Shown here: in pieces, positions 1-64,000 of the stretch
How positions within the stretch are numbered: position 1 is the first letter of the stretch
Layout: the number at the start of each line of letters is the position of its first letter
NCBI GenBank assembly: GCA_963816145.1
Contig: CAWFJP010000005.1
Span: 224,001 to 288,000, forward strand
Reading direction: 5' to 3'
Length of the DNA stretch: 64,000 nucleotides
From: an uncultured delta proteobacterium
GTDB taxonomy: Bacteria; Desulfobacterota; Binatia; UBA9968
Notes under the pieces: generated by a model
The model's database searches: none
What the model was told of the DNA's origin: nothing
What the model saw: only the letters and a program-made list of their open reading frames with translations
Made by a program: the position numbers and the translations under genes

Positions 1-1033
1 TGTTGCTGCCGTTGCCCGCCGCCATCGGTGAGACCAATAACTGCGCTGGCACTGTCACTTCCTGGCCGGCTTGTGGGTCGAAATAGATGGGTGGCGCAAT
101 GGTGCCGTCATGGGATGCCGAGAGAAATTGCGCGAAGGATTTTAACTCTCCGTGATACTCCCGCTGATGTTCGATGAGGGAGTTATATTTGGCGACCAAT
201 TGATCGTAAACTGGTTGCAAGGCTAGTAAGCGATTTTTGATCTCATCGCTGGTGGCGAGCCGCTCTTGCCACTGCGGTAGTTCTTCTTCGCGCCGGCGCA
301 GGGTGGCGCGTAGTTCTTGTTCGAGCTTTTCCGATTCCCGGACGCGCTGCTGCAAGCTATCAATCTGGTGCTCGCTGTCGGCGCTGGCGCTCAAGCGGTT
401 TTCCAATTCGGCTATTCTTGCCTCGAGTTTTTGAGTCTCCTCGCAGTGCTTCGCTTCGATGGTGCTCAGGTCGACCATTGGTGTAGCTGAGCTCTCGAGT
501 TCGCGAATTCTTGCCTGGCTTTTTTCTAGTTGCTGTTTTAGGTCGATGAGCGAGTTCTCTAACTGAGTCTGGCGTTCGTTGGCACCGCCGTCCGGTGCAC
601 CGGCATTCTGCAGTTTCGCTTCGCTGGCTTGCAGCTGGCGGCGCAGCTCTTCGACCTGAGAGTCGAGTTGGATGTTGGCGCCGCGAAGTTGTTGGATCTC
701 AGCGAGCGACGCACCGTTTTCGGCCGCCGGTTTCGCGGCGCGCAGTTCGTCGATGGCCCGGTGGGCGGCGTTTAAGTCATCTTGCAGCGCGGCCATTTCT
801 TTTTGCAGCTCTTGATTCTTCGCGCGCAGGCCGGTGATTTCGGCGCCGTTGACCGCGGCCTCCACGCCTGGCGCGGTGCCCGAAGCCGTCGAGGCCCCTT
901 CCAGACGGTCCAAAAGATTGTTGATCTCATTGCGTTTTTTCTTGAGCTCTTTCTCCGAAGCGATCAAGAATGCGCCCAGTAAAAGCACCGCGGCGCCGGA
1001 TAACAGTACGATCCAAATGAACATGCTTTCCAT
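1..1033 (-). CDS. Membrane-anchored coiled-coil protein, partial (runs off left edge)
   Basis: Read manually on the minus strand: ATG at 1033 after GGGAGA, MESMFIWIVLLSGAAVLLLGAFLIASEKELKKKRNEINNLLDRLE..., an N-terminal TM helix followed by an E/Q/L/R-rich heptad region. Absent from the ORF track, presumably because its stop lies outside the window. Confidence 0.7.
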   Translation of the reverse strand, partial: MESMFIWIVLLSGAAVLLLGAFLIASEKELKKKRNEINNLLDRLEGASTASGTAPGVEAAVNGAEITGLRAKNQELQKEMAALQDDLNAAHRAIDELRAAKPAAENGASLAEIQQLRGANIQLDSQVEELRRQLQASEAKLQNAGAPDGGANERQTQLENSLIDLKQQLEKSQARIRELESSATPMVDLSTIEAKHCEETQKLEARIAELENRLSASADSEHQIDSLQQRVRESEKLEQELRATLRRREEELPQWQERLATSDEIKNRLLALQPVYDQLVAKYNSLIEHQREYHGELKSFAQFLSASHDGTIAPPIYFDPQAGQEVTVPAQLLVSPMAAGNGSN

Positions 1034-1348
1034 AGCGATCTCCCATCGAATATTGGCTGGTTTCGATCATCCAGCAACGCTAAACCCATGCCAGATGGAG
1101 AAAGGCCGGTGCAGACCGACAAGCATGGGAGTTCTAAAGATAATTTTACCCTTGGCTGGACACTGGTCGGCGCAGTGAGGCTGAACAGAGCCGCACAAAT
1201 TGGTGAATGGCTGCGAAAACTGTAAGCCGTTGCCGCGGCGCTGACCGAAGCGGCAACTGTTTTCCCAACAAAACTTCGTCTTGAGTCGCAGTTCGCTAGC
1301 GATATCGCTGGAGTTAGGCTAAGAAAAATTACCCCAAGATGTTCTTAC

Positions 1349-2782
1349 ATGATCCCGCAAAGTCAAACCGCCGCGCCGCCAACCAGCCTATCGATCGCCG
1401 AAGAACGGGCGATCCTCACGGTCACCTGCTTGGCGGCATTTCTGTTCTTCAACAGCTTCGGCAGCATCAGCGTTGCTTTACCGACGATCCAAAAACAGTT
1501 CGGCAATAGTTTGTCGGAGATCCAATGGATCACGCTGATGGGCGTGGTGACGATCTCCAGTTTATCGTTTTGTTTCGGCCGCGCCGGTGGCATTCTCGGC
1601 CAGCGTCGACTCTACAAAATCGGCGTGGCGCTTTATGCCGCCGGTGCGGGCTTGGGCGCGCTGGCGGGTTCCTTTTCGCAACTGTTAATAGCCCGAGCGG
1701 TGATGGCGGTGGGGTTGGCGATGGCGTTGCCGATGTCGACGGCGTTGTTGGCTAGTAGTTTCGCCGTCGAGCGGCGCGGTCAGGTGCTTGGCACCTTCGC
1801 TTCGGCTATCGCGGTTGGACGCATGACCGGACCGACTGTCGGTGGTTTTCTTTTGCAGCTGGGCGGCTGGACCTGGATCTTCTGGATGAATTTCATCGTC
1901 GGCTTCGCCGTCACCTTGGCGGTGGTGAAAATTTTTCGCGGCGCAGGCGAGCAGCGGCCGGAGAAATTCGACATCTGGGGTTCTTTAGCATTGCTGATTG
2001 GCTATCCATCCTTGTTGATCGGCTTGAGCTTCGGCGCCCGGCTCGGTTGGAATTCGTCATGGGTAATCGCCTGGTTTGCCGCGGCTGCGATCGGGCTGGC
2101 GAGTTTCGTGAGAATCGAGCTGCGTACGGCAAAGCCGCTCATCGATGTGACAATTTTTCGCAATAAAGCGTTGTCCGCCGCGATCGTCGCATTGATCCTC
2201 AGTCACATGCTCTACAATCCGATCGCCTTGGCTTCGCCGCTTTATTTGCAAAACGTACTTGGCGCCAGCGCGGTTAGCGCTGGATTCCTGCTAGCGATTT
2301 TGCCGCTGTCGACAGCGTTGGCTTCGCCGCTAAGCGGTCGTTGGGCCGACCGCGTAGATGCCTCGGCGGTGACGGCGGTTGGAATCGGACTGATCGTCGC
2401 AGGTATCGCTTGTTACGCCTGCTTGGGTGTCGATTCGCATTTCGCCTTGGTCGGCGCGGTGCTGGCAGTGCTCGGTACTGGCATTGGATTCTTCACACCT
2501 GCCAATCAGAAGGTTGCATTCGCTTCAGTGGCGAAGGAAGACTACGGCGTGCTGGCGGCGATGCTAAGTTCCTTCGGCACGGCCGCCGGAACTATCGGCA
2601 CCACTATTGCCGTGGCGCTGATGGAGATGTCCGGCGGCGGCGCACTCTGGAAATCTCAAGTGGTGTTTGCTGGAGCGCAGCAATTTGCATTTGCCTGGTT
2701 GGTGCCGATTGGGCTAGTAGCCATAGTAATTTCATTGCGCGCTAGGCTGCTGCAGGTGCCAGACGCCGCCGGTAAAAATTAG
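1349..2782 (+). CDS. MFS transporter, DHA2 (EmrB/QacA-like) family
   Basis: 477 aa, ~14 hydrophobic segments, 'VALPTIQKQF', 'GPTVGGFL', 'WIFWMN' motifs. Confidence 0.85.
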   Translation: MIPQSQTAAPPTSLSIAEERAILTVTCLAAFLFFNSFGSISVALPTIQKQFGNSLSEIQWITLMGVVTISSLSFCFGRAGGILGQRRLYKIGVALYAAGAGLGALAGSFSQLLIARAVMAVGLAMALPMSTALLASSFAVERRGQVLGTFASAIAVGRMTGPTVGGFLLQLGGWTWIFWMNFIVGFAVTLAVVKIFRGAGEQRPEKFDIWGSLALLIGYPSLLIGLSFGARLGWNSSWVIAWFAAAAIGLASFVRIELRTAKPLIDVTIFRNKALSAAIVALILSHMLYNPIALASPLYLQNVLGASAVSAGFLLAILPLSTALASPLSGRWADRVDASAVTAVGIGLIVAGIACYACLGVDSHFALVGAVLAVLGTGIGFFTPANQKVAFASVAKEDYGVLAAMLSSFGTAAGTIGTTIAVALMEMSGGGALWKSQVVFAGAQQFAFAWLVPIGLVAIVISLRARLLQVPDAAGKN

Positions 2783-2824
2783 CGCGCTGGAAAGTTTACT
2801 CTGAAAAACGAAGGGAGAGCTGAC

Positions 2825-3793
2825 ATGGTTGTCGATTTTCAACATCACTATATTCCGGTGGAGTTGGCAAAGAAGCGCGGGCTCTATTCGGATACGGGCA
2901 GCACTCTGCTCCAGGAAGGCGGGCTGCCGGCGACCACTATGCACCGGCGGCTTTACGACTTGGAGTTGCAACTCAAAGACATGGACGAGGCGGGCGTGGA
3001 TGTCTCGGTATTGTCTTGCCTGCTTGGCTGGTCGGCGCCGATGGAAGAATGCCGCTTTATCAACGACGATTTGTCTGTGATTCAGAAAAAATATCCACGC
3101 CGTTTCGTCGGCTTGGCCCAGGCGCCGATTTTGGAGGGGAAACCGGCCATTACCGAACTGCGCCGGGCGATCGTTGACTTGGGCCTGCGTGGTGTGACGA
3201 TCACCTCGCAGGTGAACGGCCTTTCGCTCGACTCGCCGAAGCTTTATGAATTGTATGAGTTGGCCTGCGAGCTTGATGCACCGGTGTTTGTCCATCCGGC
3301 CTTGGTGCCGACCGGCTACGAGCATTTGAAGGATTACGATCTGCCGCGTGTGCTTGGCCGCGAAGTCGATTTGACCGTGGCGACGACGCGTCTGATCGCT
3401 GGTGGGATTTACGATCGGTTTCCCAATTTAAAGATCGTCATGGCCCACTTCGGCGGCGGCATCGCCGCGGTAAAGGACCGCCTAGTCGGCAAGGGCTACC
3501 GTTTTGGCACGCTCAAAAAGCCGTTCGGCGAATACTATGACATGGTCTACTTCGACATGGCCGGCTTCGAAGGCGGCATTACCGCGCTTCACTGCGCCCT
3601 CGAAGGCATTCGGCCCGAGCGTTTAGTATTCGCCAGTGACTATCCGCAGGACTTCACCGGCGTGAACACCGATACGGGCAAGGGGATGACCGAACTGCGC
3701 AACTACGTCGAAGCCGTGCGTAAATTGCCGCTCGGCGAGAAGGATCGGGACGACATGCTCGGGGGTACGGCGGCGCGGTTGTTAAAGCTCTAG
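2825..3793 (+). CDS. Amidohydrolase_2 family protein (ACMSD/LigW-like decarboxylase or hydrolase)
   Basis: N-terminal DFQHH, VFVHP, AHFGG, FASDYP metal-binding motifs. Confidence 0.85.
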   Translation: MVVDFQHHYIPVELAKKRGLYSDTGSTLLQEGGLPATTMHRRLYDLELQLKDMDEAGVDVSVLSCLLGWSAPMEECRFINDDLSVIQKKYPRRFVGLAQAPILEGKPAITELRRAIVDLGLRGVTITSQVNGLSLDSPKLYELYELACELDAPVFVHPALVPTGYEHLKDYDLPRVLGREVDLTVATTRLIAGGIYDRFPNLKIVMAHFGGGIAAVKDRLVGKGYRFGTLKKPFGEYYDMVYFDMAGFEGGITALHCALEGIRPERLVFASDYPQDFTGVNTDTGKGMTELRNYVEAVRKLPLGEKDRDDMLGGTAARLLKL

Positions 3794-3814
3794 CGGTGAC
3801 GAGCGTTTTTAGCG

Positions 3815-4354
3815 CTACTTTTCGTTCAATGGTTTGGCCAGACTCGCTTCGACGTAGCCGGGTTTGTTGCCGCGTTTGGATTCGACTTTTAACCAGCCCT
3901 TTTCTTCATCGACGACGTTGAGCTTGGTGCCTTTGGCGATGTCGGCGAGCGACGGGTAATGCAATCCAGGACCGCTGCGCACCTGTGTGTCGGCAACCGC
4001 TTCGTATTTACCTTCGACCAGGCTAGGTTCGCCGAATTCCGGTTTTTCGGTTTCGCCTTCGCCGGGCTTGATCGCCGCCAGTTCGATAAATCCCGGTGCG
4101 TTGCCCTTTTTCGAGACGATCAGCGCCCAATCGCCGTCGCGGCCGACGACATGGATCTTGGCATTGGCCGGGATGTCGGCTATGCCACGAAACTGCGGTC
4201 CCGGGCCGCTGCGAACCTTGGTGTTCTCGACGGTGACGTAAGGGCGGATTTGCTTGTTGAGGTCGGGAAGATCGTCGGGGCTCGCGGCTTTCTCAGCTTT
4301 CTTGCATGCCGGGATTAGTAAGAAGAGCGCTAACGTTATCCTCCAGCGGTTCAT
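3815..4354 (-). CDS. Lipoprotein with two bacterial SH3 domains
   Basis: Lipobox LLIPA|C; two repeats of VRSGPG...I/L.V....GW; start placed at MNRWR (4354). Confidence 0.75.
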   Translation of the reverse strand: MNRWRITLALFLLIPACKKAEKAASPDDLPDLNKQIRPYVTVENTKVRSGPGPQFRGIADIPANAKIHVVGRDGDWALIVSKKGNAPGFIELAAIKPGEGETEKPEFGEPSLVEGKYEAVADTQVRSGPGLHYPSLADIAKGTKLNVVDEEKGWLKVESKRGNKPGYVEASLAKPLNEK

Positions 4355-4471
4355 GTTCCTGCCTGAAAGTGCCATGGAATTCCTCCCAAATCTGTTCTCT
4401 TGCATGATTATAGCATGCTGGGAAAACCTGGGTCGAAATTTCCCGGCTGACGATGTCGTGGGATACCCTGG

Positions 4472-4891
4472 CTAGTGAATTTCTTTCCAAACCTTGGCAA
4501 GGCTCTCGCCGTAGACGCTCAAGTCCCACTCACAAAAATAACCGAACGGCGTGGTCCAGACTTGGTAGCCGGTTTCGCTCAGGCGTTGCTGCAATGTGGT
4601 AATGAGCGAGTCGGCCAACTCCGGTGGAGCGGTTAGGCCGCCCAAATGGGTGAAGGAATGGAGCACGATATTATTTAAATCACGTTTGTTGGCGAGCCAC
4701 TTGATATGCTTGAGGGTCTGACGCAGGACGGATGCGTTTCTCTCGCAGTCGCCGTCAGCCGCCTCGGCCTGGAGAAAGATGACGACTGTATCAGAGACTT
4801 CCTGGTCGATGTCTTGGTCGGCCACGTCGGGAAGCGTCTTCGAATGAGTCTTCCAGCGAAAGCGTTTGGCTTGGAAGCACAAGAGCTTCAT
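4472..4891 (-). CDS. Stand-alone archaeal-type threonyl-tRNA synthetase editing domain protein
   Basis: 139 aa; 'IVLHSFTHLG' and 'TPFGY' resemble the YPYAHL and PFGY motifs of the archaeal ThrRS N-terminal editing domain. Confidence 0.7.
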   Translation of the reverse strand: MKLLCFQAKRFRWKTHSKTLPDVADQDIDQEVSDTVVIFLQAEAADGDCERNASVLRQTLKHIKWLANKRDLNNIVLHSFTHLGGLTAPPELADSLITTLQQRLSETGYQVWTTPFGYFCEWDLSVYGESLAKVWKEIH

Positions 4892-4894
4892 CGT

Positions 4895-5461
4895 TTAGTA
4901 GTTATCCAGGAAGTTTTTCAGCAGTTTCTTGCCTTCCTCGGCGAGGATCGATTCCGGATGAAACTGCACGCCTTCGACCGGGTAAATCTGATGGCGCACA
5001 CCCATGATCACGCCATCATCGGTCCGAGCGCTGACGAGGAGTTCCGCAGGCAAGCTCTTCGGGTCGATCACCAGCGAATGATAGCGCATGGCGGCGAAGG
5101 GGTTTTTCAAGCCGCGAAAAATAGTTTTGCCGTCGTGGTTTACGTCCGATAGCTTGCCATGCATGATCGAGGGTGCGCGGATAATCCTGCCGCCGTAGGC
5201 GGCGCCGATCGATTGGTGGCCCAGGCAGACGCCAAGAATCGGCGTGTGCGCGCCGCAGCGCTTGATCGCTTCGCAGGATATGCCGGCTTCTTTCGGCGTG
5301 CACGGCCCCGGCGAGATAACGATCTTTTCCGGCCGCAGCGCGGCGATTTCGTCGAGATCGATTTTGTCGTTGTATACGACGCGAACTTCCGCGCCAAGCT
5401 CGCCCAAATAATGATACAGGTTGTACGTGAAGGAGTCGTAGTTATCGATGAGCAGGATCAT
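4895..5461 (-). CDS. trpG: Anthranilate synthase component II (glutamine amidotransferase)
   Basis: ILLIDNYDSFTYNL, SPGP, GVCLGHQ, QFHPES; ATGA overlap with trpE. Confidence 0.93.
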   Translation of the reverse strand: MILLIDNYDSFTYNLYHYLGELGAEVRVVYNDKIDLDEIAALRPEKIVISPGPCTPKEAGISCEAIKRCGAHTPILGVCLGHQSIGAAYGGRIIRAPSIMHGKLSDVNHDGKTIFRGLKNPFAAMRYHSLVIDPKSLPAELLVSARTDDGVIMGVRHQIYPVEGVQFHPESILAEEGKKLLKNFLDNY

Positions 5462-6945
5462 CGCTTCCTCCACTGTTCGGCGAGTTCCACCGCGCGCAAC
5501 ATGGCGCGGGCTTTGCTCAAGGTCTCCTGGTATTCCAGCGCCGGATCGGAGTCGGCGACGATGCCGGCGCCGGCATTGATATAAACTTTCTTGCCCTTCA
5601 TGACGATCGTGCGGATAACGATGCAGGTGTCCAAATTGCCGTTATAGCCGAAGTAGCCGATGGCGCCGGCGTAGAGGCTGCGCTTTTGCGGTTCCAGCTC
5701 GGCGATGATCTGCATTGCGCGGATTTTCGGCGCGCCGGAAACGGTGCCGGCGGGAAAGGCCGAGACGAAAAGATCGAAGGGCGTCTTGTCCGGGGCCAGC
5801 TTGCCGCGCACGTTGGAGACGATATGGATTACGTGCGAATAGCGTTCGATGGCCATCAGCTCGTTGACTTCGACGCTGCCGATGGCGGCGACCCGGCCGA
5901 CATCATTGCGGCCAAGATCGACCAGCATGATATGTTCGGCGCGTTCCTTCGGGTCCGCCAGCAGTTCGGCTTCCAGCTCGCGTTCTTCATCCGGCGTGGC
6001 GCCGCGCCGGCGGGTGCCGGCGATGGGGCGAAGTTCGATGGTATCGCCGGTGAGGCGCACCATGGTTTCGGGCGACGAACCGATGACCCGTAGATCCTCC
6101 AACTCCAGGTAATACATGTACGGCGATGGATTGACGAATCTCAGCGCGCGATAGATCTCGAAGGGATCGCTCTCGGTTTCGGTTTCCAGTCTTTGGCACA
6201 GCACGGTCTGAATGATGTCGCCGGCTTTGATATATTCCTTGGCCCGGTTGACCGCCTGTTGAAATGCTTGTGGGCTCAAGTTGGAGCGGAATTTGCGCTT
6301 GCCGCTGGCTGGGCTCAAGTCGCGCGGTTCGATGCCGCGCGGTTTTTTTTGCAGCGTCGAGATGACTTTATGAATTCGCTTAACCGCGTCGTCATAGGCC
6401 CGGCGTAAATTCGTGCCAGGGTCGACCTGGATGTTATCGATCACTTTGATGGTGTGCTTGAGATTGTCGAAGGCGATCAAGGTTTGCACAAACAAGAAAA
6501 ATATCTCGGGCATGCCGAGGGGATCTTTCCTGGCATTGACGATGCCGTGGAATTGCTCGACGGCATCGTAGGAGACGTACCCGAGTGCGCCGCCGAAAAA
6601 CGGTGGAACGCCCGGCACCGCCACGGGCCGGTAATCCTTGAGCAGTTCTTCCAGCGCTTTCAATGGCGCGTCGGTTTGCCATTTCTTCACTATGCCGTTG
6701 TCGGTCAATTCGATTTGGTTGCCGCGCGCTTTGAAAACCCGCTGCGGTCGGGTGCCGAGAAACGAGTAGCGCGCCCAGCGCTCGCTGCCTTCGACGCTCT
6801 CTAAAATAAACGCATAACGGTCGCGCTCGAGACGCTTGAAAAACGACAGCGGGGTTTCCAGGTCCATCAATAGCTCTTGATAGAGCGGCACGAGGTTGCC
6901 CTGCTTGGCAAGGCGGCTAAATTCTTTGAAGCTAGGTTGAATCAT
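5458..6945 (-). CDS. trpE: Anthranilate synthase component I
   Basis: LESVEG, NPSPYM, PIAGTRRRG, AEHIMLVDLGRND, FPAGTVSGAPK motifs; Trp attenuator upstream. Confidence 0.95.
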   Translation of the reverse strand: MIQPSFKEFSRLAKQGNLVPLYQELLMDLETPLSFFKRLERDRYAFILESVEGSERWARYSFLGTRPQRVFKARGNQIELTDNGIVKKWQTDAPLKALEELLKDYRPVAVPGVPPFFGGALGYVSYDAVEQFHGIVNARKDPLGMPEIFFLFVQTLIAFDNLKHTIKVIDNIQVDPGTNLRRAYDDAVKRIHKVISTLQKKPRGIEPRDLSPASGKRKFRSNLSPQAFQQAVNRAKEYIKAGDIIQTVLCQRLETETESDPFEIYRALRFVNPSPYMYYLELEDLRVIGSSPETMVRLTGDTIELRPIAGTRRRGATPDEERELEAELLADPKERAEHIMLVDLGRNDVGRVAAIGSVEVNELMAIERYSHVIHIVSNVRGKLAPDKTPFDLFVSAFPAGTVSGAPKIRAMQIIAELEPQKRSLYAGAIGYFGYNGNLDTCIVIRTIVMKGKKVYINAGAGIVADSDPALEYQETLSKARAMLRAVELAEQWRKR

Positions 6946-6951
6946 TGGTTG

Positions 6952-6992
6952 AAAATAAAAAGGGCCATAAGTTAATCACCTATGGCCCTTTT
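6952..6992 (-). terminator. trp attenuator terminator hairpin
   Basis: Minus strand AAAAGGGCCATA-GGTGATTAACT-TATGGCCCTTTTTATTTT immediately upstream of the trpE start. Confidence 0.85.
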
Positions 6993-7015
6993 GTCAGTTA
7001 AGTTGGTCGACGCAT

Positions 7016-7087
7016 TCAGCCATGGTGCTGCTGGTTCGAGTACCAGCGCCGCCAGCCACGCCAAATATATTTCACAAAACACGTCAT
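7016..7087 (-). CDS. trpL: trp operon leader peptide MTCFVKYIWRGWRRWYSNQQHHG
   Basis: 23-codon ORF with three TGG codons (WRGWRRW), directly upstream of the terminator and trpE. Confidence 0.85.
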   Translation of the reverse strand: MTCFVKYIWRGWRRWYSNQQHHG

Positions 7088-7094
7088 GACCGGC

Positions 7095-7123
7095 ATACTG
7101 CCGCATTGATGATGATGCGTCAA
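7095..7123 (-). promoter_or_regulatory. Putative sigma70 promoter of the trp leader
   Basis: Minus strand TTGACG-17 nt-CAGTAT, ending 7 nt before the leader ATG. Confidence 0.5.
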
Positions 7124-7465
7124 GGGCGCTAGCTTTTGACTATTGATATCTCGGCTGTTTGCCGGAGGTTATTCCATCGGGACGGCGTTCTCTCGAAAGC
7201 GCGGAGACTTTTCTGTGCAGTCGTTAGTGCGCCTCGCCGGCGCCGGATTGTCGGGTTGGGTTGGGCCAGATTGCGACACTGGTTGATTCTAGCTTTTCAG
7301 CGTCCTTGGCAATGGGCTGGCACGGACCGCTTGCGCGGTTGCCCAATCGTAATTTTCCACGGTTTGACAAGCTCCTTGGCTTGGCTTAAAACGCCATTTC
7401 TGGCTGATTCGTAATTTGCTATGACGAGCGGCCGACGGCAGCCTTTGCCGCTTCATGGAGGAAAC

Positions 7466-8245
7466 ATGGTTCGGCGCGAGAAAGCTAATTATGTGATTCA
7501 GTCGGTATCCCATGCTCTAGATGTTTTGGAGCAGTTCAGCGGTAACGTCGACGAGATCGGTGTCACCGAACTGAGCAAGCGTTTGAAGCTCCACAAGAAT
7601 AACGTGTTTCGCTTGCTCGCCACCCTCGAAGCGCGCGGCTATATCGAGCAAAACAAGTCTTCGGAAAACTACCGGCTGGGGCTCAAGTGTCTGCAAATCG
7701 GCCAGACCTACATCCACCAGATGGGCTTGCTGATGCAGTCCCGCTCGATCTTGGAATCCCTGGCGAAATCGACTAGGGAAAGCGTTTATGTCGGTATCCG
7801 CAAGGGTGGGTTCGTTATGCCGCTCGATTTTGTCGAGCCGCAGCGCGCCGTGCGGGTAGTGTCGTTCTTGGGAACGGCGTTGCCGGCCCATTGCACAGCG
7901 GCGGGAAAGATTCACTTGGCCTTCGAAGCTGACGGGGGCCTGCGTCAGACCCTCGCCGAACGTCTCGAACGTTTCACCGACAAGACGATCGTCGAGCGCG
8001 GCGCCTTGGACGCGCATATCGGTCAGATCGCCACGACCGGTTATGCCGTCGAAAAAGGGGAGTTTACTGACGAGGTGAATTCGGTGGCGGTGCCGATTCG
8101 CGACTATACGCGGACACTTGTCGGCACGTTGGCGGTGGTGGGGCCCAGCCAGCGTTTGACCGACGAAGCGATCGACCGCGATATCGTGCCGAGCTTGTTG
8201 CGCGCCGGCGATGAGCTGTCGCGCCGCTTGGGGTTTGCCGCTTAG
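7466..8245 (+). CDS. IclR family transcriptional regulator
   Basis: 'IQSVSHALDVLE' HTH start, 'HCTAAGK', 'SVAVPIRD'; GGAGGA RBS before ATG 7466. Confidence 0.9.
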   Translation: MVRREKANYVIQSVSHALDVLEQFSGNVDEIGVTELSKRLKLHKNNVFRLLATLEARGYIEQNKSSENYRLGLKCLQIGQTYIHQMGLLMQSRSILESLAKSTRESVYVGIRKGGFVMPLDFVEPQRAVRVVSFLGTALPAHCTAAGKIHLAFEADGGLRQTLAERLERFTDKTIVERGALDAHIGQIATTGYAVEKGEFTDEVNSVAVPIRDYTRTLVGTLAVVGPSQRLTDEAIDRDIVPSLLRAGDELSRRLGFAA

Positions 8246-8430
8246 CCGCCACAGTATCGCTTCGGCATGGCGCCGGCGCCGCAAGGGCGGTGCTCGGTTT
8301 GTATCGCATCAATGGAGTGGAGGGGCGGCGGGGGATTTGCCGCGCTAGTGATAATTTCTCGCCCAATATTTTGACAATCTCCGGCAGTCAACGTTAAGTA
8401 GGAATTGAAACGGAGGGCGGTTACACCGCG

Positions 8431-10428
8431 ATGTTGACGACACTCGAAAAGATCTTGTTTGTTCTGCTTGCCGCCGGCTCGCTGTATTATGGCGGCGCGA
8501 GGCTTTACGACGTTTACCGGGCCATCGCCCGGGGTAAGCCGGATGTTCGCTTTGACCATCTGGCGGATCGGATTCGCCGCGCGCTGTGGATCGTCTTGAC
8601 CCAGCAGAGCGTGTTCAAGAAACGGCCGGTGGTGTCGTTTCTCCACGCGCTGATTTTTTACGGCTTCATTTTTTATTTCCTGGTTAATCTTGTCGATGTT
8701 CTCGAAGGTTTCTTCGGTCTGCATGCGCGAGACGGATTGTGGAACCTTTTCAATATCGCCGGCGATCTTTTGACTGCCTCCGTACTCACGGGCATTGTCG
8801 GCATGCTGATTCGCCGTTGGCTGGTCAAGCCGCAGGATTTCGCCTTCGCTGAGAATACTCCGGTGCAGCCGGAGGTCCGGGGCGGCATCTTTCGCGACTC
8901 GACTTTTGTCGCCTGTTTCATCCTATTCCATGTCGGTTGCCGGCTGCTGTTCAAGGCGACTCAACTTGCCCAGCAAGGCAGCGACGCATTTCAACCGGTG
9001 AGTTCGCTGTTTGCCGGACTCTTTGCCGGTCTTGCTCCCGGCGCGCTGGAGTTTCTTAATCATTTCTACTGGTGGGGTGCCCTCGGTTCGATCTTGCTAT
9101 TCATTCCGTACTTCCCGCGCTCGAAGCATATCCATATTTTTCTGGCGCCGGTGAATTTGGCTTTGAAAAAAGACCAGCCCGGCGTGCTGCAACCGATGGA
9201 CTTCGAGAAAGAGGAAACCTTCGGTGCGGCGAAGCTGGAGGATTTCACCTGGCCGCGTCTGTTGGATTCCTACAGCTGCATCATGTGCAACCGCTGCCAG
9301 GATGTCTGCCCGGCGTCCAATACCGGCAAGGCGCTCAGCCCGGCCGCGATTCTCATCAACGAGCGCTTTGAGCTCAACAAGATTTTCCCAAATTTCTCTC
9401 ACGGCCAGGAGAGTCCGCGGCCGCTGCTCGACTTCGCTCTCAATGAAGAATCGGCTTGGGCCTGCACCACCTGTAACGCCTGCATTGAAGTCTGTCCGGT
9501 GGGCAATGAGCAGATGCTGCATATCATCGACGTGCGCCGCGAGCGAGTTTTAGGCGCGGCGGAGTTTCCCAAAGGACTGCAAAACACGTTTAATCACATG
9601 GAACGCGCCGGCAACCCTTTTGGCATGGCTGCGGACGAGCGCGTCGCCTGGACCAAAGGGCTGCCGTTTGCCGTGCCGACGTTGGCCGACAAGCCCGACC
9701 CGGAAGTGCTCTACTGGGTCGGTTGCGCCGTGGCCTTCGATCCGCGGGCGCAGAAGATCGCCCAGAGTATGGCAATGATATTCAACGCCGCCGGACTGAA
9801 CTGGGCGGTGCTCGGCAAAGACGAAAAATGCACCGGCGATACGGCGCGGCGCGCCGGCAACGAATATTTATTCGTCCAAATGGCCGAAGAAAATATCGGC
9901 GCATTGAATCAGATCAAAGCCAAAACCATCGTCACCACTTGTCCGCATTGCTTTCACACAGTCGCCAACGAATATCCGCAGTTTGGCGGTAACTATGTAG
10001 TTAAGCATCACAGCGATTTCATCGATGAGCTGGTCAAAAGCGGCAAGCTGAAACTCTCGATCGATGGCAACGGTTCGGTGACGTACCACGATCCCTGTTA
10101 TCTCGGTCGGCACAACGGTATCTTCGATCAGCCGCGCGGTCTGATCGAGTCCACCGGCGCCAAGTTGACCGAGCCCAGCCGCAGCGGTAGCAACAGCTTT
10201 TGCTGCGGCGCCGGCGGCGGCCAGTTCTGGAAAGAAGAAGAAAAAGGCAGAGAGCGGGTCAGCACCAACCGCTATCGTGAGTTGAAACAGACCGGCGCCA
10301 AAACCGTTGCTACCGGTTGCCCGTTTTGCATGCGCATGCTCACCGAAGAGACTGCGAAGGAAGAGCCGGAAACCGCCATGGAGGTTTTGGATGTGGCCGA
10401 GATCGTCGCCCGCAGCCTGAGCAAGTAA
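8431..10428 (+). CDS. Membrane-bound Fe-S oxidoreductase (FadF/HdrD-like: TM domain, 2x[4Fe-4S], two CCG domains)
   Basis: CIMCNRCQDVCP and CTTCNACIEVCP; YWVGC, TTCPHC, YHDPCYLGR, CCGAGGG, CPFC. Confidence 0.88.
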   Translation: MLTTLEKILFVLLAAGSLYYGGARLYDVYRAIARGKPDVRFDHLADRIRRALWIVLTQQSVFKKRPVVSFLHALIFYGFIFYFLVNLVDVLEGFFGLHARDGLWNLFNIAGDLLTASVLTGIVGMLIRRWLVKPQDFAFAENTPVQPEVRGGIFRDSTFVACFILFHVGCRLLFKATQLAQQGSDAFQPVSSLFAGLFAGLAPGALEFLNHFYWWGALGSILLFIPYFPRSKHIHIFLAPVNLALKKDQPGVLQPMDFEKEETFGAAKLEDFTWPRLLDSYSCIMCNRCQDVCPASNTGKALSPAAILINERFELNKIFPNFSHGQESPRPLLDFALNEESAWACTTCNACIEVCPVGNEQMLHIIDVRRERVLGAAEFPKGLQNTFNHMERAGNPFGMAADERVAWTKGLPFAVPTLADKPDPEVLYWVGCAVAFDPRAQKIAQSMAMIFNAAGLNWAVLGKDEKCTGDTARRAGNEYLFVQMAEENIGALNQIKAKTIVTTCPHCFHTVANEYPQFGGNYVVKHHSDFIDELVKSGKLKLSIDGNGSVTYHDPCYLGRHNGIFDQPRGLIESTGAKLTEPSRSGSNSFCCGAGGGQFWKEEEKGRERVSTNRYRELKQTGAKTVATGCPFCMRMLTEETAKEEPETAMEVLDVAEIVARSLSK

Positions 10429-10429
10429 T

Positions 10430-10891
10430 ATGCGCAACTATGGCGGTGTCTTGGCGGTTTTTGTCTGGCTCTTGGTATTCGCAGTATCCGCCTGCGATGC
10501 CCAACCCAAAGTGACGATCACCACGAAAGACGGCCGCCAGGTCGGCTTTCAGGTGGAAGTTGCCGATACTCCGGGCAAGCGAGAGATGGGCTTGATGTAC
10601 CGTACTGAACTGGCCAACGATCGTGGCATGATCTTTCTTTTTCCCAGCGAGTCGCAGCAGTCGTTCTGGATGAAGAACACGCCGCGCTCGCTGGACATGA
10701 TCTTCATCGGCAGTGACCGCAAGATTGTCGGCATCGTCGAGCAAGCCACGCCATTTTCCCTTGACCCGCGATCCGTCGACGGGAAGAGTCGATTCGTTTT
10801 TGAGATCAACGGCGGTTTGTCGAAGCGGCATGGCTTTGCCGCCGGCGACTCGGTGCAGTTCGACGGCTTCAATGCCGCCGTCAGCCAATAA
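10430..10891 (+). CDS. DUF192 family exported protein
   Basis: 'EVADTP..REMGLMYR', 'GMIFLF', 'FWMKNT..SLDMIF'. Confidence 0.85.
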   Translation: MRNYGGVLAVFVWLLVFAVSACDAQPKVTITTKDGRQVGFQVEVADTPGKREMGLMYRTELANDRGMIFLFPSESQQSFWMKNTPRSLDMIFIGSDRKIVGIVEQATPFSLDPRSVDGKSRFVFEINGGLSKRHGFAAGDSVQFDGFNAAVSQ

Positions 10892-10942
10892 GTATATTCC
10901 GGCTCTTGTGTGGATTACTCCGCCGCTACGCTTTAATTCTAC

Positions 10943-11022
10943 TCACCACGAAGGCACGAAGAGCACGAAGCTCGGCTGGTAAATTGTCCGAACCCTTCGT
11001 GTCCTTCGCGTCTTCGTGGTGA
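10943..11022. repeat. Intergenic inverted repeat with CACGAAG tandem arms
   Basis: TCACCACGAAGGCACGAAGAGCACGAAG ... CTTCGTGTCCTTCGCGTCTTCGTGGTGA. Confidence 0.8.
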
Positions 11023-11055
11023 ACAATCAGCCTCACGAAACTCACAAGAAGCAAC

Positions 11056-11093
11056 AAAAAAGGGACCGAAGGCCGCAGCCTTCGATCCCCTTT
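11056..11093 (-). terminator. Rho-independent terminator downstream of the GAPDH-like gene
   Basis: Plus strand AAAAAAGGGACCGAAGGC-CGCA-GCCTTCGATCCCCTTT; U-tract on the minus strand. Confidence 0.7.
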
Positions 11094-11113
11094 CGCTGCC
11101 AACAACTTTGCTC

Positions 11114-12181
11114 TTAGATCTCGCTAAAAAAGTACGGCCGCACCGGTGCCAATTTCTCCTCGTAGGAGTCGGGGTACAGAAACCACAATGAAGCGGCGAT
11201 ACTGCTCAACAGCGAATTGCCATCCTGCGGCGTGAAGCAGGTACCGATCACTTCCTTGTCGTTATGGATCGCCAGGCTCTGGGCGACGACCACCGTCTGG
11301 TTTAGAATCCGGCCGAACAGGCCATGGTCGCGGCCGAAGGAAAAGACCGAAGCCGACGACGCCTTGTTGGTCATCGCCACTCGGCGCACCGAGCGGAACC
11401 GGCGCATTAGTTCGTCCATGTCGATGGCGCGGCGCAGCCGCAAGTTAAAATGAATCGTGTGCATGTACTGGGTGTTGAGCTTCAAAGCCGAGGAGAAAAT
11501 ATTCAAATCCAACCCCATGGTCTTGAATAACGCGTGGGCGTCATGTCCCTGATGGGTGCCGAAGTGTGGATCGTCATGTTTGCCCGCTTCGGGCGCCGGA
11601 ATGAAATCGCCTTCTTGGCTTAAGTCGTTGGCGCGCCGCATGCACACGAAGCGGCTCTCGGCCAGGTTGTCTTCCTTCTCTGGTCCCAACGCGATGGTGT
11701 CGATTAGCACTGCTAAGTTGTGGGTATTGCAGCTAACGACCTGGATGAACTGGTCTTGGCCTTTGGCCAATGCCTTGTCGTTGATGCCGCGCGCGTATTT
11801 CTTGCCGAAGCCATCTTCGCTGCCCTGGGCGATAAAGCCGCGGCCATTGTTGGCGTACTTGTTATACAGTTTTTCCTTATTCTGATTCCCCACTGGGGTG
11901 CAATCGATAACCACACTGGCGCGCTCGATCGCTTCCTCCGCTTCGAGAGTCGGCGTCATGCCCATGTCGACAAATTTCTGCCAGCGATCCTTGTCGACAG
12001 CGAGTTTGGCGCCCTTGTCACACGACACCAATACTTTCGAACGGTCGGTCAGCAACGGTGTGCGTTTATGAAAGGTCACTTCGTCGATGCCAAATTGCTC
12101 CTTAAAGGTGGAGAGAATGCAGATCAGCGGTTCGCCAATGGTGCCGGTGCCGACGATGTGAACGATTTTTTTCTGTGCCAT
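11114..12181 (-). CDS. Archaeal-type (class II) glyceraldehyde-3-phosphate dehydrogenase-like protein
   Basis: Rossmann GTGTIG, VIDCTP, IAQG.E, VVSCNT catalytic motif, RRAND. Confidence 0.65.
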   Translation of the reverse strand: MAQKKIVHIVGTGTIGEPLICILSTFKEQFGIDEVTFHKRTPLLTDRSKVLVSCDKGAKLAVDKDRWQKFVDMGMTPTLEAEEAIERASVVIDCTPVGNQNKEKLYNKYANNGRGFIAQGSEDGFGKKYARGINDKALAKGQDQFIQVVSCNTHNLAVLIDTIALGPEKEDNLAESRFVCMRRANDLSQEGDFIPAPEAGKHDDPHFGTHQGHDAHALFKTMGLDLNIFSSALKLNTQYMHTIHFNLRLRRAIDMDELMRRFRSVRRVAMTNKASSASVFSFGRDHGLFGRILNQTVVVAQSLAIHNDKEVIGTCFTPQDGNSLLSSIAASLWFLYPDSYEEKLAPVRPYFFSEI

Positions 12182-12310
12182 GGTTCTCCACCTGTAATTT
12201 CGGATGGGCAGATACTAGCCCAACGGCGCGATGCGATCAACAGATTATTAGATGCAAGACGCTGGTTTTTAGCGGTAAATCCTCTATCTTGTGAAGTGTA
12301 AGCGAGGTGA

Positions 12311-13766
12311 ATGGCGATGGCAGACGCACCGGTTCCAGCCCGATCCTTCTTCGATCGTAACTTCGGCATCCGCAACCGTGACTTGGAGAAGGTCCTTGAT
12401 GCGGCCATGGGCAAAAAGGCCGACTATGCCGATCTGTTTTTCGAGTACCGCCGCAACGAAGGTATCAGCCTGGAAGAGGGGATGGTCAAAAACTGTTCCC
12501 AGTCGACTTCCAACGGGGTTGGCGTGCGTGTGCTTGCGGAAACAAAAACCGGTTACGCCTACACCGATGACATAACCATTGAAAATCTCGAAGTCGCCGC
12601 CCGCACGGCGCAGTACATTGCTCAGAACCGGCCGGCGCAGGTACCGGCTCAAATAGGCCAGCCGCCCGCTGCGGCCCATGATCTCTACGCCATCGCGACC
12701 CCGGTCAACGATGTTCCTTTGGACCGGAAAGTTGCGCTGCTTTACGAGATCGATAAGTTTACCCGCGGTCTCGACCCACGGGTGAAAAATGTTTTCGCTT
12801 CCATCGGCGCTGAGTACAAAGTGATTCTTGTCGCGTCATCGCAAGGCATGGTGGTCGGTGATATTCAGCCGCTGACGCGCCTGAATGTCACTTGCATTGT
12901 CGAAGAAAACGGCAACCGGCAAGTCGGCAGTTTCGGCGGCGGCGGGCGGGTGGAGTTCGGCTTCTTTGTCGACGGCTGCGATTATGAGCGCTACGCCCGC
13001 GAAGCGGTGCGCCAAGCGGTGTTGAACCTGAGCGCCGAAGACGCACCGGCGGGAACCATGGACGTGGTGCTCGGCCCCGGCTGGCCGGGGATCCTGCTGC
13101 ACGAAGCCATCGGCCATGGTCTTGAGGGCGATTTCAACCGCAAAAAAACTTCCGCTTTCAGCGACCGCATCGGCGAAAAGGTCGCGTCCGAACTTTGCAC
13201 CGTGGTGGACGACGGTACGATTCCGTCGCGCCGCGGTTCGATCAACGTCGACGACGAGGGCACGCCGACCAGCCGAACCACGCTGATCGAAAAGGGCATC
13301 CTCAAAGGCTATTTGCAGGACAAGCTCAATGCCAGCTTGATGAAGATGGCGCTCACCGGCAATGGCCGGCGCGAAAGCTACGCGCATATTCCCATGCCGC
13401 GCATGACCAACACCTTTATGCTCGCCGGCGAGTCGGTACCGGAGGATATCCTGAAAGTCAGTTAAGAAAGGCCTCTATGCGGTTTCCTTCGGCGGCGGCC
13501 AAGTTGATATTACCAGCGGCAAATTCGTTTTCTCCGCCAGCGAGGCTTACTTGATCGAAGACGGTAAGGTCACCAAGCCGGTGAAAGGCGCAACTCTGAT
13601 CGGCAACGGCCCTGACGTGTTGACCCGGGTGTCGATGGTCGGCGCGGATTTGAAGCTCGACGAAGGCGTCGGCACCTGCGGTAAGGACGGTCAGTCGGTG
13701 CCCGTCGGCGTCGGTATGCCGACGATCAAGATCGATGGATTAACAGTCGGGGGAACAAGAGCGTAA
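12311..13766 (+). CDS. tldD: Metalloprotease TldD (one-base frameshift near 13454)
   Basis: [32 protein letters not shown]; removing one A at 13454-13456 restores [27 protein letters not shown]...[13 protein letters not shown]. Confidence 0.9.
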
Positions 13767-13768
13767 GA

Positions 13769-13920
13769 GTTCAAAACGTTCAAGCCGTTCAAATCGTTCA
13801 ACCCCCCACCTTTCTTCGAAGCCGATCCGGCAAGCCTTTCCTCCCCCGCGTCGCGGGGGAGGATTAAGGAGGGGGCTAGAACGGAGCGTAGCGGTTGAAC
13901 GGCTTGAACTGTTTGAACGA
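13769..13920. repeat. Composite inverted repeat: GTTCAA 9-nt-period arms enclosing a CCTCCCCCGCGTCGCGGGGGAGG REP-like hairpin
   Basis: GTTCAAAAC GTTCAAGCC GTTCAAATC GTTCAA ... TTGAACGGC TTGAACTGT TTGAAC between tldD and pmbA. Confidence 0.8.
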
Positions 13921-13932
13921 TCTGGAGAGTTC

Positions 13933-15288
13933 ATGGATAGATGTGAATTAAACCAAGATCTCGGTCGCGAGATACTCGATACCGCCAAGAAGAAGGGCGC
14001 TTCGTCCGGCGATGTCGTGATGGTCGAGGGCGATTCGTTTTTCGTCACCGTGCGCATGGGCGAGGTCGAGAAGATCAGCCAGGCCGGCGAGAAGCGGCTC
14101 GGGCTGCGCTTGTTTCTGGGCAACAGCTCGGCGTCGGCGTCGACCTCGGATATCTCGAAGAAATCGATTGAAAAACTGGTCGACGACACGGTGCAGATGG
14201 CCCGCGCCACGGCCCAGGATCCCAGCGGCGGCCTACCCGCGCCGGAGATGTTAGCGCGGGAGATTCCCGATCTCGATCTGATCGATAGCGGCGCGCGCAG
14301 TATCGCCGTCGATGACAAGATTCAGATTGCCTTGGACACCGAGAAAGCCGCGCTCTCATTCGATGCGCGCATTACCAACTCCGAAGGCGCTGAGTTTTCC
14401 AATCACTTCGGCCGCGTCATCTATGTCAGCAGTCACGGCTTTGCCGGCGAATATTCCGGCTCGACCTTCGGCCATTCGGTGGCGCCGGTGGCGAAGCAAG
14501 ATGGTTCGATGCAGCGCGATTACTGGTATTCATCCACCCGAAAGTTCGCCAATCTAGAGTCGTCCAAGCATGTTGGCGAGAAGGCTGCCCAGCGCGTGCT
14601 GCGCCGGCTCGGCGGGCGCAAGGTGAAAACCTGCGAGGTGCCGGTGGTATTCGATCCGGAAATGGCGGCTTCGCTCATCCGCAGCCTGGCGTCGGCGCTG
14701 TCCGGTTACGCGCTTTACAAAGGCGCGTCGTTCCTGGTCGGCAAGCTCGGTGAAAAGATCGGTTCGGATTTATTGACGGTGATTGACGACGGCACCATCG
14801 TCGGCGCCCATGGCTCACGACCCTTCGATGCCGAAGGGTTGCCGATCAAAAAGAAAATCGTCGTCGAAATGGGTGAGCTCAAGAGCTATCTGCTCGACAC
14901 TTACAGCGGCAAGAAGCTGGGCATGCCGTCCACCGGCAACGCCTCGCGCTCGGTGGGCGAACCCCCGGGTGTATCGCCGGCAAATTTTTATTTAACGCCC
15001 GGCAAGCAGACACCGGAACAGATCATCGGTTCAGTCAAGTCCGGTCTGTATGTCACCGAAATGATCGGTTCCGGCGTCAACATGATCACCGGCGACTATT
15101 CCCGCGGCGCTGCCGGGATGTGGATCGAAAACGGCGAACTCGCCTATCCCGTCGAGGAAATTACCGTCGCCGGCAACCTCAAAGAAATGCTGCACAACAT
15201 CGAAATGGTCGGCAACGACCTTGAATTGCGCGGACGCATCGCCGCCCCGACGATGAAGCTAGCCAAGATGACAGTGGCAGGCGAATGA
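13933..15288 (+). CDS. pmbA: TldE/PmbA family protein
   Basis: MQRDYWYS, SRPFDAEG, TGNA, GVNMITGDYSRGA; lacks HExxxH; follows tldD. Confidence 0.92.
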   Translation: MDRCELNQDLGREILDTAKKKGASSGDVVMVEGDSFFVTVRMGEVEKISQAGEKRLGLRLFLGNSSASASTSDISKKSIEKLVDDTVQMARATAQDPSGGLPAPEMLAREIPDLDLIDSGARSIAVDDKIQIALDTEKAALSFDARITNSEGAEFSNHFGRVIYVSSHGFAGEYSGSTFGHSVAPVAKQDGSMQRDYWYSSTRKFANLESSKHVGEKAAQRVLRRLGGRKVKTCEVPVVFDPEMAASLIRSLASALSGYALYKGASFLVGKLGEKIGSDLLTVIDDGTIVGAHGSRPFDAEGLPIKKKIVVEMGELKSYLLDTYSGKKLGMPSTGNASRSVGEPPGVSPANFYLTPGKQTPEQIIGSVKSGLYVTEMIGSGVNMITGDYSRGAAGMWIENGELAYPVEEITVAGNLKEMLHNIEMVGNDLELRGRIAAPTMKLAKMTVAGE

Positions 15289-15332
15289 GGGGGGATAATC
15301 CTCAATGCAGATTTCAAAATGAAAAGTGCAAA

Positions 15333-15901
15333 ATGCAAAGTGACGGACCGGACTTGACGGAGCGATTGCTAGAGTTCAGTGCTAATGTCGTTAGGTTCAC
15401 GGCTACACTGAATAGATCAGCCACCGGTCGTCATATCGGGAATCAACTGAATGACCCTCGGCTCCAAGCCGAGGGTTTCTGTACTCGTCGACTAGAAGTC
15501 GACTCTTCCTTTCGTCATTCCGGCGTAGGCCGGAATCCAGGTTTTCTTTGGCCTGCCAACGAAACCGAAGATGGATGCCAGCCTTCGCCGGCATGACAAA
15601 TCCTCTCCTCGACTGAAGGCGAGGGATTTCAACTATCCCCGAAAGGGACATTAATGCGGGCCAGCACCTCTTGTGCGGGGCGGATTACGAGGAGGCGTGT
15701 GCGGCCGAGAGCCGCGCGGATTTTGTTCATAAAATGCAGATTGTCTTGAAGGAAATGCGTGAGTCCCGTTATTGGCTAAGGCTGATCGAAAAAGTCAGCG
15801 TATTCTCGGAAAACAACTTGCCTAGCCTGCTTCGCGTATCCGATGAGCTGGTAAAAATATTTACCAAGTCGGTTATCACCGCAAAGCGTCCCATCCGATA
15901 A
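15333..15901 (+). pseudogene. Four-helix-bundle (23S rRNA intervening-sequence protein-like) gene, interrupted
   Basis: 5' half DLTERLLEFSANVV...GRHIGNQ and 3' half LMRASTS/GADYEEACAAESRADFVHKMQIVLKEMRESRYWLRL, split by a 204-bp insert plus a small frameshift near 15670. Confidence 0.8.
15447..15650 (-). mobile_element. Non-autonomous IS200/IS605-like miniature element containing a REP-like doublet
   Basis: Subterminal hairpins ACCCTCGGCTCCAAGCCGAGGGT and CCTCTCCTCGACTGAAGGCGAGGG, no obvious target duplication; internal GTCATTCCGGCGTAGGCCGGAATCCA...TGGATGCCAGCCTTCGCCGGCATGAC. Confidence 0.6.
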
Positions 15902-16006
15902 TTTTGCATTTTGCACTCTGCACTTGCAATCTATATTGTGAGTTGAGACTCCCGACTCCCCTGGTTCCCACTGCTCCGCGTACCTTTTTCATTTTGAAGT
16001 TTGCCT

Positions 16007-16990
16007 TTACCGAATCACCCGGTCCGCCCGCGCAAGTACATTCGGCGGAATCGTCAGGTTGATCTGCTTGGCGGCTTTCAGATTGACGATAAACTCAAAC
16101 TTCTTCGGCTGCTCGACCGGGAGATCGGCGGGCTTGGCGCCTTTTAGAATCTTGTCGACATAGATAGCAGCACGCCGGAACAAGTCGGGAGTGTTCGTGC
16201 CGTAGTACATGAGGCCGCCGGCTTCCATATATTCCGTTTGTGCGTAAATTGCCGGGAGCCGGTGTTTTTCCGCGAGGTCGATCACCAATTTTCGCTGAGA
16301 ACTCATGACCGCGCTCTGCAGCACGAGGGCTGCCTCGGCGCGTCCTTTGATTGCAGTTTGGAATGCGGCTTCAATGTCCTTCGGATCGAGCACGTCTAGG
16401 TATTGAAACTTCACTTTCAACGCTCCTGCGGCGGCTTCCACCTCTCTTAACATTTGTACTTGGCCCAGCATAGTTGACGCGCCGAAGACCGCCACGCGGG
16501 AGAGTTTGGGAATGATCTCCTTCAAAAGCTCCAGTCGTTTTCCACTTATCTCCGGGGCGAGGGTCGACAACCCGGTAATGTTTCCGCCAGGGCGTGCTAG
16601 GCTGGCGATCACCCCGGTGGCAACTGGATCGTTATCCTGCGCCATAACAATGGGAATCGTCGAAGTTGCTTCCTTGGCGGGCCGGGTTGTTGCCGGACCC
16701 ACTGAGACGATGATGTCGACCTTGAGACGCACTAGCTCGGCCGCGAGCGAGGGCAGACGATCGAGCTTTCCTTCCGCATGTCGAACCTCAATGACAATAT
16801 TATTTCCCTCCACGTATCCAAGTTCGCGCAGACCCTGCCGGAACGCCTCGATGCGGGCGGGGCTAGTGGAAGGGGAAGTAGCATTTAGGTATCCGATTCT
16901 GGGGATCTTTGTTGGCTGTTGCGCCTCGGCGGAAGAGACAGTTACCAGCAAGACAATTGTCAGTAACAAAAATGGAAATTTACTTTTCAA
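16007..16990 (-). CDS. ABC transporter substrate-binding protein (ABC_sub_bind / Trp-Tyr-binding-like family)
   Basis: Signal peptide; 'LRELGYVEG', 'SLARPGGNITG', 'KRLELLKE', 'PADLPVEQP.KFE', 'LARADRVI'. Confidence 0.88.
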   Translation of the reverse strand: MKSKFPFLLLTIVLLVTVSSAEAQQPTKIPRIGYLNATSPSTSPARIEAFRQGLRELGYVEGNNIVIEVRHAEGKLDRLPSLAAELVRLKVDIIVSVGPATTRPAKEATSTIPIVMAQDNDPVATGVIASLARPGGNITGLSTLAPEISGKRLELLKEIIPKLSRVAVFGASTMLGQVQMLREVEAAAGALKVKFQYLDVLDPKDIEAAFQTAIKGRAEAALVLQSAVMSSQRKLVIDLAEKHRLPAIYAQTEYMEAGGLMYYGTNTPDLFRRAAIYVDKILKGAKPADLPVEQPKKFEFIVNLKAAKQINLTIPPNVLARADRVIR

Positions 16991-17021
16991 CGCCTTCCCC
17001 CTTTTAATTTTTGCTTCTGCC

Positions 17022-18008
17022 TTATCTGATCACGCGATCCGCCCGCGCCAGCACATTCGGCGGTATCGTTAGGCCGAGCTGGTTGGCGGTCTTGAGGTTG
17101 ACGAGGAATTCGAACTTCGTCGGCTGTTCGATGGGCAGATCGCTGGGGCTGGTGCCTTTAAGAATCTTGTCGACATGGTGCAGGGCGCGCTCCAGGGTTT
17201 CCGCCTGACTCGGCCCGTAGGCCATGAGCCCGCCATCTTCCACATACGGGGCATTTTCATACATTGCCGGCAAGCGATGTTTTGCCGCCAATTCGACAAC
17301 ATGTTTGCGATTGAGCTGGGTCAATGGGTCGGTGATGACAAACAGCGCATCGGGCCGCTTGCGCAACATCTCGGAAAAGACACCTTCGAAATCCTTGGGC
17401 TCGCGGATCGCCGAAGCTTGCACCGTTACCCGCAATCCCTGCGCCGCGCGTTCCAGTTCCCGGTATTTAAGGGTCATGCCAAAATCCGCGGCGTTCCAGA
17501 GTAGCGCCACCCGGGTCAACTTGGGGAAGGCTTCCTTCAATAGTTCGAGACGTTTGCCGCTCAGCTCCTCTTCGAACGCACTCACCCCGGTGATGTTGCC
17601 GCCCGGCCGGGCAAAGCTCGCGACGAGACCGGTAGCCACGGGATCCCCGGCGCCGGTAATTACGATGGGAATGGTTGTGGTTGCTTGCTTGGCCGCGATA
17701 GCGGCCGGATAGGACTGCGCGACAATCACGTCTAGAGGCTGGCGCACGAGGTCGGCGGCGAGTTCGCTCAGGCGGCCGATTTGGCCGTTCGAATAGCGAG
17801 CTTCGATGGCGATGTTTTGACCTTCCACGTAGCCCAACTTGCGCAAGCCTAGGTCAAGCGCTGTCGGCGACCCAGCCGGGGGCGAACCGCCCCCCGACAG
17901 TAGGCCTATCCGGAAAAACTTCTTCGGCTGCTGTGCCGTGGCTACGACTCCAAGTCCCAATAACGTCACAGTGATGACGATCAATCTAATGATGCCTTTC
18001 ATCGCCAC
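17022..18008 (-). CDS. ABC transporter substrate-binding protein (same family, tandem paralog)
   Basis: Same motif set as 16007-16990. Confidence 0.88.
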   Translation of the reverse strand: MAMKGIIRLIVITVTLLGLGVVATAQQPKKFFRIGLLSGGGSPPAGSPTALDLGLRKLGYVEGQNIAIEARYSNGQIGRLSELAADLVRQPLDVIVAQSYPAAIAAKQATTTIPIVITGAGDPVATGLVASFARPGGNITGVSAFEEELSGKRLELLKEAFPKLTRVALLWNAADFGMTLKYRELERAAQGLRVTVQASAIREPKDFEGVFSEMLRKRPDALFVITDPLTQLNRKHVVELAAKHRLPAMYENAPYVEDGGLMAYGPSQAETLERALHHVDKILKGTSPSDLPIEQPTKFEFLVNLKTANQLGLTIPPNVLARADRVIR

Positions 18009-18292
18009 TCCTCTAAAACTTTTGACTGCGCGTAAAACTGAACTCGACTCTAATCTAAAGTCCGCGAATCTGCCGCAAAAAAAACCGCGAGGCGTGAAAC
18101 CGTTCGGGCGTGAAAAAAACGCATCGAGATTGACGCCGGAGCGGAGTCAGCCGAATCGCTTCAGTTGATCGATGCTATTTGCCGCTATGCTACCCGATCC
18201 GTAACGTTCAGGTGGCGCCGGCACGCCAGTAGTCTCACCTCCGACGGGTTCGTCCTGCCGAAATAATGATTACGCTATATGCTCGCAATAAC

Positions 18293-18307
18293 GCAATGGT
18301 GAGGCCA
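18293..18307 (-). promoter_or_regulatory. Possible sigma54 -24/-12 promoter
   Basis: Minus strand TGGC-CTCACCA-TTGC; palindrome GTAGCAATCTTGCTAC ~100 bp upstream (18403-18418). Confidence 0.35.
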
Positions 18308-18475
18308 TCTGGCGCATGCCAGGGAGAAGAATCAGTCGCTTGATTTCATTGAGAAATCTCGCTGAGTCGAGTGCGACCGGCGGCGCTGAGTAAGGCGCCC
18401 GAGTAGCAATCTTGCTACACCGAGTAGTCGTTTTGCGACACCTGGGCGGGGCATTGTCGACGTTAAATCCGGATG

Positions 18476-18617
18476 TCTCCCGCAAAGGCGCAAAGGCGCT
18501 AAGTGACGGGCGGAGCCCGTCATCAGAAGCCGGGACGAGGGGATCTGAAAAAGATTTCTCCCATCGGTCGAAATGACATTTTAACTTCCCTTTGCGTCTT
18601 TGCGCCGTTGCGGGAGA
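18476..18617. repeat. Composite inverted repeat: CGCAAAGG 8-nt arms enclosing a GTCAT...ATGAC REP-like unit
   Basis: TCTCCCGCAAAGGCGCAAAGGCGCTAAG ... CTTTGCGTCTTTGCGCCGTTGCGGGAGA; internal AGATTTCTCCCATCGGTCGAAATGACA. Confidence 0.8.
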
Positions 18618-18654
18618 AAATTCCGAATCCGAGAATCTTCGACTGCCGCCAATG

Positions 18655-18864
18655 CTAGAGGACTTGGAAGCCGGCTTTCAGCACGGCGCGCAAGAAGTCG
18701 TCGATATGAGCAAGGGCAGGGTCGAATTCGAGCACAGCGACGCTGCGCTCCAAGCTAAAGTCGATCTTGCTGACGCCCGGGACGGCTTGGAACGCTGTGC
18801 GCAGGGTCGGGAGATTTTCGGCGGTGAGATTGCCGATGGAGAGGATCGCGGTTTTTGTGCTCAT
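18655..18864 (-). CDS. Heavy-metal-associated (HMA/CopZ-fold) small protein lacking CxxC
   Basis: 69 aa, 'VPGVSKIDFSLE...AVLEFDP...AVLKAGF' is a typical HMA pattern; contains no Cys. Confidence 0.55.
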   Translation of the reverse strand: MSTKTAILSIGNLTAENLPTLRTAFQAVPGVSKIDFSLERSVAVLEFDPALAHIDDFLRAVLKAGFQVL

Positions 18865-19091
18865 CGGAGTTTTCTTGTCGAAACTTTGACAAATCTGACA
18901 TGATTGCGCAATCACGCTGCTGCGTTTGGTGCGGCAAAATCGCTGTGAAATTTTCCGCTGCGGCAAAAATTTCTTGACGGATTGAATGAGGGTATGTGAA
19001 ACTATTTCCATCCAAACAATCTAACGTGCTTGTCATGCGCCGGGCTACTATTCGCCAGCCCCGGTGCAGATCTTCAGCTCAGGAGTAGATC

Positions 19092-19523
19092 ATGCCTTAC
19101 GATGTGGCCAAGCTGCTGACGCTTTCACAAGCCGAACTCGATAAGTTGTTCACCAACAGTCCGGTCGGGAACATTCCCAACGGTGAAGCCGAAGGCACTG
19201 CCATCGTCGCACCGGGCACGACCTATAGCGCCAACATTGCGAGCTTCATCAGTCACTTTGCCTGGCAGGGAAAAGTCTTCGACAACAATAAGGGCGTATT
19301 GAAGAATAAAATCCTGCCGTTCGGCCTCAACGCGATTCTCGCCAGGGTCTACAAAGGACCGAGTTGGCTCGACGGCAAAGAGTGCATCGTGCTCGACTAT
19401 TCGGATACGTCGATCGTCGCCCAGTGGATTCGCGACGAGATCCGCGAAATCGAACCGGGTCTTTATTTGGGGAAAGTCTACTGGAACAAGAGCCGGCTCA
19501 TCGATTTTGCGCTGAAATTTTAG
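19092..19523 (+). CDS. Conserved hypothetical protein, first gene of the di-heme cytochrome cluster
   Basis: AGGAG RBS; 143 aa; 'WQGKVF', 'PSWLDGKECIVLDYS', 'IRDEIREIEPGLYLG'. Confidence 0.75.
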   Translation: MPYDVAKLLTLSQAELDKLFTNSPVGNIPNGEAEGTAIVAPGTTYSANIASFISHFAWQGKVFDNNKGVLKNKILPFGLNAILARVYKGPSWLDGKECIVLDYSDTSIVAQWIRDEIREIEPGLYLGKVYWNKSRLIDFALKF

Positions 19524-19645
19524 GTGCAGCGCGACAACCTGCCGGTTGCCGAACAGATGCAGTCGCTTTGCAGCAAGGCTGTGCCGCTGAAGCGAGTCAT
19601 CATTGGGGTGTGGTTGTGGATGGATACATTGGAGGCTGACGGCTC

Positions 19646-21166
19646 ATGGACAATAACCACTTGATGCCGGCGTCCCAACGGTTTTTTTACCGCCTCGGAA
19701 TCTTCGCTGTTATCTTATTCATTGCGGCGCTACTTACCGGCGCGCTTTTTCTCGGTCGTTTCGGCGCCGATACGCCGGTGGCGTACCGCGACGATGTCGA
19801 GCACTTCAAGTATGGCTCCCTTGGCAGTGAGCATGAGTTCGGCATCCCCTACTGGATCTGGCGCGCCCTGCCCGAGTTGTTTAACGACAAATTGCCGGGA
19901 AATAAGAATGGCTGGCGGTCGGTCGGCTTTGTCTTCGAAAAAGGTAAAACCCTGCCGGTTGGCATGTCGCAGCGCCGTTACCTCGGCTTCGACGTCGTTT
20001 GGCTCAATTGCGCTTTCTGTCACGCCGGCACGGTGCGCGAGACGCCGCAAAGCGAGCCGACAGTCTATGCCGCCATGCCGGCCAATACTTTCGACTTTCG
20101 CGGCTTCACGCGATTTCTTTTCGCCATCGGCGAAGATCGGCGCTTCACGCCGCAAGATATTTTGCGCCAGATCGACGTTATTCGAAAGCGCGAAGGGCTG
20201 GAACGGTTGCCGCTGGTCGACCGCCTGGTGCTGCGTTTTTACGGCATTTATTACATGCGCGAGCGGCTGTTGGCGCTGCGCGATCGCCTGGATTTCATCA
20301 AGCAACAGCCGGAATGGGGGCCGGGCCGGGTCGACACATTCAATCCGCTAAAAGCGTACTTTAACTTTCCGCCCGAGAAGCTTTCGCCGCGGGAAGTCAT
20401 CGGCACCACCGATTTCCCGTCGATCTGGAACCAAGGCCAGCGGGAAAACCTGAAAATGAATCTGCACTGGGACGGCAACAACGTCTCTCTTGAAGAGCGC
20501 AATCGCAGCGCGGCGATGGGCACCGGCATCACGCCGCCGACCGGCGATCGGCAGAGCTTGAAAAGGGTGGCTGATTGGTTGCGCAATCTCGCCGCGCCGC
20601 CCTATCCGTTCAAGATCGACAAAGAGCTCGCCGGGCAGGGCGCGCCGGTTTACAAAAACTACTGCGCCGGTTGCCACGGCGCCAGTGGCAAGGATTTCCG
20701 CGGCGAATATGCCGGGAAGGTCGTGCCGATCGGCGAGATCGGTACCGACGAGCACCGGCTCGACTCGTATACCTATGATGTCGCGGTCAATCAGAACATG
20801 ATTTTCGCCGGTTACGAGAACGAGCGATTTCGCCACTTTCGCAAAACCTTCGGCTATGCCAACAGCCCTCTCGACGGGCTGTGGCTGCGCGCGCCGTATT
20901 TGCACAATGGTTCGCTGCCGACGTTGCGCGACCTGCTCGAACCCAGCGACAAGCGGCCCAAGAGTTTTTATCGCGGATATGACGTCTACGATCAGAAGAA
21001 AGTCGGCTTTGTCGCCGATGTCGCCGAAGAGCGGGGCCGCCCCTATTTTCTTTACAAGACTGACGAGCCGGGTAATTCGAACAAAGGTCATGAGGGCAAG
21101 TCGTATGGCACCGAACTTTCGCCGGCGGAAAAAGACGCTTTGGTGGAGTATCTCAAGACCTTCTAG
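19646..21166 (+). CDS. Di-heme cytochrome c, RoxA/MauG-like
   Basis: N-terminal TM helix; CAFCH and CAGCH; LDGLWLRAPYLHNGS; C-terminal SNKGH and LVEYLKTF. Confidence 0.85.
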   Translation: MDNNHLMPASQRFFYRLGIFAVILFIAALLTGALFLGRFGADTPVAYRDDVEHFKYGSLGSEHEFGIPYWIWRALPELFNDKLPGNKNGWRSVGFVFEKGKTLPVGMSQRRYLGFDVVWLNCAFCHAGTVRETPQSEPTVYAAMPANTFDFRGFTRFLFAIGEDRRFTPQDILRQIDVIRKREGLERLPLVDRLVLRFYGIYYMRERLLALRDRLDFIKQQPEWGPGRVDTFNPLKAYFNFPPEKLSPREVIGTTDFPSIWNQGQRENLKMNLHWDGNNVSLEERNRSAAMGTGITPPTGDRQSLKRVADWLRNLAAPPYPFKIDKELAGQGAPVYKNYCAGCHGASGKDFRGEYAGKVVPIGEIGTDEHRLDSYTYDVAVNQNMIFAGYENERFRHFRKTFGYANSPLDGLWLRAPYLHNGSLPTLRDLLEPSDKRPKSFYRGYDVYDQKKVGFVADVAEERGRPYFLYKTDEPGNSNKGHEGKSYGTELSPAEKDALVEYLKTF

Positions 21167-21206
21167 CGGCTTGTCCTATGGCGTGCCCGCGAAGTAGGGA
21201 GAAACT

Positions 21207-22670
21207 ATGGCTGATGCAGCGAAGATAAAGTCGTCTTGGAAGATCTGCGCGGCGGTGCTTGTCGTGCTGGCGGGTCTTGGCGCGGCGATTGGCTGGTACA
21301 AGTTTTTCCGCGAAGAGCCGCAGCCCGACTGGGTGACGGCGACTCCCGACATGCGTTTCAAGTATGGTTCCATCGGCGCGGAGAATGACGCCGGCATCCC
21401 GTATTGGATTTTCTTCGTGCTGCCGCGCATGTTTCCCGAAAAACTGCCGGGGCCGGGCGGTTACGCTTCTTTGGGAGTGGCATGGGAGCAGGGGCAAGAG
21501 TTGCCGATCGGCTTCACCAAGAAGGTCATCGGCTTCCCGCGAGTGGCCAACAACTGTGCCTCTTGCCACACCGCGAGTTATCGCAAGAGCGCCAATGAGA
21601 ATCCGATTTTTGTGCCCACCGGACCGAACCACACGCTGAATCTGCAGGCGTTCTTTCGCTTCGTCGTCGATTGCGCCAAAGACCCGCGCTTCAACGCCAA
21701 GGAGATCATGCGCGAAATCGCACTGGTCTACGATTTGCCGTTCCTGGATCGCCTGATGTACCGCTACATTCTCATTCCGATCACCAAGAAACGCTTGCTC
21801 GAACGGGAAGCGCAGTTCCAGTGGGTCTATCATAAGGATTTTCCCCAGTGGGGCCGGGGTCGCGACGACGCGATGAACCTGACCAAATATTTCCTGCTTA
21901 AAGCGCCGATGGACAACAGCATTGGCCCGACCGACATGCCGTCGGTGTGGAATCTCAAAAAATATCAGCCGGAAAAGGGCATGCTGATGAATCTGGCCGG
22001 CGACAGCCACGACGCGCGCTCGGTGATCATCGATTCCGCACTCGGTCTGCTCAGTGCCGCGCCGAAAAACCGTGACGAGTTTCTTAAGCAAGTGGATTGG
22101 TTGGTCAGCTATCTAAGTGAAATACAGGCACCGAAATATCCCTTTCCGATCAAGCAAGAACTGGTCGACGCCGGCAAGGCGGTCTTCGATCAGAACTGTG
22201 CAGCCTGCCACCGCAGCGAGCGCACCGGGAAGCGGGTGCCGGTGGAAGAAGTCGGCACCGACAAGGAACGGCTAGCCACCTGGAGCAAGCAGGCGGCGAT
22301 CGATTCGAACAAAATGGTGAAGAGTTTTGGCATCGAGAGAAAAGGTCTCGTCGAGGCCGAGCCGAGTGGTTACATTGCAGCTTTTCTCGACGGCATTTGG
22401 CTCCGTGCGCCTTATCTGCACAATGGTTCGGTGCCGACCCTGCGCGATATGCTCAAGCCGGCGGTCGAACGGCCCAAAGTTTTCTATCGCGGCTACAATG
22501 TTTACGATCCGGTAGATGTCGGTTTTGTCACCCAGGGAGCCGAAGCACAAAGGGTTGGGACTAAATACGATGTCAACGAGCGGGCCAGCAGTAATCAGGG
22601 TCATGAATATGGCACAGTCCTTTCGGTTAAGGACAAGGACGCTTTGATCGAATATTTGAAGACGCTGTGA
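21207..22670 (+). CDS. Di-heme cytochrome c, RoxA/MauG-like (paralog 2)
   Basis: N-terminal TM helix; CASCH and CAACH; LDGIWLRAPYLHNGSVP; SNQGHEYG; LIEYLKTL. Confidence 0.85.
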   Translation: MADAAKIKSSWKICAAVLVVLAGLGAAIGWYKFFREEPQPDWVTATPDMRFKYGSIGAENDAGIPYWIFFVLPRMFPEKLPGPGGYASLGVAWEQGQELPIGFTKKVIGFPRVANNCASCHTASYRKSANENPIFVPTGPNHTLNLQAFFRFVVDCAKDPRFNAKEIMREIALVYDLPFLDRLMYRYILIPITKKRLLEREAQFQWVYHKDFPQWGRGRDDAMNLTKYFLLKAPMDNSIGPTDMPSVWNLKKYQPEKGMLMNLAGDSHDARSVIIDSALGLLSAAPKNRDEFLKQVDWLVSYLSEIQAPKYPFPIKQELVDAGKAVFDQNCAACHRSERTGKRVPVEEVGTDKERLATWSKQAAIDSNKMVKSFGIERKGLVEAEPSGYIAAFLDGIWLRAPYLHNGSVPTLRDMLKPAVERPKVFYRGYNVYDPVDVGFVTQGAEAQRVGTKYDVNERASSNQGHEYGTVLSVKDKDALIEYLKTL

Positions 22671-22764
22671 CGCCGCGTGGCCGCAAAACCGCGCAGCGCT
22701 CGATCCCCGGTGATTAAAAACCGGTTGCGGTGGACCATCGAGATTTGACGAAGGAGCTCGGAGA

Positions 22765-25158
22765 ATGAAGTTACGATCGCCGGCCACTTTGATTATTTTA
22801 CTGGCCATTTTGGCTTTCACTGCGTGCAGCAAGAAAAAACCGGAGCCCGGTACGGTGAAGGACGAAGCGTTGTTGGCGGGACGCGATGCGAAAAGCTTTG
22901 CCGCCGCCGACGAAGATTATTTCAAACAGATGGATGGCGGTATCGACCTGACCGCCGATGAAGTCAAGGGCCGCAACAACTGGCTGGTCTGGAGCGGCGG
23001 CAATGACCGTTTCTGGGATCATCTGGTCAACAAAAGTTTCGGCGTGGTCGATCTACTGAAAATTATTTCCTCGCACCCCAAGTTGCCGCATCTGACGCGC
23101 GACAAGCGCTGGGAATATCTCGGTGTGATCAACGAGCCCTGCTTCGAAAAGGCCAAGGGACCGAACCCCGATCGTTTCGGCCTGTGGCTCGACGTTCGCA
23201 CTAAGGATTGCCCGGCGGACCCATTCGAAAACGAGCAAAAATATCCCGGTGTAAAAATCGGCGCGCGCGGCAAAGACATGCCGGTGGGTTCTTATTACGG
23301 GTACGCGACCGGGATTCTGGGCTTGCGTCTGTTTCCCAACCCGGATTTCGACGAAGCGGCGGCGAAGAAATGGGATCCGGAAAGATTTTACACCGACCCG
23401 AAATACTACAACGACAAGAATTTAGTGCGTCCGTACCGCGTCGGCATGTCGTGCGGCTTTTGCCATGTGGGCCCGAGCCCGGTCAAACCGCCGGAAGATC
23501 CGGAGAATCCCAAGTGGGAGAATATCAATTCCAATCCCGGCTCGCAGTATTTCTGGGTCGACCGGGTGCTGTTCTGGGAAAAAGACTCGAAGAATTTCAT
23601 TTATCAGTTGATTCACACCTCACTGCCGGGGACCCTCGATACGTCGTTTATCTCCTCCGATTACATCAACAACCCGCGCACCATGAACGCAGTCTATAAC
23701 GTCGGCGCGCGGTTGAAAATTGCCGAGCGTTGGGGAGAGGAGAAACTGGCCGGCGGCGGCCTCGATAACAAACAGTTCCAGCAATTCCAGCGCACTGCCG
23801 TGCTGCCGCAGTATTACAAAGAGCCGGACAAAGTCTGGACTACTCATGTGTTGAAAGACGGCGCCGATTCCGTCGGCATACTCGGAGCGTTGAACCGCGT
23901 CTATATTAATATCGGACTGTTCAGCGAGGAGTGGCTGCTCCATTTCAACGCGCTGGTGGGCGGTCAAAAGGTGTCGCCGATCAAAATCGCCGACGCCAAC
24001 AAGAACTCTAGTTACTGGAACGCCACTCAGGCGCAAACGCCGGATGTCGCGCTGTTCTTTCTCAAAACCGCCAGGCCGGACTTGCTGAAGGACGCGCCGG
24101 GCGGAGAACAGTATTTATCCAAGGATAAAGCGACACTTAATCGAGGCAAGGTCGTCTTCGCCGAGAACTGCGCGCGCTGCCATTCTAGCAAAATTCCCGA
24201 AGCGCCCGCGGGCGTCAACGATAAAATTTGGGATCAATACTGGGCCTGGACCAAGACTGACGATTTCAAAAAAAAGATGACCGAGATTGTATTGGCCGAC
24301 GATTTTCTCACCGACAACTATCTCTCCACCGAGCGGCGCATTCCGGTGACGCTGTTGCAGACCAACGCCTGCAGCCCGCTGGCGACTAATGCGCTCGGCG
24401 GCAATATCTGGGACAACTTCTCCTCGCAGAGTTATAAAGATCTGCCGTCGGTGGGCAAGATGACCGTGCACAATCCCATCGACGGCAGTCCCTGGCAGTA
24501 CGATATGCCGGCGGGCGGGCGCGGCTATACGCGGGTGCCGTCATTGATCAGCTTGTGGTCGACGGCGCCGTTTCTGCTGAACAATTCGGTGGGCAAGTTT
24601 AACCCCAGTCCATCGGTCGAAGGGCGCATGGATTCGTTCAACGATTCCATCGAAAAAATGCTCTGGCCCGAAAAGCGCGACAAGGATCCGATTCTCGGCG
24701 ACAAAGTGCCGGGCTTTATTTATCGCACCACGGAGACGAGCTACATCAAGATCGCGCCGGGATTTGTCTCGCCGCTATTAGAGAAAATGCTCAGCTGGGG
24801 CGGCTGGCTTAATCGTTGGTTCCCCTGGCTTTTCAGTGAAGAGGGCATCGAGATCGGTCCGATCCCGAAAGGGACACCGGTGAGTCTATTGACCAACATC
24901 GATCTCGATAGCAGCAAGCTCGACATCGCCAAGTTGCTGCTGAAGATCAAGGCCGATCTGAAAGCGGTCGAGGGCAAGAGTGAACAAGAAGCTGCGGAAG
25001 TATTCAAGGGATTGGCGCCGGACTTGTTGAAAGTCAGCAAGTGCCCCGACTTCGTGGTCAATAAGGGCCACTATTTTGGCACGGCGATGTCGAAAGAAGG
25101 GTCGGCGTTGAGCAACGACGACAAGCGCGCGCTAATCGAATTCTTGAAAACCTTTTAA
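22765..25158 (+). CDS. Large di-heme cytochrome c lipoprotein (divergent paralog 3)
   Basis: Lipobox LAFTA|C; CGFCH and CARCH; LISLWSTAPFLLNNS; NKGHYFG; LIEFLKTF. Confidence 0.8.
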   Translation: MKLRSPATLIILLAILAFTACSKKKPEPGTVKDEALLAGRDAKSFAAADEDYFKQMDGGIDLTADEVKGRNNWLVWSGGNDRFWDHLVNKSFGVVDLLKIISSHPKLPHLTRDKRWEYLGVINEPCFEKAKGPNPDRFGLWLDVRTKDCPADPFENEQKYPGVKIGARGKDMPVGSYYGYATGILGLRLFPNPDFDEAAAKKWDPERFYTDPKYYNDKNLVRPYRVGMSCGFCHVGPSPVKPPEDPENPKWENINSNPGSQYFWVDRVLFWEKDSKNFIYQLIHTSLPGTLDTSFISSDYINNPRTMNAVYNVGARLKIAERWGEEKLAGGGLDNKQFQQFQRTAVLPQYYKEPDKVWTTHVLKDGADSVGILGALNRVYINIGLFSEEWLLHFNALVGGQKVSPIKIADANKNSSYWNATQAQTPDVALFFLKTARPDLLKDAPGGEQYLSKDKATLNRGKVVFAENCARCHSSKIPEAPAGVNDKIWDQYWAWTKTDDFKKKMTEIVLADDFLTDNYLSTERRIPVTLLQTNACSPLATNALGGNIWDNFSSQSYKDLPSVGKMTVHNPIDGSPWQYDMPAGGRGYTRVPSLISLWSTAPFLLNNSVGKFNPSPSVEGRMDSFNDSIEKMLWPEKRDKDPILGDKVPGFIYRTTETSYIKIAPGFVSPLLEKMLSWGGWLNRWFPWLFSEEGIEIGPIPKGTPVSLLTNIDLDSSKLDIAKLLLKIKADLKAVEGKSEQEAAEVFKGLAPDLLKVSKCPDFVVNKGHYFGTAMSKEGSALSNDDKRALIEFLKTF

Positions 25159-25184
25159 CCGCTCTCTCGCGCACCTCCGTTCCC

Positions 25185-27038
25185 ATGTCCGAAGCCGCTG
25201 CCCCGCAACCCCAGTACGAATATATCGTCGTGGGTTCGGGAGCGGGCGGCGGCACGGTGGCGGCGCGCTTGGCCGAAGCGGGCCGCTCCGTGCTGCTGCT
25301 CGAAGCCGGCGGCGATCCTTGCGAGCTCACCGATTCGCGCTTGCCCGAAGACTACCAGGTTCCCGCGTTTCACGCTTTCGCCTCGGAGAATCCGGCGATA
25401 CGCTGGGATTTCTTCGTGCGTCATTACGCCGATGAGCAGCGCCAACAGAAAGATCGCAAGTACAGCCCTGACCGGGGCGGCGTTCTCTACCCGCGCGCCG
25501 GTACGCTCGGCGGTTGTACGGCGCACAACGCCATGATCTTCGTCTATCCGCAAAACCAGGACTGGGACGACATCGCGTCATTGACCGGCGACTCGTCGTG
25601 GCGGGCGGGCAACATGCGCCGCTACTTCGAGGTGCTTGAAGACTGCCGGCATCGGCCGTTGAAACGTTGGATCGCCCGTTGGACCGGCTTCAATCCAGCG
25701 CGTCATGGGTTCTCCGGTTGGCTCACCACCGAAGTACCGATGCCGATGGAATCTTTGGGCAACCGCCGCCTGCGCCAGGTATTGGAAGAACTGGTGATGG
25801 ATGCCTCGTTGCAGATCGGCGATCGATTGAAAAGATTGCGCAGCTTTTTCAAAACCCGTGGCGATCCTAACGATTGGCGCCAGGTTACGGCCCATCGGTC
25901 AGGGCTGCGTCTTGTGCCGCTGACGACCCGCGACCATATGCGGATCGGCAGCCGTGAGCGGGTATTGAGTGTGGCGAAAAAATTTCCCGATCGTCTCCAC
26001 GTCGAGTGTCACGCGCTGGCGACCCGGGTGCTGCTTGACGGTGACCTGCGGGCAACCGGGGTTGAATATCTCAAGGGCGAGCGGCTCTACCGGGCCCACG
26101 CCAATATCAGCGAAGCCGCAGGTGAAATCCACCAGGCGCGAGCAGGTCGTGAAGTGATTCTTTGCGGCGGCGCGTTTAACACGCCGCAATTGCTGATGCT
26201 TTCCGGCATCGGTCCGCGCGAGGAACTGGTTCGCCATCGCATCCCAACTCGCGTCGACCTCGCTGGCGTCGGCAAAAATCTCCAGGACCGTTACGAGGTC
26301 AGTGTCGTCAATCGCATGAAAGAGGACTGGCCGATGTTGACCGGCGCCAAATTCGCCAAAGGCGATGCCCAGTTTCAACAATGGCTAACGCGTAAGGAAG
26401 GCGTTTACACGACCAACGGCGACGTTCTGGCGCTGGTCAAGCAGTCGAAGCAGGACCGAATTCCCGACCTATTCTGCGCCGGACTGGTGGGCAATTTTCG
26501 CGGCTACTTCCCCGGCTACTCAAAATTGCTCGCCGAGCGGCAGAACTACTTGAGCTGGATTGTTCTTAAGGCGCGCACGCGCAATCTTGCCGGCACGGTG
26601 ACTTTGCAATCTGCCGATCCGCGCCAGCCGCCAAAGATCGATTTCCACTATTTCGACGAAGGCAGTGATGGCGAAGGCAAGGATTTGGCCGCCGTCGTCG
26701 AGGGGGTGCAATTTGTCCGAGCGATGACTCGGGATCTAAAGGAGCAAGGCTTGATTGCAGCCGAGGAGTTGCCCGGCGAGCAATATCAAACCGACGATCA
26801 GTTGCGAGAATTCGTGCGCGACAATGCCTGGGGCCATCATGCCTCGTGCAGCTGCGCCATCGGTCCGAGAGAAAAGGACGGCGTCCTGACCAGCGATTTC
26901 CTTGTGCATGGCACTCGGGGATTGCGCGTTGTCGACGCTTCGGTGTTTCCGCGCATTCCCGGGTTTTTTATCGTTAGTGCAATTTACATGATCGGCGAGA
27001 AGGCAGCGGAGGTGATCCTCGCCGGCGATAGGAATTGA
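25185..27038 (+). CDS. GMC family FAD oxidoreductase (choline dehydrogenase-like)
   Basis: VVGSGAGG, LLLEAG, TLGGCTAHNAM, GGAFNTPQLLMLSGIG, VGKNLQD, HHASCSC, LRVVDASVFP. Confidence 0.9.
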   Translation: MSEAAAPQPQYEYIVVGSGAGGGTVAARLAEAGRSVLLLEAGGDPCELTDSRLPEDYQVPAFHAFASENPAIRWDFFVRHYADEQRQQKDRKYSPDRGGVLYPRAGTLGGCTAHNAMIFVYPQNQDWDDIASLTGDSSWRAGNMRRYFEVLEDCRHRPLKRWIARWTGFNPARHGFSGWLTTEVPMPMESLGNRRLRQVLEELVMDASLQIGDRLKRLRSFFKTRGDPNDWRQVTAHRSGLRLVPLTTRDHMRIGSRERVLSVAKKFPDRLHVECHALATRVLLDGDLRATGVEYLKGERLYRAHANISEAAGEIHQARAGREVILCGGAFNTPQLLMLSGIGPREELVRHRIPTRVDLAGVGKNLQDRYEVSVVNRMKEDWPMLTGAKFAKGDAQFQQWLTRKEGVYTTNGDVLALVKQSKQDRIPDLFCAGLVGNFRGYFPGYSKLLAERQNYLSWIVLKARTRNLAGTVTLQSADPRQPPKIDFHYFDEGSDGEGKDLAAVVEGVQFVRAMTRDLKEQGLIAAEELPGEQYQTDDQLREFVRDNAWGHHASCSCAIGPREKDGVLTSDFLVHGTRGLRVVDASVFPRIPGFFIVSAIYMIGEKAAEVILAGDRN

Positions 27039-27099
27039 TAGTTTCCCCGGTGTGCGTTTGGATTCGGGTCTGCTTCCGATTGCGCCCGCCAGTCGAAGA

Positions 27100-27125
27100 G
27101 ATTTCTCGCTTTGCTCGAAATGACA
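27100..27125. repeat. REP-like unit
   Basis: GATTTCTCGCTTTGCTCGAAATGACA, exact reverse complement of 57031-57056. Confidence 0.75.
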
Positions 27126-27307
27126 TAGCCGGCGCAGCCGTCGAGCCGAACCCTTCGGCCGCGCTGACGATCGGCTTCGAGATGGAGCTGCCAGCGACCG
27201 CGACCTAACTTGACCGTTAGTTGTGAATTCTGTCTCGAGCCTGTATAGCTCGATTCAGAACTTCTACAGGCAGCGAATCAACGCACCATCGATTTCACTT
27301 CACCGTC

Positions 27308-28186
27308 ATGACTTCCATCCCCGCTGAGTTTTACGCCCTCGCTAATGCGTTCTTGTTTGCGGTGCACAACATCTTTACGAAAAAGGCGTTGCGCCATTCC
27401 AACCCGGCCACCGGCGTGATCAGCAGCTTGATGATCAACATCGTTTTTCTCTGGACCATGTCGATTTTGTTCGTGCCGATGGCTAACGTGACGATGGCTT
27501 CACTGCTGATTTTTGTCGCCGTCGGCTTCTTTCAACCCGGCCTGACGCGCTTGCTCACTTATAAGGGCATCGATGCGCTGGGGGTGGCGATTACCGATCC
27601 GATCCGCGCGAGCACGCCGCTGTTTAGCGCGGCCATGGCGATTGCCTTCCTTGGCGAGGAGATCACCCTGCCGATCGTGCTTGCGACGATCATGATCATC
27701 GCCGGCATCACGCTATTATCGTGGCGCCATGGGGCGATGAAGCTTGCCGGCTCGGCCCTCTTTCTCTGGTATCCCATTGCCGCATCAGTGCTGGCCGGCG
27801 CCTCCCAGGTGGTGCGCAAGTTCGGCATGGCCGCGGTGCCTCATCCGTTTCTCGCTGCGGCGGTGACCGCCAGTTCGTCGTTGGTCGTGTCGGTTGTGGT
27901 GATGTGGTACTTCGAGAAAACTGAAGTGACCTGGAAAATGAACCGCCAATGCTTTTGGTGGTTTCTCGCCGCGGGCATCACCGTCAGCTTCGGTATGACC
28001 TCGATTTACCATGCATTGGATCTCGGCAAAGTCTCGGTGGTGATTCCGCTCAGCAGCACCGCGCCGTTATTTTCGCTGATTCTCACGGCGTTATTCTTGC
28101 GCGACGTCGAACGGGTGACCTTGCGAATCATCATCAGCGCATGCATGATCGTCGGCGGGGTAGTGTTGATCAGTTGGTGGAAGTAG
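27308..28186 (+). CDS. EamA/DMT family transporter
   Basis: 292 aa, ~10 TM segments, two EamA repeats ('FLGEEIT', 'FLRDVERVT'). Confidence 0.85.
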   Translation: MTSIPAEFYALANAFLFAVHNIFTKKALRHSNPATGVISSLMINIVFLWTMSILFVPMANVTMASLLIFVAVGFFQPGLTRLLTYKGIDALGVAITDPIRASTPLFSAAMAIAFLGEEITLPIVLATIMIIAGITLLSWRHGAMKLAGSALFLWYPIAASVLAGASQVVRKFGMAAVPHPFLAAAVTASSSLVVSVVVMWYFEKTEVTWKMNRQCFWWFLAAGITVSFGMTSIYHALDLGKVSVVIPLSSTAPLFSLILTALFLRDVERVTLRIIISACMIVGGVVLISWWK

Positions 28187-28201
28187 GGGTTAGGAAATTG
28201 G

Positions 28202-28277
28202 CCGCAAAGAACGCATAGGACACAAAATACGGATGATCAAAACTCCGACCTTCGTGTCCTTCGTGCCTTCGCGGTGA
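28202..28277. repeat. Degenerate inverted repeat of the CACGAAG/CTTCGTG family
   Basis: CCGCAAAGAACGCATAGGACACAAAA ... CCTTCGTGTCCTTCGTGCCTTCGCGGTGA; right arm nearly identical to 10995-11022. Confidence 0.65.
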
Positions 28278-28376
28278 TAATGTATTTGTTGACCTCAGCA
28301 GAACTTGTTTCATTAAATCTTTGCCGTCGTGTGCCATAGGGGCTCGCTTCAGCGCGGCAAGATCGTAACCGATTGG

Positions 28377-28889
28377 CTACGGTTGCTTGGGCATATTTTT
28401 CATCATGTCGTTCATATTGATATTGGGCATCCCGGGCATGGAGATGTCGCCGGGTTTCTGCCCTGGTTTACATGCTCCCACCCATTTGGCATCAACTGTC
28501 GTGGCGGACTCTTTGATGCCGTGTAGCGGCGGATTATAAGTCGATTTAATGTCGCCTTTGTAATTCGAGTCGAATTGGCCGGTGAAAACGCCCTTAGTAG
28601 TTGTCGTAGTCCCGCTCATCTTACACACCGATTCGGTGACAATTTTATTGCCTTCGCGGCGCATTTCATTTTTAGAGCAGGCTTGCTTTTCGGTTCCAGC
28701 CATATTGTTTTTCGTCAGATCGTCGGTCTTTTCGTCGATGCATTGCTGCATGGCCTGGCTGCCTTTGGTGCCGCTGTTCGACACGGTAATCTCCCATAAG
28801 CCGGATTTACGTTTGGGCATGTCGGAGCCAGCAGCGAAAGTTGTGCTCGCCGTGACAAGGAGTGTGGCGAACAACGTGGAAAGTTTCAT
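28377..28889 (-). CDS. DUF3617 family exported protein
   Basis: Signal peptide; 'PKRKSGLWEIT', 'QQCID', 'AKWVGACKPGQKPGD'. Confidence 0.75.
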   Translation of the reverse strand: MKLSTLFATLLVTASTTFAAGSDMPKRKSGLWEITVSNSGTKGSQAMQQCIDEKTDDLTKNNMAGTEKQACSKNEMRREGNKIVTESVCKMSGTTTTTKGVFTGQFDSNYKGDIKSTYNPPLHGIKESATTVDAKWVGACKPGQKPGDISMPGMPNINMNDMMKNMPKQP

Positions 28890-28992
28890 GGGGGGTTCTC
28901 CTAACGTAGATTTGGAGTTTTGTTGGCGGTGATCAAAGCGCGGATTTACTTACGCGACCCAGACAGTCGCAAGTGTCAAAAATCGTCGGGCG

Positions 28993-29973
28993 CTAGATTG
29001 CCGCCGGCTGATCGAGTTCGAATCCAAGATCGCGGATCATCTGGTGCGCGTCGGTGGCATCTTGGCCGGGCGTGGTGAGATAGCCATTGACGAACATCGA
29101 GTTGGCTGGATAGAGGCTCAGTGGTTGCAAAGAGCGCAAGTTCACTTCACGGCCGCCGGCGACGCGCAGTTCTTTAGTCGGATTGACGAAGCGAAACAGG
29201 CAGAGCGTTTTTAGGCAGCGCTGCGGCGTCAGTTCGCGTTTCTGCTCGAAGGGCGTCTTGGGAATCGAGTTCAAAAAATTCACCGGGATCGAGTCGATGT
29301 CCATGGCGCGCAGGGTCATCGCCAGGTTGATGATGTCGTCGTCGCTTTCGCCCATGCCGATGATGCCGCCGGAGCATGTGCCGATGCCGGCGCTCTTGAC
29401 GCTCTCGATGGTCGCGACCCGGTCGTCGTAGCTGTGGGTCGTGACGATGTCGGCGTGATGCTCGCGGCTGGTGTTCAAGTTATGATTGACCCGGCCGACG
29501 CCGGCGGCGGCGAGTTTCTGGGTCTTATCTTCGTTCATCAAACCGAGCGAACAGCAGACGTTCATACCGGTTTGGGCGCGGATCTCGCGCACCGCCGCGG
29601 TGATGTCGTCGATCTCTTTGTTGGTCGGGCCGCGGCCGCTGTTGACGATACAAAAGCGCACGGCGCCGGCTTCTTTGGCTTTGCGCGCGCTTTCGACGAG
29701 CTTGTCCTTGGACATGAAGGTATACTTGTCGACGGGTGCTTCGGAGACGGAAGATTGCGAACAGTAGTGGCAGTCTTCCGGGCACAGGCCGCTCTTGGCG
29801 TTCTGCAAGACATGGATCTGCACGCGCTTGCCATAATAATGGTGGCGCACTTTGAAGGCGGCGCTCAAGATCTCCGGCAATTGCTCGTCCGGCGCGTTCA
29901 ATATCTCTCGCAGTTCCTCGCGCTCGGGAAGGATGCCTTGCAGTGCTTTGTCCGCCAGTCGCTGAAAATCCAT
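28993..29973 (-). CDS. bioB: Biotin synthase
   Basis: NAKSGLCPEDCHYCSQS radical SAM motif, NHNLNTS, CSGGIIGMGE, SIPVNFL, RVAGGRE, YLTTPG. Confidence 0.95.
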   Translation of the reverse strand: MDFQRLADKALQGILPEREELREILNAPDEQLPEILSAAFKVRHHYYGKRVQIHVLQNAKSGLCPEDCHYCSQSSVSEAPVDKYTFMSKDKLVESARKAKEAGAVRFCIVNSGRGPTNKEIDDITAAVREIRAQTGMNVCCSLGLMNEDKTQKLAAAGVGRVNHNLNTSREHHADIVTTHSYDDRVATIESVKSAGIGTCSGGIIGMGESDDDIINLAMTLRAMDIDSIPVNFLNSIPKTPFEQKRELTPQRCLKTLCLFRFVNPTKELRVAGGREVNLRSLQPLSLYPANSMFVNGYLTTPGQDATDAHQMIRDLGFELDQPAAI

Positions 29974-30199
29974 TCTCTGCCCTCCAAAACTAGCAAGTTT
30001 TTAACACGCGAGGTGTGGCCATGCAATCAACGAGCGGTTGGAAGCCACTAATATCTCTGTAGATTTCGCAACTCAGGTGCAATCTTCCGAATCCGCTCAA
30101 GTGGCGCGGTGAATCCACCGCAAGCGAGGCGTTCTACCCGGTAAATAGCGATTGGCGGCTGGCGAATTTACCAGTGCCAATGACGACTAAGGTAGACTT

Positions 30200-30643
30200 T
30201 CACGCGTCGGTCAGCACCCGGTGATAGCGGCCGAGGACGAAAATGAATCCCGCCAAAACGAAGTGAAAAATAATCGGGATAATGTCGCCGAACCAGCGCA
30301 TTTCGGGATGGAGAATCATGGTCAGGATATAGCGAACGACCATGAGACTGGCGTAGACGGCGCTAAATTTCATCAGGATGCCGGACCAGTGCGGTCGCAC
30401 GACGGCGAAGGCGCCTTTGCCGCGCCAGATCGCAGCAGTGATTTTAATCATCAGCATCAACATGAGAAGTTGGATGATCAGTAGCGGCGGATACGGAATC
30501 ATGCCGGAAAACCATTGTTCCATCGGCGGCAGCCAAGGCACGCCGACGAAAGCGACCAGGGCTTGGCCCAAGACACGGCCGGCAAATAAGACGGTGATGA
30601 ACGCTAACAAGGGTCCGTGAATGGGTGGTTTCTTGCTATTCAC
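30200..30643 (-). CDS. Small membrane protein (~4 TM), last gene of the GH3 operon
   Basis: 147 aa hydrophobic; 'RVLGQ', 'WFSGMIPYP', 'IPIIFHFVLA'; starts 4 bp after the GH3 stop. Confidence 0.75.
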   Translation of the reverse strand: MNSKKPPIHGPLLAFITVLFAGRVLGQALVAFVGVPWLPPMEQWFSGMIPYPPLLIIQLLMLMLMIKITAAIWRGKGAFAVVRPHWSGILMKFSAVYASLMVVRYILTMILHPEMRWFGDIIPIIFHFVLAGFIFVLGRYHRVLTDA

Positions 30644-30647
30644 ATGG

Positions 30648-32303
30648 TCAAATATGGATGGTCAGCCGGGTTTCGCCAGCTTCTTCCGGCGTCGTGCTCA
30701 GCAGTTGCGCTTTGAACTGGGTATCGCGGTTGCTGCGTTGGATTGCTGCGGCAGCTTTACGGTCGAACCAACCGGCATGCATCACGCAGAGGACCGGCGC
30801 TTTGAGGCGCTGCGATTGGCGCTTCTGGCCGTATTCCAAATTCAGCATGCTTAAGTTTACATCGAGCGCGCTGAGCAGTTGCTTGAGAGCGATCTCAGTC
30901 GGTTGGGTTCCAACGAACTCGACCATGAAGGCGTAGCGCGATTGCGCCACGTCGGCAAAAGCGCGGTAATGCTGGACTGTGATGCCGGCCGTGGTTTGCG
31001 CCTCGATCATTGCATGAATCACTTGATTGACGTGGAGCTTCTCGCCGGTGATGCTGGTGACATCGCGGCCTTTACGGACAAATTCGATCAGCGGTGTGCG
31101 CTTGTAGAAACCCGCCACGCGCACCACGTCGTTGATATCGTAGCGGTACAAACCGCCGGGTGTGGTCAGGATCACACAATAATGATCGCCTTCTCTGAGT
31201 TCCGCGCAGGTGAGTGGGGCGGGCTGAGCGCTGTCGATTTCGCTTTCCGGAATGAATTCATAAAAGTTGGCGCCGACGTCGAGGATGCCGGCGGAGCCCG
31301 CATCGGAGATCGGCAAGGTCATTTGTGCTTCGCTGGCCATATATCCCAGATCTCGCACGGGAATCGAATCGCCGAACCAGCGGTGAAATTCACGCAAACG
31401 CACGCCGACGCTGCCGCCTTTCCAGCAGCCGATCATTTGCAGCTCCGGCCAATAGTCCCTGGGGCGCAGCTCGCCGTAATGGTTCACCATGCGTTCCAGC
31501 TCGGCGGCGCGGCCGGGATTTTTCTTCAATCGGGATTGCAGCGCTTGGCGGATCGAGGAGGTAAGATTACAGCCGTCGGAAATTGTGCCGTCGCGAATGT
31601 CTCTGATGATTTCGTCTTTGGCGCGGTCGGCGCTTTCGACTAGCCGCAGGATCGTGCTCGGATTAGGCGTGCCGAAAAATGAGATGCGCTGTGCCAAGGC
31701 CAGACGCATGATGAGGTAATACTTGGCGGCGAAGTCTTTGACTTCGGCGATTTCATAGGGCAGGGCGAAAGCGTTTTGGATCCAGCGCGGGCTGCTCTGA
31801 TAGATCAAGCCGGAGGCGGCGCCGAAGGGAATGTTGCCGGCAGTTTTGCCTTCGTGCGCAGCGCTGACGACGCCGAGCAGTTTGCCGTTGAACAGGCCGG
31901 GATGATCGAGGTTGGCGCGGTAATACCACAAACGCGTGAGTTGGCGATGGTTGACGCGGCTGGTCGCGGTTACCGGGATCAATTTTGGCGCGCCGGTGCT
32001 GCCGCTGGTTAGGGTGAACATCAGCACCGGATCTGCGGTCAATACCTGGGCTTCGCCGTTCACAGCGCGCTCGACGTATGGGCGCAGCCGTTCGTAGTCG
32101 CCGATAGCGACTTGATTACGATAATCTGCCAAGCTGCGAACGGCGGCGAAGCCATGATCTGTGCCGAAAGCGGTCGCGCGATTGCGCTGGACAATGTCGA
32201 GCAGCAGTCGGTTCTGTACCGTCGCCGGATCGCCGCAACGTCTTTCCCAGTCCGTCCACAAACGGCCGGTGACATACGCCGCGGCTTCGATGATGAAATT
32301 CAT
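30648..32303 (-). CDS. GH3 family acyl-adenylate/amido synthetase
   Basis: TSGSTGAPKLIP, YMASEA, FYEFIP, GGLYRYDINDVV, FVRKG, SITGEKL. Confidence 0.88.
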   Translation of the reverse strand: MNFIIEAAAYVTGRLWTDWERRCGDPATVQNRLLLDIVQRNRATAFGTDHGFAAVRSLADYRNQVAIGDYERLRPYVERAVNGEAQVLTADPVLMFTLTSGSTGAPKLIPVTATSRVNHRQLTRLWYYRANLDHPGLFNGKLLGVVSAAHEGKTAGNIPFGAASGLIYQSSPRWIQNAFALPYEIAEVKDFAAKYYLIMRLALAQRISFFGTPNPSTILRLVESADRAKDEIIRDIRDGTISDGCNLTSSIRQALQSRLKKNPGRAAELERMVNHYGELRPRDYWPELQMIGCWKGGSVGVRLREFHRWFGDSIPVRDLGYMASEAQMTLPISDAGSAGILDVGANFYEFIPESEIDSAQPAPLTCAELREGDHYCVILTTPGGLYRYDINDVVRVAGFYKRTPLIEFVRKGRDVTSITGEKLHVNQVIHAMIEAQTTAGITVQHYRAFADVAQSRYAFMVEFVGTQPTEIALKQLLSALDVNLSMLNLEYGQKRQSQRLKAPVLCVMHAGWFDRKAAAAIQRSNRDTQFKAQLLSTTPEEAGETRLTIHI

Positions 32304-32308
32304 AAAGT

Positions 32309-34174
32309 TTAACGGTGCAATTCGATCTTTTCGACAGTCAGTCGTTCCAGGGCTTGATCTTTCACGGTGACGCTCAAACCGCGGCTTTTCAGCAGCGGTG
32401 CGCGGCCGCCCAAGCCGAAGGCGAGGTTTTCGAAGGTGATGTCCTCAGTAAGCAACCACGTGCCAAACGACCCCTCGGCGCAGACTAGCGCCGGAACATG
32501 GGCCGCCAAGGTTCTTCCAGCGGCCGACAAGATGCCGGTCTCGCCGACTTGGGCGCCGACTTGGATGTTGATGCCGGCTTCCTGGGCGATTTTGGCGATG
32601 GCTAAGCTGCCGGCGATGCCGCCGTTCTTCGATAGGCGAATATTGAATAGATCGCAGCCATTTCTCTGCGATCAGCGGCGCGCCTGATCGAGAGTGACGA
32701 GCGATTCGTCAGCCATGACCGGGATGCCGCACTCGGCGCGAACTTTTTTCATGCCGGCGATGTCTTCGGCCGCCACCGGTTGTTCGATCATAACGAGCTT
32801 AAAGGGCGCCAACAGTTTCAACTGTTCAAGCGCTTGTGCCGCCGTCCAGGCGCCGTTGGCGTCGGCGCGGAGTTCGACGCTGTCGCCCACCGCTTTGCGC
32901 ACGGCGTCCAGGCGTGCGGCATCGTCGGCCGTGCCGACCTTGACTTTGATTTGCTTGATGCCCAAGCGCGCCATGCGCTTGGCTAGCGCGGCAGCGTCTT
33001 TGGGACTGTCGGCGGAGATCACGCCGCTGTAGACGACCTCGAAACGGCACGGCGGGAGATAGTCCGCCAAAGCGCTGTGATCGGCGCGCAGGCTCCAGTC
33101 GAGGAGCGCCAGTTCGACGGCGCAAAACGCCGCGTTCCAGGCGATGACGCTGTTGTTGGATTCCAAGTTTTGCGTCCAGTCCGGCAATAGCGACTGGAGC
33201 TGCTCGATGGTCTGCCATCCTGGATAAAAACTTTCTTGAAAAATCCGCGGCGCAAGGAAGTCGCGGATGCGGGCGATCATGCTGTCGGAGTTTTCGCCGG
33301 TGACATAGGCGCGTGGCAGTCCTTCGCCAAAACCGCTGCGGCCGTCGCTGCCGCTGACTTTGACAACGATGGCATCGCTCTCCTCGCGGCTGTGCAGCGC
33401 ATGACTAAAAGTTTGGTGGAATGGGATGCGCAGGCGGTAGACGGTCAGCGCGTCAACGCGCCGCGGCTGGGCCGCTTTGCTGCGCGTTTTCAGCCGTGAA
33501 CTCGGCGGAAAATAGTGGCGGCAGAAAAGCTTGTCGCCGAGGGTGACGCCGGCGATCTGCTCGAAGAGAGCATCGGAGATTTGATGAAACTGGGTATAGT
33601 CTTGGATCACCGTGATGGCTTCTTCGGCATGACGGATATCGACTTCGGAGTGCAGCTCGAACCAGCGCAGGGCGGCGCGCGGAATCGCGTACTTATGTTG
33701 GAGCGCGTTGGCCAGTTCGCTGGAGCAACGCGACAGCATGAACTCGAAGCTCATGGTTTCAAGCAGCACCGACAGGCAGAGTTCGCGTAACGTCGCCACC
33801 GGCACACGGGTGGCGCAAACCAGCGCGACCCGTCGGCGCGCATCGTTGATCAGTTGGTTGATTTCGTCTTGATTGAAACCGACGGCGCGGGCCATGTCCA
33901 AGAGCAGCTGGGAGTGGGGCGGTTCATCTTCGGACCGGCCCATTTCTTCGAGCAGGTTTTCTTTCAACATTGCGGCCGCGGTGGACGGTAGCGAGGCGAA
34001 ACAGAGCGCGACGATATGCGCCGATAGATAATGGGTGCGAAAGACATTGCGCAAGAACTCGTAGGCCGCCGCGATACCGGCGCCGCCGCCGACGAGTTCG
34101 CGGTATTCGGCGGCTTGCGTGAACTCATCAGTGGCTTGCTCGAAATATTTTACGATCGATTGCGCGGCGACCAT
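32309..34174 (-). CDS. Fusion: heme-oxygenase-like diiron oxidase (HDO) + enolase-superfamily (MLE/dipeptide epimerase-like) domain; apparent internal stop at 32672-32674
   Basis: N-terminal ENLLEEMG...H / SFE / HSEVDIRH; C-terminal GFGEGLPR, IKVK, RADANG, IEQP, ADES, then in the same frame after the TGA: GCDLFNIRLSKNGG...GAQVGETGILS...EGS; GGAGG RBS. Confidence 0.8.
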
Positions 34175-34222
34175 GGTCACCTCCGTCGCTGATTAGGAAG
34201 CGGTTGCGGTTCGCTGGCGCTC

Positions 34223-37200
34223 CTAAGCGCTGGCCATTTCTAGCGCTAACGCTTTGACTGTTTTTAGATCGGCTTTGCCCGAGCCGAGGATGGGAATCGC
34301 GTCGATCGGGTGGAGATCGTCGCGCTTCGGTATCCATAGTTTTGGCAATGCGGACTTGTTGAGCTTGTCCCACAGTTCTTCGCGGCTGACGCCGTTCTTG
34401 GCGAAGAAAACCACCAGCTTCTCGCCGCGCTGCGCGTCCGGGATCGCCGTGACCACGCTTGCCGGGCTGCCGAGGACTTGGTTGATCATTTCTTCGATCT
34501 TCATATGGGGCACCATCTCGCCGCCGATCTTGCTGAAGCGCGACAAACGGTCAGTGACCGTGATGAAGCCGTCCTCGTCGATGCTCGCGATATCGCCGGT
34601 GACATACCAACCGCGACGCATCGCCTGGTCGGTGAGGTTCTGCTGATTCAAGTAGCCAAGCATGACATTGGGTCCTTTGATGAGCAGCAACCCGGCTTCG
34701 CCTGGGCCGAGGGTTTCGCCGCTATCGGGATCGACGACCTTGGCGGCGACGCCAGGGAGGGGGTGGCCGACGGTGCCGGGCTTATGGCCGGTCTGCTTTT
34801 CTTTACCATCGACGACATCGGGCGTGTTGACCGCGGCCACCGGTGAGAGTTCGGTGCAGCCGTAGCCTTCAAGAATCGTTAAGCCGAATTTCTCCTCGTA
34901 TCCCTGGGCGATCTGCTCGCGCAACTTCTCCGCGCCGGCGATGACGTAGCGCAGCGACGCGAATTGTTCCTTGGTGCAGCGGCGCCAGTAGCTGACATAG
35001 AAGGTCGGCGTGCTGATCATCAGCGTCGCGCGGTATTTCTGCACGGTCTCGCCGACGGTTTTGGCGTCGGTGGGATTGGCGTGATAGACCGCGCCGAAGC
35101 CGGTCAGCAGCGGCAGCCAAATCGTTGCGGTGAAACCAAAGGCGTGAAACAGCGGCAGGATGCCCATGATGCGATCCTGCGGCGTGAATTGAATTATTTG
35201 GCAGATGGCCTCGACGTTGGAAATAATGTTGTGGTGCGACAGCATCACGCCTTTGGGCGTGCCGGTGCTGCCGCTGGAAAAAATAATTGTTGCGAGATCG
35301 TTGGGGCGCTGTTGTTTGCGCGCCCGGCGGTTGAGCCAGCGCACCGGCGTGACGTAGGCCTTGACGGCGGTGGCGAATTTCACCGCGCCGGAAAAGCTCT
35401 CGCGGACCTCCTCGACGAAAACCATGCCGTCCATTTCCTCGAGATTGGCTTTTTCCAAAAACGCTCGCGACGTGACGATGGTTTTAATCTTGCACTGGGC
35501 AACCGCCGCAGCCATGGCTTCCTTGCCGGCGGTGAAGTTGAGATTCACCGGCACTTTGCCGGCCAACTGGATAGCTACGTTAATCAGCGCGCCGCCGACG
35601 CTGGCGGGCAGCATGACGCCGACCATCGTCTGATTCGCGCAATGGCTGCGCAGCCAGCGGCAAAAAAGCAGGCTGCCGACCAAGGTCTTGCCATAAGTGA
35701 GTTCGCTGCCGGTGGTGTCGGCCATACAGAATCTCGACCAATGGCGCTTGGCCGTCTCGACGAACTTGGCGTGGAGCAGATCACCGGGAAGGCGGCGGTA
35801 TTCCACCGCCGCGCTTTCGAGCTCTAAGATGGCGTTGCGTACTTGCGGCACGGTGGAAGTCGGCGGCAACGGCGCGCCGAAGGAAACGGTTACCGAGTAA
35901 GGAAACTTCTCCGGCCATTTGCGAAAAAATTTGCCGTCTTTGAAACTGAAGATGCTGCCCCAGAGCTGATCCAGGTGCACTGGCACGATCGGCACATGGG
36001 TGCCTTCGACGATTTTCTCAAAGCCGCGCTTGAATGGCAGCAGCCGGCCGGTGCGGCTGATGGCGCCCTCGGCGAAGATGCACACCACATGGCCTTTTTC
36101 GAGCTCGTTTCTCGCCCGCTTGAGCGATTCGACGATGTCGCGCCGGTTGTTCGCCGACACCGGGATGGAGCGCATCAGGCGGAAGAACCAATTGAGCGAT
36201 TTTAGGTCGTAATACTCTCGGTGCAGCATGAAGCGGACAAAGCGCGGCAGCGGCGCGCCGACCAAAAGCGCGTCGACGAAGGAGACATGATTGCAGACCA
36301 GCAGCGCCGGCCCCTGGAGCGGCATATTTTCCGCACCGACGATGCGAATGCGGTAAAGCGTGTTGGTCAAGAGCCAGACGACGAAGCGCACGAAATAGTC
36401 CGGCAGCAGGTACAAGACCACTCCCGTGCCGGCTAGAGTAAATAGCCCGATCAGCAAGATGATCGTATCCGGGGATATTTGAAGCGGGGTTTTCAGGAAC
36501 CAGTGCAGTGCGGCCGCCAGAGCGATGCCGATGGTGTTCATGAAATTGTTGGTGGCGATCAGTTGGCCCTTTTCTTCTTTGCCGCTACGCTGCTGCAAGA
36601 GCGCGTTGAGCGGCACGGCAAACAGGCCGGCGCTAAAGCCCAGGAGCACCAGGGCCGTGGCTGTGTAGGGATAAGAGGGCGCCGACCAGGCGACCAGCGC
36701 GAGGCAAAAGCCCATCGCCACCGAGCCCAGCGGCACGAGGCCCAACTCGACGTGATCGCCGGAGAGTTTGCCGGCGGCGAGACTGCCGATGCCGATACCG
36801 ATGGCCAAGAAAGTTCCTAACAGTCCGATGTGAAACTCATCGAGCTGTAACAGCTCTTTGCCGAAGAAGAGAATGTTGATATTGACCAGCGCGCCGAGAA
36901 ACCAGAAGTAGGAGATGCCGATCACCGTCAGCCACAGCGCACGTTCACTGCGCAGCCGGCGCAAACCGTCGGTAATTTCGCCGAAGGGGTTCAAGTTCAA
37001 TAATTTCGCCGCGCCCGAAGGTGGCACCCGGGCGATGCCGAGGCTGGTGAAGTAGCCGGCCACGGCGATGGCGATCATGATCAAGCCGATGCGCGGCAAA
37101 TCATGTTTCCAAACTGAAAAGATCGCACTGCCGAGCGAGGTGCCCAAGATGATCGCCATGAAGGTGCTCATCTCCAATAGGCCGTTACCGCGGGAAAGGT

Positions 37201-37618
37201 CTTTGTCCGGCAGCATCTCCGGCAAGATGCCGTACTTCGCCGGGCTGAAGAAGGCGGAGTGCAGACCCATCAAAAAAACCGCGCCGAGCATGGGGCGGAC
37301 GTCGCCATAAAAAAATGCCACCAGCGAGAAGACCATGATGGCGATTTCGATCGCCTTCACCGCCACCAAGATGGTTCGCTTGCTACAGACATCGGCGAGA
37401 TGGCCGGCATAGCCGGAAAACAGTGCCGATGGTAAGATAAACAGTATGGCGATCAATTCGACGTAATAGTCGCCGCCGTGCCCGGCGAGGCTTAGGGCGA
37501 CGAAAGAGACCACGATTTTTAAAAAATTGTCGTTAAATGCCCCCAAGAACTGGGTGCAGAAGAACGGAAAGAATCCCGGTAGTTTGAGCGTATTAGTGTA
37601 GTTGCCGTTGTTCATCAA
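34223..37618 (-). CDS. aas: Aas-like trifunctional protein: LplT-like MFS + PlsC acyltransferase + acyl-ACP synthetase
   Basis: TQFLGAFNDN and SPAKYGILPE (MFS); NHVSFVD and IFAEG (acyltransferase); FSSGSTGTPKGV, EGYGCTE, YVTGD, DRLSRFSKIGGEMV (AMP-binding). Confidence 0.88.
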   Translation of the reverse strand: MMNNGNYTNTLKLPGFFPFFCTQFLGAFNDNFLKIVVSFVALSLAGHGGDYYVELIAILFILPSALFSGYAGHLADVCSKRTILVAVKAIEIAIMVFSLVAFFYGDVRPMLGAVFLMGLHSAFFSPAKYGILPEMLPDKDLSRGNGLLEMSTFMAIILGTSLGSAIFSVWKHDLPRIGLIMIAIAVAGYFTSLGIARVPPSGAAKLLNLNPFGEITDGLRRLRSERALWLTVIGISYFWFLGALVNINILFFGKELLQLDEFHIGLLGTFLAIGIGIGSLAAGKLSGDHVELGLVPLGSVAMGFCLALVAWSAPSYPYTATALVLLGFSAGLFAVPLNALLQQRSGKEEKGQLIATNNFMNTIGIALAAALHWFLKTPLQISPDTIILLIGLFTLAGTGVVLYLLPDYFVRFVVWLLTNTLYRIRIVGAENMPLQGPALLVCNHVSFVDALLVGAPLPRFVRFMLHREYYDLKSLNWFFRLMRSIPVSANNRRDIVESLKRARNELEKGHVVCIFAEGAISRTGRLLPFKRGFEKIVEGTHVPIVPVHLDQLWGSIFSFKDGKFFRKWPEKFPYSVTVSFGAPLPPTSTVPQVRNAILELESAAVEYRRLPGDLLHAKFVETAKRHWSRFCMADTTGSELTYGKTLVGSLLFCRWLRSHCANQTMVGVMLPASVGGALINVAIQLAGKVPVNLNFTAGKEAMAAAVAQCKIKTIVTSRAFLEKANLEEMDGMVFVEEVRESFSGAVKFATAVKAYVTPVRWLNRRARKQQRPNDLATIIFSSGSTGTPKGVMLSHHNIISNVEAICQIIQFTPQDRIMGILPLFHAFGFTATIWLPLLTGFGAVYHANPTDAKTVGETVQKYRATLMISTPTFYVSYWRRCTKEQFASLRYVIAGAEKLREQIAQGYEEKFGLTILEGYGCTELSPVAAVNTPDVVDGKEKQTGHKPGTVGHPLPGVAAKVVDPDSGETLGPGEAGLLLIKGPNVMLGYLNQQNLTDQAMRRGWYVTGDIASIDEDGFITVTDRLSRFSKIGGEMVPHMKIEEMINQVLGSPASVVTAIPDAQRGEKLVVFFAKNGVSREELWDKLNKSALPKLWIPKRDDLHPIDAIPILGSGKADLKTVKALALEMASA

Positions 37619-37745
37619 TGCTGGCTAATTTACTCGGCTCTGTCCGGTTCGGCAAGATCGAATTCTTGCCAATCATCTCTATTCAATTGCGACTTGGTAC
37701 ACTGAAGCGCTTGCGCAAGCCTGACGAACTTTACATAATCCCCCC

Positions 37746-38519
37746 ATGGAATTGACTTATTTAACAGTCCCCCAGTGGCAGAAATACGATGGTTTGCTGC
37801 ATGGCTTCATGGGCCGGCGCGGCGGCAAGAGCGTCGGGCGCTATGCCGGACTCAATGTTTCGTATCGCGTCGGTGACGATAACAAAGTCGTCAGCCAAAA
37901 CGTTTGCGATATGAAGGCGGCCATCGGCATCCATGACGGCAAGATCGTCACCATGCAACAGGTGCATGGCGATAACCTCATTGAAGTCACCGACAAGAAG
38001 ATGAAGGAAGCCGGTCAAGCCGACGCCATGGTGACTGCGGAGAGCGGTCTCTATCTCGGCGTGCTGACGGCCGACTGCGTGCCGCTGCTCTTCATCGCGC
38101 CCAAAGAGCGCCTGGCGGCGGCGGTGCACGCCGGTTGGCGCGGCACGCTCACGGGCATCGCGTCGAAGACCGTCGACTACTTCAAGAGCCGATACGGTGT
38201 CGCAGCCGGCGACTTGCAAGTGGCCCTTGGGCCGTCCATCGGCGTGTGCTGCTATGAAGTCAACAACGATGTTGCCGTACCGCTGATGAAAAAATGGGGC
38301 GCCCTGACAACGCCGAGCATCGCAATGAAAAACGGCAAACCCCATATCAACCTGAGCCGGCTCAACCGAGACATCCTGCGCGCTGTCGGCGTGCCCGGCA
38401 CGCAGCTCTTCCAAATCGGCCCCTGCTCGTCCTGCGCGACCGATGATTTCTTTTCCTACCGCCGAGAAGGCGGCGAGACCGGCCGGCAGATCGGCGTCGT
38501 GGGTTGGTTGCCGTCCTGA
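37746..38519 (+). CDS. pgeF: Peptidoglycan editing factor / YfiH laccase-like protein
   Basis: QVHG, ADAMVT, TADCVP, HAGWRG, GPSIGVCCYEV, FFSYRRE. Confidence 0.9.
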   Translation: MELTYLTVPQWQKYDGLLHGFMGRRGGKSVGRYAGLNVSYRVGDDNKVVSQNVCDMKAAIGIHDGKIVTMQQVHGDNLIEVTDKKMKEAGQADAMVTAESGLYLGVLTADCVPLLFIAPKERLAAAVHAGWRGTLTGIASKTVDYFKSRYGVAAGDLQVALGPSIGVCCYEVNNDVAVPLMKKWGALTTPSIAMKNGKPHINLSRLNRDILRAVGVPGTQLFQIGPCSSCATDDFFSYRREGGETGRQIGVVGWLPS

Positions 38520-38629
38520 TTTTCATTGCCCTGGTCTTCGCTGCGAGCCGGATTCTCTTGACGACTCGGCGCGAAATCGCTAGCGTTGGCGAAATTATTT
38601 CTTGGGCGGTCAGGTAACGGAGGAGAGGT

Positions 38630-39592
38630 ATGAAAATCAGCCGTCGTAATTTCTTAACCAAGGTCACCGTCGGTGTCGCTAGCCTTTCGTTGGCGCGGGA
38701 TATCGCCTGGGCGCAGGCCAAGGGGAAGGTGGGCTACATGAAGATCGTCGATAATGCGGCGATGTTCATGGCGATGGACAAGGGTTTTTTCAAAGCCGAA
38801 GGCATCGAATTGGAGACCGTGCCGATGGCCGGGGGCGCGGTGATCGTCCAGGGGGTGACTTCGGGTGACCTGCAATTTGGCTGGACCAACGTGATTTCGC
38901 TCTATCAGGCCCATGGAGAAGGCTTCGACTTCAAGCTCATCGCCGGCGGCGCGACCAACGTGCGCGGTAGCAACGAAACCCATGCGATGATCGTCGGCAA
39001 GGATTCGCCGATCAAGAGCGCCAAGGACCTCGAAGGTAAGACCGTCGCGGTTAACACGCTCAACAATATCGTCCATTTAATGGCGCTCGCCTGGGTCGAC
39101 AAGAACGGCGGCAACTCGAGCAAGGTCAAGTTCGTCGAGATTCCGTTCCCGCAAATGGAGCCGTCTTTGGTCGCCGGCAAAGTCGATGTCATCAGTGTGC
39201 AGGAGCCGTTCGCCGCGGTGGCGGCGCGCCGGCCGGAAACTCGTGTATTAGCGAATCCCTGGGGCGATGTGTTGCCGCGTTTTCTGATCGCCAGCTGGTT
39301 TGCTTCGGATAAGTGGCTTCACAAGAACCGCGGCGTCGCGCAAGGCTTCGTGCGCGCGATCAATCGCGGTGTCGACGCCATCCGCGCCGACAGAGACGGC
39401 GCCCGCGCAGCGATGATCAAATGGGCCGGTCTCAACCCCGACTTCGCCGATAAGATCGGCTTGCCGCAATTCGACAAAGCGATCTCCGAAAAAGACGTCC
39501 AGGTAACCATGGATCTGACCTACAAATACAAAATGATTTCGAAGCCGCTCAAAGCGAAGGACGTGCTGAGCGACCTGGCAACCAAAGCGTAA
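38630..39592 (+). CDS. ABC substrate-binding protein, SsuA/NMT1-THI5 family (Tat signal)
   Basis: SRRNFL Tat motif; 'KGFFKAEGIE', 'DLEGKTVAVN', 'GKVD...EPF'. Confidence 0.85.
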   Translation: MKISRRNFLTKVTVGVASLSLARDIAWAQAKGKVGYMKIVDNAAMFMAMDKGFFKAEGIELETVPMAGGAVIVQGVTSGDLQFGWTNVISLYQAHGEGFDFKLIAGGATNVRGSNETHAMIVGKDSPIKSAKDLEGKTVAVNTLNNIVHLMALAWVDKNGGNSSKVKFVEIPFPQMEPSLVAGKVDVISVQEPFAAVAARRPETRVLANPWGDVLPRFLIASWFASDKWLHKNRGVAQGFVRAINRGVDAIRADRDGARAAMIKWAGLNPDFADKIGLPQFDKAISEKDVQVTMDLTYKYKMISKPLKAKDVLSDLATKA

Positions 39593-39596
39593 GATC

Positions 39597-39678
39597 GGAA
39601 TGGGGTGATGGAGTAGGGGAGCGATGGGTTCGGAAAACCCAACACTCCAACACTCCAGTGCCCCATTCCAACATTCCC
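39597..39678. repeat. Inverted repeat with 8-nt TGGAGT-type arms
   Basis: GGAATGGGGTGATGGAGTAGGGGAGCGATGGG ... CCCAACACTCCAACACTCCAGTGCCCCATTCCAACATTCC. Confidence 0.7.
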
Positions 39679-40455
39679 GTGGCCATCCTCGACGTTCAAT
39701 CCCTGTCAAAAAGCTACCGTCAATCCAGCGGCGAAACCACTTTGGCGGTCGGCAACATTACCTGCCAAGTGGAGGCCGGCGAGTTCGTTTCTTTCGTCGG
39801 TCCGTCGGGTTGCGGTAAGACGACATTATTGATGTCCATCGCCGGGCTGTTGGCGCCGAGTTCCGGCAGGGTGGTGGTCAACGGCAAAGAAGTCAACGGC
39901 CCACCGCCCAACCTGGTGTTGCTGTTTCAGGAGTACAATAAATCACTGTTCGCTTGGCGCTCGGTGCTCGGCAACGTGCGATTCGGTTTGGATGCGCGCG
40001 GTGATCGGTCGGCGGCGGCTGAAAGCAAGGCTCGCAAGCTGATAGAGCTGGTCGGCCTGAAGGGCTTTGATAGCCACTATCCCTGGGAACTGTCCGGCGG
40101 CATGCAGCAACGCGTGGCAATCGCCCGGGCGCTCGCCTACGAGCCGGAAGTTCTATTAATGGATGAACCGTTCGGCTCGCTCGACGCTTTGACGCGGCTG
40201 GAACTAGAAGACACACTGCTGCGCCTGTGGGCGGAACTCAAGACCACGATACTTTTCATTACCCATGATATCGAAGAAGCGATCTATCTTTCCGACCGCA
40301 TCTGGGTGCTGAGCCGGCGTCCATCGCAGATCATTCAAGAACTCAAAATCGATTTCCCCCGGCCGCGTCATCAAGTGACAACCCGCGCCGAAGGTCGTTT
40401 TATGGAACTGCGCAACGATATTTACCGGCAGATCGGCAATCAGGGAATACCGTGA
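39679..40455 (+). CDS. ABC ATP-binding protein (SsuB/TauB family)
   Basis: GPSGCGKT, LSGGMQQR, LLMDEPF, ITHD; start codon uncertain. Confidence 0.92.
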   Translation: MAILDVQSLSKSYRQSSGETTLAVGNITCQVEAGEFVSFVGPSGCGKTTLLMSIAGLLAPSSGRVVVNGKEVNGPPPNLVLLFQEYNKSLFAWRSVLGNVRFGLDARGDRSAAAESKARKLIELVGLKGFDSHYPWELSGGMQQRVAIARALAYEPEVLLMDEPFGSLDALTRLELEDTLLRLWAELKTTILFITHDIEEAIYLSDRIWVLSRRPSQIIQELKIDFPRPRHQVTTRAEGRFMELRNDIYRQIGNQGIP

Positions 40456-41231
40456 GCCGTTCGCACCCATTTAACTGGCTGGGCTGGTCAAGCTTCGCTT
40501 TGCTGCTCGTGACCTGGGAGCTGATTGCGCGGGCGACACCAAAGCTTCTGCTCTACTTCCCACCGGTGAGCCGTATTCTCGCCGCTCTTGGTCAAGCGCT
40601 CGCCACCGGTTCCATCGTTCAACATGGATTGGTTACGCTGGGCCGCTTTGCCGAAGGATACTTACTTTCCGCCGCACTGGCGGTGACATTGGGCGTGATG
40701 CTGGGTTACTTTCGATTTCTGCATAGTTTGCTGGCGACGTCGATTGAATTGCTCCGGCCCATGCCGTCGGTGGCGATCATTCCGGTGGCGATTCTTTTGC
40801 TCGGCATCGGCGACGGCATGATTGTCAGCGTCACGGTTTACGCTAGCGTCTGGCCGATTCTCATCAACACCATCGACGGTGTGCGCAGCGTCGACGCCAC
40901 CTTAATCGATACCGGCCGGACCTTTGGGCTCAATAGCTGGCGGATTCTCCGGCAGATCATTTTGCCGGGGGCGTCGCCGTATGTCGTCACCGGACTGCGC
41001 ATCGGTTTGTCGATCGCATTGATTCTCGTCACCACGGCGGAAATGATCGCCGGCAGCAGAGGATTAGGTTTTTTTATCCTCGATGAAGAACGGGCGATGA
41101 ACAGCGCCAATATGTACGCTGGCATTGTCGTCGTTGCTCTGATGGGCTACGCGCTCAATCGGCTGTTCTTGTTGCTCGAAACCCGGGCGATGAAGTGGCG
41201 CCACGGCATGATGGCGCGGCAGGTGGCGTGA
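40452..41231 (+). CDS. ABC permease (SsuC/TauC family)
   Basis: LRPMPSVAIIP, WPILINTIDGV, AEMIAGSRGLG. Confidence 0.9.
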   Translation: MSRSHPFNWLGWSSFALLLVTWELIARATPKLLLYFPPVSRILAALGQALATGSIVQHGLVTLGRFAEGYLLSAALAVTLGVMLGYFRFLHSLLATSIELLRPMPSVAIIPVAILLLGIGDGMIVSVTVYASVWPILINTIDGVRSVDATLIDTGRTFGLNSWRILRQIILPGASPYVVTGLRIGLSIALILVTTAEMIAGSRGLGFFILDEERAMNSANMYAGIVVVALMGYALNRLFLLLETRAMKWRHGMMARQVA

Positions 41232-42007
41232 TGGTGGCATTGTGGCGGTTCAAGGGTGCCGGGTTTCTGTTAACGCTATTAGCTATTTGGGAGCTTGCCG
41301 CCGATGCCGAATGGATCAACGCGCTGATCGTGCCGCTGCCCAGCAAGATCCTTAAAATATTTTTCGAGCTGGTCGCCTCGGGGCAAATTCCCATGCAGAT
41401 TCTCGTCAGCATGAAACGAGCGCTCGCCGGCTACCTGCTCGCCGCCGGGATCTTTATCCCGCTGGGAATCTTCATGGGGATATCGCCGATGATTTACCGG
41501 CTTTTCGAAGTTATCGTCGAGATGCTTCGCCCCGTGCCTCCGCCAGTGGTGATCCCGGTGGCGCTGCTGTTTTTCGGCTTGGGCGACGAGATGAAAATAT
41601 TTGTGATCTTGTTTTCTTGCGCCTGGCCGATATTGCTCAATACCATCGACGGCGTGCGCGGCGTCGACTGGGTGCTTTTGAACACGGCGAGAACTTTTCG
41701 CCTGTCACGCGTGAAAACCATTTGGCAGGTAATACTTCCGGCCAGTTTGCCACAGATCATGACGGGGCTGCGAGTCAGCTTGCCGATCATGCTGATTCTT
41801 GTGGTGATCTCGGAGATGGTCGGCAGCACCGATGGTATCGGCTATTTCGTCCTCGATTCTCAACGCCGTTTCAAGGTCGCGCAAATGTACGCCGGTATGC
41901 TCGCGCTGGCGATTTTGGGCTACATGCTTAACCAGCTTTTCAATTTGATCCAGTGGTTGCTACTGCCGTGGCATAGGGGAATGGATAATAGGAAGGATGA
42001 AGGATGA
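41231..42007 (+). CDS. ABC permease (SsuC/TauC family), second subunit
   Basis: LRPVPP, WPILLNTIDGV, SEMVGSTDGIG. Confidence 0.9.
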   Translation: MVALWRFKGAGFLLTLLAIWELAADAEWINALIVPLPSKILKIFFELVASGQIPMQILVSMKRALAGYLLAAGIFIPLGIFMGISPMIYRLFEVIVEMLRPVPPPVVIPVALLFFGLGDEMKIFVILFSCAWPILLNTIDGVRGVDWVLLNTARTFRLSRVKTIWQVILPASLPQIMTGLRVSLPIMLILVVISEMVGSTDGIGYFVLDSQRRFKVAQMYAGMLALAILGYMLNQLFNLIQWLLLPWHRGMDNRKDEG

Positions 42008-42069
42008 AGGCGGAAGGATGAAGTTCGGATTGATTCCGATTCTTCCATTATCCCTCCGCCTTCATCCTT
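41991..42069. repeat. Inverted repeat with 7-nt GGATGAA arms between convergent genes
   Basis: GGAAGGATGAAGGATGAAGGCGGAAGGATGAA ... TTCTTCCATTATCCCTCCGCCTTCATCCTT. Confidence 0.7.
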
Positions 42070-42071
42070 GT

Positions 42072-42983
42072 TTATACGATATGCATGCCGCCGCCGGGCG
42101 GCGGGGTCGGCTGGTTTTTGCCGGGCAGCCAGGGCACGTCTTTGCGCGGGCTATTGCCGATGACTTTGAACTTGGCCCGGCCCATATTGGCGAATTCGAT
42201 CTCGATGGTGTCGCCGGAGTTGACCGGCGCCAAACCTTCGTGAAATGTGCCGGTGAGGACTACGTCGCCGGGGCTGAGCGTGAGCAGCTTGGTAAGCCAA
42301 GCGATCTGGTTGGGAATCTTATGGGCCATAGCACTGGTGTTATAGTTCTGCCGTGGCTCGCCGTTGGTCCAGGATTTCACGTTGACGTTATGCGGATCGG
42401 GAATTTCATCCTTGGTGATGATCCATGGGCCGCAGCAGCCATGGGAGCCTTGGCCTTTGCCGACAAATTGGGTGCGCCGCACTAGACCGCGCGTCGAGAT
42501 GTCGAACATCGGCACATAGCCGAACACATAGTCGAGCGCTTTTTTCTCCGGCACGTCCTTGGCGGCCTTGCCCATGACGAAGGCGAATTCGGCTTCGGGT
42601 TGATAAACCACGCATGCGGGTATATCGCGCAGCTCGACTTCGCCGTCGGGGCCGACCAGGTCGGGAGATTTGTAGAAATATTCGTTGGGAAAGTTATCGG
42701 CGGTGCGCTCCGGCCGGTCAATGTAGTTGCTAAAGGCGGCGAGACATTTGCCCGGCCGCGCCAGCGGACTGCGCAACTGCACGCTCGACAGCGGCACACC
42801 GTCCTGCTCGGTTAACACCTTTTCAAACCGCTTACGGTATTTACGCCAGCCCTCGATGATCTCCTCCATCACCCGCTGCGGCCCTTTGGCTTTGCGCGCG
42901 CTGATGGTACTGCTGACATCCACGACCATGTTGTCGTTTTTGATCACACCGATCTGGTCGTCGTTAAAACGAAGAATCTTCAA
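42072..42983 (-). CDS. Fumarylacetoacetate hydrolase family protein
   Basis: PEAEFAFVMGK, YVFGY..MFDIS.R, GKG, GPWIIT.DEI, LSPGDVVLTGT; TTG start after GAGGAG. Confidence 0.85.
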   Translation of the reverse strand: MKILRFNDDQIGVIKNDNMVVDVSSTISARKAKGPQRVMEEIIEGWRKYRKRFEKVLTEQDGVPLSSVQLRSPLARPGKCLAAFSNYIDRPERTADNFPNEYFYKSPDLVGPDGEVELRDIPACVVYQPEAEFAFVMGKAAKDVPEKKALDYVFGYVPMFDISTRGLVRRTQFVGKGQGSHGCCGPWIITKDEIPDPHNVNVKSWTNGEPRQNYNTSAMAHKIPNQIAWLTKLLTLSPGDVVLTGTFHEGLAPVNSGDTIEIEFANMGRAKFKVIGNSPRKDVPWLPGKNQPTPPPGGGMHIV

Positions 42984-43187
42984 GTTAATCTCCTCTCGGC
43001 CACATTTCGGCCTATCTTTGCGACAACCGGATGGGGTTGTCAAACTGAAAATCCCGGCTGTTCGACACTGAATCGAATGAGCGAAGGAACATTTAGAGCA
43101 TCGACGCGAAACGGTGAGGAGCGCTAGACGCCGCGCAAGTAGGGTAGTATGTCGCAGCGGCGAGGATGGAACTGAAAGAACGAAGAT

Positions 43188-44180
43188 TTATTGCCCGAAT
43201 CGTTTCAGTTCCGCATTGGCACCATGAAAAAACGCGGTGTTGGGTGCACACTGATTTTTGGCAACTTGCAGTCCGGAAATGGCATCGTCTTTGGCGCCTT
43301 TGAGTAGTTTGGCCTCAGCGACGTAGAAATGGGCTTGGCATTGCCGCTCCGTCTTAAGGGTCTCGTCGGTAGCTTCGGTGGCGGCGTAAAGGGATGACTC
43401 GTCGATCTTACCTAGGTAGAATTCCAAGACCGCGGCGGGCCAGCGCTTATCTATCGACGCCCGTGTTGCCAGCTCGGCGAGCTCGCGCGCCGCACCACTA
43501 TCGTCATTGGCTTTGCCTAGGGCCAGATAGCGCCACAGACTGGCATGGCGGTTGTCGGGTCTGGTGCGGATCACTTGCTGCAGTGTCTGGGCGCTTTGGT
43601 GAAAGCGCCCTTGAAAAAATAATAGGTCGGCGAGCGGATGAGGGTCGACGGCGCTAAAGCCTAAACGCATGGCGGCTTCGTAGTCGTCCACCGCTTGATC
43701 GTAGTTGCCGGCGTCCCGGTTGGCGATGGCGCGATCACGCATAAGCAAGGCATTGTGCGGTTCGAGCGCAAGCGCTTTATCGAAGTCCTGGAGCGCGTGG
43801 CGGTAGTCGCGGCTTTCCTGGTGCGCGAGCGCGCGCTGGTGAAATGCGTTGGCGACGGAGGCATCTTGAGCAATCACGGTGTTAAAGTCCTCAATTGCTG
43901 CCGCGAACTCCTTTTTGCCGGCGAAGATCTGGCCGCGCAGAAAATAAGCCGGCGTATAGTACGGATTGACTCGGATCGCTGCGTGCAGATCGGCCAATGC
44001 GCTCTCGTAATTGTTTTGGTTGAAAAAATGCAGCGCGCGCTGGTGCAGACTGGTGGCGTCGCGCGGTTGCTCGTCGCTCGGCATCCGGTTGTGCGCCAGC
44101 TCACTTGGCACCTGGGCCAGTGCGATTTGGCTGGATTGAAGCAAAATGACGAGCAGAGGAATCACTAGAAGTCTGTGCAT
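43188..44180 (-). CDS. TPR protein, NlpI-like
   Basis: Signal peptide, several TPR repeats, C-terminal 'WPAAVLEFYLGKI...CQAHFY'. Confidence 0.75.
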   Translation of the reverse strand: MHRLLVIPLLVILLQSSQIALAQVPSELAHNRMPSDEQPRDATSLHQRALHFFNQNNYESALADLHAAIRVNPYYTPAYFLRGQIFAGKKEFAAAIEDFNTVIAQDASVANAFHQRALAHQESRDYRHALQDFDKALALEPHNALLMRDRAIANRDAGNYDQAVDDYEAAMRLGFSAVDPHPLADLLFFQGRFHQSAQTLQQVIRTRPDNRHASLWRYLALGKANDDSGAARELAELATRASIDKRWPAAVLEFYLGKIDESSLYAATEATDETLKTERQCQAHFYVAEAKLLKGAKDDAISGLQVAKNQCAPNTAFFHGANAELKRFGQ

Positions 44181-44472
44181 GGCGGCACTTATAGAGCAAC
44201 ATCAATGCCATCGAGTTTGTGAGATTCGGCCTGCCGATTGGTCGGTTTCGCTTCCTTGAAAGCGGTAAAAACCTGATAGTTTCATCGTCGTGCATCCCCA
44301 GCGGGCGAAAATTGAGGATGCTGCTGGGCAAATTTGTCAATGCTAAGGTTTGCTGATGGAGGATTCGGCCTTCACTATTTCAACGACTTGAATCTTGCAG
44401 GCGCTGGGGCGTATACAAGTTAGGCGATCCGGCAGGCGCTGCAGATCACGTTGGATCACTCTCGGAGGATGA

Positions 44473-45561
44473 ATGTTACTAATCAATAATCACGAAGTGG
44501 AAAAACTGTTTTCGATGAAAGATTGTCTGGCCGCCCTCGAAGACGGCTATGACGATCTGATGATCGGCGACGCGGTCTACCGGCCGCGGTTGGACTTGTG
44601 GATGCCTTGTGAAAGGCCGGATGGCTACTGGCGCTGGGGCACCATGGAGGGCGCGAGCCGCAAGATCGGCGTGTTCGCGATCCGCATGAAATCGGACATC
44701 GTCTACTGGCCGGGCGGCGAGACCGAAGAAAAATATTGCATGCAGCCGGGCACCTGGTGCGGTTTGGTGATGGTCTTCAGCGTGCGCAACGGCGAACCGC
44801 TGGCGATGATCAACGATGGCCTGATGCAACATATGCGGGTTGGCGGCTGCGCCGGCCTTGGGGTGAAATATCTCGCCCGCGAGGACGCTTGCGACGTCGG
44901 CATCTTCGGCTCTGGCGGCATGGCGCGCAGCTATTTGGAAGCGTTTTACGAAGTGCGCAAGCTGCGCAAGGTGAAAGTCTACAGCCCAACCAAGGCGAAC
45001 CGCGATCGATTTGCCCAGGAGATGACCGGCAAGCTCGACATCGACGTGGTCGCTGTCGACGCACCGGAAAAAGTCGTGCGCGAAGCCGACATCGTCGCAA
45101 CCTGCACGGACTCGACGCAAACGGTTTTCGACAACCCCGAATGGCTAAAGGAAGGCGCCCATATCACCTGCGTGCGCGCCTGCGAAGTCGGACCCAAAGT
45201 GATCAAGCAATGCGACCTGTCGGTCAAGCTCGGCAAAAATACCATCGAAGCGATGGACGAAGGGATGGTCCGCTTGCACGGCAACGTTGGCTACATCGCC
45301 GGCCAGCCGGAAGAGCGGGCGCGCATTCCCAATCCGGCGGTGGACAATTACAAGGGCGACTACTTCAAATACTTTATGGACGTGCGTTCCGGTAAAGTTC
45401 CCGGACGGCAAAACAATCAACAGGTGACTTTCTTCATCAACGCCGGCACCCAAGGGCTGCAATTCGCCGCCTGCGCGGGCAAAGTAGTCGAGCTAGCGAA
45501 AAAGGCCAAGGTCGGACGGGAGCTGCCGACCGAGTGGTTTTTGCAGGATATCCGCGATTAG
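44473..45561 (+). CDS. Ornithine cyclodeaminase/mu-crystallin family protein
   Basis: GEPLAMI, MRVG, GIFGSGGMA, VYSPT, ADIVATCT, GLQFAA. Confidence 0.85.
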   Translation: MLLINNHEVEKLFSMKDCLAALEDGYDDLMIGDAVYRPRLDLWMPCERPDGYWRWGTMEGASRKIGVFAIRMKSDIVYWPGGETEEKYCMQPGTWCGLVMVFSVRNGEPLAMINDGLMQHMRVGGCAGLGVKYLAREDACDVGIFGSGGMARSYLEAFYEVRKLRKVKVYSPTKANRDRFAQEMTGKLDIDVVAVDAPEKVVREADIVATCTDSTQTVFDNPEWLKEGAHITCVRACEVGPKVIKQCDLSVKLGKNTIEAMDEGMVRLHGNVGYIAGQPEERARIPNPAVDNYKGDYFKYFMDVRSGKVPGRQNNQQVTFFINAGTQGLQFAACAGKVVELAKKAKVGRELPTEWFLQDIRD

Positions 45562-45657
45562 ATAGAGAGCTGAGATAGAGATAGAGACCGGAATAAGAGC
45601 GGAGAGCAGATGCTGTTGCAAAGGCTGGGCGCTTTCTATCTCAATTCTCTATCTCTA
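45562..45657. repeat. Inverted repeat with 6-nt ATAGAG arms between convergent genes
   Basis: ATAGAGAGCTGAGATAGAGATAGAG ... CTTTCTATCTCAATTCTCTATCTCTA. Confidence 0.65.
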
Positions 45658-46026
45658 TCAGTATCCCAGATCCTCGATCTCTTCCTCGTCCATGCCGAAG
45701 TAGTGGGCGATTTCGTGCAGCACCGTGAGGCGGATTTCTTCGCGCAGTTCGTCGAGATCGGGGAAGTCTTCCAAAAGCGGTTCGGCGAAGATCGTGATCT
45801 TGTCGGGCAAGAGCGGCGGATCGAGGCTCGATCGTTCCGGCAGCGGGACGCCCTGATAAAGACCGTAAAGGGTATCTTCTTCGGGATCGAGCTCCTCGGC
45901 GAGCAGCAGATCCCGTGATGGCCGGTCTTCGACGACGATCGCGATGTTGCGCAGTTGTTCGCGAAACGGGCGCGGCAGCCGGTCGATCAGACGGGCCACT
46001 TCTTTACGAATATCGTGATGATTCAC
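45658..46026 (-). CDS. Zincin-like minimal metallopeptidase (Zincin_1 family)
   Basis: LYGLYQGVPLPER, PDKITIF, TVLHEIAHYFG; start uncertain. Confidence 0.85.
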   Translation of the reverse strand: MNHHDIRKEVARLIDRLPRPFREQLRNIAIVVEDRPSRDLLLAEELDPEEDTLYGLYQGVPLPERSSLDPPLLPDKITIFAEPLLEDFPDLDELREEIRLTVLHEIAHYFGMDEEEIEDLGY

Positions 46027-46046
46027 CGCACTTAAGTGTCTCGTAA

Positions 46047-47201
46047 ATGATTCCACGCTGCAAGCTGCCGCATCAGTTTCTCTGGCTGGCGCTAGCGCTG
46101 ACACTGGCCGGCTGCGCGGTTCCCATCACTATTCCGGTGCCGTTGGCGACGATGAGCGACGATCTCGATGTTGATTCATTACACTTGGCGATCGGCCAGA
46201 GTCTTTTTTACCTGCAAAAGTTGCCCCCGGAGCGAATCGTCGGCGAACAGCCGCGGCCGTTCACGACGCGTGAAATTCAAGAATCTCTGATCGCATTTGA
46301 TGCATTGCTCGATCAATGGCAGTGCCGTGATTGTTTAGCGCGCGCGATCGCCGTCCGTTTCGAGTTGGTTGCGTCCAGTGCTGAGCCGGAGCAGGCCGAA
46401 GTGCTTTTCACTGGTTATTACCAGCCCGTGATTGACGCCAGTTTGACACCCAGCGAAGAATTTCGTTTCCCGATCTACGGCGTGCCGCCGGATTTGGTCG
46501 CACAGGACCAAGACGGCGAAAGAAAACTCGGCAGGATCGAGAACGAAGTGCTGGTGCCGTATTATTCGCGCCGCGAGATCGACCAACTTGGAGCATTGCG
46601 CGGCCGCAATCTCGAAATCGCCTGGGTAAAAGATCCCATCGATTTGTTTTTTCTCCATATCCAGGGTTCGGGACTCCTACGCTTGCGCGATGGCCGCGAG
46701 ATCTCTGTCGGTTATGCGGCGCAGAGCGGGCTGCCTTATCGCAGTATTGGGCGCTTGCTCATCGATAACGGCAAAGTGGCCAGAGAAGAGATGTCGATGC
46801 AGCGACTACGCCGGTATCTGACTGAAAATCCGACTGAGCAGGAAGAAGTCTTTGCCTACAATGAGAGTTACGTCTTTTTCCGTGTGCTCGAAGGCGCACC
46901 CGTTGGCAGCCTCGGCGTGCCTATCACCGCCGGCCGATCCATTGCCACCGATTCGCGGTTGTTTCCGCGCGGCGCGCTGGCGCTGGTGCAGACGGATATT
47001 CCAGTTTTTGGCGCGCTGGGGGAACTTGCGGGATGGCGTCCGGTGACGCGCTTTGTGCTCAATCAAGATACCGGCGGCGCGATTCGCGGGCGACAGCGTG
47101 CCGATTACTATTTCGGCACTGGCGACGAGGCTGGTGCTCTGGCGGGTTATATGAATCGGCAGGGGCGGATGTACTTCTTAGTGCTGAAGAACCATCGATA
47201 G
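46047..47201 (+). CDS. mltA: Membrane-bound lytic murein transglycosylase A
   Basis: Lipobox LAGC; FTGYYQP, FFLHIQGSG, N.SYVFF, QDTGGAIRG, RADYYFG. Confidence 0.9.
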   Translation: MIPRCKLPHQFLWLALALTLAGCAVPITIPVPLATMSDDLDVDSLHLAIGQSLFYLQKLPPERIVGEQPRPFTTREIQESLIAFDALLDQWQCRDCLARAIAVRFELVASSAEPEQAEVLFTGYYQPVIDASLTPSEEFRFPIYGVPPDLVAQDQDGERKLGRIENEVLVPYYSRREIDQLGALRGRNLEIAWVKDPIDLFFLHIQGSGLLRLRDGREISVGYAAQSGLPYRSIGRLLIDNGKVAREEMSMQRLRRYLTENPTEQEEVFAYNESYVFFRVLEGAPVGSLGVPITAGRSIATDSRLFPRGALALVQTDIPVFGALGELAGWRPVTRFVLNQDTGGAIRGRQRADYYFGTGDEAGALAGYMNRQGRMYFLVLKNHR

Positions 47202-47353
47202 CAGCGACCGAAACAGCGATCAGCGAGGTTCAGAATGGGTCTGTTCCCCTACTTCCGCACTATCTTCGTCCTGCTCGACCCCGCGCTTTCTTCTTATAGA
47301 TACTTGAGACATACTCAATATGCGTTATTCCTAATATTCGGTGCATCGATTGC

Positions 47354-48229
47354 ATGGCTCGGCATACTGAAACACAGCGGTTGAAATGGGCATTGATCAT
47401 AAGTTCGGTCTATTTTTTCGCCGAGTTAATTGCCGGTTTTCTCACCAATAGTTTGGCGTTGTTGTCCGACGCCGGCCATATGCTATCCGATATCGGCGCA
47501 CTCGGTCTCAGTATATTCGCCTTCCGGGTCGCCAAGCGGCCGGCGACGCATCACAGCACCTATGGTTATCACCGCGTCGAGATCCTCGCGGCGCTCTTCA
47601 ACGGGCTGATGCTTTGGCTGATTGTCGGTGTCATCTTCACTTCCGCTTACAACCGATTGTTCAATCCGCCGGCGGTCGAAAGCTCCGGCATGATCGTCGT
47701 TGCGGTCTTCGGGCTATTGGTCAATATTGCCGCGGCGGCGATTCTCCACGCCGGCCATCATCACCAGAATCTCAACATGCGTGGCGCGTTCCTTCATGTC
47801 CTGAGCGACGCCGTCGGCTCGGTGGGCGCCATCGCCGCCGGCGCGATCATGCTGGCGACCGGCTGGTATCTCGCCGATCCGCTTATCAGTATTTTCATCG
47901 GCGCGTTGATCCTGTTTTCGTCCTGGAGCTTGGTGAAAGATTCGCTGAGCGTGCTTATGCAGTCGGTGCCCAAGGGTATTCATCTGGATGAAGTGCGCCA
48001 GACCATCGAAGCGGTGGACGGGGTCAACAAAGTTCACGATCTCCATGTTTGGGCGGTGACCTCGGATATCTACACGCTGAGCGCTCACGCGGTGGTGGAG
48101 AACGGCGGGGACTTTCATCAGGTATTGAATGGCATCGAGGATACCTTGAAAGAGCGCTTCAACATCGAGCACACGACCATCCAATTGGAAACCGAGAGCC
48201 GTGAAGACAAAGAGTTCAAAGACTTCTAG
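47354..48229 (+). CDS. czcD: Cation diffusion facilitator (CzcD/ZitB-like)
   Basis: SLALLSDAGHMLSD, TYGYHRVE, NMRGAFLHVLSD, VHDLHVW, HTTIQLE. Confidence 0.9.
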   Translation: MARHTETQRLKWALIISSVYFFAELIAGFLTNSLALLSDAGHMLSDIGALGLSIFAFRVAKRPATHHSTYGYHRVEILAALFNGLMLWLIVGVIFTSAYNRLFNPPAVESSGMIVVAVFGLLVNIAAAAILHAGHHHQNLNMRGAFLHVLSDAVGSVGAIAAGAIMLATGWYLADPLISIFIGALILFSSWSLVKDSLSVLMQSVPKGIHLDEVRQTIEAVDGVNKVHDLHVWAVTSDIYTLSAHAVVENGGDFHQVLNGIEDTLKERFNIEHTTIQLETESREDKEFKDF

Positions 48230-48656
48230 TGTTTTGCTCTCCCAGCCTCCAGCGCCTTTCCATGAAAGTGAAAATGTTCCTGTCAGTCGGTGTCGGCGTG
48301 TTGATCTTTGCCGGTGGCGGTGATTCGCTGCGCAATGTCTTTGGCAATCGCGACGAATTTGTCATCTCCGGCATCGTCGAAGCGGACGACAATCACGTGG
48401 GTTTCAAGGTCGGCGGACTGGTTCATAAAGCCGCTGCCACGCGATGTCAGGCGGTCACAGCCGAAGTACATGCGCGAGGCGAAGCTCTGGTAGCATTGCT
48501 GCTCTGTGAGATGAGGCGCTGATGCTGGCGGGCTTTGGGATGTCTTTCTTGATTTTGCGTTTGCGCCGTTTCAAAAATCACTTGAGCTAGTCGTCCTTAC
48601 TGGCGCTCGGAATTCCAGATTCAAAATTTGAGATTTCAAAACCCGGCAATGAATCG

Positions 48657-49880
48657 TCAGGATGTATAGGTCGGACTCGGCAGGATCTTTGCGCTGCGCG
48701 GCAGCAGGCAAGCCATCAGGGCAACGCTGATAAACGACAAAATCCCCAGCATCCAGAAGATTGTCGGCAGTTCCGCGCTCACCAACAGCAGACCGACAAT
48801 CGATGTCGAGGTGGTTTTAGAAACCTGCTGGATCAAACGATCGAAGGAAACGATGCCACCGCGCAGTTCTGCCGGCGCGTTTTGCGTGAGCAGACTTTTC
48901 TGCATCGGCGAGATCACGCCGTTGGCGAGGCCGTAGAAAAATAACGCGCCGCCAATCAACCAGACGCCGGGAATGAAAGGCACCGCCAACACCGACGCGC
49001 CGCTGACAACAAAGGCCAGGAACAAGATGTTCGCTTTGTCGCGGCCGGCGGCGATGCGCCCGGCCTGGCTCGAAGTCATCATGGCGCCAATGGCAAAAAA
49101 GATGTAGAGCAGGCCAGCGGTGGCCGTTGAAATTCCGTGGGTGCGCACCAAGAACAGGGGAAAGTAAGTGAGAAATCCGTAGTCGAGGAAGAAGCGCAGA
49201 AAGCCGGCGGTGAACGCAATCACGAGCCGGGGATGGCGGGTCAGGCGCAGGATATCGCCCAGATAGTGGGTCGCGGGCTGTTTGTGCTTGGCTTGGGTCT
49301 CGGGCATGCAAAAGAGTGCGATCAAACCGAGTGGGATCGCCAGTATGTAAAATACAAACGGCCAGAACCAGGCGATAGTCGCAAGCAATCCGCCGAGCGG
49401 TGGAAAGATGAAGTAACCGATGCGGTCGAGAAACACTTTTAGACCTTGGCCGCTGATTTCCTTATCGCCTTCCAACAAGTCGCCGATCAGGACGATGGTG
49501 AGCGGAATCACGGCGGCAAAGCCAATGCCCTGGAGCGCGCGAAAAACCAACAGCCAAGTGAAGTTGGGCGCAAACGCCATGGCGGCACCGAACAAGCCGA
49601 ACACCATCAAACCGAAAGCGAGCAGCAAGCGCCGGCCGTAGAGATCGGCGATGACGCCGAAGATCGGCGAGAGGAAGATCGCCGGCGCGGTGAACAGCGT
49701 CATGATCCATGAGAGTTGCGCGTCGCTGACCTGAAATGGTTGAGTGAGCGCCGGCAACGCGGGCTGGATGAAATTGACCCCCATCATCAAAGCCAAACTA
49801 GCGGCATAGACGATACTCAGCGCACGCACTTTTTCCGCGGCGAGTTTTTCCAAACCAAAGAAGGCGGCGATGGAGCCCAT
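48657..49880 (-). CDS. MFS transporter
   Basis: ~12 TM segments, 'GVIADLYGRR' motif A, 'FRALQGIG'; start uncertain. Confidence 0.85.
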   Translation of the reverse strand: MGSIAAFFGLEKLAAEKVRALSIVYAASLALMMGVNFIQPALPALTQPFQVSDAQLSWIMTLFTAPAIFLSPIFGVIADLYGRRLLLAFGLMVFGLFGAAMAFAPNFTWLLVFRALQGIGFAAVIPLTIVLIGDLLEGDKEISGQGLKVFLDRIGYFIFPPLGGLLATIAWFWPFVFYILAIPLGLIALFCMPETQAKHKQPATHYLGDILRLTRHPRLVIAFTAGFLRFFLDYGFLTYFPLFLVRTHGISTATAGLLYIFFAIGAMMTSSQAGRIAAGRDKANILFLAFVVSGASVLAVPFIPGVWLIGGALFFYGLANGVISPMQKSLLTQNAPAELRGGIVSFDRLIQQVSKTTSTSIVGLLLVSAELPTIFWMLGILSFISVALMACLLPRSAKILPSPTYTS

Positions 49881-49928
49881 AGAGCCGAAAGTAGGCGAAT
49901 CGCCTGGGAAAGGCAAACTGCATGAGTC

Positions 49929-49995
49929 GAGTAATGGAGTGATGGAGTCTGTAAAGGGTTTCCGGACCAGCGAATACTCCATCACTTCAATTCCA
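49929..49995. repeat. Inverted repeat with 8-nt TGGAGT-type arms
   Basis: GAGTAATGGAGTGATGGAGT ... ATACTCCATCACTTCAATTCCA. Confidence 0.7.
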
Positions 49996-50062
49996 GCATT
50001 GGTCAGCGCGGCAGCGCCGTGATATGCATGGCGCAATTCCAACCGAGAGAAGGATAACCGCT

Positions 50063-51493
50063 ATGGCTCAAGACATGCGCACTTGGATCGATCAATTGGA
50101 ACAGGCTGGATTGCTGGCGCGCATTGGCAAACCCGTCGACCCGCGCACGCAGATGGGCGCGTTGCTCTGGCAAGCGCGCGATCGCGGTCTGCTCTTTGAG
50201 AATCTCCCCGGTTATCCCGGCTGGCGCTGTTTAGGCCAAGCGCCGGGTGACGTGGCGTTGGCGCCGGTCGCTTTCGGCAAGGCGCGCGATGAGATGATTC
50301 CCGAATTCGTCCGGCGCACGGAAACTCTCGGTAAGACTCGCTTGGTCGAGACTGGCCCCGTGCAGCAGAAAGTTTTGCTTGGCGACGATGTGGATATTAC
50401 CCAGATGCCGATTCATCAGGCCGGCATTCGCGACGGCGGGCCGTTCATTGGCTCGGGTTTGATGATTACCAAGAATCCCGAGTCCGGCCGGCGTAACTTG
50501 AGCTTTCATCGCCTGCAAATGAAGGGGCCGAAGAAGACTGGTATCTTGCTCTACCCGCGCCACGCCTGGACCAATTATCAGATGTACGAGGCGCAAGATA
50601 AGCCGATGCCGGTGGCGATCATGATTGGCCACCATCCGATGTACTATTTCGCCGCGGCGACCACGACGCAGTACGGCGTAGATGAGTTCGAAATCGCTGC
50701 GGCTTTGCTGCAAGAAGATGTCGAGTTGATCAAATGCCGCACCGTCGATCTCGAAGTGCCGGCCTGGGCGGAAATTGTGCTCGAAGGCGAGATCCCACCA
50801 AAAATACGCGAACCCGAAGGGCCGTTCAGCGAGTTTCAGGATTATTATCTCACCGGTTCCGGGCAAAATCCTATCGTCAATATCAAAGCGATTACGATGC
50901 GCAACGACGCGATCTTCAAAAACGTCCAGAACGGCACCGAGGTCGAGGGTTGCGTCTACCACAAAGTTCCCATGTCGGCGCAGATCCTGCGGCGCGCGCG
51001 CAGCGTCGGCGGGCTGGCCGATGTGCGCAATGTTTTGGTCATGCCGGGCATCTTCGGTGTGGTGGTGCAGATGAAACCGCGCTACTACGGCGAGGCGAAA
51101 AACGTATTGATGTCGGTGTTGTCGAGCGAGTACCAGCATCCCAAGATCGCCATCGCCGTCGATGTCGACGTCGATATTTTTAATTACGCCGAGGTGCTGT
51201 GGTCGATCAATACGCGGGTCAATCCATCAGAGGACATCGTAACGATTTCCGGCGCGAAGATTCACGCCATGGATCCGTCTTGTCCGGAGTTTGGCCACCC
51301 TGGCGCGCCGGGCTGGCATCGCATCGGCGGCAAAATGATTATCGACGCGACCAAGCCGCCTGAATGCGACGCCAAGCGGCGCATCGAGTTCGAGAGGCTC
51401 AAACCAGTGGGTTGGGAGACGGTGAACTTAGAGGATTTTCTGCCGGAGGGTTCGCCGCCGCTTAGAATAAAACCAAAAATACCAATGGACTAA
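50063..51493 (+). CDS. UbiD family (prFMN-dependent) decarboxylase
   Basis: DGGPFI, RNLSFHR, AEIVLEG, EGPFSEF, VDVDVDI, IIDATKP. Confidence 0.9.
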   Translation: MAQDMRTWIDQLEQAGLLARIGKPVDPRTQMGALLWQARDRGLLFENLPGYPGWRCLGQAPGDVALAPVAFGKARDEMIPEFVRRTETLGKTRLVETGPVQQKVLLGDDVDITQMPIHQAGIRDGGPFIGSGLMITKNPESGRRNLSFHRLQMKGPKKTGILLYPRHAWTNYQMYEAQDKPMPVAIMIGHHPMYYFAAATTTQYGVDEFEIAAALLQEDVELIKCRTVDLEVPAWAEIVLEGEIPPKIREPEGPFSEFQDYYLTGSGQNPIVNIKAITMRNDAIFKNVQNGTEVEGCVYHKVPMSAQILRRARSVGGLADVRNVLVMPGIFGVVVQMKPRYYGEAKNVLMSVLSSEYQHPKIAIAVDVDVDIFNYAEVLWSINTRVNPSEDIVTISGAKIHAMDPSCPEFGHPGAPGWHRIGGKMIIDATKPPECDAKRRIEFERLKPVGWETVNLEDFLPEGSPPLRIKPKIPMD

Positions 51494-51501
51494 AACGTTT
51501 C

Positions 51502-51568
51502 GTTCAAGGTTCAAGCGATCAAAGGTTCAACCTTGCTCCGTTCGGATTCCGACCTTGAACTCTTGAAC
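51502..51568. repeat. Inverted repeat with GTTCAAG arms between convergent genes
   Basis: GTTCAAGGTTCAAGCGATCAAAGGTTCAA ... CCTTGAACTCTTGAAC. Confidence 0.7.
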
Positions 51569-51588
51569 CAAGCGCGGCGAGAGCCGCG

Positions 51589-51834
51589 CTATTCATCCGA
51601 CTCGCCGAAATAGTCTCTGACAATTCTTTCCTTGATATATTCGATGGCGCCCAGGTCCTGGATGATGTCGCCGCCAGTGTCGTAGAAAAAGATGTCGCCG
51701 TTCTTGTTGCGGCCGATGGCGACCAACCAATCGAGTTCGTCACGATCTTCCAACAGATAGTTGATAGCCTGATTTGCCCCTTTGCTGGCGATGATGGTTA
51801 CTTTGGGATTAGTGGTTTTCTTTACCTGGGTCAT
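51589..51834 (-). CDS. Small hypothetical protein (81 aa)
   Basis: AGGAGG RBS, MTQVKKTTNPKVTII...DYFGESDE. Confidence 0.7.
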   Translation of the reverse strand: MTQVKKTTNPKVTIIASKGANQAINYLLEDRDELDWLVAIGRNKNGDIFFYDTGGDIIQDLGAIEYIKERIVRDYFGESDE

Positions 51835-51910
51835 TGCGCGGCCTCCTGGACCAGGAGAAAGTCTATAATAGTTAGCATAGGTAAACAACTTCGGCGGCCA
51901 GCCGCGAAAA

Positions 51911-51980
51911 GTTGGAGTATTGGAGTGATAGAATGTTGGAGTACTGGGTCCCGGACTACCCGCCACTCCATCACTCCAAT
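51911..51980. repeat. Inverted repeat with 8-nt TGGAGT-type arms
   Basis: GTTGGAGTATTGGAGTGATAGAATGTTGGAGTACTGGG ... CCACTCCATCACTCCAAT. Confidence 0.75.
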
Positions 51981-51989
51981 CTTGTTCCG

Positions 51990-54900
51990 CTACTTCATGT
52001 TGAAGTCGACGCGGTTGGGTTTCCCCTTGAGCTTGGCTTGTTCTTCGCTGGTGAGAGGTTTGGCGGCGACGATGAAAAGGCGGTCGGCGGCGACCTGGCC
52101 GGTGGCCAATAGAGCGTCGCGCACAGCTTGGGCGCGTTGGCTGGCAAGCTGGCGCATGTCGTCGTCGGTGGCTTTGGCGTTCTGCATCATCAGTTTTTCC
52201 ATCTCGGCCACCGGTAAATCCACCGCGAACCCGATCAGATTGCGCGGCTTGGGAAAGCTCTCTTCGCCGTACGCGGCCTTCAAGTACTTCGGATACTCGT
52301 CTTTGTCGAATTGAATATCGTCCAGCGAGCGCTGGGCTCCACCCTGGCGCACCAGTTCGCGCAGCTTCTGTGCCTTGGCTTTTCGTTCGATGCCGACGCG
52401 TTTCAAGCCTTCGAGATCGGTCGCGGGGTCGACTCGTCCAATCAGTTCCAAGTTAATCGATGGGCGGTTGTTCAGTGCTTTGGCGAGGGTGGCAATTTTA
52501 CTCCTGGCGGCGTCATTCAAAGTGGCCCGGCCATTGTCGAATTCAACATAGCTCAGCTCTTCACCGCTGCCGCCGCCGCTGAAGACCGCGCCGAGCAAGG
52601 AGAATGGCGCGGTGACCGCCTTGGTTAGAATGTTGACGATGATGCGCCAGACGATGCCGCCGACGCTGAACTGCGGGTCGTCCAGCGAGCCGCTGATCGG
52701 CAAGTCGATGTCGATGACACCATTGCGGTCTTTGAGCAGAGACACAGCAAAGAGCACCGGGAGTTTGGTCGCGTCTGGACTTTCGATTTTTTCGCCGAAG
52801 GTGAGCTGGTTTAAAATGATTTTGTTTTCGGCGCTCAACTTGCGATTCTCAAGCTTGTATTTGACGTTAAACGAAAGCTTGCCTTTCTCGATGCCATAAC
52901 CGACATAGCGTCCCGAGTAGGGCGTCATCGGGCTCAGCTCGATCTCTTTGGCATCGGCCACTGTGTCAAGAAATAATTCTTTCGACAGCGGATTGATTTT
53001 GCCCTTGATCTCCACCGGCGCGGCGTTGTCGAGGCGGGCTTTGATATCGATATCACCGGGCGCTTCCGGTCTGAGCTCGGAAATCGTTCCCTGGACGCCG
53101 GTGAGATTGGCGTTGTAGTTGGGTTTGATGAACAGATCGCTGAAGTTGACGTTGCCGCCGGTGAGATTGATCGTGCCAATGGTAATCGCTTTCTCTTCGG
53201 CTGCGGCGGAGGGAGCCGCGGGTGCTGGCTTGTCCGGTGCTTTTGCCTCCGGCGCTTTCACCGTGGTTTTTTCCGGCGGCGGCTCGTCTTTCTTTTCCTC
53301 GCTTTCGGGCGTGAGCTTTTGCAAATTCATTTTACCGTCAGCGCCGAGGATTAAGCGGGAGTAGAAATCGCCCAGATTGATTTCGCCGATGTTTAATTTG
53401 AAAGGTTCGAGGTTGAACTGAAGGGCGTTTAAGTTGAGGGATTTCCACTTGAGCAGGTCGTTTGAGTTGCTCTTTTCGATGGTCGCAAAGTCGGTGATGT
53501 CGACGCTGCCGTCGTAGTTGACTCGGGCCGAGCCCTCGCCGCTGCCGTCGAAATTCAGATTACCCTTGGTGCCGATGTTACCGCTGGTGAACAAGAAGTT
53601 GACTCGGTCCTCCAGATAAGGCTGAAATGGCAGGATGTCAATCCCCTGAGCATCTACCGCCAGCCGAGCGCCGACGGGCCGGGTTCCCACAGTCCCGGTA
53701 AATTTCAAGGTCCCACTATCGTTGATTGTGGCTTGGAACGTCGCTTTGCCACGCGACTTTTCCACGTTGGAAAAATTCTCGCCGCGCAGTGTTGTGTTGG
53801 ATACGACGATTCGCGCCGGTTTCGCCAGGGAGCGATCATCGTAGACAATTCTAAAGCGGTTGAAAACCACGCGCTTGGTTTGCACGGTCCAAGACGCCTG
53901 TTCCGCTTTCACCGGCTGTTTGGTTGCGCTTTCAGGGCCGCGCGTCTTGAGCAGGCGGGCGTAGCTGATCCTCCCGTCCTTTTCCCGTTGGACATAGCCG
54001 TTGCCATCCCGGGCTTCCACGGAACCAATGATGACTGAACGCTTGCCGACGTCAACCGTGGTATCTTTCACGGTCAGGAGCGGAACGCGCCATAGGGGTT
54101 CGGATTCTCCCGGCACGTCCATGCGCAATGTTCGCAGGGCTGCGTTCAGCTCGGAAAGTTTTATCTCCGGCTCGTCTGCTTTCTGCGCGAAGGCAATCTG
54201 AGTCGTAAGGTCGAGAAGGCCGCCCTTGAATTCCACTCCGATCAAGTCTCCGTAATAAGGGCGGAGTTTTTTGAGTTGCAGCGCGTGGACTTCCAATTTG
54301 CCGTCTGCCAGCAGCGGCGTCAGTTGGACAGTGCCGGCGTGAGAGAAGGTTTCTTTTGCGTCAGATTCAAACGACAGTTCGACATTAGCCTTTTTATCGG
54401 CTTCATTGCTGAGCCCCGTGACTTTGAGGCGGACATTGTCGAGGCGCGTTTTGTAGGGCTGCTGCGGTTGTTCGTCGGCGAAGTGGATCGTTGCGCCATC
54501 GAGGGCGATATCCTCGATTAGATAAACGAACGGCTTGCCGTCGTCTTTTTTTGCCGGCGCTGGCTGACTGTTGGTCGATGGCTTCACCAGATTGGCCAGA
54601 TTGATTTCACCCTTACGGTCTTGCGTGACGTGAAGTTCGAGGCCTTGGGACTTGATCGACTTGACCGTCAACTTACTGGAGAACACTTCGAAGGCGCTGA
54701 TCGTGACATCGAAGTTGGGCAGCTTGAGCAGCGGCTCGGCGCTCGGTTGCTGCATCTCAAAGGCGTTAATAATGAGATCGCCCGACAGTGCCAAAACCGG
54801 CGTGGTTTTTGGCGCCGACTTGAAGCTCGCGGTTATTTTGCCGTTGAGTTGCCCGGATGGGACTTTGAAATTCAGCGCCACCGGCGAATATTCCAAGTAC

Positions 54901-55628
54901 TTGGCGATCTCCAGTTTGTCGAGCGTGAGACTCAGCCTGCTTTCGAGCGAGTCCTTGAACGGGGTGGTCGAATCGCCGGTGAGGTGGAAGGGCGCGCCGT
55001 TGATCACCGCGGCGAACTCCGGCTTGACCTTGATCTCGACATCGGCCGGCAGGCTCGAGATAAACGGCACGCCGATCTTGAGCGCCGTGATCGAGTGCTT
55101 GGTCTGCTCCGGCTGGTCGTCGAAATCGATCTTGCCATCGATGATTTGGATGTTGTTCAAGGCAAATTTTGGCGTCGGCCCGGAGGGGCCGGAGGTGAAT
55201 TCGTCGATCAGGTCTTGGAAGTTATATTTAAGGTCCGGATGGCGTACTAAATTGATATAGGGTTTGACCAGACGCAGCTCTTTGATCACCGGCGCCAGTC
55301 GAATCAGCGAGCGAAATTCCAGATTGACGAACAACTCGTCAAACGAAAGCGCCGGCGTGGGACCCTGCTTCTCCTGCATCAAAAAGCCGCGCACCGTGGC
55401 CGTCAGCGCGTAGGGATTGAACTTAATCTGCTCGATGGTGACCGGCCGGTGCAGCTTCTTCGATAGCTCGCTGGCGATCTTGCCGCGCAAGAGCGGCGGC
55501 GCGGCGAGGCCGAGCAGCACTCCGATGGCGACGATGATCGCGGCGAACCAAATGGCGATCTTGCGGGTCCGCGGATGGCGAACGATGGAGGCGGTTTTTA
55601 TGCGCAGATCGGCAAGTTCTGGCGCCAT
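51990..55628 (-). CDS. DUF748 (AsmA-like) repeat protein with C-terminal OmpA-like domain
   Basis: 1212 aa, N-terminal TM anchor; 'LSPMTPYSGRYVGYGIEKGKL', 'LLKDRNGVIDIDLPISGSLDDPQFS', 'LASQRAQAV', 'RVDF'. Confidence 0.82.
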   Translation of the reverse strand: MAPELADLRIKTASIVRHPRTRKIAIWFAAIIVAIGVLLGLAAPPLLRGKIASELSKKLHRPVTIEQIKFNPYALTATVRGFLMQEKQGPTPALSFDELFVNLEFRSLIRLAPVIKELRLVKPYINLVRHPDLKYNFQDLIDEFTSGPSGPTPKFALNNIQIIDGKIDFDDQPEQTKHSITALKIGVPFISSLPADVEIKVKPEFAAVINGAPFHLTGDSTTPFKDSLESRLSLTLDKLEIAKYLEYSPVALNFKVPSGQLNGKITASFKSAPKTTPVLALSGDLIINAFEMQQPSAEPLLKLPNFDVTISAFEVFSSKLTVKSIKSQGLELHVTQDRKGEINLANLVKPSTNSQPAPAKKDDGKPFVYLIEDIALDGATIHFADEQPQQPYKTRLDNVRLKVTGLSNEADKKANVELSFESDAKETFSHAGTVQLTPLLADGKLEVHALQLKKLRPYYGDLIGVEFKGGLLDLTTQIAFAQKADEPEIKLSELNAALRTLRMDVPGESEPLWRVPLLTVKDTTVDVGKRSVIIGSVEARDGNGYVQREKDGRISYARLLKTRGPESATKQPVKAEQASWTVQTKRVVFNRFRIVYDDRSLAKPARIVVSNTTLRGENFSNVEKSRGKATFQATINDSGTLKFTGTVGTRPVGARLAVDAQGIDILPFQPYLEDRVNFLFTSGNIGTKGNLNFDGSGEGSARVNYDGSVDITDFATIEKSNSNDLLKWKSLNLNALQFNLEPFKLNIGEINLGDFYSRLILGADGKMNLQKLTPESEEKKDEPPPEKTTVKAPEAKAPDKPAPAAPSAAAEEKAITIGTINLTGGNVNFSDLFIKPNYNANLTGVQGTISELRPEAPGDIDIKARLDNAAPVEIKGKINPLSKELFLDTVADAKEIELSPMTPYSGRYVGYGIEKGKLSFNVKYKLENRKLSAENKIILNQLTFGEKIESPDATKLPVLFAVSLLKDRNGVIDIDLPISGSLDDPQFSVGGIVWRIIVNILTKAVTAPFSLLGAVFSGGGSGEELSYVEFDNGRATLNDAARSKIATLAKALNNRPSINLELIGRVDPATDLEGLKRVGIERKAKAQKLRELVRQGGAQRSLDDIQFDKDEYPKYLKAAYGEESFPKPRNLIGFAVDLPVAEMEKLMMQNAKATDDDMRQLASQRAQAVRDALLATGQVAADRLFIVAAKPLTSEEQAKLKGKPNRVDFNMK

Positions 55629-55723
55629 GGCGACCCTCGTCTGAGAGACTTTGCGGTGATCCTATCGCAGGGGTTGCCGCATGTCGAACCAATATGATGA
55701 ACTTATTGATCTTCAGGATTGGC

Positions 55724-56164
55724 TCAGCCACCGGTTTGGATCGTCTCTAACATCACGATGTAAGAACTCGGAATGTTCCAATGGTGCGCGCCTTCGAGGA
55801 TCAACCGTTTGTATTCCGGATTGGGCGGCGGCACATCGCTTTCTATCTCGGCGATATAGACCAGTGCTCGCAGCGGCTGGCTGCTGTTGTCCGGTGCGTA
55901 GACCGACAAAATCTCGCGGCGATATCCATCTTCGAAGCCGTCCATGATGATCAAATCGGCATCGCTCACTTCGTAGACTGCGCCCCAGACTTCCTTGCCG
56001 TTGACCGGGAAAACGTTGGCGGTGCCGCAATCGCGCAGGCGCGAGTGACGGGTAATGCCGAAATCGTAGTCCGGCAGTTTGGCGATGGTGACGAACTTCG
56101 ACGATGGGCAGCGCCGCTGCATTTGCCGCCAATTCAAATTCGATCCGTAGGCAAAATAGTACAC
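55724..56164 (-). CDS. Gamma-glutamylcyclotransferase family protein
   Basis: YFAYGSNL, VWGAVYE, MDGFE.GY. Confidence 0.88.
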   Translation of the reverse strand: MYYFAYGSNLNWRQMQRRCPSSKFVTIAKLPDYDFGITRHSRLRDCGTANVFPVNGKEVWGAVYEVSDADLIIMDGFEDGYRREILSVYAPDNSSQPLRALVYIAEIESDVPPPNPEYKRLILEGAHHWNIPSSYIVMLETIQTGG

Positions 56165-56346
56165 GGCAACCGCACCTCCAGTTCACCCGCGATCTTAAAG
56201 AATTTTCCACCCGGCACAAGCTGCCGGAAATGTGCGGGAAATCGCAATTTTGACGTAATTTGCCACTGAATTCTTTGACTTGTCCTTGTGTCCAACCAGA
56301 TATTCATGTTAGAAAAATCTCTTTGCCCGATGGGAGTTATGTCCAA

Positions 56347-56931
56347 ATGATGAGAAGATTCGCCACTTTGCTGTTGTTTTTGTCGTTGGGATTGTTGCCT
56401 GGGCGCGTATTTGCCGGTGAGCCCATTGCCCAACTTAGCGCAACCATCAATGAATTTGTCGCGATCATGGTCGACACGCCGGTGTCTGAGCTGCGCACCA
56501 CGGGTCTGCCCGATAAAGCCTTGAAGCTGATTCATAGCCGCTTCGACTTCTCCGAAATGACCAAGCGTTCGTTGGGACCGCACTGGATGAAACTCGCTCC
56601 GGCGGAGCAGGGCGAGTTCGTCGATGGGTTGACCTATCGTCTGCTCGTCACATATGGGCGCACGGTGCGCGCCTCTGGAGACGAAAAAGTTGTTTTCAAA
56701 AAAGAAACCGTAGACGGCGCCTATGCCAACGTAGAATCCACCGTGATCGGCGGCAACTCCGACACGTTGATCGATTACCGTCTCCATGAAGTGAATGGCC
56801 AATGGCGAGTCTACGACATGGTTATCGAACATGTGAGCATCGTCAGTAACTTCCGCGCGCAGTTTGAGCGCGAGATTGCGCGTTCATCGGTGCAGGGCTT
56901 GCTTGAGAAGATCAAACAGCGCCAGTCCTAG
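56347..56931 (+). CDS. mlaC: MlaC/Ttg2D phospholipid-binding periplasmic protein
   Basis: FDFSEMTKRSLG.HW, IDYRL, WRVYDMVIEHVSIVSNFRAQF. Confidence 0.8.
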   Translation: MMRRFATLLLFLSLGLLPGRVFAGEPIAQLSATINEFVAIMVDTPVSELRTTGLPDKALKLIHSRFDFSEMTKRSLGPHWMKLAPAEQGEFVDGLTYRLLVTYGRTVRASGDEKVVFKKETVDGAYANVESTVIGGNSDTLIDYRLHEVNGQWRVYDMVIEHVSIVSNFRAQFEREIARSSVQGLLEKIKQRQS

Positions 56932-56967
56932 AATTCAGCGCGGCTCATTCGTTTATTGCTACTTCTA

Positions 56968-57004
56968 ATCGGCCTAAGTTCAGCGATGAGCTTAGGCCGA
57001 TTTG
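56968..57004 (+). terminator. Rho-independent terminator after mlaC
   Basis: ATCGGCCTAAGTTCA-GCGA-TGAGCTTAGGCCGAT followed by TTTGTT. Confidence 0.75.
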
Positions 57005-57030
57005 TTCTCGCAGTGCGCTACTTCCCCCGT

Positions 57031-57056
57031 TGTCATTTCGAGCAAAGCGAGAAATC
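57031..57056. repeat. REP-like unit
   Basis: TGTCATTTCGAGCAAAGCGAGAAATC, inverted exact copy of 27100-27125. Confidence 0.75.
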
Positions 57057-57118
57057 CGTTCCGCTCGGTTAGCGATAGGCGTTGACGAACCGGGCGCACT
57101 TCGATACTTGGTCATGCC

Positions 57119-58069
57119 ATGACAAAGTTAAAAATTACCTTGGCCCTAGGCTCCTACGACCGGCACGGGCCTTTGCTTGAAGGCTGCATTCAGCACTCTG
57201 ATGTCGATATCGAATATATCGAGTGCGACCCGCAGCAGGGCAGACATGAGCGGTTCTTGCAGCACTTCGAGTTCGATGCCGCGGAGCTGTCTTTCTCCTC
57301 CTATTGCATCGCCATCGATCAAGGCATGCCGGTGCATGCCGTGCCGATATTTCCGCGCCGCCTGTTCAGCCAGTCGCAGATGTACAAGAACGTCAACTGC
57401 GGGATCCAATCGCCCAAAGACCTGATCGGTAAGCGCATCGGTTTGAGCGGCTATCAAAATACTCTGGGCGTGCGGGCCAAGGGCGATCTGACCCATTTTT
57501 ACGGCGTCGATCGAAACTCCGTGACCTGGATCACGCCCGGCAAGGAAGTCGTCGACGTCGACCTTCCAAGAGACCTAAAGATCGAGACCCGCGGCAGCAT
57601 GGTCGAGATCGAGCAGGAATTTGTCGGCGGCAAGATTCAAGCAATGTTCGTGTCGCGCTTGCCCAAGCCCTTCCGCGATGGCAATCGGAGCTTGGCCCGT
57701 TTATTCTCTGATCCGCAAGCCGAGGAGGAGCGTTACCTCCGCGAAGAAGGATATTTCCCGATCATGCATGTGCTCGCCTACAAAAAAGAATTGGAGCGGC
57801 AGCATCCAGAGTTGCCGCGCGCGCTTTTCGAAATCTTCGAGCGAGCTCGTCAGCGCGCGACGCAGCGCTGGGTCGATCCCAATTGGTCCATGGCAATGTG
57901 GGGTCGGCGCGAGCTGGAGCGGCAGAACCAATTGTGCAGCTTCGATCCGTGGAAGAATGGCCTGGTAGCTAACCGGAAAAATATCGAGCGCTTTGCGCTT
58001 TATAGCCACGAGCAGGGTTTGACCAAGCGGCGCTTAACTGCGGAAGAGCTATTTGTCGCAATTGACTAG
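57119..58069 (+). CDS. 4,5-dihydroxyphthalate decarboxylase-like protein (SBP fold)
   Basis: LALGSYDR, FDAAELSFSSY, PIFPRR, DLIGKRIG, FPIMH, YSHEQGL. Confidence 0.8.
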   Translation: MTKLKITLALGSYDRHGPLLEGCIQHSDVDIEYIECDPQQGRHERFLQHFEFDAAELSFSSYCIAIDQGMPVHAVPIFPRRLFSQSQMYKNVNCGIQSPKDLIGKRIGLSGYQNTLGVRAKGDLTHFYGVDRNSVTWITPGKEVVDVDLPRDLKIETRGSMVEIEQEFVGGKIQAMFVSRLPKPFRDGNRSLARLFSDPQAEEERYLREEGYFPIMHVLAYKKELERQHPELPRALFEIFERARQRATQRWVDPNWSMAMWGRRELERQNQLCSFDPWKNGLVANRKNIERFALYSHEQGLTKRRLTAEELFVAID

Positions 58070-58099
58070 AATCGGTCTGATGGTAAGTGGATCTCCTGG

Positions 58100-59404
58100 C
58101 TATTTTGTTGCCGGCGCGAATGGCTGTTGAATTGGCGGGCGTGCCAGCAAAATTAATAGCGAAGACGTGAACAGAGCGCAGGAAAAGATCGTAAACGACA
58201 AATTATAGCTGCCCGTGACGTCGTGCAAGAAACCGAAGAACGGCGCGCCGCTGGCGGCGAATAGGTTCGAGAAGAAGAGCGATAAGCCGCGCACGGTTCC
58301 CAAAGAATTCCGCCCGAAGAAATTAGCCCAGATCACTTCGCGCAGGACAAAACTCCCGGCCAATCCGGTGCCGTAGAGAAAAAATCCCACATAGGTTACT
58401 TGAATATTCTGACTGGTGATTGCGGTGATCAGTCCCACGCCCTGGATCAAAAACTGGACGCAGGAAACTTTTCTGATGTCGATTCTGTCGGCGAGCATGC
58501 CCCAGACCAGTGTGGAGCCGAGTTGAGTGACCGCAATCGTGCTCATGAACGAGGCGGCGATTAGCGGCGAATAGCCGATGTCGGTGACATAGGAGAAAAT
58601 GTGCAGATTGAGACCGGCGATGCCGACGCTGGCGATGCCGAAGGTGACGACCAGGAGCCAAAACGTCGGCAGTCGCAGCGCTTGTCCTCGCGTCCATGCG
58701 GCTCCCTCGGTTACTGTGGGTGAATCCACCGGCGCGTGATTCGTGACCGAAGTATCGGTGTTTGGGCCCGAGACGTCACCGTCGGGACGCAGTCCGATGT
58801 CTTCCGGCCGTCGGCGCACGAAAATCAAAGCCGGACCGATGACTAACAGCGGCGCAATGACGCCGAAAACAGCCCAGGTATTGCGCCAGCCGATTAGGAC
58901 AAACAGCGACGCGGCGCACAAGGGGATGCTAAACTTGGCGATACCCGTGCCCAGGTTGGCGATGCCCATGGCGCGGCCGCGCTTGCGCACGAACCATTGG
59001 GCAATGGTCACGTTGATGACCAGCGAACCCAAAAGCGCTTCGCCGGCGATCACTAGCGAGCAGCGCACCAAAACAAACTGCCAAAAGCTTTGCACCAGAC
59101 TTGAGAGCAACAAGCCGGCGCTTTCCATAGCGACGCCGAGGACGAGCACGCCGCGCCCGCCGTGACGGTCGATCCATGGGCCGAGCATCGGCACGATCAG
59201 CGCGGCAACACCGATCTCGAAAGTGCGGATCAGCGAAAACGCGCCCCGCGTCACACCCAACTCTTCGGTGATCGGTTTGAGAAAAATGCTCAGTGTGCTG
59301 GAAAACGCGAAGGTGCCGGCGATGTTGACGAGAATGCCGACGGCGACGATGTACCAGCCGTAGAAAAACTTGCCGTGGATTTGGTTGGTGGATTGGAAAT
59401 TCAT
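58100..59404 (-). CDS. MFS transporter (OFA/MCT-like)
   Basis: FYGWYIV, 'GPWIDRHGGR', 'WFVRKRGRAMG', ~12 TM segments. Confidence 0.85.
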   Translation of the reverse strand: MNFQSTNQIHGKFFYGWYIVAVGILVNIAGTFAFSSTLSIFLKPITEELGVTRGAFSLIRTFEIGVAALIVPMLGPWIDRHGGRGVLVLGVAMESAGLLLSSLVQSFWQFVLVRCSLVIAGEALLGSLVINVTIAQWFVRKRGRAMGIANLGTGIAKFSIPLCAASLFVLIGWRNTWAVFGVIAPLLVIGPALIFVRRRPEDIGLRPDGDVSGPNTDTSVTNHAPVDSPTVTEGAAWTRGQALRLPTFWLLVVTFGIASVGIAGLNLHIFSYVTDIGYSPLIAASFMSTIAVTQLGSTLVWGMLADRIDIRKVSCVQFLIQGVGLITAITSQNIQVTYVGFFLYGTGLAGSFVLREVIWANFFGRNSLGTVRGLSLFFSNLFAASGAPFFGFLHDVTGSYNLSFTIFSCALFTSSLLILLARPPIQQPFAPATK

Positions 59405-59536
59405 TCGCTCGTCCGCGGGCTGACTCTCGTCAAATCACGACTCGCCATCAAGTAATCTTCTTACGCGACGCAGCTTGCAAATACCAATTGGCGGCCATAA
59501 AAGTGGCTGAGTCAAAGAGTGATCTCGGAGTTGCTC

Positions 59537-60613
59537 ATGCTGATTCTTTCCAACGAGGATATCGAAAAGATCCTTCCAGTGGGCGCGTGTCTCGACGTGC
59601 TAGAAGAGGCTTATCGCGATCTTGGTAACGGCCTGGCGGCGACGGTGCCGCGCTATGATGTCTTTAGCCCGACCAAACCTAACGAGTTTTATGAATACAA
59701 AACCATGAGCGGCGTGCTGCCGGGTCGCGGCATTGCCGCGCTGCGGCTCAACTCTAGCGTGGTCAAGTGGTACGAGAAGGCCGGCGGCGTGCGCAAGGAT
59801 AAATTGCCGGTTGCGGGCGGCGATCGCTACGTCGGCTTGATTATGTTGTTCAGCACCGAGACCGGCGAGCCACTGGCAATCTTTCCTGACGGCTACGTGC
59901 AGAAGTTGCGCGTTGCCGGCGCCAGCGCGATTGCGGCGCGTTATCTGGCCCGCAAGAATTCCACCACCATGGCGTTGCTCGGATCGGGTTGGCAGGCGAG
60001 CGCGCACCTGGTCACGATGGCGATGGTCCGAGACTTGAAGCAGGTCCGGGTGTTCAGCCCGACACCGGAGTCGCGCCGCAAGTTCGTCGATGAATGGCGC
60101 GGCAAGGTGAAGGCGGAGCTGATCGAATCTAGCAGCGCCGCCGAAGCGATCAAAGACGCCGACATGGTGATCGCGACGACCAATTCGATCTCGGCCCTGT
60201 TTCCCGGCGAGATTTTACAACCGGGCATGCATGTGTCATGCGTCAAACCTTGCGAGCTCGATGCCGTGACTTATAAGCGGTCTGATCCGTTGATTATTCA
60301 CTGGCACGAAGCCAAACCGTTTCAGATCACCATCGGTGTCGATCCGCAGTCGATTCCCGACGTGGCGGAAGGCTGGCACCATCCGATCACAAGGGAGGAT
60401 TCAGCGATCTGGGATTTGCCGACGATCTCGCAATTGGTCAATGGCCAGCATCCGGGACGAGTAAAAGACGATGCGATCAGCTGTTTTTGCAACAACGTCG
60501 GCCTCGGCCTGCAGTTCGCGGCGGTCGGCAGCGAGGTGCTGGCGCGGGCGCGAGAAGCGCGGGTGGGACGGGAAATTCCCACGGATTGGTTTTTGGAAGA
60601 TGTGCATCCTTAA
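59537..60613 (+). CDS. Ornithine cyclodeaminase/mu-crystallin family protein (paralog 2)
   Basis: TGEPLAI, LRVAG, LLGSGWQA, VFSPT, GLGLQFAAVG. Confidence 0.85.
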   Translation: MLILSNEDIEKILPVGACLDVLEEAYRDLGNGLAATVPRYDVFSPTKPNEFYEYKTMSGVLPGRGIAALRLNSSVVKWYEKAGGVRKDKLPVAGGDRYVGLIMLFSTETGEPLAIFPDGYVQKLRVAGASAIAARYLARKNSTTMALLGSGWQASAHLVTMAMVRDLKQVRVFSPTPESRRKFVDEWRGKVKAELIESSSAAEAIKDADMVIATTNSISALFPGEILQPGMHVSCVKPCELDAVTYKRSDPLIIHWHEAKPFQITIGVDPQSIPDVAEGWHHPITREDSAIWDLPTISQLVNGQHPGRVKDDAISCFCNNVGLGLQFAAVGSEVLARAREARVGREIPTDWFLEDVHP

Positions 60614-60656
60614 AAATTTTCGTTCAAGGTTCAAAAGTTCACTGTTCAAGGTCGGA

Positions 60657-61646
60657 ATGGTGGATTGCGTTGTCGCTGCTCTTTTTATGTGGCTGGCGTT
60701 TTTTGTCTATCCGGTTGCCGCGCAAACGTTCAAGCTCAAGGTCGCTTATCCGACGACGGTGGGGTCGATGGCGGTGGTGTGGGTGGCGAAAGAGGCGAAA
60801 CTATTCGAAAAGCATGGCTTGGAGGTAGAGTTGATTTACGTCGCCGGTAGTTCCCGGGTGGTGCAGGCGATGTTAGCGAAAGATATTCCGATCTCCGAGA
60901 TCGCGATCCCCGCCGTGATCCAAGCCAATCTCGCCGGCGCTGATCTCGTCATGCTCGCCGGGCCGAATCATAAGCCCGGCCAGAAAATCATGGTCAAGCC
61001 GGAGATCAAGCGGAGAGAGGATCTGAAAGGCAAGAAGATCGGCATCACACGCTTTGGCACCTCGGATGATTTTCTCTTGCGCTACGTGCTCGGGCAGTGG
61101 GGTCTGCAGCCTGAACGGGATGTGGCGTTGATCCAGATGGGCGGTTCGCCGGAAATTCTCGCCGGCCTGGCATCGCGCGCCGTCGACGGCGGCATGCTGT
61201 CGTCGCCATTGCATCTGCAAGCCCTGAAATTTGGTTACAGCCTGCTAGCTGACTTGAGCGCCATCGGCGTCGATTATCAGGGCGCCGGCGTGGTGACGAC
61301 CCGGTCGTACCTGCGCGAAGCGCCGGACACGATGCACCGTTATCTGCGCGCTTATATCGAAGGGCTGCATCGTTTCAAAACCGACAAAGCCTTCGCGGCA
61401 AAAGTCATCGGCAAATATTCGCGCATGACGGAGCCGGAGGCTTTGGAAGAAACTTATCAGCACTATGCCGTCAAAGTGATGCCGCGGGTGCCGTACCCGA
61501 CGATCAAAGGCATTCAAATGGTCCTGGATGAGATCGGTACGCGCACACCGAAGGCCAAGAGTCTGTCGCCGGAGAGTTTCATCGACGTGAGCTATCTAAA
61601 AGAATTGGAGCAGGGTGGGTTTATTAAGAAGTTGTATGGCGAGTAA
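60657..61646 (+). CDS. Orphan ABC substrate-binding protein, NMT1/THI5 family
   Basis: 'LFEKHGLEVELI', 'DLKGKKIGITRFGT', 'FIDVSYLKELEQGGFI'; start uncertain. Confidence 0.85.
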   Translation: MVDCVVAALFMWLAFFVYPVAAQTFKLKVAYPTTVGSMAVVWVAKEAKLFEKHGLEVELIYVAGSSRVVQAMLAKDIPISEIAIPAVIQANLAGADLVMLAGPNHKPGQKIMVKPEIKRREDLKGKKIGITRFGTSDDFLLRYVLGQWGLQPERDVALIQMGGSPEILAGLASRAVDGGMLSSPLHLQALKFGYSLLADLSAIGVDYQGAGVVTTRSYLREAPDTMHRYLRAYIEGLHRFKTDKAFAAKVIGKYSRMTEPEALEETYQHYAVKVMPRVPYPTIKGIQMVLDEIGTRTPKAKSLSPESFIDVSYLKELEQGGFIKKLYGE

Positions 61647-62097
61647 CCTATCGGCCCAATGCCCGGCTCAACCGCTGGACGGCCACGGCGAGCTCGTCGA
61701 TATGAACGACAATGGCTCGCGCGACAGGCGTAAACCCGTAAAGCAATCCTAGCCGCGGTTCGGACTACTAACGCCAATGAATCGTTTACCCGGTCGAAGT
61801 ATGTCGCATGTGTGACACGAGCAGCAACGGTGCTGGCGAACGAGGGACTGCTGCCGTCGCGGGTAGCGAATCACTATGTGTGTAAGGCGCAATCGACGGC
61901 GTTGATTCAAATTGGACGCTAACGGAGAGCCAAGACATTTGTGCCGGTGGATGATTGAGCGGCGCTAAAGTTTCTTGGAATTCACGAAATTACCAAATGT
62001 TTTGCTTGGTCGACGGACGCGCAACCTTTGCGATCCGTCGATCGCTGCGAGTGCGACTATAAATCAAATTATTTTTTTGCGCCGCTCAATTATTTTA

Positions 62098-62126
62098 TTG
62101 ACAGGAAAAAATCACTTCCGTAAAGT
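62098..62126 (+). promoter_or_regulatory. Near-consensus sigma70 promoter
   Basis: TTGACA-17 nt-TAAAGT preceded by an AT-rich UP-like tract. Confidence 0.7.
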
Positions 62127-62132
62127 AATGGT

Positions 62133-62322
62133 CAGCAGGGAAAGGAGGTGGTCCAGACATGATTGATTTAAGTACTGGCTGTGAGGTGGCTGAGACTTAG
62201 GCTCTAGGCGGAATCTCTGATGGAGATTCGGGCCTAGAGCCTGGGAATCTCCCTCAGCCACCGCAGTGGCCCGCTACACCGGTTGCGCAAGCCGCCGTGT
62301 GTAGCGGGCCTTCTTATTTTTT
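62133..62322 (+). ncRNA. Putative small structured transcript with extended Shine-Dalgarno and a 13-codon ORF (62159-62200, MIDLSTGCEVAET)
   Basis: Promoter; GAAAGGAGGTGGTCCAG; long hairpin (GGTGGCTGAG/CTCAGCCACC, AGGCTCTAGGC/GCCTAGAGCCT, GAATCTC/GAGATTC); terminator. Confidence 0.55.
62268..62322 (+). terminator. Rho-independent terminator (probably also serving the convergent HEAT gene)
   Basis: GGCCCGCTACAC...GTGTAGCGGGCC followed by TTCTTATTTTTT. Confidence 0.75.
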
Positions 62323-63021
62323 CTGCAATATTTTGAGTGCCGCATCGGCGCTCTTTTTGATTTGCTGGTTGCCGCCTATGCTCGCTTCAGTGAGTGCTCG
62401 GAGAAATTCTTGATCCGCGGATCCTAGACTCGCCAAGGTCACGGCGACCGCGTTTTTTACGCGGTCGTCGGTGTCACGCAGATAACTTGCAAGGAGTTTC
62501 TGACGGACCGCGGCATCCACATCGCTTCTTAGCTTAAAACTGGTGACCGCGGCGACGCGCACTGTCGGTTCATCATCGTCCAATGCTTTCAGCATTGCTG
62601 CTCGACTCTCGCCGTCGCTCAAAGCTAAATCGCGCAAGCAATAAAGCGCCATGCGTTTTTGATTGGCACTGCCGCTTATGCATAGTTCAATCAGCAGTGA
62701 GACCACTGCGGGTTCTTGTTGCGCGATGCGCACCAGTAGCAGGCCGTTGGCCCAACGAATATCGGGTTCGCGATGATCGAGGGCGATGAGCAATGTGCGA
62801 AGGACAGCGCCTGAGGGTTGGCTTTGATGGCCGAGGACATAAGCGACCGGCCAATAGTTTCTGTGATCGGGTTCGTTGAGCCGGTGGTTTAGGGTGTCCC
62901 GGAGGCCCGCGGAGGTTTCCCCCAGGGCGATGAGCTTGTCGACGGCGGCGCGGATCGTCGGTTTGTCGGGATGATCGAGGGCAGTGATGAGATCGGCGAT
63001 CTCGCGTGAATCGGTTGCCAA
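62314..63021 (-). CDS. HEAT-repeat protein
   Basis: Repeats 'ALDHPDKPTIRAA', 'ALDHREPDIRWA', 'ALDDDEPTVRVAA'. Confidence 0.75.
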   Translation of the reverse strand: MATDSREIADLITALDHPDKPTIRAAVDKLIALGETSAGLRDTLNHRLNEPDHRNYWPVAYVLGHQSQPSGAVLRTLLIALDHREPDIRWANGLLLVRIAQQEPAVVSLLIELCISGSANQKRMALYCLRDLALSDGESRAAMLKALDDDEPTVRVAAVTSFKLRSDVDAAVRQKLLASYLRDTDDRVKNAVAVTLASLGSADQEFLRALTEASIGGNQQIKKSADAALKILQKK

Positions 63022-63052
63022 GAGCGAACTCCAGCGCGAGCGGGTAGCCGAA

Positions 63053-64000
63053 TTAGATTTCCAAAAACTGCGGACAGTCGGTCAGGTTGCGGTTGCCTTT
63101 GGGCCTAACTACCACGACGTCTTCCAATCGGACGCCGCCGACGCCTAAGTAATAGAGCCCCGGTTCCACGGTGACCACATGGCCGGTGCGCAGGACCGCG
63201 TCGACCGGGGCGATGCGCGGCGGTTCGTGAATGTCCAAGCCCAAACCATGGCCGGTGCCGTGAAAGAAGCCCTGCATGCGGCCGTTGATCCTGCCGGTGG
63301 GAAAGCCCCGGGCGGCGAACATGTTCAAAATATTCTGGTGCACTTCCTTACCATTGACGCCGTCGCGGATCTGGTCGTAGCCGATCCGTTGGCCGGCTTG
63401 CACGGTGGCGTAGATTTGTTTCAATTTTTCCGACGCCCGGCCGCGCACCACGGTGCGGCTCAAATCGCCGAAATAGCCATTGTGTTGCGAGCGCGGGAAA
63501 ATATCGAAGATGATCGAAGTGTTCGCTTTGATCGGGCCGGCGCCTTCATGGTGCGGATCGACGCATTGATTGCCCGACGAGATGATCGTGTGGCTCGGCA
63601 GCCAGCCTTGCGCCATGATCGTCGTATTGACCCCGGTCTTGAGCATCTCGGAAGTCAGCCGCAGACCGTTGAGATAGAGATACCCGTCGCGTTTGGTCTT
63701 GGTCCGTTTGAGCATGCGGATGCCGGCTTCCAAACCGAGACGGGCGATGCGCAGCGATTCGGTGATCTGTTTCACTTCAAGATTGTTCTTGGTCTCGCGC
63801 TGGGGCCAGAAGGGGTCGCGCTTGATCTGCACGCTGTAACCTTTCGCACGCAGTTGGTCTAACAATAGGGCGGAAAAATTTGCCGGCACGATGAGCGAGC
63901 GAATGCCGCGCTCGCGAAAAATCAAATCGACAATGTCGATCATTGCCGCCGGCGCTTTGCCGAGTTTGCGCAGTTTTTTCTGATAGAGCGACAACGACAG
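63053..64000 (-). CDS. Xaa-Pro peptidase (M24 family), partial (5' end outside window)
   Basis: DPH, IIFDIFP, YFGDLSRT, HGTGHGLGLDIHE, TVEPGLY, GVRLEDVV. Confidence 0.9.
   Translation of the reverse strand: MSLSLYQKKLRKLGKAPAAMIDIVDLIFRERGIRSLIVPANFSALLLDQLRAKGYSVQIKRDPFWPQRETKNNLEVKQITESLRIARLGLEAGIRMLKRTKTKRDGYLYLNGLRLTSEMLKTGVNTTIMAQGWLPSHTIISSGNQCVDPHHEGAGPIKANTSIIFDIFPRSQHNGYFGDLSRTVVRGRASEKLKQIYATVQAGQRIGYDQIRDGVNGKEVHQNILNMFAARGFPTGRINGRMQGFFHGTGHGLGLDIHEPPRIAPVDAVLRTGHVVTVEPGLYYLGVGGVRLEDVVVVRPKGNRNLTDCPQFLEI

Follow-up and report, generated by a model that had tools for sequence, protein, structure and literature searches.

A Binatia member of the Rfam small RNA family Ms_IGR-5, with an extended Shine-Dalgarno sequence and a conserved mini-ORF, as a candidate ribosome-directed RNA

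In the window, by which we mean the whole 64-kb stretch of DNA analysed here, the plus strand carries between 62098 and 62322 a compact series of features that an earlier note had described and that we confirmed in place: a promoter, a complement to the 3' end of 16S rRNA, a 13-codon ORF, an internal GAGGTGG, a nested hairpin and a terminator. The promoter (62098..62126) consists of a -35 hexamer TTGACA (62098-62103), a 17-nt spacer and a -10 hexamer TAAAGT (62121-62126), is the sole promoter-like site between 61500 and 62900, and predicts a transcript start at about 62134-62135. The extended Shine-Dalgarno (SD) sequence GGAAAGGAGGTGGTCCAG (62139..62156) is followed by the mini-ORF MIDLSTGCEVAET (62159..62200), with 13 codons from ATG at 62159 to TAG at 62198-62200; its Glu-Val codons form the internal SD-like GAGGTGG (62183..62189). 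The nested hairpin (62185-62262) begins within the ORF, and the terminator (62268..62322) consists of a hairpin at 62268-62310 followed by TTCTTATTTTTT in a U-rich tail (62311-62322). This hairpin was missed by a simple terminator scan because of its interior loops; its stem shows double changes in six of nine pairs. The region 62130-62322 folds at -101.9 kcal/mol with a z-score of -6.8, and none of 200 shuffled sequences folded as well.

The terminator lies directly after the stop codon of a convergent HEAT-repeat gene (62314-63021, minus strand), and the next supported gene (63053-63994) is also on the minus strand. Plus-strand ORFs of up to 227 amino acids are listed downstream; we took these as non-genes because they are antisense inside the two minus-strand genes, so that the earlier statement that no other gene follows on this strand agrees with our result. 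We examined four RNA runs among the 24 sequencing runs listed. The four libraries gave five contigs (61932-62158, 62183-62401, 62198-62357, 62247-62445 and 62399-62624) of 160-227 nt at a depth of 2.6-5.7, which cross the promoter and the terminator, are not bounded by the element, and may be derived from DNA.

An outcome that the earlier note had set against its own reading, a match to a known Rfam family such as 6S RNA, applies to the letter: the element has a full-length match to RF02471 (Ms_IGR-5) at 62134..62317 (+). Membership requires that the whole covariance model is matched with a score no lower than the curated gathering score; the match covers model positions 1-184 with 46.2 bits against a gathering score of 45 (E 3.1e-07 for the 64-kb window). 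As for 6S RNA, no such family was present among the eight Rfam matches up to E = 10 in 61900-62500, and none reached its gathering score within the window; both there and in ten loci from other phyla, RF02471 was the only Rfam family to attain its gathering score or no family did so. A consensus alignment, together with a side-by-side comparison of actinobacterial and Binatia-type loci, gave the same order of conserved blocks in the window sequence and the RF02471 consensus, namely the extended SD, GAGGUGRCUG, AAUYCC...CAGYCACC and the terminal hairpin. All 37 Binatia-type loci and 101 of the 102 actinobacterial ones have a -10 element of the form TANNNT, whose end lies 6-9 nt upstream of the 5' helix strand. 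The locus is a stand-alone gene, running from predicted promoter to predicted terminator, for a structured small RNA of about 185 nt of the Ms_IGR-5 family. The actinobacterial host named in the title of RF02471, a label rather than a structural criterion, does not apply to the window element: the named records closest to it bear the titles Candidatus Binatia, Deltaproteobacteria or Syntrophobacter(ales).

The family was reportedly founded by Li et al. 2013. Our literature searches for Ms_IGR-5 and RF02471 gave no function; supplementary tables, which may list its ORF, were outside their scope. Searches with fragments of the mini-ORF peptide gave no papers, those with guessed names of Mycobacterium tuberculosis sRNAs or with Rv0812, Rv0813c and sRNA together gave nothing, and the sequence motifs of the element matched only unrelated primer lists. 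Members of the family do appear in published data: a table entry records one validated by RNA-seq in Streptomyces lividans (excerpt of PMC8079986), one is an sRNA transcription unit in S. avermitilis (excerpt of PMC8780764), and ribosome-protected reads lie on the homologues of M. abscessus and M. smegmatis (excerpt of PMC4974804). Excerpts of Shell et al. 2015 (PMC4633059) do not mention the locus.

The element is usually single-copy, and the window genome has one RF02471 copy. Matches were found in 35 of 41 genomes of its order; these relatives mostly score 24-43 bits, below 45, but with E <= 0.01 per genome. The element also occurs beyond this order, in Actinomycetota, Acidobacteriota, the phylum of Ignavibacteriales and Leptospira, with RF02471 bit scores by record title of 47.5 (Ignavibacteriales), 37.7 (Zixiibacteriota), 33.8 (Blastocatellia) and 24.7 (Leptospira weilii). 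A sequence model, R1, matched 70 of 151 genomes of Actinomycetota, 12 of 151 and 53 of 151 in two further phyla, 13 of 121 in the Leptospira phylum, and only two of 121 in the window's own phylum; these counts include kin and are not independent. RF02471 was absent from all 14 control genomes. The sequence sets are biased, in that 24 bases were held constant in the search pattern, whose hits then served to train R1. Unpublished genomes also contribute: G005 (locus L029) supplies one order-level hit of the 35 and a row of alignments A1-A3, G046, G063, G093, G127 and G165 are five of the 70 Actinomycetota hits of R1, and L179 (from G127) and L182 (from G063) are among the rows of the 16S-pairing, ORF and Pc comparisons (see below for Pc); all conclusions stand without them.

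The complement to 16S rRNA, GAAAGGAGGTGGTCCAG, lies at 62140-62156. The window genome's own 16S gene ends in ...CTGGATCACCTCCTTTCTAAGG (L002), and therefore the motif can pair over 17 nt with one G.U, or over the last 18 nt of the rRNA (62139-62156) with two; the earlier note had proposed this comparison with the genome's own 16S end. The complement goes beyond chance: both strands of the 7.8-Mb genome were compared, with 8,987 GGAGG sites in all, and only the antisense of the 16S gene itself paired further (20 nt), the next-best sites reaching 15 nt. Among 135 dereplicated pattern loci, the positions left free by the pattern have G opposite an rRNA C in 133, and a purine opposite U. In 82 hits of R1, positions 1-15 each pair in 72-82 hits, with runs mostly of 15-18 nt; position 1 pairs in 76, the next base upstream being part of Pc, and position 13 holds G or A, with a pyrimidine in none of the hits. 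The 16S tails of one Mycobacterium and one Blastocatellia genome are identical to that of the window genome. The extended complementarity, whose conservation in relatives the earlier note had set as a test, is kept: a predicted pairing run of 15-18 nt is conserved both in relatives and across phyla. Its extension into helix 45 held for the window's genus, where the 16S pairing is 2-3 nt longer than in RF02471, but this part of the claim (the last CAG) does not extend further, being conserved nowhere else.

The frame behind this SD was compared across five phylum scans, which gave 78 hits after dereplication. Downstream of the SD, 69 of them have a canonical start in frame and the other nine a near-cognate one, against 14 and 1 in the control frames; the spacing from SD to start is 2 nt in the window and 0-9 nt among the hits, and the ORF has 11-19 codons. 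TTG starts are common (14 of 30 hits in Actinomycetota and 22 of 27 in the phylum of Ignavibacteriales). The stop codon lies exactly 15 nt after the first G of GAGGUG in 77 of the 78 hits as scored by script (TAG 61, TAA 12, TGA 4); the frame of the 78th, L195, was read by eye. GAGGTG itself hardly varies between phyla; a single exception was seen, GAGGGG in L187. In frames 1 and 2, stops are found at scattered distances; a reading by frameshift or readthrough was rejected, there being neither a slippery site nor a conserved second frame.

Such an SD could serve simply to titrate the 16S tail, the RNA acting as an abundant sponge for 30S subunits or their anti-SD, for example in favour of leaderless or weak-SD mRNAs, with an ORF that only releases and recycles the subunit. 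This would suit the longest complement to the 16S tail in the genome, the conserved full-tail pattern, a strong SD that often precedes a weak TTG start, and the presence of a second SD-like motif. A single gene copy would, however, need very high expression against thousands of ribosomes, and a sponge needs neither a strict stop position nor the fold downstream of it, so that we consider this explanation unlikely.

The fold downstream is built on the ORF. P1 pairs GGTGGCTGAG (62185..62194) with CTCAGCCACC (62253..62262), whose CCACC resembles an anti-SD core. It encloses P2 (62196..62245), which starts from the stop codon and comprises P2a (62197-62209 with 62232-62244) and an apical stem, P2b (62211-62217 with 62223-62229). 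Compensatory changes were found in three to five pairs of P2, whose length is variable. The conserved 'bulge' GAATCTCC (62245..62252) between P2 and P1 has a predicted pseudoknot partner at 62222-62229 (GGAGATTC), with 89.8% of the cells paired and double changes in two pairs, and the AAUYCC motif of the 'bulge' is present across phyla. The pseudoknot and P2b are mutually alternative pairings in the models, either of which could form. The consensus fold was made from a subset of 20 Binatia-type sequences, as the full set contains two types of P2, which were misaligned by MAFFT. A small hairpin with the start codon in its loop (62153..62178, CCAGAC.../...GTACTGG) is tentatively suggested by single-sequence folds; its actinobacterial counterpart GUCC/GGAC is not conserved outside Actinomycetota, with 62% of the cells paired.

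A further helix, Pc, joins the 5' end of the RNA to the ORF, pairing the four 5'-end nucleotides with the four that lie just before, or end in, the G of the internal GAGGUG. In the window, GCAG (62135..62138) pairs with CTGT (62179..62182), which is made up of the last base of codon 7 and the Cys codon. All cells are paired in the 20 Binatia-type sequences and 95.1% in 77 sequences, where three of the four pairs show double changes. Pc is not the first stem of the Rfam consensus line, and its register in Binatia is shifted by one base relative to RF02471. In the window sequence CUGU has another possible partner, the GCAG at 62263-62266, which the unconstrained fold prefers. The equivalent helix in other phyla covaries: the codon before Glu changes together with the 5' strand of the RNA and encodes Cys, Arg, Leu or Ser (strand combinations CACA/UGUG, CACG/CGUG, CGCG/CGCG, CGAG/CUCG, CCAG/CUGG and CACU/AGUG). 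By this covariation, the 'conserved Cys' codon is one strand of a 4-bp helix with the RNA 5' end.

An alternative is that the locus is a micropeptide gene, in which an 11-19-residue peptide (x4-8-T-x-E-V-[AT]-x-x) is functional and the structure and strong SD serve only stability or output. The conserved ORF, start and stop and the nearly invariant Glu-Val with its following Ala or Thr would be expected of such a gene. Each conserved residue, however, has a codon that also lies within a conserved RNA element (GAGGUG and RCUG, both in P1, and the C/R/L/S codon in Pc, which covaries with the RNA 5' end), and the remaining codons lack codon-position periodicity. In the N-terminal codons, positions 1 and 2 are as variable as position 3, and codons 2-5 in the actinobacterial and Ignavibacteriales-phylum sets have no third-position excess of variation of the kind left by purifying selection on amino acids. 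The length also varies from 11 to 19 residues, and the conserved neighbours include no modifying enzyme or partner gene. A partial exception is found in the Binatia-type sequences, where the variation in codons 2-3 (Ile-Asp) is confined to third positions; this favours the peptide, and some constraint at its level is possible. We regard a micropeptide gene as quite unlikely. The strongly initiated micropeptide proposed earlier therefore keeps its frame but not its peptide, and the best reading of these comparisons is that the frame, rather than the peptide sequence, is conserved and that the act of translation matters.

In the window's genus, the genes for the HEAT-repeat protein and an M24 peptidase are convergent to the element; in mycobacteria, synteny is kept within the clade, with a class IV aminotransferase upstream and a THAP4-type haem-binding protein convergent downstream; and in four other phyla the neighbours are unrelated (MFS transporter, patatin, cellulase, FadL, BACON and others). 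No neighbouring protein family common to different phyla was found. A link to the ribosomal protein bS22 was considered and rejected, as a search for PF08213 in five carrier genomes, that of the window among them, found none; among the controls it matched only in Corynebacterium glutamicum, a genome without an RF02471 match. It is highly improbable that the RNA acts in cis, as a leader-peptide attenuator of a downstream gene or as an antisense or terminator element for the convergent one. A short ORF followed by a terminator would fit, as would the abutment of this terminator on the stop of the HEAT-repeat gene, the 21 actinobacterial loci in which crude ORF calls put a gene on the same strand no more than 300 nt downstream and the same-strand downstream cluster in 12 of the 14 Leptospira-phylum loci analysed; against this, 34 of 37 Binatia-type and 56 of 89 actinobacterial loci have a convergent gene next downstream, neighbours differ between phyla, and there is no run of codons specific to one amino acid, none being shared among the peptides of the 78 hits.

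The remaining proposal, a guide or ruler for 16S 3'-end maturation in which pairing up to the mature 3' nucleotide sets the stop for trimming, draws on a pairing that begins within a few nucleotides of the RNA 5' end and stops at the last nucleotide before the spacer, with position 1 paired and the base upstream belonging to Pc; we give it hardly any credence, since the RNA is missing from many genomes of the same phyla and from the control genomes, and the conserved ORF and stop position would have no role.

The reading that we prefer, and hold with middling confidence, is that of a structured small RNA bound and translated by ribosomes, in which the act of translation is conserved and which is likely to be a ribosome-gated regulator or reporter of translation capacity. 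Among the three readings offered by the earlier note, its ribosome-binding RNA fits best. Pc closes a loop and thereby displays an SD stretch that could pair over 15-18 nt with the 16S 3' end, and the ORF runs through Pc and the 5' arm of P1 and ends at the foot of P2. We propose that 30S subunits dock on the 5'-proximal full-length SD, which would also shield the RNA 5' end, and that translation of the mini-ORF would have to unzip Pc, P1 and most of P2a. When the ribosome reaches the stop codon, its last sense codon is 6 nt from the internal GAGGUG, which may then re-pair with the anti-SD, a step suggested by the spacing. If translation thus unfolds the core helices and GAGGUG can re-pair at the stop, the conserved product would be the act of translation rather than the peptide: ribosomes would occupy the RNA and make it refold. 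A wider version, which we put forward as doubtful, would make Ms_IGR-5 a ribosome-directed regulatory RNA in at least five phyla, whose 5' end captures the whole free 16S tail, whose mini-ORF leads the ribosome into the pseudoknotted fold, and whose second SD-like motif holds it at the stop, parking or counting ribosomes and tuning the pool of free anti-SD. Ms_IGR-5 would then be for the ribosome what 6S RNA is for RNA polymerase.

Several known systems resemble parts of this arrangement. Dual-function sRNAs such as SgrS/SgrT and RNAIII/hld are stand-alone small transcripts that, like the window element, are both structured and translated, but their peptides are conserved and active, whereas that of the window element is not conserved in sequence. 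sRNA-embedded ORFs, as in the S. aureus sORFs that overlap sRNAs (excerpt of PMC13009471), share the same likeness. In the STAB-SD of Bacillus thuringiensis cry3A, a bound 30S subunit blocks 5'-3' decay by RNase J1 (excerpt of PMC4113751). Both elements carry, close to the 5' end, an SD that can pair with the 16S 3' end, but a STAB-SD directs no initiation, whereas the SD of the window element is followed 2 nt on by a start with a conserved frame, and the in-frame starts counted above suggest an SD that is used. Leader-peptide attenuators of the trpL type and the cysteine-responsive short ORFs of mycobacteria also couple translation of a short ORF to competition with downstream helices and then a terminator. 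Most Ms_IGR-5 loci differ from them in lacking a regulated downstream gene, and the SD is far stronger than any leader needs; the window element has neither a same-strand regulated gene downstream nor regulatory codons for one amino acid. Internal SD sequences stimulate recoding in prfB and dnaX, where an SD-like motif likewise stands at a fixed distance before the stop with a stable structure downstream; Ms_IGR-5 differs in having no slippery sequence or conserved continuation in another frame, and its P2 is variable in length.

An RNA filed as an actinobacterial sRNA is thus a usually single-copy element of several distant phyla, so that the title and consensus structure of Ms_IGR-5 in Rfam need revision, and its ORF deserves a flag in pipelines for sRNA annotation. 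What is invariant in the RNA is precisely what can pair with the mRNA-binding tail of the ribosome, and the 5' module represents a maximal ribosome-binding site found in nature. The frame appears to be conserved for being read and not for its product, which turns the element into a concrete and testable question, whether there is in bacteria an RNA dedicated to sensing or buffering free ribosomes.

The element lies at 62098-62322 (+ strand), and its promoter, reading frame, hairpins and U-rich tail were all found where the earlier note had described them. The promoter (TTGACA-17-TAAAGT) is the sole promoter-like site in 61500-62900. About 8 nt downstream of it stands GCAG, followed by GGAAAGGAGGTGGTCCAG at 62139-62156 and then by a mini-ORF which starts with ATG at 62159, encodes the peptide MIDLSTGCEVAET and stops with TAG at 62198. 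The predicted fold comprises a nested hairpin (62185-62262) and a terminal hairpin (62268-62310) that is followed by the U-rich tail; its energy over 62130-62322 is -101.9 kcal/mol (z = -6.8), which no shuffled sequence out of 200 attained. Contigs from four RNA libraries lie over the region at shallow depth and extend across both promoter and terminator, and are therefore neutral as to a discrete transcript. A further terminator-like hairpin (GAGTGCCGCATCGGCGCTC, with TTTTTGATTT behind it) is present at 62335-62353 (+ strand), 13 nt past the U-tract and within the 3'-terminal part of the convergent HEAT-repeat gene. In the loci resembling that of the window (Binatia-type loci), the spacer between the -35 and -10 hexamers carries a conserved CACTT(T/C)CG or CGCT(T/C)CC just ahead of the -10 (e.g. 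window 62111-62120), perhaps as an operator or as part of an extended promoter.

The whole 64-kb window has one Rfam match, to RF02471 (Ms_IGR-5, "Actinobacteria sRNA"), at 62134-62317 (46.2 bits, the gathering score being 45; model positions 1-184), and the genome has a single copy. The element is thus matched to a known family above its gathering score; 6S RNA, which the earlier note had named, and all other Rfam families gave no match in the window scans. For Streptomyces lividans, Ms_IGR-5 is described as an Rfam match validated by RNA-seq (PMC8079986); in S. avermitilis it is listed as one of two sRNA units matched by Rfam (PMC8780764), and in M. abscessus and M. smegmatis it belongs to the sRNA homologues for which ribosome-protected reads were significant (PMC4974804). 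Our literature searches found no functional study of Ms_IGR-5 or RF02471.

The distribution of the element is wide and patchy. In the order of the window's genome, 35 of 41 genomes have one RF02471 match each (E <= 0.01), and an exact-pattern scan of species-representative genomes gave at least 120 loci. Among the pattern matches listed, the majority were from Actinomycetota (Mycobacterium, Pseudonocardia, Streptosporangiaceae, Nocardioidaceae and others), some were titled Candidatus Binatia, Deltaproteobacteria or Syntrophobacter(ales), and a few Ignavibacteriales, Zixiibacteriota, Blastocatellia or Leptospira weilii; in the last four, the best match of the Rfam model was the element (47.5, 37.7, 33.8 and 24.7 bits, respectively). 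R1, a model of the 5' module built on sequence alone, matched 70 of 151 evenly drawn genomes of Actinomycetota, 53 of 151 from the phylum of the Ignavibacteriales genome, 12 of 151 from that of the Blastocatellia genome, 13 of 121 from the Leptospira phylum, and two of 121 from the window's own phylum (the window's genome and one of the same class). No match of the Rfam model (E <= 0.01) was found in 14 well-known control genomes including Corynebacterium glutamicum. The element is otherwise single-copy, and a few genomes have two R1 matches, both strong in G066 and G525 and with a weak second one in G112 and G156. Note that the pattern and R1 sets favour the motifs by which they were found, and that related sequences in the comparison sets are not independent.

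The 16S rRNA gene of the same genome ends with ...CTGGATCACCTCCTTTCT ahead of the spacer, and therefore 62139-62156 can pair with its final 18 nt, two of the pairs being G.U. The 7.8-Mb genome has 8,987 GGAGG sites, of which the antisense of the 16S gene is the only one with longer pairing; the next best sites reach 15 nt. The pattern left four positions upstream of AGGAGG free; in 135 dereplicated pattern loci, the position opposite rRNA C is G in 133, and those opposite rRNA U hold a purine in 127-135, with A and G interchanging freely in Actinomycetota. Similarly, in 82 dereplicated R1 hits from the five phylum scans, positions 1-15 are paired in 72-82 sequences (position 13 is G in 72 and A in 10), and the unbroken runs are mostly 15-18 nt. 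The 16S tails of one Mycobacterium and one Blastocatellia genome are identical to that of the window's genome. These substitutions point to selection on the 16S complement. The extended complementarity first noticed in the window agrees with the genome's own 16S end and is kept in relatives and across phyla; its proposed extension into helix 45, past position 16, is conserved in the window's genus and not elsewhere. A plain 30S sponge would make use of such pairing, and we consider it unlikely. Elsewhere in the genome, two 16S-tail complements stand directly before an ATG, one of 15 nt with one G.U (contig C14, about 374145, minus strand) and a perfect one of 14 nt (contig C30, about 463807, minus strand); both probably serve as ordinary ribosome-binding sites of great strength.

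The reading frame was analyzed in 78 dereplicated R1 hits (the first 31 alone looked alike). By script, 77 have a stop codon (TAG 61, TAA 12, TGA 4) at a distance of exactly 15 nt downstream from the first G in GAGGUG; in the 78th the script used an earlier GAGGTG, and the alignment read by eye puts the stop at the same place. The control frames 1 and 2 have no stop at this distance. An in-frame ATG, GTG or TTG within 14 nt after the Shine-Dalgarno (SD) sequence was found in 69 of 78 hits (frame 1, 14; frame 2, 1), and nine more have only CTG, ATT or ATA. The frame spans 11-19 codons, with TTG, GTG and CTG starts being common. The residue preceding Glu is Cys, Arg, Leu or Ser, and the one before that Trp, Arg, Ser or Gly. 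Where the N-terminal codons vary in the sets from Actinomycetota and the Ignavibacteriales phylum, the first two codon positions are as variable as the third. The frame of the mini-ORF is therefore conserved and the peptide not, although codons 2-3 (Ile-Asp) of the Binatia type vary at the third position only and some peptide constraint is therefore possible there. Of the micropeptide proposed in the earlier note, the start, stop and frame are kept while the residues are not, and we regard a functional micropeptide as rather improbable.

In six of 30 hits from Actinomycetota (L164, L170 and L175-L178), which form one subgroup, CTG, 3 nt after GGTCC, is the only in-frame start near the SD; elsewhere TTG or GTG outnumber ATG. 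Of the 83 sequences in alignment A1, at least 90% have A right behind the start codon (as also noted for A5), and the resulting NTGA fits selection for efficient initiation; it also makes an overlapping TGA in the +1 frame.

The four nucleotides immediately 5' of the SD pair with four nucleotides ending at the G of the internal GAGGUG (helix Pc). The strands are CACA/UGUG in 79 sequences, CGCA/UGCG in 11, CACG/CGUG and CGCG/CGCG in nine each, CGAG/CUCG and CACU/AGUG in two each, CCAG/CUGG in one and, one base further 5', GCAG/CUGC or CUGU in 26 of the Binatia type. Other registers give far less pairing. When 77 R1 hits are aligned with MAFFT, 95.1% of cells are paired, with double changes in three of the four pairs (AU 55/GC 18; CG 70/AU 3; AU 33/GC 28/UA 2). 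The conservation of the "Cys" codon is thus due to this covarying helix. In all 37 Binatia-type loci and in 101 of 102 actinobacterial ones, the -10 hexamer ends 6-9 nt ahead of the 5' strand, so the extreme 5' end of the RNA forms part of Pc. In the window, CUGU (62179-62182) may instead pair with a second GCAG (62263-62266) directly after the 3' arm of stem P1, as the unconstrained fold favours; this GCAG is limited to the close relatives among the sequences inspected, and Pc was therefore taken as the conserved pairing.

The consensus fold of 20 Binatia-type sequences has Pc, P1 (GGUGRCUGAG with CUCAGY..CACC), P2a, which begins at the stop codon, and the terminator, with 96-97% of cells paired and double changes in 12 pairs. 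No shuffle equalled the observed cells paired, double-change pairs or cells, or covariation score; the values for further pair types were equalled in 30 and 5 of 500. Several structural statements beyond these four parts are based on inspection. GGRGAUUC (62222-62229) can pair with the apical 5' strand (P2b), mostly by G.U pairs, or by Watson-Crick pairs with the conserved "bulge" GAAUCYCC (62245-62252), with two double changes; the latter would be a pseudoknot alternative to P2b. An AAUYCC...CAG(N2-4)ACC motif is present in all phyla compared, and in the Ignavibacteriales phylum it lies, by eye, opposite a conserved GUUGGG in P2. A hairpin with the start codon in its loop, formed by GUCC/GGAC in Actinomycetota, has 62% of cells paired and is no general feature.

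Both supported downstream ORFs in the window are on the opposite strand, in agreement with the earlier note. By crude ORF calls, 34 of 37 Binatia-type and 56 of 89 actinobacterial loci have a convergent gene as their downstream neighbour. Neighbouring protein families are kept within clades, and none was shared between phyla, suggesting a gene of its own rather than a leader; a cis element is accordingly very improbable.

Taken together, the comparisons describe a predicted stand-alone RNA with base-paired 5' nucleotides, displaying an SD that could pair with the entire single-stranded 16S tail, and a putative short frame with conserved start and stop, but not residues, which passes through both Pc and P1 to stop at the base of P2. 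A 30S subunit would dock on the 5' module, and elongation through the mini-ORF would force open Pc, P1 and most of P2a. With a ribosome at the stop, the invariant GAGGUG would lie 6 nt from the last sense codon, 6 nt being the spacing for SD/anti-SD pairing at initiation, and the freed C-rich 3' strands (CCACC or UCACC) might then refold or pair elsewhere. Because of this docking, unfolding and stop-codon spacing, we give even chances to a ribosome-gated RNA, whose state and stability would report ribosome engagement and whose 5' end would be protected as in STAB-SD (PMC4113751). A guide for the 16S 3' end, for which the same complement could serve, hardly merits consideration.

The element is real and conserved, a member of a catalogued but uncharacterised Rfam family, outside the phylum for which that family is named. 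The ordinary side of the finding is that it was already catalogued; the unusual side is what the comparison across genomes brings out, and the defining trait of the element is the feature first spotted in the window.
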